64,000 nt of DNA. It comes from Escherichia phage vB_EcoM_FJ1. Positions 1 through 64,000 of this stretch are shown here, in pieces (the first letter of the stretch is position 1; each line of letters begins with the position of its first letter). The stretch lies in sequence record MZ170040.1. The stretch is one strand, 5' to 3'. The notes beneath the pieces are model-generated. The model ran no database searches. It saw nothing but the letters and a program-made list of their open reading frames with translations, and was not told where the DNA came from. The position numbers were made by a program, and so were the translations under genes.

Positions 1-1010
1 AAGAGCATGCATGGGAATATTTGTGGTCAGAGATATATAAAAGAAACATCTATTTAAATGCTGACAAACGTGATGCTGTTGCAAGATTTTTCGAATCACG
101 TAGCTATGATTTTTATTCTACTAAAGGAATTGAAGCATCATACAAATTTCTTTTTAAAGTTCTTTATAATGAAGAAGTTGAAATTGAAATTGAATCTGGG
201 GCTGGTACTGAATATGATATAATCGTTCAATCTGATTCTTTGACTGAAGACTTAGTAGGACAAACGATTTATACGGCAACAGGAAGATGTAATGTTACTT
301 ATATAGAAAGAAGCTATTCTAATGGTAAATTGCAATGGACCGTAACTATTCATAATCTTTTAGGACGATTAATTGCTGGTCAAGAAGTTAAAGCAGAAAG
401 ACTCCCTAGTTTTGAAGGCGAAATTATTCGTGGGGTTAAAGGAAAGGATTTGCTTCAAAATAATATAGACTATATTAATAGAAGTAGATCATACTATGTA
501 ATGAAAATTAAATCCAATTTACCTTCTTCCCGCTGGAAATCTGACGTTATTCGTTTTGTTCATCCAGTAGGATTTGGATTTATAGCAATTACCCTTTTAA
601 CGATGTTTATTAATGTTGGTTTAACTCTTAAACACACAGAGACTATAATTAATAAATACAAAAACTATAAATGGGATTCTGGATTGCCTACTGAATATGC
701 TGATAGAGTAGCTAAATTGACTCCAACTGGTGAAATTGAGCATGATTCGGTAACAGGCGAAGCAATTTATGAGCCTGGCCCAATGGCTGGTGTAGAATAT
801 CCTCTTCCTGATGACTATAATGCTGAAAATAACAATTCAATATTTCAAGGTCAATTGCCGTCTGAACGACGTAAATTAATGAGTCCTTTATTTGATGCAT
901 CTGGAACAACATTTGCGCAATTTAGAGATTTAGTTAATAAACGTCTAAAAGATAATATAGGAAATCCAAGAGACCCTGAAAATCCAACACAGGTTAAAAT
1001 AGATGAATGA
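1..1010 (+). CDS. 7: baseplate wedge protein gp7, C-terminal portion; frame is open to the window edge
   Basis: Reading frame continuous from base 3; track start at 21 is an internal TTG; ends TGA 1008-1010 overlapping the gp8 start; position upstream of gene 8 as in T4. Confidence 0.75.
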   Translation, partial: EHAWEYLWSEIYKRNIYLNADKRDAVARFFESRSYDFYSTKGIEASYKFLFKVLYNEEVEIEIESGAGTEYDIIVQSDSLTEDLVGQTIYTATGRCNVTYIERSYSNGKLQWTVTIHNLLGRLIAGQEVKAERLPSFEGEIIRGVKGKDLLQNNIDYINRSRSYYVMKIKSNLPSSRWKSDVIRFVHPVGFGFIAITLLTMFINVGLTLKHTETIINKYKNYKWDSGLPTEYADRVAKLTPTGEIEHDSVTGEAIYEPGPMAGVEYPLPDDYNAENNNSIFQGQLPSERRKLMSPLFDASGTTFAQFRDLVNKRLKDNIGNPRDPENPTQVKIDE

Positions 1011-2007
1011 TTCAAGTGTTATCTATCGTGCGATAGTTACTTCAAAATTTAGAACAGAAAAAATGTTGAATTTTTATAATTCAATTGGAAGTGGTCCGGA
1101 TAAAAACACTATCTTTATCACATTTGGAAGATCAGAACCATGGTCATCAAATGAAAATGAGGTGGGCTTTGCCCCACCTTATCCTACCGATTCTGTATTA
1201 GGCGTAACTGACATGTGGACTCATATGATGGGAACAGTAAAAGTTCTTCCATCAATGCTTGATGCTGTTATTCCTCGCAGAGATTGGGGAGATACTAGAT
1301 ATCCGGATCCATACACATTTAGAATTAACGATATTGTAGTGTGTAACTCAGCTCCTTACAATGCTACTGAATCAGGCGCAGGCTGGTTAGTATATCGTTG
1401 TTTAGATGTTCCTGACACAGGAATGTGTTCAATCGCATCTTTAACTGATAAGGATGAATGCCTTAAGTTAGGTGGAAAATGGACTCCTTCTGCTAGGTCA
1501 ATGACTCCTCCTGAAGGTCGAGGAGATGCTGAAGGAACAATTGAACCTGGAGACGGGTATGTGTGGGAATATCTATTTGAGATTCCGCCTGATGTATCTA
1601 TAAATAGATGCACGAATGAATATATCGTGGTTCCTTGGCCTGAGGAATTAAAAGAAGACCCGACTAGATGGGGATATGAAGATAATCTCACTTGGCAACA
1701 AGATGATTTTGGATTAATTTACCGTGTTAAGGCAAATACTATCCGTTTTAAAGCATATTTAGATTCAGTTTATTTTCCTGAAGCTGCATTGCCAGGAAAT
1801 AAAGGATTTAGACAAATATCAATAATCACGAATCCTCTTGAAGCTAAAGCTCATCCAAATGACCCAAACGTTAAAGCTGAAAAGGATTATTATGATCCGG
1901 AAGATTTAATGAGGCATTCGGGCGAAATGATTTATATGGAAAATAGGCCACCTATTATTATGGCAATGGATCAGACAGAAGAAATCAATATTCTGTTTAC
2001 ATTTTAA
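1003..2007 (+). CDS. 8: baseplate wedge protein gp8
   Basis: 334 aa ATG-initiated ORF, same length and position as T4 gp8. Confidence 0.9.
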   Translation: MNDSSVIYRAIVTSKFRTEKMLNFYNSIGSGPDKNTIFITFGRSEPWSSNENEVGFAPPYPTDSVLGVTDMWTHMMGTVKVLPSMLDAVIPRRDWGDTRYPDPYTFRINDIVVCNSAPYNATESGAGWLVYRCLDVPDTGMCSIASLTDKDECLKLGGKWTPSARSMTPPEGRGDAEGTIEPGDGYVWEYLFEIPPDVSINRCTNEYIVVPWPEELKEDPTRWGYEDNLTWQQDDFGLIYRVKANTIRFKAYLDSVYFPEAALPGNKGFRQISIITNPLEAKAHPNDPNVKAEKDYYDPEDLMRHSGEMIYMENRPPIIMAMDQTEEINILFTF

Positions 2008-2012
2008 CTTAA

Positions 2013-2039
2013 GGGAGCCCATGGGCTCCCTTTTTCTTT
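2013..2039 (+). terminator. intrinsic terminator-like hairpin after gene 8
   Basis: Perfect 18-nt palindrome GGGAGCCCATGGGCTCCC at 2013-2030 followed by TTTTTCTTT. Confidence 0.6.
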
Positions 2040-2046
2040 ATAAATA
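2039..2046 (+). promoter_or_regulatory. T4-type late promoter (TATAAATA) for gene 9
   Basis: Exact TATAAATA about 25 nt upstream of the gene 9 ATG. Confidence 0.65.
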
Positions 2047-2070
2047 CTATAAACTCATAAGGAAACCGCT

Positions 2071-2937
2071 ATGTTCATTCAAGAACCAAAGAAATTGATT
2101 GATACCGGCGAAATTGGTAACGCTTCTACTGGTGATATCTTATTCGACGGTGGTAATAAAATTAATAGTGATTTTAACGCAATTTATAATGCGTTTGGCG
2201 ATCAACGTAAAATGGCAGTAGCAAATGGAACTGGAGCAGATGGCCAAATTATCCATGCTACTGGATATTATCAAAAACACTCTATTGCAGAGTACGCAAC
2301 TCCAGTAAAAGTTGGCACTAGGCATGATATTGATACCTCTACTGTAGGTGTTAAAGTTATCATTGAAAGAGGCGAACTTGGCGACTGCGTTGAATTTATT
2401 AACTCAAATGGATCTATATCAGTTACTAATCCTTTAACGATTCAAGCGATTGATTCAATTAAAGGTGTTTCTGGTAATTTAGTAGTGACTAGCCCATACA
2501 GTAAAGTTACTTTACGCTGTATTTCATCTGATAATTCTACGTCGGTTTGGAATTATTCTATTGAAAGTATGTTTGGACAAAAGGAATCACCAGCTGAAGG
2601 TACATGGAATATTTCTACATCTGGATCAGTTGATATTCCACTATTTCATCGCACTGAATACAATATGGCTAAATTACTAGTTACATGCCAATCGGTAGAT
2701 GGAAGAAAAATTAAAACAGCAGAAATAAATATTCTTGTGGATACTGTTAATTCAGTGGTCATTTCTTCTGAATATGCTGTCATGCGAGTTGGGAATGAAA
2801 CCGAAGAAGACGAAATCGCTAATATTGCATTTAGTATTAAAGAAAATTACGTAACGGCGACTATAAGTTCTTCAACTGTCGGTATGAGAGCAGCAGTTAA
2901 AGTTATCGCTACGCAGAAAATCGGGGTGGCTCAATAA
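2071..2937 (+). CDS. 9: baseplate wedge / long tail fibre socket protein gp9
   Basis: 288 aa, length and synteny match T4 gp9. Confidence 0.9.
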   Translation: MFIQEPKKLIDTGEIGNASTGDILFDGGNKINSDFNAIYNAFGDQRKMAVANGTGADGQIIHATGYYQKHSIAEYATPVKVGTRHDIDTSTVGVKVIIERGELGDCVEFINSNGSISVTNPLTIQAIDSIKGVSGNLVVTSPYSKVTLRCISSDNSTSVWNYSIESMFGQKESPAEGTWNISTSGSVDIPLFHRTEYNMAKLLVTCQSVDGRKIKTAEINILVDTVNSVVISSEYAVMRVGNETEEDEIANIAFSIKENYVTATISSSTVGMRAAVKVIATQKIGVAQ

Positions 2938-4745
2938 TGAAACAAAATATTAATATCGGTAATGTTGTAGATGATGGTACCGGTGACTACCTGCGTAAAG
3001 GTGGTATAAAAATAAATGAAAACTTTGATGAGCTTTATTATGAACTCGGTGATGGTGATGTTCCATATTCAGCTGGTGCCTGGAAAACTTATAATGCTTC
3101 ATCAGGACAAACATTAACAGCAGAATGGGGAAAATCATACGCTATTAATACATCTTCTGGAAGAGTGACTATAAATCTTCCAAAGGGTACAGTTAATGAT
3201 TACAACAAGGTAATTAGAGCCAGAGACGTATTTGCTACATGGAACGTCAACCCAGTTACACTAGTAGCTGCTTCCGGTGATACGATTAAAGGGTCTGCAG
3301 TACCAGTTGAAATTAATGTTCAATTCAGCGATTTAGAACTAGTGTATTGTGCCCCAGGACGTTGGGAATATGTCAAAAATAAACAAATTGACAAAATTAC
3401 CAGTTCAGACATTAGTAATGTAGCTCGTAAAGAATTTTTAGTCGAAGTCCAAGGACAAACAGACTTTTTAGATGTTTTCCGTGGAACCAGTTATAATGTA
3501 AATAACATCAGAGTAAAACATCGTGGTAACGAATTGTATTACGGCGATGTGTTTAGCGAAAACAGTGATTTTGGCTCTCCGGGCGAAAATGAAGGAGAAC
3601 TAGTTCCTCTTGATGGATTTAATATTCGATTAAGACAGCCTTGTAATATTGGTGACACTGTTCAAATTGAAACATTTATGGATGGTGTATCGCAGTGGAG
3701 AAGTTCATATACAAGACGTCAAATTAGATTGTTAGATTCAAAATTAACGTCAAAAACTTCTTTAGAAGGAAGCATTTACGTTACTGATTTATCAACAATG
3801 AAATCAATTCCATTTTCTGCTTTTGGATTAATTCCAGGAGAACCTATTAATCCTAACTCTCTTGAGGTTCGTTTTAATGGAATTTTGCAGGAATTAGCTG
3901 GCACAGTTGGAATGCCATTATTTCATTGTGTTGGTGCCGATTCAGACGATGAAGTAGAATGCTCTGTTTTAGGTGGAACTTGGGAACAATCTCATACCGA
4001 TTATTCAGTTGAAACTGATGAAAATGGCATACCTGAAATTTTACATTTCGATAGAGTATTTGAGCATGGTGACATTATCAATATCACCTGGTTTAATAAT
4101 GATTTGGGTACATTATTAACAAAAGACGAGATTATTGATGAAACTGATAATCTTTATGTATCGCAAGGACCAGGGGTAGATATTTCCGGTGATGTAAATT
4201 TAACAGACTTCGATAAAATTGGTTGGCCAAATGTAGAAGCGGTTCAATCTTATCAACGCGAATTTAATGCTGTTTCAAATATCTTTGATACGATTTATCC
4301 TATTGGAACTATATATGAAAACGCTGTTAATCCAAATAACCCTGTTACATATATGGGATTCGGCTCATGGAAATTATTTGGGCAAGGAAAAGTTTTAGTT
4401 GGATGGAATGAAGATATTTCGGACCCTAACTTTGCTCTAAATAACAACGATTTAGATTCAGGTGGAAATCCTTCGCATACGGCAGGTGGAACAGGTGGTT
4501 CTACTTCTGTTACATTGGAAAATGCTAATCTTCCTGCAACTGAAACAGATGAAGAAGTTCTAATAGTTGATGAAAATGGATCAGTCATTGTTGGTGGGTG
4601 TCAATACGATCCAGATGAATCCGGTCCAATTTACACTAAATACCGTGAAGCTAAAGCATCTACTAACTCTACTCACACTCCGCCAACATCAATAACTAAC
4701 ATTCAACCATATATTACAGTTTATCGTTGGATAAGGATTGCATAA
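2937..4745 (+). CDS. 10: baseplate wedge protein gp10
   Basis: 602 aa, length and synteny match T4 gp10; ATG overlaps gp9 stop. Confidence 0.9.
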
Positions 4746-5404
4746 TGAGTTTACTTAATAATAAAGCGGGAGTTATTTCCCGCTTAGCCGATTTTCTTGG
4801 TTTTAGACCTAAAGCTGGTAATATAGATGTAATGAATCGTCAATCAGTTGGGTCAGTGACAATTTCTCAATTAGCGAAAGGTTTTTATGAACCAAACGTA
4901 GAATCAGCTATTAATGATGTTCATAATTTTTCTATAAAAGACATTGGTACAATTATTACTAATAAAACTGGTGTTTCTCCTGAGGGTGTTTCTCAAACTG
5001 ATTATTGGGCATTTTCTGGAACTGTAACAGACGATTCTCTTCCTCCGGGTTCTCCTGTTACAGTATTAGTATTTGGTCTTCCAGTTTCAGCAACAACTGG
5101 AATGACGGCAATTGAGTTTGTTGCAAAAGTTCGTGTTGCCCTTCAAGAAGCTATTGCGTCATTTACTGCTATCAACTCATATAAAGACCATCCAACAGAT
5201 GGTAGTAAATTAGAAGTTACTTATTTAGATAATCAAAAACATGTATTAAGCACATATTCTACATATGGAATAACTATTTCACAGGAAATTATTTCTGAGT
5301 CTAAACCTGGCTACGGTACATGGAATTTATTAGGCGCACAAACTGTAACTTTAGATAATCAGCAGACTCCTACAGTACTTTATCATTTTGAGAGAACAGC
5401 ATGA
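4745..5404 (+). CDS. 11: baseplate wedge protein gp11 (short tail fibre attachment)
   Basis: Track start 4727 is TTG; in-frame ATG at 4745 overlaps gp10 stop (TAATG) and gives 219 aa as in T4 gp11. Confidence 0.9.
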
Positions 5405-6984
5405 GTAATAATACATATCAACACGTTTCTAATGAATCTCGTTATGTAAAATTTGATCCAACTGGTACAAATTTTCCGGAAGAGATTACTGATGTTCAGG
5501 CTGCTATAGCAGCCATTTCTCCTGCTGGCGTAAATGGAGTTCCTGATGCATCGTCAACAACAAAGGGAATTTTATTTCTTGCCACTGAACAGGAAGTTAT
5601 AGATGGAACTAATAATACCAAAGCAGTTACACCGGCAACGTTGGCAACAAGATTATCATATCCAAATGCTACCGAAGAAGTTTATGGACTTACACGTTAT
5701 TCAACAGACGATGAAGCTGTAGCTGGTGTTAATAATGAATCATCTATAACTCCGGCTAAATTTACTACAGCAATTAATCACATTTTTGATACACGAATTT
5801 CTTCTGAAAGTTCACTTGGTGTTATTAAGTTATCATCTCTACCGCAAGCATTAGCTGGTGCAGATGATACTACTGCAATGACTCCATTAAAAACACAGCA
5901 GTTAGCTATTAAATTAATTGCGCAAATTGCTCCTTCTGAAACTGCAGCTACCGAATCGGCCCAAGGCGTTGTTCAATTAGCAACAGTAGCGCAAGTTCGT
6001 CAAGGAACTTTAAGAGAAGGCTATGCAATTTCTCCTTATACGTTTATGAATTCATCCGCTACTGAAGAATATAAAGGCGTAATTAAATTAGGAACACAAT
6101 CAGAAGTTAACTCGAATAATGCTTCTGTTGCGGTTACTGGCGCAACTCTTAATGGTCGTGGTTCTACAACGTCAATGAGAGGAGTTGTTAGATTAACAAC
6201 AACGGCCGGTTCACAAAGCGGAGGCGATGCTTCATCAGCACTAGCTTGGAATGCTGACGTTATCCACCAAAGAGGCGGTCAAACTATCAATGGAACACTT
6301 CGCATTAATAACACGCTCACGATAGCTTCAGGCGGAGCAAATATTACCGGTACAGTTAACATGACCGGTGGTTATATTCAAGGTAAGCGTGTCGTAACAC
6401 AAAATGAAATTGATAGAACTATTCCTGTCGGAGCTATTATGATGTGGGCTGCTGATAGTCTTCCTAGTGATGCTTGGCGTTTTTGCCACGGTGGAACTGT
6501 TTCAGCGTCAGATTGTCCATTATATGCTTCTAGAATTGGAACAAGATACGGTGGAAGCTCATCAAATCCTGGATTGCCTGACATGCGTGGTCTTTTTGTT
6601 CGTGGCTCTGGTCGTGGCTCTCACTTAACGAATCCAAATGTTAATGGTAATGACCAATTTGGTAAGCCTAGATTAGGTGTAGGTTGTACCGGTGGATATG
6701 TCGGTGAAGTACAAAAACAGCAGATGTCTTATCATAAACATGCTGGCGGATTTGGTGAATGGGATGATTCTGGGGCATTCGGTAATACCCGTAGATCAAA
6801 TTTTGTTGGTACACGTAAAGGACTTGACTGGGATAACCGTTCATACTTCACCAATGATGGATATGAAATTGACCCAGCATCACAACGAAATTCCAGATAT
6901 ACATTAAATCGTCCTGAATTAATTGGAAATGAAACACGTCCATGGAACATTTCTTTAAACTACATAATTAAGGTAAAAGAATGA
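5401..6984 (+). CDS. 12: short tail fibre protein gp12
   Basis: 527 aa, length and synteny match T4 gp12. Confidence 0.9.
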
Positions 6985-8444
6985 CAGATATTGTACTGAA
7001 TGACTTACCATTCGTTGACGGCCCTCCTGCAGAGGGCCAGAGCCGCATTTCCTGGATTAAAAACGGCGAAGAAATATTAGGAGCTGACACACAATATGGA
7101 AGTGAAGGTTCAATGAATAGACCTACAGTTTCTGTACTAAGAAATGTTGAAGTTCTTGATAAAAACATTGGAATACTTAAAACATCTTTAGAAACCGCAA
7201 ATAGTGATATTAAAACCATCCAGGGCATCTTAGATGTATCTGGTGATATAGAAGCTTTAGCACAAATAAGTATCAATAAAAAGGATATTTCTGACCTCAA
7301 AACGCTAACCAGTGAACATACAGAAATATTAAATGGAACTAATAGTACAGTTGACAACATTCTTGCTGATATTGGTCCATTTAACTCCGAGGCCAACTCT
7401 GTATACAGAACGATCAGAAATGATTTACTGTGGATAAAGCGTGAACTTGGACAATACACAGGTCAAGATATTAATGGTCTTCCTGTTGTAGGAAATCCTA
7501 GCACAGGAATGAAGCATCGCATCATTAATAATACTGATGTCATCACTTCACAGGGAATACGTTTAAGCGAATTAGAAACAAAATTCATTGAATCTGATGT
7601 AGGTTCTTTAACTATTGAAGTTGGTAATCTTCGCGAAGAGCTTGGACCGAAACCACCGTCATTTTCACAAAACATCTACAGTCGTTTAAATGAAATTGAC
7701 ACTAAACAGACAACATTCGAATCTGACATTAGTGCTATTAAGACCTCAATAGGATATCCAGGAAATAATTCGATTATCACGAGTGTTAATACAAACACTG
7801 ATAATATTGCATCTATTAATTTAGAGCTAAATCAAAGTGGAGGTATTAAACAGCGTTTAACAGTTATTGAAACTTCTATTGGCTCAGATGATATTCCTTC
7901 GAGTATTAAAGGTCAAATCAAAGATAATACAACTTCAATCGAATCTCTGAATGGAATCGTCGGTGAAAACACTTCATCTGGTTTAAGAGCGAATGTTTCA
8001 TGGTTAAACCAAATTGTTGGAACTGATTCTAGCGGTGGACAACCTTCTCCTCCTGGGTCTCTTTTAAACCGAGTTTCTACAATTGAAACTTCTGTTTCAG
8101 GCTTGAATAATGATGTTCAAAACCTACAAGTAGAGATTGGTAATAACAGCACAGGAATTAAAGGGCAAGTTGTAGCGTTAAATACTTTAGTAAATGGAAC
8201 TAATCCAAACGGTTCAACAGTCGAAGAACGTGGATTAACCAATTCAATAAAAGCTAACGAAACTAACATTGCATCAGTTACACAAGAAGTGAATACAGCT
8301 AAAGGCAATATATCTTCTTTACAAGGCGATGTTCAAGCTCTCCAAGAAGCCGGTTATATTCCTGAAGCGCCAAGAGATGGGCAAGCTTACGTTCGTAAAG
8401 ACGGCGAATGGGTATTGCTTTCTACCTTTTTATCACCAGCATAA
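6981..8444 (+). CDS. wac: fibritin (whisker antigen control)
   Basis: 487 aa, length and position between genes 12 and 13 match T4 fibritin. Confidence 0.9.
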
Positions 8445-8447
8445 CAT

Positions 8448-8463
8448 GGGGCCGCAAGGCCCC
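8448..8463 (+). promoter_or_regulatory. intercistronic RNA hairpin with GCAA tetraloop (no T-run)
   Basis: GGGGCC-GCAA-GGCCCC between wac stop and gene 13 start. Confidence 0.45.
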
Positions 8464-8475
8464 AAAGGATTTTAA

Positions 8476-10177
<1,702 letters not shown>

Positions 10178-10218
10178 TAAATATTATAAACTAATTAAAG
10201 CCCAGATTAGGAGAAATC

Positions 10219-13359
<3,141 letters not shown>

Positions 13360-13387
13360 TATTAAAGCATATTAAAGAGGATTAAAA

Positions 13388-15367
13388 ATGACTTTATTAT
13401 CTCCGGGCATTGAGCTCAAAGAAACTACGGTTCAAAGCACCGTGGTTAATAACTCTACTGGTACAGCAGCTTTGGCCGGTAAATTCCAGTGGGGTCCTGC
13501 TTTTCAAATTAAACAGGTTACAAATGAAGTAGATTTAGTTAATACTTTTGGTCAACCAACCGCTGAAACTGCTGACTATTTTATGTCTGCGATGAATTTC
13601 TTGCAGTATGGAAATGACTTACGAGTTGTTCGTGCTGTTGATAGAGATACCGCTAAAAACTCATCGCCAATTGCTGGTAATATTGAATACACAATTTCTA
13701 CCCCAGGTAGTAACTATGCAGTTGGAGATAAAATCACGGTCAAATATGTTTCAGATGATATTGAAACTGAAGGTAAAATTACCGAAGTAGACGCAGATGG
13801 AAAAATTAAGAAAATTAATATTCCTACTGCAAAAATTATCGCTAAAGCGAAAGAAGTCGGTGAATATCCAGCACTAGGTTCTAACTGGACTGCAGAAATT
13901 TCTTCGTCTTCCTCCGGTTTAGCTGCAGTAATAACTCTTGGAAAAATTATTACTGATTCTGGTATTTTATTAGCTGAAATTGAAAATGCTGAAGCTGCTA
14001 TGACAGCGGTTGACTTTCAAACAAATCTTAAAAAATACGGAATTCCAGGAGTAGTAGCTCTTTATCCAGGCGAATTAGGCGATAAAATTGAAATTGAAAT
14101 CGTATCTAAAGCTGACTACGCAAAAGGGGCTTCTGCATTACTCCCAATTTATCCAGGTGGTGGTACTCGTGCATCTACTGCTAAAGCAGTGTTTGGATAT
14201 GGACCACAAACTGATTCACAGTACGCTATTATAGTTCGTCGCAATGATGCTATTGTTCAAAGTGTTGTTCTTTCAACTAAGCGTGGTGAAAAAGATATTT
14301 ACGATAGTAACATTTATATCGATGACTTTTTCGCAAAAGGTGGTTCAGAATATATTTTCGCAACTGCACAAAACTGGCCAGAAGGCTTCTCTGGAATTTT
14401 AACTCTGTCTGGTGGTTTATCATCAAATGCTGAAGTAACAGCAGGAGATTTGATGGAAGCTTGGGACTTCTTTGCTGACCGCGAATCTGTTGATGTTCAG
14501 TTGTTTATTGCGGGTTCTTGTGCCGGTGAATCTTTAGAAACAGCATCTACTGTCCAAAAACACGTCGTTTCAATTGGGGATGCTCGCCAGGATTGCTTAG
14601 TACTGTGCTCACCACCGCGTGAAACTGTAGTTGGAATTCCTGTAACTCGTGCAGTAGATAATTTAGTTAACTGGAGAACTGCGGCAGGTTCATACACTGA
14701 TAATAACTTTAATATCAGTTCAACCTACGCAGCAATTGATGGTAACTATAAGTATCAGTATGACAAATATAATGATGTGAATCGTTGGGTTCCATTAGCA
14801 GCTGATATTGCTGGTTTATGCGCAAGAACTGATAACGTATCTCAGACTTGGATGTCTCCAGCTGGTTATAAGCGTGGCCAGATTCTTAACGTTATTAAAC
14901 TGGCTATTGAAACTCGCCAGGCTCAGCGCGACCGTTTATACCAAGAAGCTATCAACCCGGTAACTGGTACAGGTGGTGATGGTTACGTATTGTATGGTGA
15001 TAAAACAGCTACTTCTGTTCCTTCTCCATTTGATCGTATTAACGTTCGTCGTCTGTTTAATATGTTGAAAACGAACATCGGACGTAGTTCAAAATATCGT
15101 TTGTTCGAATTAAACAACGCGTTTACTCGTTCATCATTCCGCACAGAAACTGCCCAGTACTTACAGGGAATTAAAGCTCTCGGTGGAATTTATGAATATC
15201 GTGTAGTTTGCGATACAACAAATAACACTCCGTCAGTAATTGATAGAAATGAGTTTGTTGCAACATTCTACATCCAACCGGCTAGAAGCATTAACTACAT
15301 TACCTTAAACTTCGTAGCAACTGCTACTGGTGCAGATTTCGATGAGTTAACTGGTCTTGCAGGTTAA
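13388..15367 (+). CDS. 18: tail sheath protein gp18
   Basis: 659 aa, matches T4 gp18. Confidence 0.95.
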   Translation: MTLLSPGIELKETTVQSTVVNNSTGTAALAGKFQWGPAFQIKQVTNEVDLVNTFGQPTAETADYFMSAMNFLQYGNDLRVVRAVDRDTAKNSSPIAGNIEYTISTPGSNYAVGDKITVKYVSDDIETEGKITEVDADGKIKKINIPTAKIIAKAKEVGEYPALGSNWTAEISSSSSGLAAVITLGKIITDSGILLAEIENAEAAMTAVDFQTNLKKYGIPGVVALYPGELGDKIEIEIVSKADYAKGASALLPIYPGGGTRASTAKAVFGYGPQTDSQYAIIVRRNDAIVQSVVLSTKRGEKDIYDSNIYIDDFFAKGGSEYIFATAQNWPEGFSGILTLSGGLSSNAEVTAGDLMEAWDFFADRESVDVQLFIAGSCAGESLETASTVQKHVVSIGDARQDCLVLCSPPRETVVGIPVTRAVDNLVNWRTAAGSYTDNNFNISSTYAAIDGNYKYQYDKYNDVNRWVPLAADIAGLCARTDNVSQTWMSPAGYKRGQILNVIKLAIETRQAQRDRLYQEAINPVTGTGGDGYVLYGDKTATSVPSPFDRINVRRLFNMLKTNIGRSSKYRLFELNNAFTRSSFRTETAQYLQGIKALGGIYEYRVVCDTTNNTPSVIDRNEFVATFYIQPARSINYITLNFVATATGADFDELTGLAG

Positions 15368-15383
15368 TACGGTGCATTCTAAA

Positions 15384-15401
15384 GGCCTGTTTCGGCAGGC
15401 C
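15384..15401 (+). terminator. hairpin downstream of gene 18 (partial terminator or RNA stability element)
   Basis: GGCCTG-TTTCGG-CAGGCC stem-loop immediately after gene 18 stop. Confidence 0.45.
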
Positions 15402-15402
15402 A

Positions 15403-15410
15403 TATAAATA
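15403..15410 (+). promoter_or_regulatory. late promoter TATAAATA (distal, gene 19)
   Basis: Exact TATAAATA. Confidence 0.55.
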
Positions 15411-15461
15411 CACTATATCCTTAATTCTTTAATTCTATATGCCCTAGGTTAAACATAGGGA

Positions 15462-15469
15462 TATAAATA
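15462..15469 (+). promoter_or_regulatory. late promoter TATAAATA (proximal, gene 19)
   Basis: Exact TATAAATA 15 nt upstream of gene 19 ATG; small hairpin CCCTAGG...CCTAGGG lies between the two promoter copies. Confidence 0.6.
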
Positions 15470-15483
15470 CTACAGAGGCTAAT

Positions 15484-15975
15484 ATGTTTGTAGATGATGT
15501 AACACGAGCGTTTGAATCTGGTGATTTTGCTCGACCTAACTTATTCCAAGTAGAAATTTCTTATCTTGGACAAAATTTTACGTTCCAATGTAAAGCTACT
15601 GCTTTACCAGCTGGTATTGTAGAAAAAATTCCAGTCGGATTTATGAACCGTAAAATTAACGTAGCAGGCGATCGTACATTCGATGACTGGACTGTTACAG
15701 TAATGAACGATGAAGCTCATGATGCTCGCCAGAAGTTCGTTGATTGGCAAAGCATTGCTGCGGGACAAGGAAACGAAATTACTGGTGGAAAACCTGCAGA
15801 GTATAAAAAGAGCGCTATCGTTCGTCAATATGCTCGTGACGCTAAAACAGTAACAAAAGAAATTGAAATTAAAGGTCTGTGGCCTACTAACGTGGGTGAA
15901 CTTCAATTAGATTGGGATTCAAACAATGAAATCCAAACCTTTGAAGTAACTCTTGCTCTCGATTATTGGGAATAA
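15484..15975 (+). CDS. 19: tail tube protein gp19
   Basis: 163 aa, matches T4 gp19. Confidence 0.95.
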   Translation: MFVDDVTRAFESGDFARPNLFQVEISYLGQNFTFQCKATALPAGIVEKIPVGFMNRKINVAGDRTFDDWTVTVMNDEAHDARQKFVDWQSIAAGQGNEITGGKPAEYKKSAIVRQYARDAKTVTKEIEIKGLWPTNVGELQLDWDSNNEIQTFEVTLALDYWE

Positions 15976-15980
15976 AATGA

Positions 15981-15998
15981 ATGGGGAGAAATCCCCAT
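15981..15998 (+). promoter_or_regulatory. RNA hairpin with GAAA tetraloop after gene 19
   Basis: ATGGGGA-GAAA-TCCCCAT. Confidence 0.45.
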
Positions 15999-16007
15999 CC
16001 TGCTTAA

Positions 16008-17632
<1,625 letters not shown>

Positions 17633-17633
<1 letters not shown>

Positions 17634-17887
17634 TGGAAGGTTTAATTGAAGCTATTAAATCAAACGACCTCGTAGCCGCTCGTAAATTATTTGCTGAAGC
17701 CATGGCTGCAAGAACGATTGATTTAATTAAAGAAGAAAAAATTGCTATCGCTCGTAATTTCTTAATTGAAGGTGAAGAACCTGAAGACGAGGATGAAGAT
17801 GAAGATGATGACGAAGATAGCGATGATAAAGACGACAAAAAAGACAAAGACTCTGATGAAGATGACGAAGACGAGGATGATGAATAA
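17633..17887 (+). CDS. 67: prohead core protein gp67 with poly-acidic C-terminal tail
   Basis: 84 aa; C-terminal about 35 residues almost entirely Asp/Glu; position after gene 20. Confidence 0.85.
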
Positions 17888-18312
17888 TGCTTCTGATCCC
17901 TGAAACTCATGAATTAGTTCTCGAGAATGTCGAAGCACTTATTCCTGAAGCACAGGGTCGCTTCGACGAATTGTCTTCTGCTTTAAATAAAGACGATATA
18001 AATACAATTGTCGAGAATATGCTTGATGATGAAACTGATTTAGCGGTTGCATTAGCTTCTATTAATGAAAATATGCCGTTAAATGAATTCATCGTTAAAC
18101 ATGTTTCTGCCCGTGGTGAAATTACTCGCACTAAAGATCGCAAAACCCGCGAACGTAATGCATTTCAAACTACCGGGTTGTCTAAAGCAAAACGTAGACA
18201 AATTGCTCGTAAAGCTACCAAAACGAAGATTGCCAATCCAGCAGGTCAATCTCGTGCTCAGCGTAAGCGTAAAAAAGCTCTTAAACGCCGTAAAGCATTA
18301 GGATTAAGCTAA
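17887..18312 (+). CDS. 68: prohead core protein gp68
   Basis: 141 aa, matches T4 gp68 length and position. Confidence 0.85.
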
Positions 18313-18950
18313 TGAATGAACCCCAATTACTAATTGAAACTTGGGGTCAACCTGGCGAAATTATTGATGGCGTACCAATGCTTGAATCTCATGATGGAAA
18401 AGACTTAGGTTTAAAACCGGGTTTATACATCGAAGGAATATTCATGCAAGCGGAAGTCGTCAATAGAAATAAACGTCTTTATCCAAAACGCATATTAGAA
18501 AAAGCGGTAAAAGACTATATTAATGAGCAAGTTTTAACTAAACAAGCTCTCGGAGAATTAAATCATCCTCCACGCGCTAATGTTGACCCGATGCAAGCCG
18601 CTATCATTATAGAAGATATGTGGTGGAAAGGAAATGACGTATACGGACGAGCTCGTGTTATTGAAGGTGACCATGGTCCTGGAGATAAATTAGCAGCTAA
18701 TATTCGTGCCGGATGGATTCCAGGAGTTTCTTCTCGTGGATTAGGTTCATTGACTGACACAAATAAAGGTTATCGTATCGTAAACGAAGGATTCAAATTA
18801 ACTGTAGGTGTTGATGCAGTATGGGGTCCAAGTGCTCCAGATGCATGGGTAACTCCTAAGGAAATTACCGAATCACAGACGGCGGAAGCCGATACAAGTG
18901 CCGATGACGCCTATATGGCTCTCGCAGAGGCCATGAAAAAAGCGTTATAA
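18312..18950 (+). CDS. 21: prohead core protease gp21
   Basis: 212 aa, matches T4 gp21. Confidence 0.9.
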   Translation: MNEPQLLIETWGQPGEIIDGVPMLESHDGKDLGLKPGLYIEGIFMQAEVVNRNKRLYPKRILEKAVKDYINEQVLTKQALGELNHPPRANVDPMQAAIIIEDMWWKGNDVYGRARVIEGDHGPGDKLAANIRAGWIPGVSSRGLGSLTDTNKGYRIVNEGFKLTVGVDAVWGPSAPDAWVTPKEITESQTAEADTSADDAYMALAEAMKKAL

Positions 18951-18953
18951 ATA
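18946..18953 (+). promoter_or_regulatory. late promoter TATAAATA for gene 22
   Basis: Exact TATAAATA overlapping gene 21 stop. Confidence 0.6.
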
Positions 18954-18980
18954 TTATTATCTAAACAACAGGACTACAAA

Positions 18981-19790
18981 ATGCTTAAAGAACAACTGAT
19001 TGCCGAAGCGCAGAAAATTGATGCTTCCGTTGCTCTTGATAGTATTTTCGAATCAGTTAATATTTCTCCGGAAGCAAAAGAAACTTTCGGCACTGTATTC
19101 GAAGCTACCGTCAAGCAGCACGCCGTTAAATTAGCTGAATCTCATATCGCTAAAATTGCTGAAAAAGCAGAAGAAGAAGTAGAAAAAAATAAAGAAGAAG
19201 CCGAAGAAAAAGCTGAGAAGAAAATCGCTGAGCAAGCTTCTAAATTCATTGACCATCTTGCGAAAGAATGGCTCGCTGAAAATAAATTAGCAGTTGATAA
19301 AGGCATCAAAGCCGAACTGTTTGAATCCATGCTCGGTGGATTAAAAGAGCTCTTTGTTGAACACAACGTTGTTGTTCCAGAAGAATCAGTTGATATTGTA
19401 GCTGAAATGGAAGAAGAGCTGCAAGAACATAAAGAAGAATCAGCTCGTCTGTTCGAAGAACTCAATAAGCGTGACGCATATATCAATTATGTGCAGCGTG
19501 AAGTGGCATTGAGCGAAAGTACTAAAGATCTGACTGAGTCTCAAAAAGAAAAAGTCTCTGCTCTGGTCGAAGGTATGGATTATTCAGATGCATTCTCAAG
19601 TAAATTGAGTGCAATCGTAGAAATGGTGAAGAAATCTAATAAAGATGAAAGCACTATTACTGAGAGTATAAATACTCCTGATACTGAAGCAGCCGGACTG
19701 AATTTCGTCACTGAAGCTGTAGAAGATAAAGCTGCACCTGGTGCAGAAGATATTGTAAGTGTATATGCGAAAGTCGCATCTCGTTTCTAA
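18981..19790 (+). CDS. 22: prohead scaffold core protein gp22
   Basis: 269 aa, highly charged Glu/Lys-rich, matches T4 gp22. Confidence 0.9.
   Translation: MLKEQLIAEAQKIDASVALDSIFESVNISPEAKETFGTVFEATVKQHAVKLAESHIAKIAEKAEEEVEKNKEEAEEKAEKKIAEQASKFIDHLAKEWLAENKLAVDKGIKAELFESMLGGLKELFVEHNVVVPEESVDIVAEMEEELQEHKEESARLFEELNKRDAYINYVQREVALSESTKDLTESQKEKVSALVEGMDYSDAFSSKLSAIVEMVKKSNKDESTITESINTPDTEAAGLNFVTEAVEDKAAPGAEDIVSVYAKVASRF
19667..19674 (+). promoter_or_regulatory. late promoter TATAAATA inside the 3' end of gene 22 (for gene 23)
   Basis: Exact TATAAATA spanning codons S229-T232 of gp22; nearest TATAAATA upstream of gene 23. Confidence 0.55.
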
Positions 19791-19808
19791 TTTTAAAGGT
19801 TAACACAA

Positions 19809-21374
19809 ATGACTATCAAAACTAAAGCTGAACTTTTGAACAAATGGAAGCCATTACTGGAAGGTGAAGGTTTACCGGAAATTGCTAATAGCAAACAAGC
19901 GATTATCGCTAAAATCTTTGAAAACCAGGAAAAAGATTTCCAGACAGCTCCAGAGTACAAAGACGAAAAAATCGCTCAGGCGTTCGGTTCTTTCTTAACA
20001 GAAGCTGAAATCGGTGGTGACCACGGTTACAATGCTACCAACATCGCTGCAGGTCAGACTTCTGGCGCAGTAACCCAGATTGGCCCGGCTGTTATGGGTA
20101 TGGTACGTCGTGCTATTCCTAACCTGATTGCTTTCGATATTTGCGGTGTTCAGCCGATGAACAGCCCGACTGGTCAGGTATTCGCACTGCGCGCAGTATA
20201 TGGTAAAGACCCAATCGCTTCCGGCGCTAAAGAAGCATTCCACCCAATGTATGGTCCAGATGCAATGTTCTCTGGTCAGGGTGCTGCTAAGAAATTCGCT
20301 GCTTTGAAAGCAAATGATACTCTTGAAGTCGGAACTATTTACACTCACTTCTTCCAGGAAACTGGTACAGTATATCTGCAAGCTACAGAAGCTAAACAAA
20401 TTGATTCTACTGCATCTGACGCAGCTAAATTAGATGCTGAAATTAAGAAACAAATGGAAGCTGGTGTACTGGTAGAAATCGCTGAAGGTATGGCTACTTC
20501 TATCGCTGAACTCCAGGAAGGTTTCAATGGCTCTACCGATAACCCATGGAATGAAATGGGCTTCCGTATCGATAAACAAGTTATCGAAGCTAAATCTCGT
20601 CAGCTGAAAGCTGCTTACTCTATTGAATTAGCACAAGACCTCCGCGCTGTTCACGGTATGGATGCTGATGCTGAACTGTCTGGTATTCTGGCTACAGAAA
20701 TTATGCTGGAAATCAACCGTGAAGTTGTTGATTGGATTAACTACTCCGCACAGGTTGGTAAATCTGGTATGACCCTGACTCCGGGTTCTAAAGCTGGTGT
20801 ATTTGACTTCCAGGACCCAATCGATATTCGTGGTGCTCGCTGGGCAGGTGAATCCTTTAAAGCTTTGTTGTTCCAGATTGACAAAGAAGCAGTTGAAATT
20901 GCTCGTCAGACCGGTCGTGGTGAAGGTAACTTCATTATCGCTTCCCGTAACGTAGTTAACGTTCTGGCTTCAGTTGATACCGGCATTTCTTATGCTGCAC
21001 AAGGTCTGGCTACCGGCTTTAACACTGATACTACCAAGTCAGTATTTGCTGGTGTTCTGGGTGGTAAATACCGCGTATATATCGACCAGTATGCTAAACA
21101 GGATTATTTCACTGTAGGTTATAAAGGTCCTAACGAAATGGATGCTGGTATTTACTATGCTCCATATGTAGCTCTGACTCCGCTGCGTGGTTCCGATCCG
21201 AAGAACTTCCAACCGGTAATGGGATTCAAAACTCGTTACGGTATCGGTATCAACCCATTTGCAGAATCCGCTGCTCAGGCTCCGGCTTCTCGCATCCAGA
21301 GCGGTATGCCTTCTATTCTGAATAGCCTTGGTAAAAACGCTTACTTCCGCCGTGTATATGTTAAAGGTATCTAA
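19809..21374 (+). CDS. 23: major capsid protein gp23
   Basis: 521 aa, matches T4 gp23. Confidence 0.95.
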   Translation: MTIKTKAELLNKWKPLLEGEGLPEIANSKQAIIAKIFENQEKDFQTAPEYKDEKIAQAFGSFLTEAEIGGDHGYNATNIAAGQTSGAVTQIGPAVMGMVRRAIPNLIAFDICGVQPMNSPTGQVFALRAVYGKDPIASGAKEAFHPMYGPDAMFSGQGAAKKFAALKANDTLEVGTIYTHFFQETGTVYLQATEAKQIDSTASDAAKLDAEIKKQMEAGVLVEIAEGMATSIAELQEGFNGSTDNPWNEMGFRIDKQVIEAKSRQLKAAYSIELAQDLRAVHGMDADAELSGILATEIMLEINREVVDWINYSAQVGKSGMTLTPGSKAGVFDFQDPIDIRGARWAGESFKALLFQIDKEAVEIARQTGRGEGNFIIASRNVVNVLASVDTGISYAAQGLATGFNTDTTKSVFAGVLGGKYRVYIDQYAKQDYFTVGYKGPNEMDAGIYYAPYVALTPLRGSDPKNFQPVMGFKTRYGIGINPFAESAAQAPASRIQSGMPSILNSLGKNAYFRRVYVKGI

Positions 21375-21389
21375 TCTTTGACGATTTAA

Positions 21390-21420
21390 GGGACCTTCGG
21401 GTCCCTTTAGTTGTTTTTAT
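21390..21420 (+). terminator. intrinsic terminator after gene 23
   Basis: GGGACC-TTCG-GGTCCC hairpin followed by T-rich tract. Confidence 0.65.
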
Positions 21421-21422
21421 GG

Positions 21423-21430
21423 TATAAATA
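21423..21430 (+). promoter_or_regulatory. late promoter TATAAATA for gene 24
   Basis: Exact TATAAATA 28 nt upstream of ATG. Confidence 0.65.
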
Positions 21431-21457
21431 AATCATATAAACCAAAAGGAAAGCGCA

Positions 21458-22741
21458 ATGGCTAAAATCAACGAACTTCTGCGCGAATCAACCACAACGA
21501 ATAGCAACTCAATCGGTCGCCCAAATCTCGTTGCTTTGACTCGCGCTACCACTAAATTAATATATTCTGACATTGTAGCAACGCAAAGAACTAATCAACC
21601 TGTTGCTGCTTTTTATGGTATCAAATACCTTAACCCAGATAACGAATTTACATTTAAAACTGGTGCTACTTATGCTGGCGAAGCTGGATATGTAGACCGA
21701 GAACAAATCACAGAATTAACAGAAGAGTCTAAATTAACTCTCAATAAAGGCGATTTATTCAAATATAATAATATCGTTTATAAAGTATTAGAAGATACAC
21801 CATTTGCTGATATTGAAGAAAGTGATTTAGAATTAGCTCTTCAGATTGCAATTGTTCTTTTAAAGGTTCGTCTATTTTCTGATGCTGCAGTAACAAGCAA
21901 ATTTGAAAGCTCTGATAGTGAAATTGCGGATGCTAGATTCCAGATTAATAAATGGCAAACCGCAGTTAAATCTCGTAAACTTAAAACTGGCATTACAGTT
22001 GAATTAGCACAAGATTTAGAAGCAAATGGATTCGATGCTCCTAATTTCTTGGAAGATTTGCTTGCAACCGAAATGGCAGATGAAATCAATAAAGATATTC
22101 TGCAGTCTTTGATTACAGTATCAAAACGTTATAAAGTTACAGGAATTACTGATACTGGATTCATTGATTTGAGTTATGCATCTGCACCTGAAGCGGGTCG
22201 TTCATTATATCGAATGGTATGTGAAATGGTTTCACATATCCAAAAAGAATCAACTTATACAGCAACGTTCTGTGTTGCTTCAGCTCGTGCTGCTGCGATT
22301 CTTGCTGCATCAGGTTGGTTAAAACATAAACCAGAAGATGATAAATATCTTTCACAAAATGCCTACGGGTTCTTAGCTAACGGTTTACCGCTTTATTGCG
22401 ATACTAACAGCCCATTAGATTATGTAATCGTTGGTGTAGTAGAAAATATCGGTGAAAAAGAAATTGTTGGATCAATTTTCTATGCTCCGTATACAGAAGG
22501 TCTCGACTTAGATGACCCTGAACATGTAGGTGCATTTAAAGTTGTTGTTGACCCAGAAAGTTTGCAGCCATCTATCGGTTTATTAGTTAGATATGCTTTA
22601 TCAGCAAATCCTTACACCGTAGCAAAAGATGAAAAAGAAGCAAGAGTAATTGATGGTGGAGACATGGATAAAATGGCGGGTCGTTCAGATTTGTCTGTTT
22701 TATTAGGTGTTAAGCTACCAAAAATTATCATTGATGAATAA
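21458..22741 (+). CDS. 24: capsid vertex protein gp24
   Basis: 427 aa, matches T4 gp24. Confidence 0.95.
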   Translation: MAKINELLRESTTTNSNSIGRPNLVALTRATTKLIYSDIVATQRTNQPVAAFYGIKYLNPDNEFTFKTGATYAGEAGYVDREQITELTEESKLTLNKGDLFKYNNIVYKVLEDTPFADIEESDLELALQIAIVLLKVRLFSDAAVTSKFESSDSEIADARFQINKWQTAVKSRKLKTGITVELAQDLEANGFDAPNFLEDLLATEMADEINKDILQSLITVSKRYKVTGITDTGFIDLSYASAPEAGRSLYRMVCEMVSHIQKESTYTATFCVASARAAAILAASGWLKHKPEDDKYLSQNAYGFLANGLPLYCDTNSPLDYVIVGVVENIGEKEIVGSIFYAPYTEGLDLDDPEHVGAFKVVVDPESLQPSIGLLVRYALSANPYTVAKDEKEARVIDGGDMDKMAGRSDLSVLLGVKLPKIIIDE

Positions 22742-22747
22742 AACAAA

Positions 22748-22768
22748 GGGACCTTTCGGTCCCTTTTT
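22748..22768. terminator. terminator hairpin between convergent genes 24 (+) and rnlB (-)
   Basis: GGGACC-TTTC-GGTCCC followed by TTTTTATTT. Confidence 0.65.
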
Positions 22769-22770
22769 AT

Positions 22771-23775
22771 TTAACTTACCAATTCAATCCAAGCCGGACG
22801 AAGTACATCTTGTACCATTTTAACTAATTCCTTTTTAATCAAAGAAGGATTATCCGCTTGAGTTAGAGTAATACCTTCACGAGAAGTTTCTTCCAAAATA
22901 TCTTGAACAGTTAGTCCCATCACCTTTCCAAAATCTTTTGGACCAATTTCGCCAATTTTAGAAATAACGTTATTTACTCGGTTTAGTGTAACGTAACAAG
23001 CTAAAATCCCCACCAATTTGTTATCAGCTTCTGACAGTTCAACTTTAGCTTTAATAGGCTTATCAGACTTTTTCTTTTCACTAAATTTAGAATTCTTGCA
23101 TTTGATGGCTACACGATTGCGATTAGGCAGCCAAGAAGGATAACAAGGTTTCAATACATATCCTTCAGCGGTAAATACTTCGTCTTTGGCTTCAGCTTTC
23201 CAAACACATTTGTTAGCGTCAATTAAACCTGCATTATCTACGGTAAAATTATAAGACGGAACAACAGAATCCAAATCATTTGGCAATTTAATAAGCTCTT
23301 CAAATTTACCGCGACCTAAAAGTGGAGCCATTTTAAATTTAAATGTATTGCAGAATGATTCCATCATATAATCGTCGACATAAGTCACATCACCACTTTC
23401 TGTAGTGACAATAATGTCAAATACATAAAAATCTTTATCACCATAATCAACATTCTTCTGAATGCCAGGTCCAGCGAATTCGCCAAAGACTTGATAAGAC
23501 ACAACCGCTGAGGTTTCCATAATATCTTGTACTGCTTTAATGGAATCAGCGTAATTCTTTAGAATAATTTCATACCCAAAGAAATCTTCAGCAGGAAGAA
23601 TAGGACCAGTACGTTTAGCGCAAGTTACTTTATCGCGCTCAATAATCAACGAGAAATTTGTACCATGAATCTTTTCACGAGCTACCCATTCGCCGCCAGT
23701 CAATCCCAAGCTATAAAGTTTTTCAATAAATTTAGAGTTGTAATGATTTTCAAGACTGCTATACTTTTTAAACAT
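22771..23775 (-). CDS. rnlB: RNA ligase 2
   Basis: 334 aa; sequence recognised as T4 Rnl2. Confidence 0.95.
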
Positions 23776-23784
23776 AATTAATCC

Positions 23785-24063
23785 TCAAAATGTAATTTCT
23801 AACCAATCACCATCACGCTGATCACTATTAACTTTAAAGATGAATCCTTCTTTTCTCAGCCAATCACCAATTTCTTCAGTAATCAATTTATCGCGAGCAG
23901 TACAATAATAACTAAAATATGTTTTACCTTGTTCAGCTGCTTTATTAGCAAGTTCCGAAAAATCTTTAATAAAACACTCTAGCTTAAACTGTTTACTTTT
24001 GAATGCTTTTTCGCGTAATTGATTAGCAAAAGATTCATTTTCATAAAGATCATACTGTTCCAT
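23785..24063 (-). CDS. hypothetical protein (T4 24.2 position)
   Basis: 92 aa ATG ORF, conserved position between rnlB and hoc. Confidence 0.6.
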   Translation of the reverse strand: MEQYDLYENESFANQLREKAFKSKQFKLECFIKDFSELANKAAEQGKTYFSYYCTARDKLITEEIGDWLRKEGFIFKVNSDQRDGDWLEITF

Positions 24064-24265
24064 TTTTCACCTTTTTATTGATATGTCTTTTTCTATAGAC
24101 AACTTTTTCTCGAGTTTCAAATTTATTCTTAGCAGTCATAGCTCGAGCCCATAATACAGCCACCTCTTTTGCCTGTAAGTTCAATTCACGAGCAATTTCA
24201 ATGAATGACTTTCCAGACTCATGGAGAGTAAACACCACAACCTCAGTTCTCATAATCAATCTCAT
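24050..24265 (-). CDS. hypothetical small protein with helix-turn-helix-like segment (T4 24.3 position)
   Basis: 71 aa ATG ORF; segment GKSFIEIARELNLQAKEV resembles an HTH. Confidence 0.55.
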   Translation of the reverse strand: MRLIMRTEVVVFTLHESGKSFIEIARELNLQAKEVAVLWARAMTAKNKFETREKVVYRKRHINKKVKNGTV

Positions 24266-24320
24266 GTTATCGAGTTGGTGCCATTATATACATCATTTTC
24301 TGAGTGTGTTTTGTGTGCTT

Positions 24321-24348
24321 TCAAAATGAAGAAAGGGGCCGAAGCCCC
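24321..24348 (-). terminator. intrinsic terminator after hoc
   Basis: On minus strand GGGGC-UUCG-GCCCC followed by TTTCTTCATTTT. Confidence 0.6.
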
Positions 24349-24354
24349 TTATGA

Positions 24355-26349
24355 TTATGGATAGGTATAGATGATACCAGTTTCTAAAGCAGTTTTATGA
24401 ATGATGTATCCATTACGCGATTCTTGGACATCAACTTCTGGATAGTCTTTCATCATCTTCTGAAGAGTGTAACGATGCAGGTAGTATTTACTATCTGGAT
24501 CGTCAGTTTTCCAATCTTTACCTTCTTCGGTCATTTTTTGGATTTCATCCATAACCCACCAACCGCACCAGATGTAAGCTGAAGTGCGATGTGGAAGAGG
24601 ATGAACATAAGGCAATTCACCTTCTGGTTCTGGAGCAACTTTATCAGTTACCTGAACTTGACCTTCTGCTGTGATAGTTTTGCTATCATAATCAGTAGCA
24701 GTAACAGTTGCAGTAACTTCAATAGTTTGACTTCCAATAGATGATGTATCAACAGTGTATACATTAGTTGACCCTTCTACTGGAGAAGAATCTTTCTTCC
24801 ATGAATATTCGATTTGTGCTTCTTCTGGAGCATCCGTAACATTAGCAGTAAATGTAGCCGAAGCATCTTGCTGAACGTTAATAGAAGGAGGAGTCAATGT
24901 AACCCGTGGATTCATTGTTTTCTTATTAACAGTCAATGATACTTCATTAGAAGTAACTTCCTTTTCATTGTAATTTTCTGCAGTTACTTGCGCTACACAC
25001 TTAACTGTTTTAGCTCCAACTGTGGTAGGAGTATAGTTAAATGTAGTAGTAGTTTCTCCATCGACCAGAGAACCGTCAACATACCACTGATACGTAGCAG
25101 ACGCTCCTGGTGGCTGTGAAGCCAAGGCAGCAGTAAATTGAACTGGGGTTCCAATTACTGCTGCAGCAGGATTAGCAGGAGTTACGGCTAACGTAGTTGT
25201 CTGTGTTTTCTTATTAACTGTTAATGATACTTCATTAGAAGTAACTGTTTTTGCGTCATAATCTGTTGCTGTTACTTGCGCTACACATTTAATTCTTTTT
25301 ACTCCACTTGTAGTTGGAGTATAGCTAAATGTAGCAGAAGTCGCTTCACCAATTTGAGAATCATCTACATACCACTGATACGTAGCAGATGCCCCATCAG
25401 GTTGAGAAGCTAAGGCAGCAGTAAATTCAACGGCTGTTCCAATTACTCCTGCTGGAGGACTATCAGGAGTTACAGATAGGGTAGTCGTTTGTGTTTTCTT
25501 GTTAACAGTCAAAGATACTTCATTCGAAGTAACTTCCTTTTCATTGTAATTTTCAGCAGTTACTTGGGCTACGCATTTAATTCTTTTAACCCCACTTGTA
25601 GTTGGAGTGTAATTGAACGTAGCATTAGTTTCTCCACCAACTTGTGAATCATCTACATACCACTGATACGTAGCAGATGCTCCTAGCGGCTGCGAAGCTA
25701 AGGCAGCAGTAAATTGAACTGGGGTTCCAATTACTCCTGCTGGAGGACTATCAGGAGTTACTGCCAAAGTAGTCGTCTGCGTCTTTTTATTAACAGTCAG
25801 TGATACTTCATTAGAAGTAACGCTTAGTGTATCATAATCTGCCGCAGTTACTTGAGCTACACACTTGATTTTTTTAACTCCGCTTGTGTCAGGAGTGTAA
25901 TTGAATGTAGCGTCAGTTGCTTCGTCTACAGGAGAACCGTCAACGTGCCATTGATACGTAGCGTTTGCACCTGATGGCTGTGAAGCTAAGGCAGCGGTAA
26001 ATTGAACTGGGGTTCCAATCACTCCAGCATCAGGGCTACCAGGAGTTACTGCCAACGTAGTTGACTGAGTTTTATTTTGAACTGTGATAGTTGTACTAAT
26101 TTCAGCTGTTTCAGGTTCAGATTCTGCAACTTGATTGGTTGCAACTACTTTAATAGTCTTTTGACCGGCAGGTCCTTTTAGTACATAACTAAAAGTTGCT
26201 GACGTTTCTTCCTGTGGAGCGTCGTCTACAGTCCAAGCATATGTAATAGGTCCATCTCCAGTTTGACCACTGGGTGTAGCAGTAAACTGCTGAGTCTGAT
26301 CTATAACTCCAGTAGGTGTTTTAGGAGTTATATCAACTGTAAAAGTCAT
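24355..26349 (-). CDS. hoc: highly immunogenic outer capsid protein Hoc, expanded form with extra Ig-like domains
   Basis: 664 aa; N- and C-terminal regions recognised as Hoc; internal 4 x 96-aa tandem units. Confidence 0.9.
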   Translation of the reverse strand: MTFTVDITPKTPTGVIDQTQQFTATPSGQTGDGPITYAWTVDDAPQEETSATFSYVLKGPAGQKTIKVVATNQVAESEPETAEISTTITVQNKTQSTTLAVTPGSPDAGVIGTPVQFTAALASQPSGANATYQWHVDGSPVDEATDATFNYTPDTSGVKKIKCVAQVTAADYDTLSVTSNEVSLTVNKKTQTTTLAVTPDSPPAGVIGTPVQFTAALASQPLGASATYQWYVDDSQVGGETNATFNYTPTTSGVKRIKCVAQVTAENYNEKEVTSNEVSLTVNKKTQTTTLSVTPDSPPAGVIGTAVEFTAALASQPDGASATYQWYVDDSQIGEATSATFSYTPTTSGVKRIKCVAQVTATDYDAKTVTSNEVSLTVNKKTQTTTLAVTPANPAAAVIGTPVQFTAALASQPPGASATYQWYVDGSLVDGETTTTFNYTPTTVGAKTVKCVAQVTAENYNEKEVTSNEVSLTVNKKTMNPRVTLTPPSINVQQDASATFTANVTDAPEEAQIEYSWKKDSSPVEGSTNVYTVDTSSIGSQTIEVTATVTATDYDSKTITAEGQVQVTDKVAPEPEGELPYVHPLPHRTSAYIWCGWWVMDEIQKMTEEGKDWKTDDPDSKYYLHRYTLQKMMKDYPEVDVQESRNGYIIHKTALETGIIYTYP
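24925..26076 (-). repeat. four in-frame tandem 288-bp repeats inside hoc, each encoding one Ig-like domain
   Basis: Protein units begin NK(K)TQ(S/T)TTL and end SNEVSLTVN at residues 92, 188, 284, 380; 288-bp periodicity visible in DNA. Confidence 0.85.
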
Positions 26350-26358
26350 AAGTTATCC

Positions 26359-27039
26359 TTATTTTAATGTTACGAAAGAAGAATTGCGTGTTTCACGAAT
26401 TAAAACTGATCCGTCACGGTTAATGTAATAAATTAAGCTAAATAAAGTTTGGTGTGCTGACGCATGCTCAAAACTAGTTGGGTGAGATTTCCAATCCGGA
26501 GTTTCAGCAATCCATTGATAAATCCACCAAGGAACAGTGCAGAATCCTGGATTTTTTCCAATCAACTGAAGATTAGGACTAAAGTTTTCCGGAAGAGTAA
26601 ATACAGACGGCTTTTCAGATTCAATAATCTCAGCTACAGCCTGTTCAAACTTTTCTTCAACAAAGGGAGTATCTTCAATCAAAACTGAAGTATTTTCAGG
26701 AATTTTATCCGTTTCTACTACTTCAATTTTAATGTCAGATTTAACCGGAGAATCAATCAGAAGTGCTGCTTCTGGATTGACTTCTTCATCGTCATATTTT
26801 AACCCCTCTGCAGCATCAGCAGCATCAATTAAGTCTTTAATAGATAACCCATCAGTCTCTGGCATAGGTTCACTAGCAAGCTTCTGGAGGGCTTCTTCAA
26901 TATCAACAACGATATTATCAAAAGATTTATTCTTTTTGACCTTTATACCAAACTGTTCAGCATATTCAGCTAATTTAGCTTTAGCTTCTTTATTATCATC
27001 AAGAGCCTTCAGCTCTGCAATATAATCTTTATCTATCAT
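26359..27039 (-). CDS. inh: inhibitor of prohead protease gp21
   Basis: 226 aa, matches T4 Inh length and position next to hoc. Confidence 0.85.
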   Translation of the reverse strand: MIDKDYIAELKALDDNKEAKAKLAEYAEQFGIKVKKNKSFDNIVVDIEEALQKLASEPMPETDGLSIKDLIDAADAAEGLKYDDEEVNPEAALLIDSPVKSDIKIEVVETDKIPENTSVLIEDTPFVEEKFEQAVAEIIESEKPSVFTLPENFSPNLQLIGKNPGFCTVPWWIYQWIAETPDWKSHPTSFEHASAHQTLFSLIYYINRDGSVLIRETRNSSFVTLK

Positions 27040-27052
27040 AATATTTCCTCAG

Positions 27053-27060
27053 TATAAATA
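27053..27060 (+). promoter_or_regulatory. late promoter-like TATAAATA upstream of segE
   Basis: Exact TATAAATA 28 nt upstream of the segE ATG. Confidence 0.45.
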
Positions 27061-27088
27061 TAGATATATTTATTACTCGGAAAATAGT

Positions 27089-27706
27089 ATGTACCACTTT
27101 GTATATGAAACAACAAATCTAATAAATGGTAAAAAGTATATAGGAAAGCACTCTACTGATGACTTGAATGATGGTTACCTTGGTTCCGGTAAGGCAATTC
27201 AGCAGGCTATAAAGAAATATGGTGAAAACAATTTCTCTAGAACAATACTAAAAGAGTTTAAAACTTCCGAAGAAGCGTACATGTATGAAGAAAAAATTAT
27301 AACTCCTGAACTAATAAAAAGCAAAAATTACTATAATATGAAACCTGGTGGAATTGGTGGAATTGTTATGACTACAGATGTTATAGCAAAGATGAAAGAA
27401 TCTTCCGCTAAAAGATTTGAAAACTCACCGGGCACGGTATTAGGTAAAACTTGTTATACTAATGGAACTAAAAATATTTTTATTAAACCTGGAGAACTTG
27501 TTCCAGAAGGATTTGTAAAAGGGATGGTTCATCCTAATAGAAAGTCCAGAAAAGGATGTAAAGTCAAACCGACTACCACAGGAACTTTTTGGGTCAATAA
27601 TGGCGCAATAAATAAATTAATACAACCAGACGGTATTATTCCCGACGGATTTATTAAAGGTCGTCTCATGAAAAGAGATTCTAAAGGCAAATTTAGTAAG
27701 GCATAA
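27089..27706 (+). CDS. segE: GIY-YIG homing endonuclease SegE
   Basis: 205 aa; GIY-YIG-type motif (VYETTNLINGKKYIGKH); position between inh and uvsW as in T4. Confidence 0.85.
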   Translation: MYHFVYETTNLINGKKYIGKHSTDDLNDGYLGSGKAIQQAIKKYGENNFSRTILKEFKTSEEAYMYEEKIITPELIKSKNYYNMKPGGIGGIVMTTDVIAKMKESSAKRFENSPGTVLGKTCYTNGTKNIFIKPGELVPEGFVKGMVHPNRKSRKGCKVKPTTTGTFWVNNGAINKLIQPDGIIPDGFIKGRLMKRDSKGKFSKA

Positions 27707-27708
27707 TT

Positions 27709-29217
27709 ATGGATATTAAAGTACATTTTCACGACTTCAGTCATGTACGCATCGATTGTGAAGAGAGCACGTTCCACGAATTAAGAGATTTCTTTTCGTT
27801 TGAGGCCGATGGATATAGATTTAATCCTCGCTTCAGATATGGCAACTGGGATGGACGAATCCGTCTTTTAGATTATAATCGTCTTCTTCCATTTGGCTTA
27901 GTCGGGCAAATTAAAAAGTTCTGTGATAACTTTGGCTATAAAGCCTGGATTGACCCGCAAATTAACGAAAAAGAAGAATTATCAAGAAAAGATTTTGATG
28001 AATGGCTTTCTAAATTAGAAATCTATTCAGGAAATAAAAGAATTGAACCGCACTGGTATCAAAAAGATGCAGTGTTCGAAGGATTAGTTAATCGTCGTAG
28101 AATTCTTAATCTTCCAACATCCGCTGGTAAATCTTTAATTCAAGCTTTGCTTGCGCGATATTATTTGGAAAATTATGAAGGTAAAATTCTTATCATTGTT
28201 CCAACAACTGCTCTGACAACTCAGATGGCTGATGACTTCGTCGACTATCGTTTATTCAGTCATGCAATGATAAAGAAAATTGGCGGCGGAGCATCAAAAG
28301 ATGATAAATATAAAAATGATGCACCAGTCGTTGTTGGTACATGGCAAACTGTAGTAAAACAACCGAAAGAATGGTTCTCACAGTTTGGAATGATGATGAA
28401 TGATGAATGCCATCTTGCTACAGGAAAAAGTATTTCATCTATCATATCAGGTTTAAATAACTGTATGTTTAAATTTGGTTTGTCTGGTTCATTACGTGAC
28501 GGCAAAGCCAATATCATGCAGTATGTTGGAATGTTTGGTGAAATATTTAAGCCAGTAACGACCTCTAAATTAATGGAAGATGGACAAGTAACTGAGTTAA
28601 AAATTAATAGTATTTTTCTTCGCTATCCCGATGAGTTCACTACTAAATTAAAGGGAAAAACTTATCAAGAAGAAATAAAAATTATTACTGGGCTTAGTAA
28701 AAGAAATAAATGGATCGCTAAATTAGCTATTAAGCTTGCACAAAAAGATGAAAACGCTTTTGTCATGTTTAAACATGTATCGCATGGTAAAGCTATTTTC
28801 GATTTAATTAAAAATGAATACGATAAAGTTTATTACGTATCAGGGGAAGTTGATACCGAAACCCGCAATATAATGAAAACCTTAGCTGAAAATGGTAAAG
28901 GAATAATTATAGTAGCGAGTTATGGTGTATTTTCTACTGGTATTTCAGTTAAAAATCTGCATCATGTTGTTTTAGCGCACGGCGTTAAATCAAAAATCAT
29001 TGTATTACAAACAATCGGTCGTGTATTACGTAAGCATGGTTCTAAGACAATAGCAACTGTCTGGGACCTCATAGATGATTGTGGCGTTAAGCCAAAATCT
29101 GCTAATACGAAAAAGAAATATGTTCATTTGAACTATCTTTTAAAACACGGCATTGATCGTATTCAGCGCTACGCAGATGAAAAATTTAATTACGTAATGA
29201 AAACAGTTAATTTATAA
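27709..29217 (+). CDS. uvsW: UvsW DNA/RNA helicase
   Basis: 502 aa; helicase motifs (PTSAGKS Walker A, DECH box); matches T4 UvsW. Confidence 0.9.
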   Translation: MDIKVHFHDFSHVRIDCEESTFHELRDFFSFEADGYRFNPRFRYGNWDGRIRLLDYNRLLPFGLVGQIKKFCDNFGYKAWIDPQINEKEELSRKDFDEWLSKLEIYSGNKRIEPHWYQKDAVFEGLVNRRRILNLPTSAGKSLIQALLARYYLENYEGKILIIVPTTALTTQMADDFVDYRLFSHAMIKKIGGGASKDDKYKNDAPVVVGTWQTVVKQPKEWFSQFGMMMNDECHLATGKSISSIISGLNNCMFKFGLSGSLRDGKANIMQYVGMFGEIFKPVTTSKLMEDGQVTELKINSIFLRYPDEFTTKLKGKTYQEEIKIITGLSKRNKWIAKLAIKLAQKDENAFVMFKHVSHGKAIFDLIKNEYDKVYYVSGEVDTETRNIMKTLAENGKGIIIVASYGVFSTGISVKNLHHVVLAHGVKSKIIVLQTIGRVLRKHGSKTIATVWDLIDDCGVKPKSANTKKKYVHLNYLLKHGIDRIQRYADEKFNYVMKTVNL

Positions 29218-29242
29218 GGGCTTCGGCCCTTTGGAGAAAAAG

Positions 29243-29473
29243 ATGTTACTAGGATTTAAACAATTTCTTTATGAAGCTTCTATTGATGAATTTATGGGTA
29301 AAATTGCCTCTTGTCAAACATTAGAAGGTTTAGAAGAACTTGAAGCTTATTATAAGAAAAGAGTCAAAGAAACTGAATTAAAAGATACTGATGACATCTC
29401 TGTAAGAGATGCTTTGGCAGGAAAAAGAGCTGAATTAGAAGATTCAGACGATGAAGTAGAAGAAAGCTTTTAA
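29243..29473 (+). CDS. UvsW.1 small acidic protein
   Basis: Track start 29231 is TTG; ATG at 29243 with GGAG 8 nt upstream gives 76 aa. Confidence 0.7.
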   Translation: MLLGFKQFLYEASIDEFMGKIASCQTLEGLEELEAYYKKRVKETELKDTDDISVRDALAGKRAELEDSDDEVEESF

Positions 29474-29482
29474 ATTAAAAAA

Positions 29483-29505
29483 GGCCCAACCAAAAAGGAA
29501 GGGCC
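29483..29505. terminator. hairpin between convergent uvsW.1 (+) and minus-strand ORFs
   Basis: GGCCC...(13 nt loop)...GGGCC. Confidence 0.4.
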
Positions 29506-29528
29506 AAAACTATAGACTAAAGGTCACA

Positions 29529-29696
29529 CTATAGCAAAAGTTGTGTTTCATTTAATTGTTCTTCCGAACTTTCTGAAACTGGTAGTTCTTTAATGTAATT
29601 ATAGCAAGGCCCAGGATGTACAGGACCTTTGTCTGTTTCAACAACCAATGCAGAATCGATTGGAGTTTTACAGACAACACAAATCTTATCTGACAT
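29529..29696 (-). CDS. small Cys-containing protein (T4 uvsY.-2 position), not in ORF track because under 60 aa
   Basis: 55-codon ATG ORF MSDKICVVCKTPIDS...; fits between uvsY.-1 and the convergent terminator. Confidence 0.55.
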   Translation of the reverse strand: MSDKICVVCKTPIDSALVVETDKGPVHPGPCYNYIKELPVSESSEEQLNETQLLL

Positions 29697-29721
29697 GATT
29701 GTCTCCTCTGAATTATATATC

Positions 29722-29729
29722 TATTTATA
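29722..29729 (-). promoter_or_regulatory. late promoter-like TATAAATA (minus strand) upstream of the 55-aa ORF
   Basis: Reverse complement TATTTATA on + strand, 26 nt upstream of ATG at 29696. Confidence 0.4.
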
Positions 29730-29949
29730 CAACTCTCATATGCATATCAATGCCCATATCTTTAGAATAAAAATACTCATCAAGATACCCGGCAAATTTT
29801 CCTTTAATATAAAGGACATCTTCACCACACGGGTGATCGGCCAGGATACGAATATCCTGACGCTTAAGATTATGCTTTTTCATTAAGAATTGAATTTCCG
29901 TTTCAAATTCTTCTTCATAATTAAAAGCATCATCAATGCTATATCTCAT
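29725..29949 (-). CDS. hypothetical protein (T4 uvsY.-1 position)
   Basis: 74 aa ATG ORF immediately downstream of uvsY. Confidence 0.65.
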   Translation of the reverse strand: MRYSIDDAFNYEEEFETEIQFLMKKHNLKRQDIRILADHPCGEDVLYIKGKFAGYLDEYFYSKDMGIDMHMRVV

Positions 29950-30362
29950 TATTTTCCAGCCTCAAATGCTCGCATGTCTTGAATATGCTTAATAGCAAAT
30001 CCACGCGATTTAATAGCATCAAGAGCTCCGCTACAGAAATCTAATAAAATTCCCCAATATTGTAATGAAGTATCAACCTTTAAAACATCCTTATCAGCTG
30101 ATAGAACTGTTTTCATTTCTGATTTCTCGTAACGATCCATACTAAATTCATCACCATCTCCTCGTCCCGAGTAGTAGTCTAATTTAGCTTTAAGAGCAAC
30201 TTTTTTCTGTGCATCAATTCTAAGCATTTCCTTTTTAATACTTGAATGCTTATTGAGCCATTTACTATATAACATCACATTATTAGCTGCTTCATACTGT
30301 AATTTAGTCGAATCTATAAACACATCTTTCTTCAATTCTTCTTGAAGATCTTCTAATCTCAT
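29949..30362 (-). CDS. uvsY: recombination mediator protein UvsY
   Basis: 137 aa, matches T4 UvsY length and position. Confidence 0.9.
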   Translation of the reverse strand: MRLEDLQEELKKDVFIDSTKLQYEAANNVMLYSKWLNKHSSIKKEMLRIDAQKKVALKAKLDYYSGRGDGDEFSMDRYEKSEMKTVLSADKDVLKVDTSLQYWGILLDFCSGALDAIKSRGFAIKHIQDMRAFEAGK

Positions 30363-30402
30363 ATTGTTCTCTATTCAATTGTTATTGGATGGACTTAGAT
30401 TC

Positions 30403-30431
30403 ATTATACCACGTTTTAACGTGAAGCATTA
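30403..30431 (-). promoter_or_regulatory. MotA-dependent middle promoter (P-uvsY type)
   Basis: Minus strand TAATGCTTCA (MotA box) - 13 nt - TATAAT, about 40 nt upstream of uvsY ATG; MotA box overlaps gene 25 stop codon. Confidence 0.65.
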
Positions 30432-30827
30432 TACCCTATTACTCGAAGCCAGTTGCAGTTTTATCTGCTCAATATCATCAGGGTTATCGATGACCGAAAA
30501 GCGTATTTCTACTATCAGAGTATAATCATCATAAACTGGTATCACATTAACTGATAATTTATCAATACGTGGCTCATAGTTTCTTACTGCGCTTTCAATA
30601 TTGCGCTCAACTGTGTCAGCAGTAAGAGGAGTCATATTTTCAAAAAGCTGGTCTGATAAATCACATCCAAATTCAGGGTCAAACGGTCTTGAACCTTTTC
30701 TTGTTGTAATAATTCCCAAAAGACTGTTTTTAATTGACCTTAATCCAAGTGATCTGGAAACATCTTTGTTCCAATCCATTTTCATTTCCGGGTCAATATC
30801 AGAATAAAGCTTATTAATATTTGCCAT
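30429..30827 (-). CDS. 25: baseplate wedge protein gp25
   Basis: 132 aa, matches T4 gp25. Confidence 0.9.
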   Translation of the reverse strand: MANINKLYSDIDPEMKMDWNKDVSRSLGLRSIKNSLLGIITTRKGSRPFDPEFGCDLSDQLFENMTPLTADTVERNIESAVRNYEPRIDKLSVNVIPVYDDYTLIVEIRFSVIDNPDDIEQIKLQLASSNRV

Positions 30828-31453
30828 TATAGTAACTCAAAGAACTCTTTGAGGCCTCTTATTACGTGAGCATGGGTTTTTCCACACTCTGGACACTTAA
30901 TTGGAACAGCCAAATAAACGGTAGGTTTTAAAAGCATATCTTTTATAGCTACAATATCTGACTCTGTGATGATAGAATATAAATCTTCCAACTCTTTTTC
31001 ATTTAAGTCTTCAATTGGAATGCTTTCACCGTTAGCATGAATCGTTTCTATACATGATACTATCATGTGGGCTATATTTTTATCATCAAAAATTTTAGGG
31101 TAATGGAACTTAATTTTAATGTCACCTAGTGTATACCAGAGGTCTTCTGGTGCATCTATTTGCGTATGTAATAGATTTATATGGGTTGGTATTTCAGTTC
31201 CACAGGTGCACTTCCAGGAGTTTTCGTGATTAACTTCTCCAAGAGAATGCGCCCATAAATGAATCAACAATAGTTCTGATTCTTGGCGGTTTAAATCTTT
31301 TGCATTTGTGCAGTCTTTGATTAGCTTTTTAACAATTACTTCTACGGAACCATTATTTTTAGCAGTAATAAGTTCTAGATATTCTTTAAGCGTGAATGCG
31401 CGACAATTGATTATTTTAGAACCAACTCTCACATCAAATTTGTATTCATACAT
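30827..31453 (-). CDS. 26: baseplate hub protein gp26
   Basis: 208 aa, matches T4 gp26. Confidence 0.85.
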
Positions 31454-31474
31454 ATTTAGCTCCTTTATTTATCA

Positions 31475-31482
31475 TATTTATA
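31475..31482 (-). promoter_or_regulatory. late promoter TATAAATA (minus strand) for genes 26/25
   Basis: TATTTATA on + strand = TATAAATA on minus, 22 nt upstream of gene 26 ATG. Confidence 0.6.
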
Positions 31483-31486
31483 AATA
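31479..31486 (+). promoter_or_regulatory. late promoter TATAAATA (plus strand) for gene 51
   Basis: TATAAATA 18 nt upstream of gene 51 ATG; overlaps the minus-strand promoter by 4 nt. Confidence 0.6.
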
Positions 31487-31503
31487 GAATAAAAGGAGCA
31501 TCT

Positions 31504-32253
31504 ATGGCAAACATTATTCGTTGTAAATTACCAGATGGTGTTCATCGTTTTAAACCATTTACGGTAGAAGATTATCGAGATTTTTTGTTAGTTCGAAACG
31601 ATATAGAACATCGGTCACCACAAGAACAAAAAGAAATAATTACTGATTTAATTGATGATTATTTTGGAGACTATCCGAAGACTTGGCAACCATTTATATT
31701 TTTGCAGGTATTTGTAGGGTCAATAGGTAAAACAAAAGTACCAGTCACATTCGTATGTCCAAAATGTAAAAAAGAAAAGACAGTTCCATTTGAAATATAT
31801 CAAAAAGAATTAAAGGAACCTGTTTTTGATGTAGCTAATGTTAAAATTAAATTAAAGTTTCCTTCTGAGTTTTATGAAAATAAAGCAAAGATGATTACTG
31901 AAAATATTCATTCCGTTCAAGTAGATGAAATGTGGTATGACTGGAAGGAAATTAGCGAATCAAGTCAAATAGAACTTGTTGATGCCATCGAGATAGAAAC
32001 ATTAGAAAAAATTCTCGATGCAATGAATCCTATTAATTTAACATTACATATGTCATGTTGTAATAAGTATGTAAAAAAATACACTGATATAGTAGATGTG
32101 TTTAAGCTATTAGTTAACCCAGATGAAATATTTACTTTTTATCAAATTAATCACACACTCGTAAAAAGTAATTATAGCTTAAATTCAATAATGAAAATGA
32201 TTCCTGCTGAGCGCGGATTCGTATTAAAACTGATTGAGAAGGATAAACAATAA
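31504..32253 (+). CDS. 51: baseplate hub assembly protein gp51
   Basis: 249 aa, matches T4 gp51. Confidence 0.85.
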
Positions 32254-33428
32254 TGAGTATGTTGCAACGCCCAGGATATCCAAATCTCAGCGTTAAATTA
32301 TTTGATAGCTACGACGCTTGGAGTAATAATAGATTTGTTGAATTAGCTGCTACTATTACCACATTAACTATGCGGGATTCTCTTTATGGCCGAAATGAAG
32401 GAATGCTGCAGTTTTATGATTCTAAAAATATCCATACAAAAATGGATGGAAATGAAATAATTCAGATTTCTGTAGCTAATGCAAACGATATTAATAATGT
32501 TAAAACAAGAATTTATGGATGTAAGCATTTTTCAGTGTCAGTAGATTCAAAGGGTGATAACATCATTGCTATTGAATTGGGAACTATTCATTCTATAGAA
32601 AATCTTAAATTTGGCAGACCGTTTTTCCCTGATGCAGGTGAATCTATAAAAGAAATGCTTGGCGTCATTTATCAAGACCGCACATTATTAACTCCAGCAA
32701 TAAATGCAATAAATGCTTATGTTCCTGATATTCCGTGGACTAGCACATTTGAAAACTATTTGTCGTATGTTAGAGAAGTTGCTCTAGCTGTAGGAAGTGA
32801 CAAATTTGTATTTGTGTGGCAAGACATCATGGGAGTTAACATGATGGACTATGATATGATGATAAATCAAGAACCGTATCCAATGATTGTTGGTGAGCCA
32901 TCTTTAATAGGTCAATTCATCCAAGAATTAAAATATCCATTAGCATATGATTTCGTTTGGTTGACTAAATCAAATCCTCACAAACGTGACCCAATGAAAA
33001 ACGCTACTATCTATGCGCATTCATTTTTAGATTCTTCATTGCCAATGATTACTACAGGAAAGGGTGAAAACTCTATTGTAGTGTCAAGGTCAGGTGCTTA
33101 TTCTGAAATGACTTATAGGAATGGATATGAAGAAGCTATTCGTCTTCAGACTATGGCGCAATATGATGGCTATGCTAAATGTTCTACTGTCGGTAATTTT
33201 AATTTGACTCCTGGCGTTAAAATTATTTTTAATGATAGTAAAAACCAATTTAAAACAGAATTTTACGTTGATGAAGTTATCCACGAATTATCCAATAATA
33301 ATTCAGTAACTCATCTATATATGTTCACTAATGCAACGAAACTGGAAACAATAGACCCAGTTAAGGTTAAAAATGAATTTAAATCTGATACTACCACTGA
33401 AGAAAGTAGTTCTTCCAATAAGCAATAA
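32253..33428 (+). CDS. 27: baseplate hub protein gp27
   Basis: 391 aa, matches T4 gp27. Confidence 0.9.
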
Positions 33429-33909
33429 AGAAGTTTCTATTCCTAAAATGGGTCTTAAACATTATAACATTTTAAAAGATGTTAAAGGTCCTGATGAAAA
33501 TTTAAAACTTCTTATTGATTCTATTTGTCCGAATTTATCACCGGCAGAAGTTGATTTCGTTTCCATTCATTTATTGGAATTTAATGGAAAGATTAAATCT
33601 CGTAAAGAAATAGATGGTTATACTTATGACATTAATGATGTTTATGTATGCCAAAGATTGGAATTTCAATACCAAGGAAATACATTTTATTTTAGACCGC
33701 CTGGAAAATTTGAACAATTTTTAACTGTGAGCGATATGTTATCCAAATGCTTGCTTAAGGTCAATGATGATGAAGTTAAAGAAATTAATTTTCTTGAGAT
33801 GCCAGCATTCGTTTTAAAATGGGCAAATGATATTTTTACAACTTTAGCAATTCCTGGCCCTAATGGTCCAATAACCGGAATTGGCAATATTATTGGATTA
33901 TTTGAATGA
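33373..33909 (+). CDS. 28: baseplate hub distal protein gp28
   Basis: 178 aa; overlaps gene 27 3' end as in T4. Confidence 0.85.
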
Positions 33910-35678
33910 AAAAGCCACAAGAAATGCAAACGATGCGTAGAAAAGTTATTTCAGATAATAAACCAACACAGGAAGCGGCTAAATCCGCTTCTAATACTTT
34001 ATCTGGACTTAATGATATATCTACGAAATTGGATGATGCTCAAGCTGCCTCTGAATTAATAGCTCAAACTGTCGAAGAAAAATCGAATGAAATAATTGGA
34101 GCAATTGATAACGTAGAAAGCGCAGTGAGTGATACTACTGCTGGTTCTGAGTTAATTGCTGAAACTGTCGAAATTGGCAACAATATTAATAAAGAAATCG
34201 GTGAATCACTCGGAAGCAAATTAGATAAATTAACGAGTTTATTAGAACAAAAAATTCAGACAGCTGGAATTCAACAGACGGGAACTAGTTTAGCCACGGT
34301 TGAAAGCGCTATTCCTGTTAAAGTCGTTGAGGATGATACTGCCGAATCTGTGGGTCCTTTATTACCAGCTCCCGAAGCAGTTAATAATGATCCTGACGCT
34401 GATTTTTTCCCTACCCCTCAACCAGTTGAACCCAAACAAGAATCACCAGAAGAAAAACAGAAAAAAGAAGCATTTAACTTAAAATTATCTCAAGCTTTAG
34501 ATAAATTAACAAAGACAGTTGATTTTGGATTTAAGAAATCTATTTCAATTACTGATAAAATATCAAGCATGCTATTTAAGTACACCGTCAGTGCTGCTAT
34601 TGAAGCCGCTAAAATGACTGCAATGATATTGGCTGTTGTTGTTGGAATAGACCTGTTGATGGTTCATTTTAAATACTGGTCAGATAAATTTTCAAAAGCC
34701 TGGGATTTATATAGTACTGATTTTACTAAATTCTCTAGCGAAACCGGAACATGGGGTCCTTTATTACAGAGCATCTTTGATTCTATTGATAAAATTAAAC
34801 AACTTTGGGAAGCGGGAGATTGGGGTGGATTGACAACAGCTATCATAGAAGGACTTGGAAGTGTTCTTTTTAATTTAGGAGAGCTTATTCAATTAGGTAT
34901 GGCTAAATTATCTGCAGCAATTCTTCGAGTCATTCCTGGTATGAAAGATACCGCTGATGAAGTAGAAGGAAGAGCGCTGGAAAATTTCCAAAATACTACA
35001 AATGCTTCTCTTAGCAAAGAAGACCAAGAAAAAGTTGCAAATTATCAATATAAAAGAATGAACGGAGACCTTGGTCCAATAGCAAAAGGATTAGACAAAA
35101 TTGCGAACTGGAAAACTCGTGCATCTAACTGGATTCGTGGTGTAGATAATAAAGAAGCACTAACAACTGATGAAGAGAGAGCAGAGGAAGAAGAAAAATT
35201 AAAGCAGCTTTCACCAGAGGAAGCTAAAATTGCTTTAATGAAAGCTAATGAAGCTCGTGCTGCTATGAATCGTTTTGAAAAATATGCTGATTCAGCTGAT
35301 ATGAGTAAAGACTCAACGGTTAAATCTGTTGAATCTGCCTATGAAGACCTTAAAAAACGGATGGATGACCCGGATTTAAACAATTCACCGGCAGTTAAAA
35401 AAGAACTTGCTGCTAGATTTTCTAAAATTGATGCTACTTATCAAGAGCTCAAGAAAAATCAGCCTAATGCCAAACCTGAAACTTCTGCTAAATCGCCAGA
35501 AGCGAAACAGGTCCAGGTTATTGAAAAGAACAAAGCACAGCAAGCTCCTGTTCAGCAAGCATCTCCTTCAATCAATAATACTAATAATGTTATTAAGAAA
35601 AATACTGTCGTTCATAATATGACACCTGTCACAAGCACAACTGCTCCTGGTGTATTTGATGCGACTGGAGTTAATTAA
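33906..35678 (+). CDS. 29: baseplate hub / tail length tape-measure protein gp29
   Basis: 590 aa, matches T4 gp29. Confidence 0.9.
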   Translation: MKKPQEMQTMRRKVISDNKPTQEAAKSASNTLSGLNDISTKLDDAQAASELIAQTVEEKSNEIIGAIDNVESAVSDTTAGSELIAETVEIGNNINKEIGESLGSKLDKLTSLLEQKIQTAGIQQTGTSLATVESAIPVKVVEDDTAESVGPLLPAPEAVNNDPDADFFPTPQPVEPKQESPEEKQKKEAFNLKLSQALDKLTKTVDFGFKKSISITDKISSMLFKYTVSAAIEAAKMTAMILAVVVGIDLLMVHFKYWSDKFSKAWDLYSTDFTKFSSETGTWGPLLQSIFDSIDKIKQLWEAGDWGGLTTAIIEGLGSVLFNLGELIQLGMAKLSAAILRVIPGMKDTADEVEGRALENFQNTTNASLSKEDQEKVANYQYKRMNGDLGPIAKGLDKIANWKTRASNWIRGVDNKEALTTDEERAEEEEKLKQLSPEEAKIALMKANEARAAMNRFEKYADSADMSKDSTVKSVESAYEDLKKRMDDPDLNNSPAVKKELAARFSKIDATYQELKKNQPNAKPETSAKSPEAKQVQVIEKNKAQQAPVQQASPSINNTNNVIKKNTVVHNMTPVTSTTAPGVFDATGVN

Positions 35679-35686
35679 GGAATAAT

Positions 35687-36781
35687 ATGGCAATTGTTAA
35701 AGAAATAACTACTGATTTAATTAAAAAGTCCGGTGAGAAAATTTCAGCCGGACAGAGCACTAAATCAGAAGTAGTAACTAAAACATATACTGCCCAGTTT
35801 CCAACTGGGCGTGCTAGTGGTAATGACACTACAGGGGACTTCCAGGTAACAGATCTATATAAGAATGGATTATTATTTACTGCATACAATATGTCATCTA
35901 GGGATTCTGGAAGTCTTAGATCGATGAGATCTAACTACTCTTCTGCGTCTTCGGGTATTTTGAGTACAGCTAAAAACACTATTAGTAGTACAGTATCAAA
36001 ACTATCAAATGGATTAATATCAAATAATAATTCAGGAACAATAAGTAAAGCTCCTGTCGCAAACATTCTTTTACCGAGATCTAAATCTGATGTTGACACA
36101 TCATCACATAGATTTAATGATGTTCAAGAAAGCCTTATTAGTAGAGGCGGAGGTACTGCTACTGGTGTGCTAAGTAATATTGCTTCAACCGCAGTATTTG
36201 GGGCACTGGAAAGTATAACACAAGGTATAATGGCTGATAATAATGAGCAGATTTATACGACAGCCAGAAGTATGTACGGTGGCGCTGAAAATAGAACTAA
36301 AGTGTTTACATGGGATTTGACTCCACGTTCAACAGAAGATTTAATGGCTATTATTAATATCTATCAATATTTTAACTATTTTTCTTATGGTGAAACAGGT
36401 AAATCTCAATACACTGCTGAAATAAAGGCGTATTTAGATGATTGGTATCGTTCTACGTTAATTGAACCTTTATCTGCGGAAGACGCAGCTAAAAATAAAA
36501 CACTATTTGAGAAAATGACAGCAAGTTTAACGAACGTTCTAGTAGTTTCAAACCCGACAGTTTGGATGGTGAAAAACTTTGGTGCAACATCTAAGTTTGA
36601 TGGAAAAACGGAAATATTTGGTCCATGCCAAATACAGAGCATTAGATTTGATAAAACACCTAATGGTAACTTTAACGGATTAGCTATTGCTCCAAACCTC
36701 CCTAGTACATTTACTCTCGAGATTACTATGAGAGAAATTATCACGTTAAACCGTGCTTCTTTATATGCGGGGACTTTTTAA
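35687..36781 (+). CDS. 48: baseplate-tail tube junction protein gp48
   Basis: 364 aa, matches T4 gp48. Confidence 0.9.
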   Translation: MAIVKEITTDLIKKSGEKISAGQSTKSEVVTKTYTAQFPTGRASGNDTTGDFQVTDLYKNGLLFTAYNMSSRDSGSLRSMRSNYSSASSGILSTAKNTISSTVSKLSNGLISNNNSGTISKAPVANILLPRSKSDVDTSSHRFNDVQESLISRGGGTATGVLSNIASTAVFGALESITQGIMADNNEQIYTTARSMYGGAENRTKVFTWDLTPRSTEDLMAIINIYQYFNYFSYGETGKSQYTAEIKAYLDDWYRSTLIEPLSAEDAAKNKTLFEKMTASLTNVLVVSNPTVWMVKNFGATSKFDGKTEIFGPCQIQSIRFDKTPNGNFNGLAIAPNLPSTFTLEITMREIITLNRASLYAGTF

Positions 36782-37746
36782 TGTATTCTTTAGAGGAATT
36801 TAATAATCAAGCAATAAACGCAGATTTCCAACGTAATAATATGTTTAGCTGCGTTTTTGCAACAACTCCATCAACTAAAAGCTCTTCGTTGATAAGTTCA
36901 ATTAGCAACTTTTCTTATAATAACTTGGGCCTAAATTCAAATTGGTTAGGATTAACTCAAGGTGATATTAATCAGGGAATTACCACGCTAATTACAGCTG
37001 GCACACAAAAACTGATAAGAAAATCAGGGATTAGTAAATATCTTATTGGTGCCATGAGTCAACGTACAGTTCAAAGTTTATTAGGCTCATTTACAGTTGG
37101 TACATATTTAATTGACTTCTTTAACATGGCATATAACTCATCTGGATTGATGATATACTCTGTAAAAATGCCAGAGAATAGATTATCCTATGAAACTGAC
37201 TGGAACTATAATTCTCCTAATATTCGTATAACTGGGAGAGAATTAGACCCTTTGGTTATTTCATTTAGAATGGATTCAGAAGCTTGTAACTATCGTGCAA
37301 TGCAAGACTGGGTTAACGCTGTTCAAGACCCAGTAACTGGACTGCGTGCTTTGCCACAAGATGTCGAGGCAGATATTCAGGTTAATCTTCATTCTCGTAA
37401 TGGATTGCCTCATACTGCGGTGATGTTCACCGGATGCATTCCAGTGTCCGTAAGCGCTCCTGAACTATCATATGATGGAGATAACCAAATAACTACATTT
37501 GATGTTACTTTTGCGTACAGAGTGATGCAGGCTGGAGCAGTTGATAGGCAAGCTGCGCTTGAATGGCTTGAATCTGCTGCTATAAATGGTATTCAAAGCG
37601 TTCTCGGAAATAGTGGAGGTGTTACTGGACTATCTAATTCGCTTTCACGACTCAGTAGATTAGGGGGAACTGCAGGAAGCATTTCAAACATTAATACTAT
37701 GACAGGAATTGTCAATTCGCAAAGTAAAATATTAGGAGCAATATAA
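36781..37746 (+). CDS. 54: baseplate-tail tube initiator gp54
   Basis: 321 aa, matches T4 gp54. Confidence 0.9.
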   Translation: MYSLEEFNNQAINADFQRNNMFSCVFATTPSTKSSSLISSISNFSYNNLGLNSNWLGLTQGDINQGITTLITAGTQKLIRKSGISKYLIGAMSQRTVQSLLGSFTVGTYLIDFFNMAYNSSGLMIYSVKMPENRLSYETDWNYNSPNIRITGRELDPLVISFRMDSEACNYRAMQDWVNAVQDPVTGLRALPQDVEADIQVNLHSRNGLPHTAVMFTGCIPVSVSAPELSYDGDNQITTFDVTFAYRVMQAGAVDRQAALEWLESAAINGIQSVLGNSGGVTGLSNSLSRLSRLGGTAGSISNINTMTGIVNSQSKILGAI

Positions 37747-37750
37747 CAAC

Positions 37751-37780
37751 GGGGACCTTTCGGTCCCCATATTTTTATTT
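37751..37780. terminator. bidirectional terminator between gene 54 (+) and minus-strand ORF
   Basis: GGGGACC-TTTC-GGTCCCC followed by ATATTTTTATTT. Confidence 0.65.
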
Positions 37781-38065
37781 ACGGAATGAAATGAAAGCAG
37801 AAACTGAAGCAACTAAACTGTCTTCAATATAAACTTCAATTTTTACCGGAGCTTCTGACTCAAATTTACCTGTTACTACACCCTGAAAAATACTTTCAGT
37901 CTGTTCTGGCTTTGAAAAATTTTCAGAAGGAAAAATTCCGAACTTTTTATCTGTTCCAAAAATTTTAATAAATTCATCGTAAACCGCTTCGTTAAAAGCA
38001 TTATCAGCAGGAATAACGCCTTCAACTACAAGTTCTTGACCTAAAAAGCGTAAAGAAGATTTCAT
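37775..38065 (-). CDS. hypothetical protein (T4 alt.-3 position)
   Basis: 96 aa ATG ORF preceded by GAGGA; driven by the repeated early promoter cassette. Confidence 0.65.
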   Translation of the reverse strand: MKSSLRFLGQELVVEGVIPADNAFNEAVYDEFIKIFGTDKKFGIFPSENFSKPEQTESIFQGVVTGKFESEAPVKIEVYIEDSLVASVSAFISFRK

Positions 38066-38072
38066 TTTGTGT

Positions 38073-38126
38073 TCCTCATGTTATGTCAGTAAGACTACTA
38101 TAACACAACACGAGGGACTTGTAAAC
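38073..38126 (-). repeat. 54-bp early-promoter cassette copy A (PeSL-like), identical to 52347-52400
   Basis: Exact 54/54 match; minus strand reads GTTTAC-N17-TTATAG...ACATAACATGAGGA (-35, -10, leader, SD). Confidence 0.8.
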
Positions 38127-38483
38127 TACATTTTGAACTTTTTAGTACGCGTAATAGGCATGCGTCGATTTTATACTGTTTCATTGTTTGAAGAGCAGTA
38201 TCAAAAACAGCATTAATGACGCCAATTGGATTTCCACCCAAGTTTTTAAGTTTAACTAATGATAGTTTCTCATTAACACCTATCATTACGATATGCATCA
38301 TTTTGTCGCCTGGTTTAACGTTTTATCTGTATCACCGCCAGAGGTGTATGTACAAAATCTAAATCCAGGAAGCACGCTTTCTTCGCCGGCTTGAATAGCA
38401 AAAATTTGTGGTATTTTATGCTTAGGATTTAAGTTAACAACCGGCGCCGAAGCGCCGTCAAATAATTATGTAATAAGTTCCAT
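38098..38483 (-). pseudogene. decayed tandem partial copy of the alt 5' region (Alt N-terminal paralog fragment)
   Basis: Starts ATGGAACTTATTACATAA 3 nt after alt stop (MELIT then in-frame TAA); continues with LFDG...NLNPKHKIPQIF...FCTYTSGGDT and, after a frameshift, MMHIV...KQYKIDACLLRVLKS, all homologous to Alt residues 1-120. Confidence 0.7.
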
Positions 38484-38486
38484 GAT

Positions 38487-40580
38487 TTATCCTTGAACGA
38501 ACTTGTAAGGCATGTTTGCAATATCTATGCAAGACGCAATAATTCCAAGAGATGATTCTACTTTCTGTTTAACATTTGATGAAACAAATGATGCAAAGTC
38601 AACTCTGTCTTCTATTTCAATATCACCTGTCATTGCAACCAATTCACCAGTTTCCATTAAATGGTCTCCATCATAGATTACCGATTCGGTGAGCTCTTCC
38701 GTGGTCATAACTTCAGCTTGAATGAGTTTTGTATTATTAGATGTTGTTCCGTCATTATTAGAAGCATCAGTTATTTTATTAACTTTGACCATCAATCCAC
38801 GCGGTAGAATAACTTCAGCTTCTGTTGCTATTCCGAGACTTCCTGGATATACAACATTAACTTTATGAGCTCCATCAATTGCCCATCCTATTTGAACTTT
38901 AACGTATTCAGGATTTTCTTTATACGCTCTTATTTCGTTTGGATTAATAGTTATTCCTTCTTCATTTTTATCAACTGTTAATTCATTGCGAGCTTCTGGT
39001 TCTAAAAGACCAATACCAGCATGTGTAATTCCAAAACGTCCAAAAATGATAGGAGTTAAAGAAGTAGATACAAAATTTCTGAAATAGAATACTTTATTTT
39101 TAACTAGTGCTTCGTATATAGGAGCAGTCATACTTTGAGCACGATAAACTGTAATGCCTTCTGGTATACGATCACCATTTTCAAAAGCAGAATCTAAATT
39201 AGTTATAGCAGCTTCAATTTCTTTTTCACTCATTACTTCATAACGTTCTGGATCATAACGACCCAAAAGAAGATTATTGATGTCAGTATATCCTGAACCG
39301 CAATACTCTCTAATGCCACGCTTTTGTGATGGAGTATATTTAGAACCATCACGGGCAATAGTAATATCAATCATTGGACCTGCACCAATTCCAGAGAAAC
39401 TATAAATCATTCTTTTGAGGAATTTAGTTTTTGTCGCGTTCCAGGAATTTTTAGTTATTTCTTCCCAGACTTCATCTGGCTGTCCTTTACGGGTTTTATT
39501 ATGTTTATCAAGCCAAGTATCTTTATATTCTTCAAATAATTGATTAACAGCTGCTGCGTATTTCTCTAAACATTTTATTGAAGTAGTCGGTTCATTTTTA
39601 ATCGCATTAAGAATTACATCTTTAATTTTTTCAGAAACTTCATTAACCTCACTTTTTGAAAAGAATTTATAGTCATAATGAAGTTCATCTGCAGTTCCTT
39701 CGGCAATGATTTTTGCTGCCTTAGTTTTAGAAGCTAATGAATTAATTCCAATTTTCATTTCTTCTGCTTCGGGAATTAAAGGTGCAGTAGCTGGTTTATT
39801 AAAATTAGCTGCTGTAGATTCATACTTCTGGAATAATTCACTTTCAAATCTAGAAGACTCTAATGATTGACTTTGTGCAATTGCTCTACGGGAAATTTTA
39901 ACTTTAACGATTACAGCTTGATCAGAACGTTTATCATTTTCTTGTGCAATAGATGCTGCAATTGCCTCATTTTTAGTTACTTGAGCTCCGGTATCTTTAT
40001 TGATATAAACATCACCGACCTTCGATTCAACTTTAGTAAAGAGCTCGGTACTAATTTCCGGAACTCCTGGAATGTCTTCTAGTGATACATTTTTGCGATG
40101 TATAAGAATATATGCATACTTTTTATCATAATCCCAGAGTTCCTTAAGAAGGACGTATCTGCCACCTGAACGACTACGGATAAGTCTATCAACAATAACT
40201 TGAATTTGTCGAGCTTGACCAGCAGTTTTAGACTTAAGAATACGGAGCATACAGGCATCAATTTTATACTGACGCATTGTTTGCATTGCAACAGTAAAAA
40301 CCGAATTGATATAATTAATTGGGCTTGGACCAAGACCTTTCAATTTAGCAATTGAACCTTTAGCGGTTAATGTAAAAGGAACAATATGCATCATTTTATC
40401 GCCCATCTTTAAATCACGATTAGTATCACCTCCAGATGTATAGGTACATAAACGAAAGCCTGGTTGTTCAATTGCATCATCAACATGAACTGAAAAAATT
40501 TGTGGTATTTTCTTCTTTGGATTTAAGTTTGTAATCGGAAGAGTAGTATCTTCGTCAAATAATTCTGTAATTAGTTCCAT
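38487..40580 (-). CDS. alt: ADP-ribosyltransferase Alt (virion-packaged, modifies host RNA polymerase)
   Basis: 697 aa from second ATG (MELITELF; track gives 698 from first ATG); sequence recognised as T4 Alt. Confidence 0.9.
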   Translation of the reverse strand: MELITELFDEDTTLPITNLNPKKKIPQIFSVHVDDAIEQPGFRLCTYTSGGDTNRDLKMGDKMMHIVPFTLTAKGSIAKLKGLGPSPINYINSVFTVAMQTMRQYKIDACMLRILKSKTAGQARQIQVIVDRLIRSRSGGRYVLLKELWDYDKKYAYILIHRKNVSLEDIPGVPEISTELFTKVESKVGDVYINKDTGAQVTKNEAIAASIAQENDKRSDQAVIVKVKISRRAIAQSQSLESSRFESELFQKYESTAANFNKPATAPLIPEAEEMKIGINSLASKTKAAKIIAEGTADELHYDYKFFSKSEVNEVSEKIKDVILNAIKNEPTTSIKCLEKYAAAVNQLFEEYKDTWLDKHNKTRKGQPDEVWEEITKNSWNATKTKFLKRMIYSFSGIGAGPMIDITIARDGSKYTPSQKRGIREYCGSGYTDINNLLLGRYDPERYEVMSEKEIEAAITNLDSAFENGDRIPEGITVYRAQSMTAPIYEALVKNKVFYFRNFVSTSLTPIIFGRFGITHAGIGLLEPEARNELTVDKNEEGITINPNEIRAYKENPEYVKVQIGWAIDGAHKVNVVYPGSLGIATEAEVILPRGLMVKVNKITDASNNDGTTSNNTKLIQAEVMTTEELTESVIYDGDHLMETGELVAMTGDIEIEDRVDFASFVSSNVKQKVESSLGIIASCIDIANMPYKFVQG

Positions 40581-40603
40581 CATATCCTCTCTAGTGTTTA
40601 TTC

Positions 40604-40611
40604 TATTTATA
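40604..40611 (-). promoter_or_regulatory. late promoter TATAAATA (minus strand) for alt
   Basis: TATTTATA on + strand, about 20 nt upstream of alt ATG. Confidence 0.6.
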
Positions 40612-40632
40612 AAATTAAAGGCCCGAAGGCCT

Positions 40633-40821
40633 TTAGTAATCTAGTGGTAAGAGAGTACGATATATTTCAAACTTTGGTCCTTTTTCATAGGCATCAAATG
40701 TTTCTGTAAATTTATTATAAGCGTATGCATCTACAAATTCGAGAATGACTTGTGATACAGAAGTAGAAACATCTCCACCTTCTTTTTGAGCAATGACAAT
40801 TGTTTCTAAGTAAGCTTTCAT
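40633..40821 (-). CDS. hypothetical 62-aa protein between gene 30 and alt
   Basis: ATG ORF overlapping gene 30 stop; followed by hairpin AAAGGCC-CGAA-GGCCTTT at 40617-40634. Confidence 0.5.
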   Translation of the reverse strand: MKAYLETIVIAQKEGGDVSTSVSQVILEFVDAYAYNKFTETFDAYEKGPKFEIYRTLLPLDY

Positions 40822-42281
40822 AGACCAGTTACCTCATGAAAATCACCAAATACATCCTCGAATGTATTAGCTTTAGTTTTATCTTCACGTAAACGAATCG
40901 CAATCGGAAGAAATAATTTAACGTAATCAGTGCGGCCATCAGATTTTAACCAACCGTTGCATTCGCACTCTAGAATTTTTCCAATATAATAATTTTGGTT
41001 TTCCATAATGCGAGTACGGTCAAGTTCATGTGATTTTACACCGGCTTTATCTTTTAAGCCTGAACCAGCATTTACCTTAATTTTTCCACACTCTGACTCA
41101 AGAATAAATCCACCCGCTTTAGTAGGGTCTTTACGGTGAGGATAAATTCCTACAATTTTTAAATCAACATCAATTACTTCTTTAAATTTATAGAGATTTT
41201 TTGAACGAGCATTTTCCCATAATCCATCGATATTTTTGAGAATAATACCTTCAAGACCTTGGTCAATATACTTTTTATAAATTACCTTAGCTTCATCTAG
41301 GTTATTTACTACCTGGTTTTCAATTAAAATTACTTTATCATAGCCTGATGTCATTTGTTCTAGTTTAGAAAAACGTACATCATATTTCAAACGAAATGCA
41401 GGAAGACCGTATATTTCTACCAATGGAACATAATCCCAGACCTGAAACTTCATGCATTGAGCTTCTTTTTCAGAAATGGTTCCCTTTAAAGATTTATTAG
41501 CGATTCCATTAGAAGTAGTACGTGATTCAGCTACTTCGGCGAATTCTTTGGCTTTACTGTTTTCAGGATGAGCATCAAAAAGAAAATCTAGGTCTTCTGG
41601 CTCCTTTTTAACTTGCTCATGGTATACCAATTCGCCATCAATTAACACGCCTTCTGGATGAATCTGGCGGGCTTCAGCGGTCATTTTGATTAATTCTTCC
41701 TTAAGAAGATCTAATCCTAGATATTCATTACCGGCTCGTGATAAAAGACGAACATCATCTAATTCATCACCTCTGACTTCGGCAAAGCACCGAGCCCCAT
41801 CAGCTTTTAACTGGGCAAAGGCTGGAAATTTGATATTCTTATTAATGCCTTTTTCATCATAAGAACTTGCCAGCATTTGAGGTTGTTCAGGAATTAAACC
41901 TGGCCAAACTTTGTTTGCAATAGATACTGAAGCACCACATTCAAGGTCTCGCATCATCACTCGACGCAAAACTTCAACATCATCTTTTTTACCATCGGTG
42001 ATATATCCAGTTAATTCCTCAATTGCCGCATTTCCAGTCAATTTCCGAGTAGCTAACGTGAATTCAATGAAGTCAAGCATATCGGTAAGAGTCAACATTC
42101 CAAAACTCTGGGTAGCAATACCAGGTTTAGGCCATTTCTTGATATAATACTGTAACCCACGAGAATAAGTCAGACGATATACTCGTTTAAGCAATTCATT
42201 ATCTTTATTCTTTTCAAGAATTGCTTGCTTCTGCTTAGTTGAACCAATAGATGCTATTTCGTTCAGAATTTTAAGAATCAT
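40818..42281 (-). CDS. 30: ATP-dependent DNA ligase gp30
   Basis: 487 aa; sequence recognised as T4 DNA ligase. Confidence 0.95.
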   Translation of the reverse strand: MILKILNEIASIGSTKQKQAILEKNKDNELLKRVYRLTYSRGLQYYIKKWPKPGIATQSFGMLTLTDMLDFIEFTLATRKLTGNAAIEELTGYITDGKKDDVEVLRRVMMRDLECGASVSIANKVWPGLIPEQPQMLASSYDEKGINKNIKFPAFAQLKADGARCFAEVRGDELDDVRLLSRAGNEYLGLDLLKEELIKMTAEARQIHPEGVLIDGELVYHEQVKKEPEDLDFLFDAHPENSKAKEFAEVAESRTTSNGIANKSLKGTISEKEAQCMKFQVWDYVPLVEIYGLPAFRLKYDVRFSKLEQMTSGYDKVILIENQVVNNLDEAKVIYKKYIDQGLEGIILKNIDGLWENARSKNLYKFKEVIDVDLKIVGIYPHRKDPTKAGGFILESECGKIKVNAGSGLKDKAGVKSHELDRTRIMENQNYYIGKILECECNGWLKSDGRTDYVKLFLPIAIRLREDKTKANTFEDVFGDFHEVTGL

Positions 42282-42547
42282 TGTTCATCCTTCAGAGTTT
42301 GGTTTACAGCTCTATTATAAATCAATTCATCATTAAGCTCAGTCAAAGACTTATGATATGTGGTTCTAACTTTATTTCCTTGCATCCAGTGCTTGATATA
42401 AATGAAACCTTGCTCTACGCATTTTTTAAAAATTCGTTCGTCTTTTTGAGCTCGGAATTCTGGATTGCATCTAAAAAATTGATTTACGTGACCGTAATCA
42501 CGTGTAGTATTACCTTCATTTTCATAAATAGTGTGAACAACAAACAT
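42278..42547 (-). CDS. hypothetical protein (T4 30.1 position)
   Basis: 89 aa ATG ORF upstream of ligase. Confidence 0.6.
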   Translation of the reverse strand: MFVVHTIYENEGNTTRDYGHVNQFFRCNPEFRAQKDERIFKKCVEQGFIYIKHWMQGNKVRTTYHKSLTELNDELIYNRAVNQTLKDEQ

Positions 42548-43386
42548 TAGAATGCTCCTTGGAAAATATTATCACCACAAGTAGGTCTATTATACAAATA
42601 CTCTATACCGCCGGGTTTAATATAGTTCCATGTCTGAAACGGATGTGTCTGATATGGATGATATAGATGATTATAAGGATTAAATCCAGGAGTTCTCCAG
42701 GTAGTGTTCCAACGAAAAGAATCGTTTTTAATCATCTTTTCAATTACATCTTTTATAGCTTTTTCACTATCAAAACTTTCTTTATTTTCCTTTGGTGAAA
42801 AAAACTTATTCTCTACATCGTTCCATGTATAAACTCGCTGAGCAGTTTTTGGAATACTGTCACGTTCCCCTCGAGCCATCCAATAAACAGGAACACTTAA
42901 TATTTCACTCGCGTGATCGCAGTGGTGAGCGAGATCGTCAATATAACAAATTACGTTATATTTCTCTTTTGCCTTTTTGAACAACTCTTCTTTTGAAGAA
43001 TCATGACCACACATCAGTACTTCTGAGAAGGCACCAGGAAAAAGAGCATTCAAATTAAATTGACGATTCAGCAGAGCGTCAATAGAATCACCCAGCGCTG
43101 TAACAGCTACAAAATTATAATCTTCTTTTAATTTGTTAATTACACACAGAGCATCTTTATATGGAGACAAGTAACGAATAAAATCTGAACGATTGTATTT
43201 TTCAATTAACTTGACACCAAGTTCTTCATCACAATTAAAAAGTTTACCAGGAGAAATAAATTTTTCATCTTGGATCATTTTTAAAATATGTTCCAACGGA
43301 AGATTATATTTCTGAGCAAAATAAGGAAGGCCTGATTGCCAGCTTAAACACACTCCATCAATATCAGTTAAAATAGTAGGCTTCAT
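42547..43386 (-). CDS. hypothetical protein with HAD-like DxDGV motif (T4 30.2 position)
   Basis: 279 aa; N-terminal TDIDGV resembles HAD-superfamily motif I. Confidence 0.6.
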   Translation of the reverse strand: MKPTILTDIDGVCLSWQSGLPYFAQKYNLPLEHILKMIQDEKFISPGKLFNCDEELGVKLIEKYNRSDFIRYLSPYKDALCVINKLKEDYNFVAVTALGDSIDALLNRQFNLNALFPGAFSEVLMCGHDSSKEELFKKAKEKYNVICYIDDLAHHCDHASEILSVPVYWMARGERDSIPKTAQRVYTWNDVENKFFSPKENKESFDSEKAIKDVIEKMIKNDSFRWNTTWRTPGFNPYNHLYHPYQTHPFQTWNYIKPGGIEYLYNRPTCGDNIFQGAF

Positions 43387-43841
43387 AGAGAGTCTCTTAA
43401 TAGGTTTAACACATCAATAAATTCAGCTTCGGTTAGTATTGTATCATCTTTTGTTAGACCACTAGCCATGCTGTGCTTCAAAACTTTTCCTTTCGAGGCT
43501 TGTAATGCATCACGAAAGCCCTTGTTTTGGATCGCTGCTTCAAAATATGCATTTGTGTATAATTCTTTCCACGCCGGGGAGTATCTTGAAAATGGAACTC
43601 CAAGCCAGAAGAGGGTTCCACGGTCCTGAGCTCTTGCATAAGACCTTCCAGCTTGTTGGGCGGCAAGCCCGGATAACCCAAATATACGACGTTGTTGTTC
43701 AACGTTTTTCACCTTGCATCCTTGGAGGAATCCTTCAAGACCTCCAAATTGAATACCATCCATAACGAAAGGCCATTGGGCGAAATTACTTAATGCACAT
43801 GATGGCCACCTAAAATTGCTTCTAATCTCTAACTCAGACAT
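43383..43841 (-). CDS. NADAR/YbiA-like domain protein (T4 30.3 position)
   Basis: Track start is TTG; ATG at 43841 gives 152 aa; motifs SNFAQWP and EGFLQGCK resemble the E. coli YbiA/NADAR signature. Confidence 0.6.
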   Translation of the reverse strand: MSELEIRSNFRWPSCALSNFAQWPFVMDGIQFGGLEGFLQGCKVKNVEQQRRIFGLSGLAAQQAGRSYARAQDRGTLFWLGVPFSRYSPAWKELYTNAYFEAAIQNKGFRDALQASKGKVLKHSMASGLTKDDTILTEAEFIDVLNLLRDSL

Positions 43842-44040
43842 TTTCAATGCTTATAATTTCAACATCAGCCCAATGACCATAGCAAGGAAGACGAAATTCA
43901 ACTGGCCAGTTAGGGTCCTTTTCTAATATAATAGACTCAACTCGTGGTTCTTCACGTTCATCAGTATATGGATTTTTATCTGTTACTTTATATGTGACCT
44001 TAATGTACTGAATTCCAAAAATCTTATTAATTATATTCAT
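43834..44040 (-). CDS. hypothetical protein
   Basis: 68 aa ATG ORF in 30.x cluster. Confidence 0.5.
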   Translation of the reverse strand: MNIINKIFGIQYIKVTYKVTDKNPYTDEREEPRVESIILEKDPNWPVEFRLPCYGHWADVEIISIENV

Positions 44041-44234
44041 ACTAATTCCTTTAATCCGTAGATAGGAGATAATTCATCACCCATACGAAGGTCTTCATTT
44101 CCATCTACCCAGGAAACAATATAAGCCTCTTTTATTTGAACACCGCTCCATTTAAATGGAGGTAGAACCTTAGAAATTAATCCAGGTATACCAACTCCCT
44201 TTAATTCAACAGTTTGACCTAAAAAGAATTTCAT
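44037..44234 (-). CDS. hypothetical protein
   Basis: 65 aa ATG ORF in 30.x cluster. Confidence 0.5.
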   Translation of the reverse strand: MKFFLGQTVELKGVGIPGLISKVLPPFKWSGVQIKEAYIVSWVDGNEDLRMGDELSPIYGLKELV

Positions 44235-44521
44235 TAGAACCTCATCTGAAAACCGTGCGATTTAACATTACCGCCGCCAATATCAGAGATATTAATTTCG
44301 CGCGCAATTGAAGGGTCAATGTCAATTTCACGATTGAGTTTAGTGATAGCTAAAGTATCGCGCCCATTTACAGTACGAAACTCTAAAGGACAAACCACAT
44401 CAACGTAGTTTTTAATCGATTCACTGGTAGGCTGCAAATGAGCAGGAAGGTCTTTAGGCGCCTTTGAGAAAACAACTTCACAGAAATTTTTGCGGGTATC
44501 AAAATAAGTAGTCATAAACAT
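44234..44521 (-). CDS. hypothetical protein
   Basis: 95 aa ATG ORF with GAGGA SD; preceded by UUCG hairpin at 44538-44551. Confidence 0.55.
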   Translation of the reverse strand: MFMTTYFDTRKNFCEVVFSKAPKDLPAHLQPTSESIKNYVDVVCPLEFRTVNGRDTLAITKLNREIDIDPSIAREINISDIGGGNVKSHGFQMRF

Positions 44522-44560
44522 AGTATTTTCCTCAATAGGGGCCGAAGCCCCTCATTTATT

Positions 44561-44926
44561 TTAAATATCAAATTCGTTAAGAACTACATCAAAGATTGCT
44601 TCCAAGTGCTCAGGTTTAGCTTTGTTACTCAGAATATGACGAATCCAAGTTTTAACTAAGAGTTTACGATTAGCACCATTCCAGCAAGGATGAGTCCCTA
44701 AATCACGTTGACGGAAATCATCATCCAGAGCGATTTTAAAGTTGGAACCTTCCATCGTGATTGAAACCGTGATACCGTTTTCAAATCGCATATAAACGTA
44801 GTTAGGAGTCATATACTGTTCAATTTCGCATACTGATCCATTTTGATGTTTCCAAAGGCAGATGGTATCAATAGAACCTGCAATACCATTAGAAACATAT
44901 TTACGTTCAAAGTTAATGTAGTTCAT
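44561..44926 (-). CDS. hypothetical protein
   Basis: Track start is TTG; ATG at 44926 with GGAG 8 nt upstream gives 121 aa. Confidence 0.55.
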   Translation of the reverse strand: MNYINFERKYVSNGIAGSIDTICLWKHQNGSVCEIEQYMTPNYVYMRFENGITVSITMEGSNFKIALDDDFRQRDLGTHPCWNGANRKLLVKTWIRHILSNKAKPEHLEAIFDVVLNEFDI

Positions 44927-44962
44927 TTTATTCTCCAAGATGTTTAATTGCGGTACAGGTAT

Positions 44963-44991
44963 ATAATATCATGTCCTGTACCAAAGTAAAC
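44963..44991 (-). promoter_or_regulatory. sigma70-type early promoter
   Basis: Minus strand GTTTAC - 17 nt - TATTAT. Confidence 0.5.
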
Positions 44992-44993
44992 AA

Positions 44994-45326
44994 TTATTTT
45001 ACTACTTTCCAATGCTGCATGTCAAGTTTACCAACTTTTTTCATCTTCTCAATTAAGCGTTCGGCACGTTGGCGAGCTGTAACATAATACCATTCACCTA
45101 ATTCATTTTGTTCAATTTTTCCAACGATTACTGTATTCAATTCATAAATCCAACCAGTAAAGAAATTATGAACTTGAATTGTAAAGGTGAAATCTGTTCC
45201 CATACCTTCTGTTGTTTCTACTTCAATAATATCACCTTCAACTGCCATTAAGAACCACATAGTTTCATCATATTTACCATTGAAGCATTTAGTTTTAACT
45301 GCAGCGTTCAGATTAATCGTTTTCAT
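44994..45326 (-). CDS. hypothetical protein
   Basis: 110 aa ATG ORF. Confidence 0.55.
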   Translation of the reverse strand: MKTINLNAAVKTKCFNGKYDETMWFLMAVEGDIIEVETTEGMGTDFTFTIQVHNFFTGWIYELNTVIVGKIEQNELGEWYYVTARQRAERLIEKMKKVGKLDMQHWKVVK

Positions 45327-45354
45327 TTTATTCTCCTTTGTTTGTGTAAGATAA

Positions 45355-45383
45355 TACTATCACAAAGGAACCATACTGTAAAC
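45355..45383 (-). promoter_or_regulatory. sigma70-type early promoter
   Basis: Minus strand GTTTAC - 17 nt ending TGTG - ATAGTA, same architecture as the repeated cassette. Confidence 0.5.
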
Positions 45384-45400
45384 AACTTTATGCAATCTTT

Positions 45401-45431
45401 GGAAAATAAAAAAGGACTCCCGAAGGAGTCC
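45401..45431 (-). terminator. strong intrinsic terminator
   Basis: Minus strand GGACTCC-UUCG-GGAGTCC followed by TTTTTTATTTT. Confidence 0.7.
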
Positions 45432-45436
45432 TCAAC

Positions 45437-45655
45437 TTATGCTTTCTGCTTACCAAAACGAGAAGCATCATCTCGAAGAACCGCACGTGCTCGGCGCATG
45501 ATCTTCTCAACAGTTTGATTGATACGAGAGTTCGACCCACGCTTGTAGCCAGCGCGTTTAGAATCACCAACTTTCTTTTCAACTGCTTTCTTTGCTTTAG
45601 CTTGTTTTGCCATTATAAATTCTCTTTTAAATGAAAATGCAGGACTTATTGGCAT
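45437..45655 (-). CDS. small highly basic protein (alternative start at 45613 gives 58 aa)
   Basis: ATG ORF, Lys/Arg-rich (MAKQAKAKKAVEKK...); start ambiguous between two ATGs. Confidence 0.5.
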   Translation of the reverse strand: MPISPAFSFKREFIMAKQAKAKKAVEKKVGDSKRAGYKRGSNSRINQTVEKIMRRARAVLRDDASRFGKQKA

Positions 45656-46011
45656 TGCCTGCGCAAGCCCTCAAGGGGAACATAGGTTTTTGGATATTTA
45701 ACGACCAGGATAACCATAAACCCGTCATCATACCTTATAGCTCTTATCTGTTGCACACCGTTAGCTTAAAGGTTCCGGGTTCGATTTCTCGAGGATAAGA
45801 TATATACTGATGGATATATAGGCCTTGAGGCGTACTCCCGATTGGCCATCACCTCGGGGTAGCATGCACTTGCCGCTATAAGAATAACATTCAAGAGGTA
45901 CACCGTAAAACTGCCGGGGTCTTAAAACTATAATGATTCGCAAATCATTAATCAGACAGTTCGACGGCTCCTCGATTTTAGCTCACACTAAGGCAGTGAA
46001 TCTCCAGTAAA

Positions 46012-46260
46012 TTACTTCAGTGTTACCACAAAGTGACGAACTGCTTTTCGTGCAGCAGAAGCCAGAGGCTTAGCATATTTAAGTTCATCTTTTTCCTGAA
46101 GCTCAGCAGCTAATGCAGTTTGAGCAGGATTCAGATGTTTGAAATAACGCAGGATTTCAAGAGCTTCGGCTTCAACATCAATAGATGCGCCATAGTTTTC
46201 GTGACCATTATTCCATGCGTTTCGTTGCAGTTCAAGAGCGTGTTGTAATTGTTTAATCAT
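46012..46260 (-). CDS. rIII: lysis inhibition accessory protein rIII
   Basis: 82 aa; sequence recognised as T4 rIII. Confidence 0.9.
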   Translation of the reverse strand: MIKQLQHALELQRNAWNNGHENYGASIDVEAEALEILRYFKHLNPAQTALAAELQEKDELKYAKPLASAARKAVRHFVVTLK

Positions 46261-46407
46261 TTAAAAATTCTCGTTAGAGATTAAAACTCGGTAGTCACGT
46301 TCTTCTGAATTTCATCTTCTTTCGACAGATCTCTCAGTTGTAGACTACCACATAGAATTGTTCGGTTAACTTATTATTCCGACACCCAATTCATATTATT
46401 ATTTATA

Positions 46408-46743
46408 TCACTTATAAAGACACGGAATAGCTTTATAGTGACAGGTAACAAATTTTTGTTTAATTTCTTTTGGCTGCTTAAGACCCAGAGCTACAAAAGG
46501 ATGCGGAACATTTCGAATTTGACCAACTGGGAGAGAAGTCAAATCACCAACTTCGCAGAAACCTTCAGGAACATCAGGACCGACAGAGTGAATTACACAC
46601 AGTTCAGGAACTTCACCTTGAACACGTTTACCGATAATAAGTCCTGATTCTGTAACTTCTTCATCACCGGCTTGTGCAGGTTCAGAAACTAAAATAACAT
46701 ATTCACCGACAGCACGAATTGGTAGCTGTTGTACTTCAGACAT
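46408..46743 (-). CDS. 31: co-chaperonin gp31 (GroES analogue for capsid folding)
   Basis: 111 aa; sequence recognised as T4 gp31. Confidence 0.9.
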
Positions 46744-46799
46744 CGTTTTTCCTTTTTGTTAACAGATGAGTTAATAATAACAAATAATTCTTAAAGCAT

Positions 46800-47108
46800 T
46801 TATTTACCAATAAATTGAAGCAAATGCTCAACTTTCATACCATTAACAGAAATCAATTTGTCAATAGAAAAACCTCGCCAAGCGCCAAGTTCAACATCAA
46901 ATACTGGAATCATATCCGTAGATTCTTTCCGAGTAGATTCAGTCAATTTACCGGTTTGCATGGTTGGCATAAAGTCTGCATCACGAGTACCTTTCATAGT
47001 ACGAATAGTACCATCAGACTTTTCAAAAACTACGTTTGAAACACCCATGGACAATTTAGTTTTCAAAATTTCACGAATTGCTACTTTCTGCTCAGTTGTT
47101 AGTTTCAT
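46800..47108 (-). CDS. hypothetical protein (T4 31.1 position)
   Basis: 102 aa ATG ORF. Confidence 0.6.
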   Translation of the reverse strand: MKLTTEQKVAIREILKTKLSMGVSNVVFEKSDGTIRTMKGTRDADFMPTMQTGKLTESTRKESTDMIPVFDVELGAWRGFSIDKLISVNGMKVEHLLQFIGK

Positions 47109-47345
47109 TTATTTACCTATCACAGTTTTAATATGAGTTGTTCCACGTTCTTTAAGGGTGGAAAGTAATTTTTGGCATTTTTCTAAATCAGATTTCCAAC
47201 TATATGGTTTATCAATACAAACCCAATTTGTCTTATAATACTGTTTCCATTTAGAGAAAAAATATTTCTTATACTCTACAGCAAATGAGATGTTCTCGTT
47301 AGAATAAGAACTAATTGCTGTGAGCTTTACCAAACGAAATTTCAT
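47109..47345 (-). CDS. hypothetical protein (T4 31.2 position)
   Basis: 78 aa ATG ORF. Confidence 0.55.
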   Translation of the reverse strand: MKFRLVKLTAISSYSNENISFAVEYKKYFFSKWKQYYKTNWVCIDKPYSWKSDLEKCQKLLSTLKERGTTHIKTVIGK

Positions 47346-47926
47346 TATTCACCGCAGAATTCGTTGATATTTTCCCAGTTTAACTTATTCAAGTTTTTCT
47401 TAGGAACATTAAACACTTCAATACCTGCATTTCGCAGAATATCATCCCAACCAGGTTTATTTTTGTCGTATGTTTCACAATAAACCAGCTTTTTAATACC
47501 AGATTGAGCTATCGCTTTTGCGCAATCTGGGCAAGGAGAAAGTGTTACATACATAGTAGCACCTTCAATAGAAGAACCATTTCGTGCAGCAAACAAAATT
47601 GCATTTAGTTCAGCATGAATTTCATTTTTAGATGACCATTCCGAGTGAGCACTACGATGTTCTTTCGCCAAAACAAAACGATCAGTTGAACCAAATGATA
47701 CGCATTCAGGCTTATGACCTTGAATGATAGTATGTTTAGGCTTATTCAACAACCAACCTTGCTCAGCAGCATAATCACAACAGTTCACACCCCCTGCGGG
47801 TGAACCATTATACCCAGTAGAAATAATACGTCCATTCTTTTCAATTACTGCTCCTACCTTCCAGGAGCAACATTTTGATTCCTGCGATACTAAATATGCA
47901 ATTTGAAGTACTGTACTCGCTTTCAT
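47345..47926 (-). CDS. cd: dCMP deaminase
   Basis: 193 aa; zinc-binding HAELNA and PCxxC motifs; matches T4 Cd. Confidence 0.9.
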   Translation of the reverse strand: MKASTVLQIAYLVSQESKCCSWKVGAVIEKNGRIISTGYNGSPAGGVNCCDYAAEQGWLLNKPKHTIIQGHKPECVSFGSTDRFVLAKEHRSAHSEWSSKNEIHAELNAILFAARNGSSIEGATMYVTLSPCPDCAKAIAQSGIKKLVYCETYDKNKPGWDDILRNAGIEVFNVPKKNLNKLNWENINEFCGE

Positions 47927-48261
47927 TTCATAATCACCAGATAAGCAGATTTAGCAGTTTCAACACGATAAATTTCGTGACGAAGTTTAGTTATACTTTT
48001 AATAACAGAACTAATTATATTCTGCCCATCTTTAAAGCGGTTTTTCTTATCAATAAAAACTACACCAGTCATCTTTTTGTGAAGCTCAACTGGATACTTC
48101 GTCACAATAATAGCATCATACACAGAAGGATGAATACTATTCACCAGAGTATCATTCATTAAAGTTATTCTAATGAACTTTGCTGTTTCAGAGTCAAGCG
48201 CTCTATGATCACCAGTATCATTTTCAAGACAATTATCAATTATATCAGTTAAATTCATCAT
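47923..48261 (-). CDS. hypothetical protein (cd.1 position)
   Basis: 112 aa ATG ORF. Confidence 0.55.
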   Translation of the reverse strand: MMNLTDIIDNCLENDTGDHRALDSETAKFIRITLMNDTLVNSIHPSVYDAIIVTKYPVELHKKMTGVVFIDKKNRFKDGQNIISSVIKSITKLRHEIYRVETAKSAYLVIMK

Positions 48262-48494
48262 AGTACGCCATACACCCTTTGTGCTTCAACTAATCCATCA
48301 AAATCCAGTTTAAGATGCGATATTTGATCGCCATCACCTGGATTCACAATTACTAATACTGAACGAGGAGTTTCGGTAATAACACGAACCGATGTTTCAG
48401 GAAATCGTTCAGAAACCTTATTTACCAATTCCTGCGCAAATAGTTTAACTTTTTCTTGGAATTCTTTAACAGTAATTGGTTTTTCACTTAGCAT
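48258..48494 (-). CDS. hypothetical protein (cd.2 position)
   Basis: 78 aa ATG ORF. Confidence 0.55.
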   Translation of the reverse strand: MLSEKPITVKEFQEKVKLFAQELVNKVSERFPETSVRVITETPRSVLVIVNPGDGDQISHLKLDFDGLVEAQRVYGVL

Positions 48495-49015
48495 GTTGAT
48501 CCCAGCTCCTTACTTTCAACGTTTTTAACTAATTTGACAGAAACTAATTCAGCATCTTGAGTAATCATTACCGGGCCTTCTTCATACTCTTCAAGATATT
48601 CTAGAGCTTTCTTTTTAGCTTCTTCCTTCGTATCAGTTTGAGCATAGATATAAAACATACAACCAGTAATACCTACTACTTTCCACTTAATTTCTTTATC
48701 AGTTTTAATTTCAAATTTACTGACAGAATCATCTTTTTGAACTTCTTCGAAAAAAGAATATTCTAACATATAAGCAATTGAAAATAACGGGCTAACTTTA
48801 TAAGATTCGCCCATTACATCAACAGCTTTATACCAACAATCATCAATTTCGCGTTTAATGCTAATAACATTTTTCGCAGGATCTATTTTTACTTTAAATG
48901 AATTTTCCCCAATAAACTGGGCAATTCGTTTATTAGCCCCGCAAGTTTCATTAAAAATATCTTTATATCCAGCTTTAAAGCGATAAACCTTATCTTCTTC
49001 AAACCATTCGCTCAT
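48488..49015 (-). CDS. hypothetical protein (cd.3 position)
   Basis: 175 aa ATG ORF with GAGG SD. Confidence 0.6.
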   Translation of the reverse strand: MSEWFEEDKVYRFKAGYKDIFNETCGANKRIAQFIGENSFKVKIDPAKNVISIKREIDDCWYKAVDVMGESYKVSPLFSIAYMLEYSFFEEVQKDDSVSKFEIKTDKEIKWKVVGITGCMFYIYAQTDTKEEAKKKALEYLEEYEEGPVMITQDAELVSVKLVKNVESKELGSTC

Positions 49016-49045
49016 TTCAATTTCCTCATTTGTTTTGGTAGAGCT

Positions 49046-49075
49046 ATAATATCACAACTCTACCGTAAAGTAAAC
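49046..49075 (-). promoter_or_regulatory. sigma70-type early promoter upstream of cd.3-position ORF
   Basis: Minus strand GTTTAC - 18 nt - TATTAT. Confidence 0.45.
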
Positions 49076-49077
49076 TA

Positions 49078-49353
49078 TTAAATTGCTTTGAATTCTGATG
49101 TCTGTGATTCAAAGCGAATATCGCCTTTGATGACTAGCTCAGCATCAAGACCGAATACAACAATGATATGCGCGGAACCTGGATACAACGTGATGGCAAC
49201 AGAATCCACCTGGTCTGGAAGCAAAGTATTCAATACATGAGTCACTTGAGCGTGGATTCGAAGTTCAGCTGCATTATCAAGCTTTTCAAACATGTTATTA
49301 GCGATAATTTGGCTAAACACTACTTCTACGATTTTAGAGTAAGTCGGAAACAT
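49078..49353 (-). CDS. hypothetical protein (cd.4 position)
   Basis: Track start is TTG; ATG at 49353 gives 91 aa. Confidence 0.5.
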   Translation of the reverse strand: MFPTYSKIVEVVFSQIIANNMFEKLDNAAELRIHAQVTHVLNTLLPDQVDSVAITLYPGSAHIIVVFGLDAELVIKGDIRFESQTSEFKAI

Positions 49354-49355
49354 AT

Positions 49356-49556
49356 TTACCTCACATAATTTTCTTCGAGCCAATCAATAACATCCAAAGC
49401 GTTATCAAAAGTTGAACCATCTACTTTGTCTTCTGTTTCATAATCAAGAACATCTAGGCCTACTCTTCCGTCAACAATAGGCCATAAACAAAATAGATAT
49501 TTCTTTTCTTTTTCAATTTTATCACAAAGACGATAAATCTTTTCTATATTATTCAT
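49356..49556 (-). CDS. hypothetical protein (cd.5 position)
   Basis: 66 aa ATG ORF. Confidence 0.5.
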   Translation of the reverse strand: MNNIEKIYRLCDKIEKEKKYLFCLWPIVDGRVGLDVLDYETEDKVDGSTFDNALDVIDWLEENYVR

Positions 49557-49745
49557 AAGTTTTCCATGGTAAAGGCAGTTTAGTTTTCTTTACTGTTAGT
49601 TCAATATCAGGATTCTTTTCTCTTAATTTAAGGCATTCCTCCCAAGCTCTGATTTCACTAGTGAATACACAAAATTGCCCATTACTAGTACCAACTAAAC
49701 CACTATTTACAATAACAATAGACCAAGTTTCATGATGCCACGCCA

Positions 49746-49746
<1 letters not shown>
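49549..49746 (-). CDS. hypothetical protein
   Basis: 65 aa ATG ORF immediately downstream of pseT. Confidence 0.5.
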
Positions 49747-50971
<1,225 letters not shown>

Positions 50972-50974
50972 TTA

Positions 50975-51205
50975 TTATTTCTCAACCAATGATTGAATAT
51001 AATCATGCAGGTCTTTAGATGCTTTACCCCACTTATTTTGGTATTCATTTTTAAGATTAGCCCGAGATTGAGCTAATAAAACATCATTAGTTGGAGGTAA
51101 AGATTCTAACCGTTGAATCTGGCGTCCATAAATCATTGCAGCCATCTCGGATTCATAAATCAATCCTTTGAGATGTTCAAATTGATGCCATGAAATCATT
51201 TGCAT
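50975..51205 (-). CDS. hypothetical protein
   Basis: 76 aa ATG ORF. Confidence 0.5.
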   Translation of the reverse strand: MQMISWHQFEHLKGLIYESEMAAMIYGRQIQRLESLPPTNDVLLAQSRANLKNEYQNKWGKASKDLHDYIQSLVEK

Positions 51206-51495
51206 TTATCCTCTTTTAGCTCTTGACGATAATAACATATCATAGTTTTTTGGTCATGTACATATCGTTTTACATCATTAAGCCAAATACGAAATTCCTG
51301 GGAATCTTCAAATGGCATACCGACCCAAGCTTTACCATCAATAACTTTAACTTGCCAAGATAGTTTAGCTTCATCATATGACTTTATTTGTACAGGCCAA
51401 TTAGGATGAACTGTTTCTTTCTTTACTTCTAGAGGCTTTGTCGAACAACCAACTAGAAGACCAATAGATAATATTACTGCTGATAGTTTAATCAT
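51196..51495 (-). CDS. o-spanin, outer-membrane lipoprotein (T4 pseT.2 equivalent)
   Basis: 99 aa; signal peptide plus lipobox LVGC; follows the i-spanin gene. Confidence 0.75.
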   Translation of the reverse strand: MIKLSAVILSIGLLVGCSTKPLEVKKETVHPNWPVQIKSYDEAKLSWQVKVIDGKAWVGMPFEDSQEFRIWLNDVKRYVHDQKTMICYYRQELKEDKCK

Positions 51496-51845
51496 TTAGA
51501 AAGGTCCTGGATGTCTTCTGCGAACTTGTTGAAGGAGTTGTTGATTTGTTTTTCAACCAATCCTGGCTTATGAGCCACCACATCCGCCTTCTTTGCGTCT
51601 TTGCGCAGTTTTTCATTTTCACGCTCAATAGCAGCAATTGCCTCACGATTTTTATTATTCATCGCATCAATATAATTATACTGAATTCGCAAATTATTTA
51701 ATGCTAAGGCGTTTTCATTGGCCGTTTTTGTAATTTCTACAACAGACGTTTCTAATCTTTCAATTTTATTTTTTAAAATTAAAGAAGTTCCGCCCAATGC
51801 AATTACAATTAATAGCAAGCCTGCTGTCGTATTACTTAATTGCAT
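51492..51845 (-). CDS. i-spanin, inner-membrane protein (T4 pseT.3 equivalent)
   Basis: 117 aa; N-terminal transmembrane helix then coiled-coil-like periplasmic part. Confidence 0.75.
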   Translation of the reverse strand: MQLSNTTAGLLLIVIALGGTSLILKNKIERLETSVVEITKTANENALALNNLRIQYNYIDAMNNKNREAIAAIERENEKLRKDAKKADVVAHKPGLVEKQINNSFNKFAEDIQDLSK

Positions 51846-52342
51846 AAAGTTTTAATAACCTCTATAATATCGTCTTGAGAAAGACCGTTAATTAAAATAT
51901 GATGTTCAGCCGGAGATTTAGAAATTTTAAAGCATGCCTCAACATCTTCTGCCATATCCGATGCGCTACGATTTGGATTACTAATCCCAAGGCGGTGTTT
52001 TCCCGTCAAAGGATTAACGATGATATAGCATTTACAACTATTGATATGAACATTAGGCTGAGTCTGATTAATGAACACTTCACAATCATACTTAGCGAGT
52101 TGATTTTCTAAAAAGACTTTCATCTCTTCAACCGCATCAGGAAGCATATCACGGGCTTGCTCAAGACGACGATTTCGATATTCTTTAATGGTCGTTTTCC
52201 GCTTGACTTGCTTAGCTAAATCTTTCTTAAGATCAGTGATATATCCAACTCGACGATTTCCTTTGAATACCGAAATCCCATCTGTAGTATCACCGTATGC
52301 TTCAACGACCATTTCAGTAGTAATAAGTTGTAAATCCATCAT
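51836..52342 (-). CDS. alc: Alc, inhibitor of host transcription elongation
   Basis: 168 aa, length and position between rnlA and the spanins match T4 Alc. Confidence 0.8.
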   Translation of the reverse strand: MMDLQLITTEMVVEAYGDTTDGISVFKGNRRVGYITDLKKDLAKQVKRKTTIKEYRNRRLEQARDMLPDAVEEMKVFLENQLAKYDCEVFINQTQPNVHINSCKCYIIVNPLTGKHRLGISNPNRSASDMAEDVEACFKISKSPAEHHILINGLSQDDIIEVIKTLCN

Positions 52343-52346
52343 AAAG

Positions 52347-52400
52347 TCCTCATGTTATGTCAGTAAGACTACTATAACACAACACGAGGGACTTGTAAAC
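52347..52400 (-). repeat. 54-bp early-promoter cassette copy B (PeSL-like), identical to 38073-38126
   Basis: Exact repeat; occupies the entire rnlA-alc intergenic space and supplies -35, -10 and SD for alc. Confidence 0.8.
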
Positions 52401-52403
52401 AGC

Positions 52404-53991
<1,588 letters not shown>

Positions 53992-53999
53992 AATAAAAT

Positions 54000-54013
54000 G
54001 GGCCTTGCGGCCC
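54000..54013 (-). promoter_or_regulatory. GCAA-tetraloop hairpin between nrdB and denA
   Basis: Minus strand GGGCC-GCAA-GGCCC followed by ATTTTATT and then the denA ATG. Confidence 0.45.
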
Positions 54014-54018
54014 ACTCC

Positions 54019-55197
54019 TTAAAAATATTTTTTAAAACTCATCATAACTTTATCATCAACGTCATTATCAATCTGTGCAACAAGGTAAGATGACAGTTCT
54101 ACTTCTTGTGGCGCGGATTGAACATTATCAGAATTAAGATATTCACGAATCCAAGGATATGGATGTTTAACCGGAGCATCGGTAATTGGGCATGGAAGAC
54201 CACACTGTTTCATACGAGATACAGTTAAGTAATCAATAAAGCTCCACATGCTATTTGTATTTAATCCAGGAACATCGCCATCTTTAAATAAATGAACTGC
54301 CCAATCTTTTTCTTGGCGGTTAACTTCCATGAAAATATCAACTGCTTCTTGTTCACACTCTTGAGCAATTTTAACCCATTCATCACCATCAGTACCGGAT
54401 TGAAGCTGACGAATAATATATTGAGTGCCTTTAAGGTGAAGCTGCTCATCACGTGCAATGAACTTCATAATCTTGGCATTACCTTCCATGATTTCCATGT
54501 TCTTATGGAAGTTAAAGGTACATGCGAAAGATACATAAAAACGAATAGCTTCTAAGGCATTAATAACGTGCAAACAGAGGTAAAGAGATTTCATTAAAGC
54601 ACGTTTAGCTTCGGCTTCTTGTTTAATAGCTCGGTTTAAACGAAAGACAGCATCAGGAGATTCTTTAGCTAGTTCTACAAATTCTTTAGCATTTTCCCAT
54701 TCACGGGTTTTAATCAGAACATCATCATAATAACGCCCAATGGATTCAGCACGTTTCATAATAGCTTCATCTAATACAATCTCATCAAATACCTTCGATG
54801 GATCAGTATAAAGATTTCGCATGATATGTGTATATGAACGGCTGTGAATAGTTTCACTAAAAGTCCACGTAGCAACCCATGTATCAAGGCTTGGGTCTGA
54901 AATTAATGACATAAGTACAGCAGACGGCGCACGACCCTGAATGCTATCCAAAAGTGATTGATACTTCAAGTTGTTAGTAAAAATATTCTGCTGATACTGA
55001 GGAAGCTTATTAAACTGTGCAGCATCCATCATTAAGTTTACTTCTTCGGGACGCCAGAAAAATGATAAGGACTTCTCTGTAAGTTCTTCAAATACTCGAT
55101 GCCGTTGAATATCATAACGCGCAATACCAAGACCTGAACCAAAAAACATAGGTTCTTTTAAAACATCAACTGGATTTGTATTAAAAACTGTGCTCAT
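54019..55197 (-). CDS. nrdB: ribonucleotide reductase small subunit, uninterrupted (no intron)
   Basis: 392 aa continuous ORF. Confidence 0.9.
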   Translation of the reverse strand: MSTVFNTNPVDVLKEPMFFGSGLGIARYDIQRHRVFEELTEKSLSFFWRPEEVNLMMDAAQFNKLPQYQQNIFTNNLKYQSLLDSIQGRAPSAVLMSLISDPSLDTWVATWTFSETIHSRSYTHIMRNLYTDPSKVFDEIVLDEAIMKRAESIGRYYDDVLIKTREWENAKEFVELAKESPDAVFRLNRAIKQEAEAKRALMKSLYLCLHVINALEAIRFYVSFACTFNFHKNMEIMEGNAKIMKFIARDEQLHLKGTQYIIRQLQSGTDGDEWVKIAQECEQEAVDIFMEVNRQEKDWAVHLFKDGDVPGLNTNSMWSFIDYLTVSRMKQCGLPCPITDAPVKHPYPWIREYLNSDNVQSAPQEVELSSYLVAQIDNDVDDKVMMSFKKYF

Positions 55198-55248
55198 AAA
55201 TTTTCCGCTTAGTTAATAGTTGGTGACTCGTCCATGAGTCAAATTATA

Positions 55249-57513
55249 TCATAATTTACAGGATGAACAATCTTCAGCTTTTGGAGTTTCTATTTCATAA
55301 TCATCAGTACCAGAACCATCGCGGGTATTATGATAATAGAAGTTTTTAATGCCATAATACCATCCGTATAGCATGTCATCAATCATTATTGACATTGGAA
55401 CCTTTCCTTTTGGAAAAATCTGCGGGTCATAATATGTATTCGCCGAAGCTGATTGACATACCCATTTCAGCATAATAGCTACCTGCGTAAGATAAGGTTT
55501 ATTACCTTTCTTAGCTAATTTCCATGTATAGTCGTAAAGGTCTATGTTATGCTCAATATTGGGCACGACTTGATTAAAGGAGCCCTCTTTTGATTCTTTA
55601 ACAGAGACTGGTCCACGTGGAGGCTCGATACCGTTTGTACTGTTAGAAACTTGGGAAGATGACTCACATGGCATAAGTGCTGATAATGTGCTATTACGGA
55701 TGCCAAAGAGCTTAAGGTCTTCCCGCAGCGCCGACCAGTCACAAACGTATTTTGGAGCTGCGATTTGGTCAATCTTTTTATTGTACCAGTCGATAGGTAA
55801 TTCGCCTCGAGACCAACGAGTGTCTGAATAATATTCGCAAGGTCCTTTTTCTTTGGCGAGCTTAATGGATGCTTTAATGAGTCCATACTGTAATCTCTCA
55901 AATAGTTCATGTGTTAAATCGTTAGCATCTTCATAAGAAGCAAAGTTACTTGCCAGCCAAGCTGCATAGTTAGTAACACCTACACCAAGGTTACGACGCT
56001 TTTTAGCTTTTTCTGCTTCAGGAACTGGATATCCTTGGTAATCCAACAGATTATCAAGAGCGCGAACTTGAACTTCTGCTAATTCATTAATTTTATCTTG
56101 GTCTTGCCAATCGAAGTTATCCAGCACAAATGCAGATAACGTGCACAATCCAATTTCAGCATCAGGGCTATTCACATCATTTGTTGGAATAGCAATTTCA
56201 CAGCACAAGTTACTCTGACGAATAGGTGCCTTTTCACGAATAAACGGAGTATAGTTATTCGTATTATCAATGAACTGCACATAAATCCTTGCTGTTCCTG
56301 AACGTTCAGTCATGAGCAATTCAAATAGTTCACGGGCTTTAATACGCTTTTTACGAATATTAGGGTCTTTTTCTGCTGCTTCGTATAATTCACGGAAACG
56401 GTCTTGATCTTTAAAATAAGAATAATAAAGCTCGCCACCCATTTCATGTGGACTGAACAAAGTAATGTAATCGTTCTTTCCGAATCGTTCCATCATTAGA
56501 TCATTCAGCTGAACACCATAATCCATGTGACGAATGCGGTTTTCTTCTACGCCTTTGTTATTTTTCAAAACGAGAAGATTTTCAACTTCCAAATGCCAAA
56601 TAGGATAATAAGCAGTAGCAGCGCCGCCACGAATTCCACCCTGTGAGCATGATTTAACAGCAGTCTGAAAATGTTTCCAAAAAGGAATAACACCAGTATG
56701 GCGTACTTCACCCATGCCAATCTTAGAACCTTCAGCACGAATCATACCAACGTTAATACCAATTCCAGCGCGTTTAGAGATATATTCAACAATTGAAGCG
56801 GAAGCCTTATTGATAGACTTTAATGAATCACCTGCCTCAATAACAACACATGAACTGAACTGTCGAGTCGGAGTACGACAACCAGCCATAATAGGAGTTG
56901 GCAATGAAATCTGTCGGGTTGATACTGCTTCATAAAAACGGATAACATGTTTTAATCTATCAACAGGTTCATCTTGATGCAATGCCATTCCAATAGCCAT
57001 AAATGCAAACTGTGGAGTTTCATAAATTTGACCAGTGGTTTTATCTTTAACTAGATATTTTTCTTTTAATTGCATCGCCCCGGAATAAGTAAATTCCATA
57101 TCCCGTTCGTGCTTAATTTTTGATTCTAAAAATGTAATTTCTTCTGCTGAATATTTTGACAATAATTCAGGGTCATATTTACCTTCATTTACACAATAAG
57201 AAATATGGTCAATAAATGAACGTGGTTCATACTGCCCATAAACATGCTTACGAAGAGCAAACATTAAACAGCGTGCAGCTACATATTGATAATCAGGTTC
57301 TTCAACCGAAATAGAATTCGCAGCGGCCTTAATGACAATAGTCTGAATATCATCAGTTGTCATTCCATCACGGAGATAAGATTTAATATTTTCATATAAT
57401 TCATAAGGATCTACTGATGTTCCTTCAGCTGCCCAAGATAAAACTTTAATAATTTTTTGCGGGTCAAAGCTCTGAGAAACACCACTACTTTTGATAACAT
57501 TAATTAATTGCAT
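55249..57513 (-). CDS. nrdA: ribonucleotide reductase large subunit
   Basis: 754 aa; matches T4 NrdA length. Confidence 0.95.
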   Translation of the reverse strand: MQLINVIKSSGVSQSFDPQKIIKVLSWAAEGTSVDPYELYENIKSYLRDGMTTDDIQTIVIKAAANSISVEEPDYQYVAARCLMFALRKHVYGQYEPRSFIDHISYCVNEGKYDPELLSKYSAEEITFLESKIKHERDMEFTYSGAMQLKEKYLVKDKTTGQIYETPQFAFMAIGMALHQDEPVDRLKHVIRFYEAVSTRQISLPTPIMAGCRTPTRQFSSCVVIEAGDSLKSINKASASIVEYISKRAGIGINVGMIRAEGSKIGMGEVRHTGVIPFWKHFQTAVKSCSQGGIRGGAATAYYPIWHLEVENLLVLKNNKGVEENRIRHMDYGVQLNDLMMERFGKNDYITLFSPHEMGGELYYSYFKDQDRFRELYEAAEKDPNIRKKRIKARELFELLMTERSGTARIYVQFIDNTNNYTPFIREKAPIRQSNLCCEIAIPTNDVNSPDAEIGLCTLSAFVLDNFDWQDQDKINELAEVQVRALDNLLDYQGYPVPEAEKAKKRRNLGVGVTNYAAWLASNFASYEDANDLTHELFERLQYGLIKASIKLAKEKGPCEYYSDTRWSRGELPIDWYNKKIDQIAAPKYVCDWSALREDLKLFGIRNSTLSALMPCESSSQVSNSTNGIEPPRGPVSVKESKEGSFNQVVPNIEHNIDLYDYTWKLAKKGNKPYLTQVAIMLKWVCQSASANTYYDPQIFPKGKVPMSIMIDDMLYGWYYGIKNFYYHNTRDGSGTDDYEIETPKAEDCSSCKL

Positions 57514-57830
57514 AAGTCCTCAACTTGAAAATCGTCTTTAAACAATCGGTTAACTATATGAGCTATTATATCACCATGACACGGCTTTGGTTTACATGTG
57601 CATCCTAGCCTCATTCCACGTAAAGGCTCTAAATGTGCTTTAGTTATTTCTCCGGATTTAATTCGACGTATAAAATCTTTTTTGAATAATTCAATGGCAG
57701 CCTCCCGGCTGCCAGCATCTTTACCGACGTAATTTCCCCAAAATGTACCGCGGTGAATATTAACATCAAAGTCGGATTTGTATTTATTCACTACCCGGCA
57801 TAGACGGCCCACGCTGGAATAATTCGTCAT
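57504..57830 (-). CDS. hypothetical protein with C-x-C...C-H cluster (nrdA.1 position)
   Basis: 108 aa ATG ORF. Confidence 0.55.
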
Positions 57831-58047
57831 ATTGTTTTTCCGTTAATACAGTAATATCATAGTAACAATCGGAAGAAGTTTTAACTGTGGAAATTTTATT
57901 ATCAAAATACTCACGAGTCATTTTATGAGTATAGTATTTTTTACCATAAATGGTAATAGGCTGTTCTGGTCCTGGAACTTCTAACTCGCTTGGGTTAGGA
58001 AGTGTAAAAAGAACAACGCCAGAAGTATCTTTAAATCGTAAAATCAT
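57784..58047 (-). CDS. hypothetical protein (nrdA.2 position)
   Basis: 87 aa ATG ORF. Confidence 0.5.
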
Positions 58048-58904
58048 ATTGCCATTTTCCCTTTAATTGCTGGATGCGATTCATAATTTTCAAGGATAAA
58101 ATCTTTCGGTTTCATGTATTCAGTTAACCAGTAAAGCTGTGTTTCGGTGTCACAATTTCCAAACTCTATAGGCCAATCAATTTTAAGTTCACACAGTTCT
58201 TTAGGCTCACGACGTAAAATTTCTTTACATTGCTCAGTATGATTCATATAGATGTGAGTATTACCACCAGAAAATATCAAATCTCCTGGGATAAGATTAC
58301 ACATCTTAGCCACAATATGCGTCAAGGCAGCGTACGAGGCAATGTTGAATGGCAAGCCCAAGAAAACATCTACACTTCTTTGGTACCATTGTAAATCAAG
58401 ATAACCATTACGCACATTAAACTGATAGAACATATGACAGGGCGGTAATGCCATTTGATTGATTTCAGCTGGATTCCATGCTGAAACGATTTGACGTCGA
58501 TCAGTTGGTAATTTTTTAATACGATCAATAGTTTCAACTAATTGATCCACACCACCGAAATCACGCCATTGTTTACCGTATATAGGACCAAGTTCACCAC
58601 TATGATATCCTAGGTCTTTAGCCTGGTTTTCATAGTTATCGTCCCAAATAGTTTTACCTTGAATAAGACTGCCATGAGTGCGAAGACGTAAATCATTAAC
58701 ATTGGTAGAACCGGAAATAAACCATAGAAGCTCAGCAATGCATGCATTCCAGGCGAGCTTCTTAGTTGTTACTGCAGGAAAACCTTTGGTTAAATCCCAA
58801 CGCAATTTAGTACCGAACAAAGCAATTGTTCCTGTGCCCGTTCGGTCATCGGTTTCATAGCCATTTTCAAAAATGTCTTTAATTAAATCTTGGTATTGTT
58901 TCAT
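58044..58904 (-). CDS. td: thymidylate synthase, uninterrupted (no intron)
   Basis: 286 aa continuous ORF; sequence recognised as T4 TS. Confidence 0.95.
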
Positions 58905-58949
58905 TTAGTACCTTATATAAATTATAATACATTTTATGAAGCTGAATAA

Positions 58950-59309
58950 TCAATACGGTTTAGCATCAAATTTTCTTTCAATTTCAGGCGTGAAATATAA
59001 TTCTTTACCACGTTTGGAAAAGCGACCAATAATATGATAATTATTCTTATCAAACGTAATATTACCAATATCCATAGCTTTCAACCAAATATCGATATTT
59101 CTATCCAGCTTTATGTCAAAATTCCAATACGGAGAACTATTACCGAAAATACTGCAAGCGGATTCAGTGAAACAGCTACTATAAATCTTGTCTTTAGGAA
59201 CTACTAATTGATAGACACCTTTAATAAACTGAGGACCTTGCCATTTTGGCTGTTTCGCGTCTTTTTCTAATAGAATAGGGTAATAATTAAAATTCATATT
59301 TTCCGCCAT
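58950..59309 (-). CDS. hypothetical 119-aa protein inserted between frd and td
   Basis: ATG ORF, 8 nt after frd stop and 45 nt before td start; no recognisable motif. Confidence 0.55.
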   Translation of the reverse strand: MAENMNFNYYPILLEKDAKQPKWQGPQFIKGVYQLVVPKDKIYSSCFTESACSIFGNSSPYWNFDIKLDRNIDIWLKAMDIGNITFDKNNYHIIGRFSKRGKELYFTPEIERKFDAKPY

Positions 59310-59317
59310 GCGTTATT

Positions 59318-60144
<827 letters not shown>

Positions 60145-60155
60145 ATTATCTCCTA

Positions 60156-60488
60156 TTAAAAAGGATCAGGAACATATCCGCTAGCTTTAATCATTTTAAT
60201 TAACGTTAACATTCCTTTGTTAACTGCTCGTGAGATTTCATCAAAAACTTCATCACTAAAAAGTTCTAACACGCCCTTCTGAACTTTTAATTTACAGCCA
60301 ACAATTTCGTCATCGCCTATAGTAAATTCGTTTCCGCCAATTCCACCGAAAAACTTAATTACACCAGTTAACTGTCTTCCACGAGAATATGGGTCGTGTG
60401 ATAAAGTAATATGAGTCACCCCGGGTACAGTTTTAAATTGGCAGCGAATATTTACTTGTGAAATTCCAGTTACATGAATGTCAGACAT
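60156..60488 (-). CDS. hypothetical protein (frd.2 position)
   Basis: 110 aa ATG ORF. Confidence 0.55.
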   Translation of the reverse strand: MSDIHVTGISQVNIRCQFKTVPGVTHITLSHDPYSRGRQLTGVIKFFGGIGGNEFTIGDDEIVGCKLKVQKGVLELFSDEVFDEISRAVNKGMLTLIKMIKASGYVPDPF

Positions 60489-60498
60489 AATATTTTCC

Positions 60499-60741
60499 TC
60501 AAATAGACTTTTTCACAATTTTCCAATCAGCTTTAAACTGATCGACGTCAGAGTGATAAATCCAAAATCCTGCGCTTTCACCGTCTTCATAAAGCGGACA
60601 CCCATCACATTCATCTTCCCATCCCATGCCACGTAAAAGGTGTTCAGCTTTTTCAACAAGTTCAGAATCTTTACCGATGATATTAAAATACCATTTACCT
60701 CTAACTTCTGAATCTTTGATGCTCTGGCGTTGTAATCTCAT
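60499..60741 (-). CDS. hypothetical protein (frd.3 position)
   Basis: 80 aa ATG ORF. Confidence 0.55.
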   Translation of the reverse strand: MRLQRQSIKDSEVRGKWYFNIIGKDSELVEKAEHLLRGMGWEDECDGCPLYEDGESAGFWIYHSDVDQFKADWKIVKKSI

Positions 60742-60751
60742 TTTATTCTCC

Positions 60752-60820
60752 TTAGCAAGCTTTAATCAAAAGATATAAACAGACCAACATAACTGCTGCC
60801 ATAATATAAGGTGCGAACAT
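60752..60820 (-). CDS. putative 22-aa hydrophobic micro-protein (MFAPYIMAAVMLVCLYLLIKAC)
   Basis: ATG with GGAG 8 nt upstream; GTTTAC-N18-TACTAT promoter-like sequence at 60851-60880. Confidence 0.35.
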   Translation of the reverse strand: MFAPYIMAAVMLVCLYLLIKAC

Positions 60821-60879
60821 TTTCTTTTCTCCATTAGTTTTGATAGGGTAATAGTATCACACTACTACTCTTCTGTAAA

Positions 60880-61245
60880 CTACTTTTTGAAAGTTTTTCG
60901 CAAAAGTTCAATGATTTCATCTACATTGTTTTCGTCAACAATGCAGTGAATTTTTGTTACGCCAGAAACCTTGTCTTTGACTTCATCTTCTTCAGAAGTC
61001 GGTTCTTTATACTCACGAAAACAATGAAATTCATCTTCGCAGACGTTGAAGTAAAAATGCTTTCCATTGGCGCATTCTACGTGTTTTACTACTTTAAATC
61101 CATCAGCAAAGAAAACTTCTTTAACTTCAAACCATCCGCCATTTTCTTGAATAGCTTTAACTATTAATGAATTAGAACGCGGGCGATAATTAATAAATGT
61201 ATCAATAAGTCTTGGAACAAGTTCGTACTTTTTATCAATATACAT
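60880..61245 (-). CDS. hypothetical protein with Cys/His cluster
   Basis: 121 aa ATG ORF; HVECANGKHFYFNVCEDEFHCF segment. Confidence 0.55.
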   Translation of the reverse strand: MYIDKKYELVPRLIDTFINYRPRSNSLIVKAIQENGGWFEVKEVFFADGFKVVKHVECANGKHFYFNVCEDEFHCFREYKEPTSEEDEVKDKVSGVTKIHCIVDENNVDEIIELLRKTFKK

Positions 61246-61289
61246 TATGTTTTCCTCATTTTAATAGGGGCTTGATAGCCCCTCGATAA

Positions 61290-61520
61290 TTACTGTTCAA
61301 TCAATCCCATGTAAAATTCTGCATCTTCAGCATCCATACCATCACAGTATTCATTAGCCATAAATCGTTCAAGAACTTCTAAAGGACCTTCAATAACAAT
61401 AGAAAAATTGCAATAATTGGGATCATCATGAATACTTGTGATACTAAGTTCAGGATAACGATTACGAATAATTTCTTCAATATATTCAAAATCAACGATG
61501 TCAATATCAACTTTAGCCAT
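61290..61520 (-). CDS. hypothetical acidic protein
   Basis: Second ATG at 61520 has AGAGGA SD (76 aa); track gives 83 aa from ATG at 61541. Confidence 0.5.
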
Positions 61521-61613
61521 ATTGTTTTCCTCTTTAATCATCAGCAGTATTGCCGATAGTTGTATAGTACCATAAAGCTTTATGCTTGTAAACCGTTTTG
61601 TGAAAAAATTTTT

Positions 61614-61643
61614 GAAATAAAAAAGGGGACCTCTAGGGTCCCC
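61614..61643 (-). terminator. intrinsic terminator after gene 32
   Basis: Minus strand GGGGACC-loop-GGTCCCC followed by TTTTTTATTTC. Confidence 0.65.
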
Positions 61644-61665
61644 AATTAATTAGTAATATAATCTA

Positions 61666-62571
61666 TTAAAGGTCATTCAAAAGGTCATCCAGGTCCGTGT
61701 CATCAGCACTAGATGAACTGCCAGAGCTTGAGCTCATAAAATCATCTTCAGTTTTTGTATTGAAGTCATCAACATTGAATGCATCCAAATCATCAGCAAC
61801 TTTATCAGCTTTCTTAGCAGCAGTTGCTGCGGCACCACCCATAGCAGCAGTTCCCATAACTTGACTGAACTTAGTGCTCAGTTCTTCAAACGATTTGAAT
61901 TTATCTTTAGAAGTCATTTCAGAAAGGTCAACCATTTGTTCGAACAGTTCTTTCTGGAAAGATTCATCGTCAATATTTGGAATCGCAGATTGATTCAGGA
62001 ATTTAGATTCGTCGTAGTTACTAAATCCAGAAACCTGTTTAACTTTCAGTACAAAGTTAGCACCTTCCCACGGGCAAGTTACATCAACTGGAGTTTCACC
62101 CATTTCTACATCAACCGCAATCATTGCATTGATTTTATCCCAGATTTTCTTACCGAAACGGTATTTAAATACTTTACCTTCGTTTTCTGGAGCAGCTGGG
62201 TCTTTTACTACAAGAATGTTAGCCCAGTAAGAAGTTTTACGTTTAACAAGACTGTACTCTTTATTGTCAGTGTTGTACAGATCATTTTTACTGATGTACT
62301 GACATACTGGGCAAGAATCGTAATCACCATGGGTAGATGAACATGTTTCAATATACCATTTACCATTTTTCTTGAAACCGTGATTTACAAGAATTGCGAA
62401 TGGTGCTTGTTCATCATTTTTAGACGGAAGAAAACGAATTACTGCTTGACCGTTACCCGCATTATCGAGTTTCAGTTTCCACTCGCCTTTATCTTCAGAA
62501 GAAAAACCTTTATTGCCATTCAGTTTAGCCATTTGTGCAGCAAGTTCAGCAGTAGATTTACGTTTAAACAT
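61666..62571 (-). CDS. 32: single-stranded DNA-binding protein gp32
   Basis: 301 aa; sequence recognised as T4 gp32, including acidic C-terminal tail. Confidence 0.95.
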
Positions 62572-62625
62572 TTTATTTCCTTTTTAATTTAATTTAATTA
62601 ACAGTTGGTGCTATGACACTTTACC

Positions 62626-63258
62626 TCATAGCTGGCATAATTCGCAATACTCTGGGTCTTCGAGAGGTATCCAACCTGAGTTGAAATACTTTACCATCGA
62701 TTTAGCAGTTGTATCAGTTATATTTATATTACCTTTAACTCTTCGCCATCCAGGAGTTTTACCGTACAGATTAGAGGATAATAATAACACATAATTCTCG
62801 TAAGCAATATGAGATAATTTCCAAGACTCTATATTAGCTCGTGATGTTTTCCAAGGTCTAAAATCGTCACGGTTCATATAATTAGCCAATCTCATATGCT
62901 CTCTAACTTCCGGGTCTTTGGCTGGATGAGTTTCACCACTCACACCAAATCCACCACCAGCATATACCAGATTAAAATAGTCTGGATTATCTCTGGCATT
63001 TACTTCAAGTTGGTATTTTCGTTCTGCTTCAATAACATCCAAGTCATCATCAATTTGAATTATTTTAACGCTCGGTTTTTGAAGCATTAGCGCATTCAAA
63101 AATCTTTTTTGTTTACATGAGCTCCAGTATTCCTTTCCGGAAGAGTCATATATTATTCCGTTCTCAAATGAGCAATTTAATTTACTACCGATATAGTAGT
63201 ATGGCGGAGTCTTATTTTTGACACGGTCTTCAAATGTAAACCAATATACTATATTCAT
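62626..63258 (-). CDS. GIY-YIG homing endonuclease-like protein (segG position between 32 and 59)
   Basis: 210 aa; N-terminal IVYWFTF...YYYIGSK resembles a GIY-(10)-YIG motif. Confidence 0.6.
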   Translation of the reverse strand: MNIVYWFTFEDRVKNKTPPYYYIGSKLNCSFENGIIYDSSGKEYWSSCKQKRFLNALMLQKPSVKIIQIDDDLDVIEAERKYQLEVNARDNPDYFNLVYAGGGFGVSGETHPAKDPEVREHMRLANYMNRDDFRPWKTSRANIESWKLSHIAYENYVLLLSSNLYGKTPGWRRVKGNINITDTTAKSMVKYFNSGWIPLEDPEYCELCQL

Positions 63259-63259
63259 A

Positions 63260-63913
63260 TCAATACTTGCAAGATTTCACAGTTTCAATGAAAACACTTT
63301 TAGCTTTCTGTGAATCAATATTTAAAATTTTTCTATAAGCCTTTAACTTTATAGAATAATTATTCCAGACTAAATTATCAGTCTGTTCATCATGTTTATC
63401 AATTATATTTAAAAACGAATCAAGCAAGATAAACGTCTCAAACGAAATTATGTTCGATTGCAGAAGTTTAAAAATATAACTTGATTGAACTTTTGGATTA
63501 TACTCAAAGATTTCTTTAAAAGCAGAAACTTCAACTTTTTTACTAAAATAATAAATGTTGCGAATATCTTCTTCAAACTTAAATTTAATTTGCTTTAAGC
63601 GTCCGATATATTCACGATAAAACACAAGTGCATCAGCGTCAGAGATGTCACCAATCCAAGCATCTTGGTTAGCAACCAAATTACTTATAAAGATTAAAGC
63701 AAGTTCCTTTAATTTATATTTTTCTGATAACTTCTGGAAAAAATACTTATCCCTTCGCTTTTGATAAGCGGCATCAGACACCCGCATGCACCAATTATAC
63801 TTAATTACATCATACTTTCCATTCATATGTTGTTTTATCATTAAGTATAATTTATAAACTGATTTACCATCAATATATCTTTCACCACCAGCAGGCATGC
63901 GGAGTTTAATCAT
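63260..63913 (-). CDS. 59: helicase loader gp59
   Basis: 217 aa; sequence recognised as T4 gp59. Confidence 0.9.
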   Translation of the reverse strand: MIKLRMPAGGERYIDGKSVYKLYLMIKQHMNGKYDVIKYNWCMRVSDAAYQKRRDKYFFQKLSEKYKLKELALIFISNLVANQDAWIGDISDADALVFYREYIGRLKQIKFKFEEDIRNIYYFSKKVEVSAFKEIFEYNPKVQSSYIFKLLQSNIISFETFILLDSFLNIIDKHDEQTDNLVWNNYSIKLKAYRKILNIDSQKAKSVFIETVKSCKY

Positions 63914-64000
63914 AGTAGAAAATCTAATGTATTAGTTTTTTCACAACGAACAACAGAAGGACGTAAAAGATTTTCGTCAATAGCTTCCGACTGAATTTTT

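What the first reader, a model, noticed from the sequence alone, without database searches (positions are those of the whole stretch)
58950..59309. A 119-codon ORF sits between frd and td, which overlap directly in T4
From established T4 literature, frd and td overlap by ATGA. Here a 119-aa ATG ORF (MAENMNFNYYPILLEKDAKQ...) plus short spacers, about 410 bp in all, lies between them, packed tightly (8 nt after the frd stop, 45 nt before the td ATG). It has no motif I recognise. Together with td being intron-less, this locus looks like a site of cargo exchange, and the ORF is a candidate accessory gene of unknown function.
Basis: partly seen in the sequence, partly recalled or inferred. Interest (0 to 1): 0.5.

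Follow-up and report, generated by a model that had tools for sequence, protein, structure and literature searches.

The report
Conserved small gene td.1; T4 lost it
The ORF between the dihydrofolate reductase and thymidylate synthase genes is a real, already annotated small gene of unknown function (td.1) that most T4-like phages carry at this spot, so phage T4 is the exception because it deleted the gene.

Summary
It is a genuine gene, with dN/dS of 0.02-0.07 between alleles. The conserved start is probably the second ATG (59297), giving 115 aa.

It is not new. GenBank records for T6 and T2H already name it td.1, and it belongs to PHROG 1928 (unknown function). About 362 phage records carry it at >=90% aa identity. 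Diverged homologues (about 30% identity), sometimes as tandem paralogues, sit between DHFR and thymidylate synthase in at least six other T4-like lineages and seven metagenomic contigs.

The direct frd/td overlap seen in T4 is the minority state: about 41 Tequatrovirus records, many of them T4 itself. It equals a precise 417-bp deletion between two copies of TAAATGAAA. A third allele, an unrelated 68-aa ORF, occupies the junction in about 135 records. The junction is therefore polymorphic, but td.1 is the ancestral occupant and not imported cargo. Its presence is unrelated to the td intron.

The parts
58950..59297 (-). td.1 coding sequence: 115 aa from the conserved ATG at 59297. The maximal ORF extends to the ATG at 59309, giving 119 aa.
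   Evidence: ORF list. PHROG 1928 match, E=3e-35. Annotated td.1 in T6. Start-codon comparison across alleles. dN/dS 0.02-0.07.
59298..59317 (-). 20-nt frd-td.1 spacer with a weak Shine-Dalgarno-like GGCGGA at 59307..59302. The GGA lies 4 nt before the ATG at 59297.
   Evidence: Sequence reading. The 'ggcggaaaat' stretch is conserved in ZJUN4 and Shf125875. In Mosigvirus SF the spacer is absent and td.1's ATG overlaps the frd stop (ATGA).
59316..59324 (-). Left copy of the 9-bp direct repeat TAAATGAAA. It spans the frd stop codon.
   Evidence: repeat D3, 11/12 identical over 12 nt, spacing 417. T4 has exactly one copy at its frd/td overlap.
58899..58907 (-). Right copy of the 9-bp direct repeat TAAATGAAA. 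It spans the td start codon.
58905..58949 (-). 45-nt td.1-td spacer. It holds a sigma-70-like hexamer pair (TTGATT-18-TATTAT), a TATAAT, and the td ribosome-binding AAGG at 58914..58911.
   Evidence: Consensus scan and sequence reading. Promoter function is not shown. The spacer is conserved in T6 and ZJUN4 but is only 13-15 nt in Mosigvirus alleles.
59318..59899 (-). frd (dihydrofolate reductase, 193 aa from MIKLVF). Its last 540 nt are 95-100% identical to T4 frd in every 60-nt window.
58044..58904 (-). td (thymidylate synthase, 286 aa, no intron).
   Evidence: Comparison with T4 and T6 td, which is annotated as joined from two pieces.

Best explanation
This is td.1, a small gene that is an old, vertically inherited resident of the frd -> td -> nrdA nucleotide-metabolism gene block of T4-like phages (Straboviridae). 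It is read in the same direction as its neighbours and packed tightly against them. By inference it is co-transcribed with them and translated from the conserved ATG at 59297 as a 115-aa, mildly basic protein. The protein is predicted to fold into a compact beta-barrel with one helix.

T4's well-known ATGA overlap of frd and td is the derived state. It equals removal of exactly 417 bp between two copies of TAAATGAAA, one at the frd stop and one at the td start. That deletion re-creates an intact stop/start overlap.

The gene is dispensable, since T4 and some Mosigvirus phages do without it, but where present it is under strong purifying selection.

Mechanism (inferred, not shown): the protein has no catalytic signature and looks like a binding module. 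The conserved Trp22, Tyr32, Phe96, Arg95 and Lys98 form a surface of the kind OB-like barrels use to hold single-stranded nucleic acid or a partner protein. It most likely acts as an accessory binder in the phage's dNTP-synthesis and replication machinery.

Sub-confidences: identity and evolutionary history about 0.85; 'non-enzymatic binding module' about 0.5; 'nucleic-acid binding' about 0.25.
For: - **Real gene:** dN/dS is 0.02-0.07, and the family is conserved down to about 30% identity at constant length.
- **Already named:** it is annotated td.1 in T6 AY262134 and T2H AY262132 and matches PHROG 1928 at E=3e-35.
- **Frequency:** tblastn finds 589 phage records, 362 of them at >=90% identity. 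The contiguous T4-type junction occurs in 57 records, 41 at >=90% identity, many of which are T4 itself.
- **Synteny (DHFR - family member(s) - thymidylate synthase):**
  - Kanagawavirus, a Klebsiella T4-like phage, Roskildevirus, Marfavirus and Gelderlandvirus.
  - Mosigvirus SF and Shf125875.
  - Metagenomic contigs L011, L013, L018, L020 and L021; L014 and L019 show DHFR upstream, with the downstream gene absent or unassigned.
- **Paralogues:** second tandem ORFs in several genera are also PHROG 1928 members.
- **Deletion:** the repeats lie at 59324..59316 and 58907..58899, 417 bp apart. The T4 sequence GTATATAAATGAAACAATACC contains one copy. The flanks are 92-100% identical to T4.
- **No sign of foreign origin:** GC3 is 26.7%, against 24-33% in neighbouring genes.
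- **Charge:** the family's median pI is 8.8.
- **Narrow distribution:** only 41 cluster representatives were found among 1.84 billion proteins. All but one 899-aa repeat protein and two short fragments are 95-139 aa.
Against:
- **No functional data:** no experiment, expression data or paper on td.1 was found.
- **Synteny is weak evidence of function:** T4-like genomes are broadly collinear, so constant neighbours alone do not prove a functional link to thymidylate synthesis.
- **Direction of the indel:** a 9-bp repeat at the boundaries fits an insertion with target duplication as well as a deletion. The direction rests on parsimony across genera. Short repeats are also common in this AT-rich DNA; there are 6 families in 801 nt.
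- **Not required:** its absence from T4 shows it is not needed for a working dNTP-synthesis complex.
Confidence: 0.7

Rival explanations
1. td.1 is an anti-defence or host-takeover accessory gene. In this view it is a small dispensable protein that neutralises a host immunity or host factor met by some phages but not others, and it is gained and lost accordingly.
For: - It is dispensable: absent from T4 and from Mosigvirus ATK47.
- Presence/absence polymorphism occurs within two genera.
- An unrelated 68-aa ORF can occupy the same junction.
- In Mosigvirus SF, td.1 is 89.9% identical in DNA to the window while the adjacent frd is only 63%, which suggests lateral exchange.
- It has no recognisable domain.
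Against: - It holds a fixed position between DHFR and thymidylate synthase down to about 30% identity in many lineages.
- It is 97-99% identical across hundreds of Tequatrovirus genomes with dN/dS 0.02-0.07. That is not the diversifying or patchy pattern usual for counter-defence genes.
- No homologue was found outside T4-like phages.
- There is no PADLOC relation, though PADLOC holds defence proteins and not anti-defence proteins, so this says little.
Confidence: 0.2
2. td.1 is a dedicated adaptor of the thymidylate cycle. It binds Frd and/or Td and holds them together. This would be functionally analogous to the junction of bifunctional DHFR-TS enzymes, which have the same gene order, and would aid dihydrofolate hand-over or assembly into the dNTP-synthetase complex.
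For: - Every family member examined sits directly after DHFR, and wherever the downstream flank was readable, before thymidylate synthase. This holds even for the most diverged members, with profile E-values of about 1e-4 to 1e-6.
- Start and stop codons are often coupled to the neighbours: the ATGA overlap with frd in SF, and overlaps in Klebsiella, Erwinia and Salmonella phages.
- Strong purifying selection.
- A non-enzymatic small barrel fold.
Against: - T4's Frd and Td work without it.
- Collinearity of T4-like genomes could explain the synteny by itself.
- No interaction was tested. The structure tool returns no inter-chain or PAE information, so a co-folding test could not be read.
Confidence: 0.12
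3. td.1 is recently imported cargo (a moron) dropped into a recombination hot spot between frd and td, and T4 shows the original state.
For: - Nine-bp direct repeats flank the 417-bp segment, as a target-site duplication would.
- GC content is slightly low, 31.6% against 36% for the window.
- Several alleles exist at the junction.
Against: - Diverged orthologues and paralogues sit at the same position in at least seven lineages and in seven metagenomic contigs.
- GC3 is indistinguishable from that of the neighbours.
- There is no associated nuclease, integrase or other mobility gene, and no nuclease motif in the protein.
Confidence: 0.04
4. The ORF is not translated and the open frame is incidental. 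The DNA would serve only as a spacer or promoter region for td.
For: The Shine-Dalgarno-like sequence is weak. A promoter-like motif lies just downstream of the ORF. No expression data were found.
Against: dN/dS is 0.02-0.07 with dS up to 0.66. The protein-level family is conserved at 30% identity. AlphaFold gives a confident fold, pLDDT 91. No Rfam match reaches significance.
Confidence: 0.01

Closest known systems
td.1 of phages T6 and T2H (GenBank AY262134, AY262132), also listed as RB32ORF229c and as the Shfl2 hypothetical protein; PHROG 1928 (unknown function)
   Same: It is the same gene. The product is 98.3% identical to the T2, T2H and T6 products, sits in the same position between frd and td, and matches the PHROG 1928 profile over its full length at E=3e-35.
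   Different: Nothing of substance differs. The window's allele has one or two amino-acid differences. The records disagree on the start codon (119 vs 115/116 aa).
Long-form PHROG 1928 paralogues, e.g. the second ORF between frd and td in Marfavirus VAC36, Kanagawavirus IME523 and Gelderlandvirus NP4
   Same: They share the conserved motifs: LLxxDxxQKKW near the N-terminus, HGxY, and GRFxKxGxxxxFxP at the C-terminus. They occupy the same interval and have similar size.
   Different: They carry an insertion of 15-30 residues after the conserved Trp (PTIxxYxxNPxxY). They occur in tandem with a short-form copy. Tequatrovirus has only the short form.
OB-fold nucleic-acid or protein-binding domains (RPA14/32, Stn1/Ten1, Teb1, HIN, S1, RecO)
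   Same: td.1 is also a small beta-barrel with a single helix inserted before the last strands. OB folds dominate both PDB hit lists. The protein is mildly basic, with conserved aromatic and basic residues on strands and loops.
The 68-aa ORF (PHROG 9550) that occupies the frd-td junction in other Tequatrovirus phages, e.g. Yersinia phage fPS-65
   Same: It has the same location and is also of unknown function. It is likewise joined to frd and td by ATGA/TAATGA overlaps.
   Different: It is unrelated in sequence. It has homologues at 43% identity outside the T4-like phages, in Phapecoctavirus. It co-occurs with td.1 in Marfavirus.

Membership tests
td.1 / PHROG 1928 | Significant full-length match to the family profile | tested here: met
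   phrog_1928: E=3.1e-35, residues 8-115 of the protein against profile positions 2-125 of 126. Own family HMM: E=5.9e-33.
td.1 / PHROG 1928 | Located between the dihydrofolate reductase and thymidylate synthase genes, on the same strand | tested here: met
   Window. The same arrangement is seen in T6, five further GenBank lineages, two Mosigvirus phages and metagenomic contigs.
td.1 / PHROG 1928 | Conserved residues Trp22, Gly94, Lys98, Gly100 (invariant) and Gln19, Gly30, Tyr32, Phe96, Phe105 (>=90%) | tested here: met
   All are present in the window protein in the 47-sequence alignment.
OB-fold domains | Five-stranded closed beta-barrel with a helix between strands 3 and 4, detectable as significant structural similarity | tested here: inconclusive
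OB-fold domains | Binding of single-stranded nucleic acid, oligosaccharide or a partner protein on the barrel face | not testable with these tools
   Only indirect evidence: median pI 8.8 and conserved aromatic and basic residues.
Homing endonucleases (some GenBank records label this ORF 'putative homing endonuclease') | GIY-YIG, HNH, LAGLIDADG or other nuclease domain | tested here: not met
   The window protein has no Pfam hit at E<=1. None of 47 family members shares any Pfam family at E<=10.
Dihydrofolate reductase (some records label it 'reductase' or 'dihydrofolate reductase') | DHFR_1 domain | tested here: not met
   No Pfam or NCBIfam hit. The labels come from overlapping or neighbouring annotation.
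Known anti-phage defence proteins (PADLOC) | Match to a defence-system protein model | tested here: not met
   No PADLOC hit at E<=1. No library of anti-defence proteins was available, so membership of that class is untested.

The most novel reading that the evidence does not exclude
The td.1 family (PHROG 1928) is a dedicated partner of the phage thymidylate cycle. In this reading it is a small barrel protein that bridges Frd and Td, or tethers them to nucleic acid or to the dNTP-synthetase complex. That would make the frd-td.1-td block a non-covalent counterpart of bifunctional DHFR-TS. T4 would have replaced this coupling with translational coupling after deleting the gene.
Probability: 0.12. 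Interest if true: 0.55.

Novelty: already known. Interest (0 to 1): 0.2.

Why it matters
The practical value is mostly corrective. T4 is the reference for this phage group, so genes T4 has lost look like insertions when other genomes are read against it. Here the reference is the odd one out.

The result adds three things: a clean example of a precise microhomology-bounded deletion that regenerates a stop/start overlap; a three-allele junction inside a core metabolic gene block; and a narrowly distributed, strongly constrained protein family of unknown function that always sits between DHFR and thymidylate synthase. That last point gives a small, testable lead on whether T4-like phages have an extra component in thymidylate synthesis. 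The gene itself is not a new discovery.

Tried and rejected
- **Domain and family searches:** Pfam on the protein and on all 47 family members at E<=10 gave no consistent family. NCBIfam and PADLOC gave nothing.
- **Solved structures:** the PDB sequence-profile search gave only noise, E >= 0.23.
- **RNA families:** Rfam over 57000-61500 on both strands found nothing near a gathering score.
- **Viral structure library:** BFVD returned only uncharacterised proteins of other T4-like phages.
- **Literature:** searches for td.1, phrog_1928 and T2/T6-specific accessory genes found no paper that discusses the gene. Wilson & Edgell 2009 (PMC2790892) cites the T6/T2H accessions only for nrdB/mobE.
- **Paralogues elsewhere:** none was found in the 64-kb window, in the T4 locus, or among the ORFs upstream of frd in JS98.
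- **Spurious hit:** an 899-aa hit in the representative search (P0033) is a tandem-repeat protein that scores by summed weak repeats. I rejected it as spurious.
- **Co-folding test not run:** I considered co-folding td.1 with Frd or Td as a linked chain.
- **Opposite-strand ORFs:** the plus-strand ORFs inside the region (33 aa at 58936..59037, 57 aa at 59034..59207) were ignored. They are antisense to a gene under strong codon-level constraint.

Full report
**1. The observation**

The ORF is real and the coordinates are correct. It lies on the minus strand at 58950..59309 and has 119 codons, beginning MAENMNFNYYPILLEKDAKQ.
- Upstream is frd. Its ORF spans 59318..59926, and the T4-like start MIKLVF is at 59899.
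- Downstream is an uninterrupted 286-aa td at 58044..58904.
- The frd stop is at 59320-59318, so 8 nt precede the ORF's ATG. 45 nt (58905-58949) separate its stop from the td ATG.
- In T4 (AF158101) frd and td overlap by 4 nt, reading ...GTATATAAATGAAACAATACC.... The contrast with T4 is therefore also correct.
- The window is a Tequatrovirus about 98% identical to phages such as slur03, slur14 and vB_Eco_BGP.

**2. It is a genuine protein-coding gene**

Alleles differ mostly at synonymous sites:

| Comparison | Synonymous differences | Non-synonymous differences | dS | dN | dN/dS |
|---|---|---|---|---|---|
| Window vs T6 | 9 | 1 | 0.158 | 0.004 | 0.023 |
| Window vs Shf125875 | 28 | 10 | 0.662 | 0.036 | 0.055 |

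The protein family is conserved down to about 30% identity at nearly constant length. Trp22, Gly94, Lys98 and Gly100 are invariant. The C-terminal motif is GRFxKxGxxxxFxP.

The conserved start is the second ATG at 59297 (MNFNYY...). The first ATG is GTG in ZJUN4, CTG in Shf125875 and missing in Mosigvirus SF, where td.1's ATG overlaps the frd stop as ATGA. T6's annotation also starts at MNFNYY. The product is therefore most likely 115 aa.

A weak Shine-Dalgarno-like GGCGGA precedes that ATG. GC3 is 26.7%, which matches the neighbouring genes at 24-33%.

**3. It is already known, as a hypothetical gene**

tblastn against 50,697 phage records finds it in 589 records, 362 of them at >=90% identity. 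These include T2, T6, RB3, RB14, RB18, RB27, RB32 and RB51.
- The T6 (AY262134) and T2H (AY262132) records name it td.1.
- It belongs to PHROG 1928, annotated 'unknown function'.
- No paper in the searchable library discusses it. The paper that cites those accessions uses them for nrdB/mobE (PMC2790892).

**4. T4 is the exception**

I searched with a junction-spanning 61-nt T4 probe at an E-value cut-off that half-matches cannot pass. It finds the contiguous frd/td overlap in 57 records. Of these, 41 are at >=90% identity, a large share being T4 isolates and laboratory variants. Another 22 are at 86% identity and belong to other coliphage lineages (IME08, Bp7, QL01 and similar).

A third allele also exists. 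An unrelated 68-aa ORF (PHROG 9550) is fused to frd and td by ATGA/TAATGA overlaps in about 135 records at >=90% identity.

| Junction state | Records | Approximate share of Tequatrovirus-type records |
|---|---|---|
| td.1 | about 362 | two thirds |
| 68-aa ORF (PHROG 9550) | about 135 | one quarter |
| Bare overlap (T4-type) | about 41 | under one tenth |

**5. The gene is old at this position**

Family members sit between DHFR and thymidylate synthase in all of these:
- Kanagawavirus IME523, Klebsiella phage K65_evo5, Roskildevirus Cronus, Marfavirus VAC36 and Gelderlandvirus NP4.
- Mosigvirus SF and Shf125875.
- Metagenomic contigs carrying even the most diverged members found by a profile search of 1.84 billion proteins (L011, L013, L014, L018, L019, L020, L021).

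Only one contig (L012) differed. There the sequence ends right after the gene, so the downstream neighbour is unknown.

In several genera the interval holds two family members in tandem, a short form and a long form with an insertion after the conserved Trp. The whole family has only 41 representatives at 50% clustering. Apart from one spurious 899-aa repeat protein and two short fragments, all are 95-139 aa.

Presence across these lineages makes loss in T4 far more parsimonious than repeated gain.

**6. How T4 lost it**

In the window the 9-mer TAAATGAAA occurs at the frd stop (59324..59316) and again at the td start (58907..58899), 417 bp apart. Over 12 nt the two copies match at 11 positions.
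- T4 has exactly one copy and lacks exactly the 417 bp between them.
- The flanks are 95-100% (frd) and 87-97% (first 180 nt of td) identical to T4.
- Recombination or slippage between the two copies removes td.1 and regenerates the ATGA overlap.
- The same microhomology (TAAATGAA) flanks td.1 in Mosigvirus SF, and Mosigvirus ATK47 has the bare overlap. The same event is therefore possible in that genus and both states exist there.

One caveat applies. Short repeats are frequent in this AT-rich DNA, and a repeat alone cannot give the direction of the event. The direction comes from the synteny described in section 5.

**7. Relation to the td intron**

There is none. T6 has td.1 and an intron-containing td. 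Lutter, RB3, RB7 and Manna have td.1 together with I-TevI. T2 and this window have td.1 without the intron.

**8. What the protein is**

No sequence-based annotation was obtained. Pfam, NCBIfam, PADLOC and PDB sequence profiles were all negative.

AlphaFold2 gives a consistent fold with a 15-sequence alignment (pLDDT 80, pTM 0.75) and a 47-sequence alignment (pLDDT 91, pTM 0.84). The elements are strands at 9-15, 30-37, 51-53 and 65-67, a helix at 71-79, and strands at 83-85, 89-99 and 102-107.
- Both lists nevertheless consist almost entirely of OB-fold domains: HIN, Teb1, RPA14/32/70, Stn1/Ten1, S1, RecO, the ExoVII large subunit and MCM N-terminal domains.
- In BFVD the significant hits are uncharacterised proteins of other T4-like phages, including Pectobacterium PM2, Serratia Muldoon, Erwinia Cronus and Aeromonas phiAS5/Ah1.
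- The family is mildly basic, with a median pI of 8.8.

**9. Most likely mechanism (inference)**

td.1 is a non-enzymatic binding module made alongside Frd, Td and ribonucleotide reductase. It is dispensable but selectively maintained.

The conserved aromatic and basic residues (Trp22, Tyr32, Arg95, Phe96, Lys98) on a small barrel fit a surface that binds nucleic acid or a partner protein. My probabilities are:
- About 0.5 that it is a binding module of this kind.
- About 0.25 that the ligand is nucleic acid.
- About 0.12 that it specifically bridges Frd and Td.
- About 0.2 that it is instead a counter-defence or host-takeover factor.

The strong sequence constancy and the fixed position argue against the counter-defence option. 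Its dispensability and presence/absence polymorphism argue for it.

**10. Verdict**

As a finding it is ordinary.

The remaining interest is modest. It lies in an uncharacterised, strongly constrained family that is always found between DHFR and thymidylate synthase.

Noticed in passing
L008 751-957 (Yersinia phage fPS-65); L006 3148-3354 (Klebsiella phage VAC36): An unrelated 68-aa ORF (PHROG 9550, MSNKLKVKDVP...) occupies the frd-td junction in about 135 Tequatrovirus/Dhakavirus-type records in place of td.1. It co-occurs with td.1 and a td.1 paralogue in Marfavirus. It has 43%-identical homologues in Phapecoctavirus, which is not T4-like. Some records label it 'flagellar biosynthesis protein'.
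   Followed up: partly
L003 2817-3176, L006 2790-3143, L007 2809-3159, L005 2059-2493: Tandem paralogues of td.1 lie between frd and td in Kanagawavirus, Marfavirus, Gelderlandvirus and Roskildevirus. They are also PHROG 1928 members, in a long form with a PTIxxYxxNPxxY insertion after the conserved Trp. Tequatrovirus keeps only the short form.
   Followed up: partly
window 58365-58904 (td, first 540 nt), breakpoint near 58724: The window's td is a mosaic. Its first 180 nt are 87-98% identical to T4, T6 and ZJUN4. The next 60 nt drop to 57%, and the rest is 75-88%. T4, T6, ZJUN4 and fPS-65 are 94-97% identical to each other throughout. A recombination breakpoint therefore lies inside td exon 1 in this phage's lineage.
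   Followed up: partly
L016 (Mosigvirus SF), L015 (Shf125875), L009 (ATK47): Mosigvirus is polymorphic for td.1. SF and Shf125875 carry it at 89-90% nucleotide identity to the window, although SF's adjacent frd is only 63% identical. ATK47 has the bare frd/td overlap. This suggests exchange of the td.1-td side between genera.
   Followed up: partly
window 59297-59321: Relative to Mosigvirus SF (gtatataaATGAATTTT), the window has an extra 24 nt (ATGAAataacgcatggcggaaaat) bounded by the 5-nt repeat ATGAA. A second microhomology-bounded indel therefore sits at the frd/td.1 boundary. It creates the extra upstream ATG that gives the 119-codon reading.
   Followed up: no
window 58905-58953: The td.1-td spacer contains TTGATT-18-TATTAT, an overlapping TATAAT, and a GCTTCA about 10 nt upstream that loosely resembles a MotA box. 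It might be a td-proximal promoter that T4 cannot have. This rests on a consensus match only.
   Followed up: no
window 59899-59926: The frd ORF extends 9 codons upstream (MVYRKRICV) of the T4-type start MIKLVF at 59899. The extension overlaps the end of frd.1 and is probably not translated.
   Followed up: no
GenBank records listed: td.1 carries misleading product names in several records: 'putative homing endonuclease' (FelixPlatter, KarlGJung and others), 'putative glucose-1-phosphate adenylyltransferase' (pSe_SNUABM_01), 'reductase' and 'dihydrofolate reductase'. A record named Pseudomonas phage vB_PSGBLB0006 carries a 98%-identical copy, so it looks like a Tequatrovirus.
   Followed up: no
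P0033: An 899-aa protein made of eight near-identical repeats of about 110 aa scored E=4e-12 against the td.1 profile through summed weak matches to profile positions 19-51. I judged it spurious.
   Followed up: partly
L012 (metagenomic contig): One long-form family member (P0035) lies downstream of NadR-like, NMN-transporter and DksA/TraR-type zinc-finger genes and not downstream of DHFR. The contig ends right after it, so the downstream neighbour is unknown.
   Followed up: no
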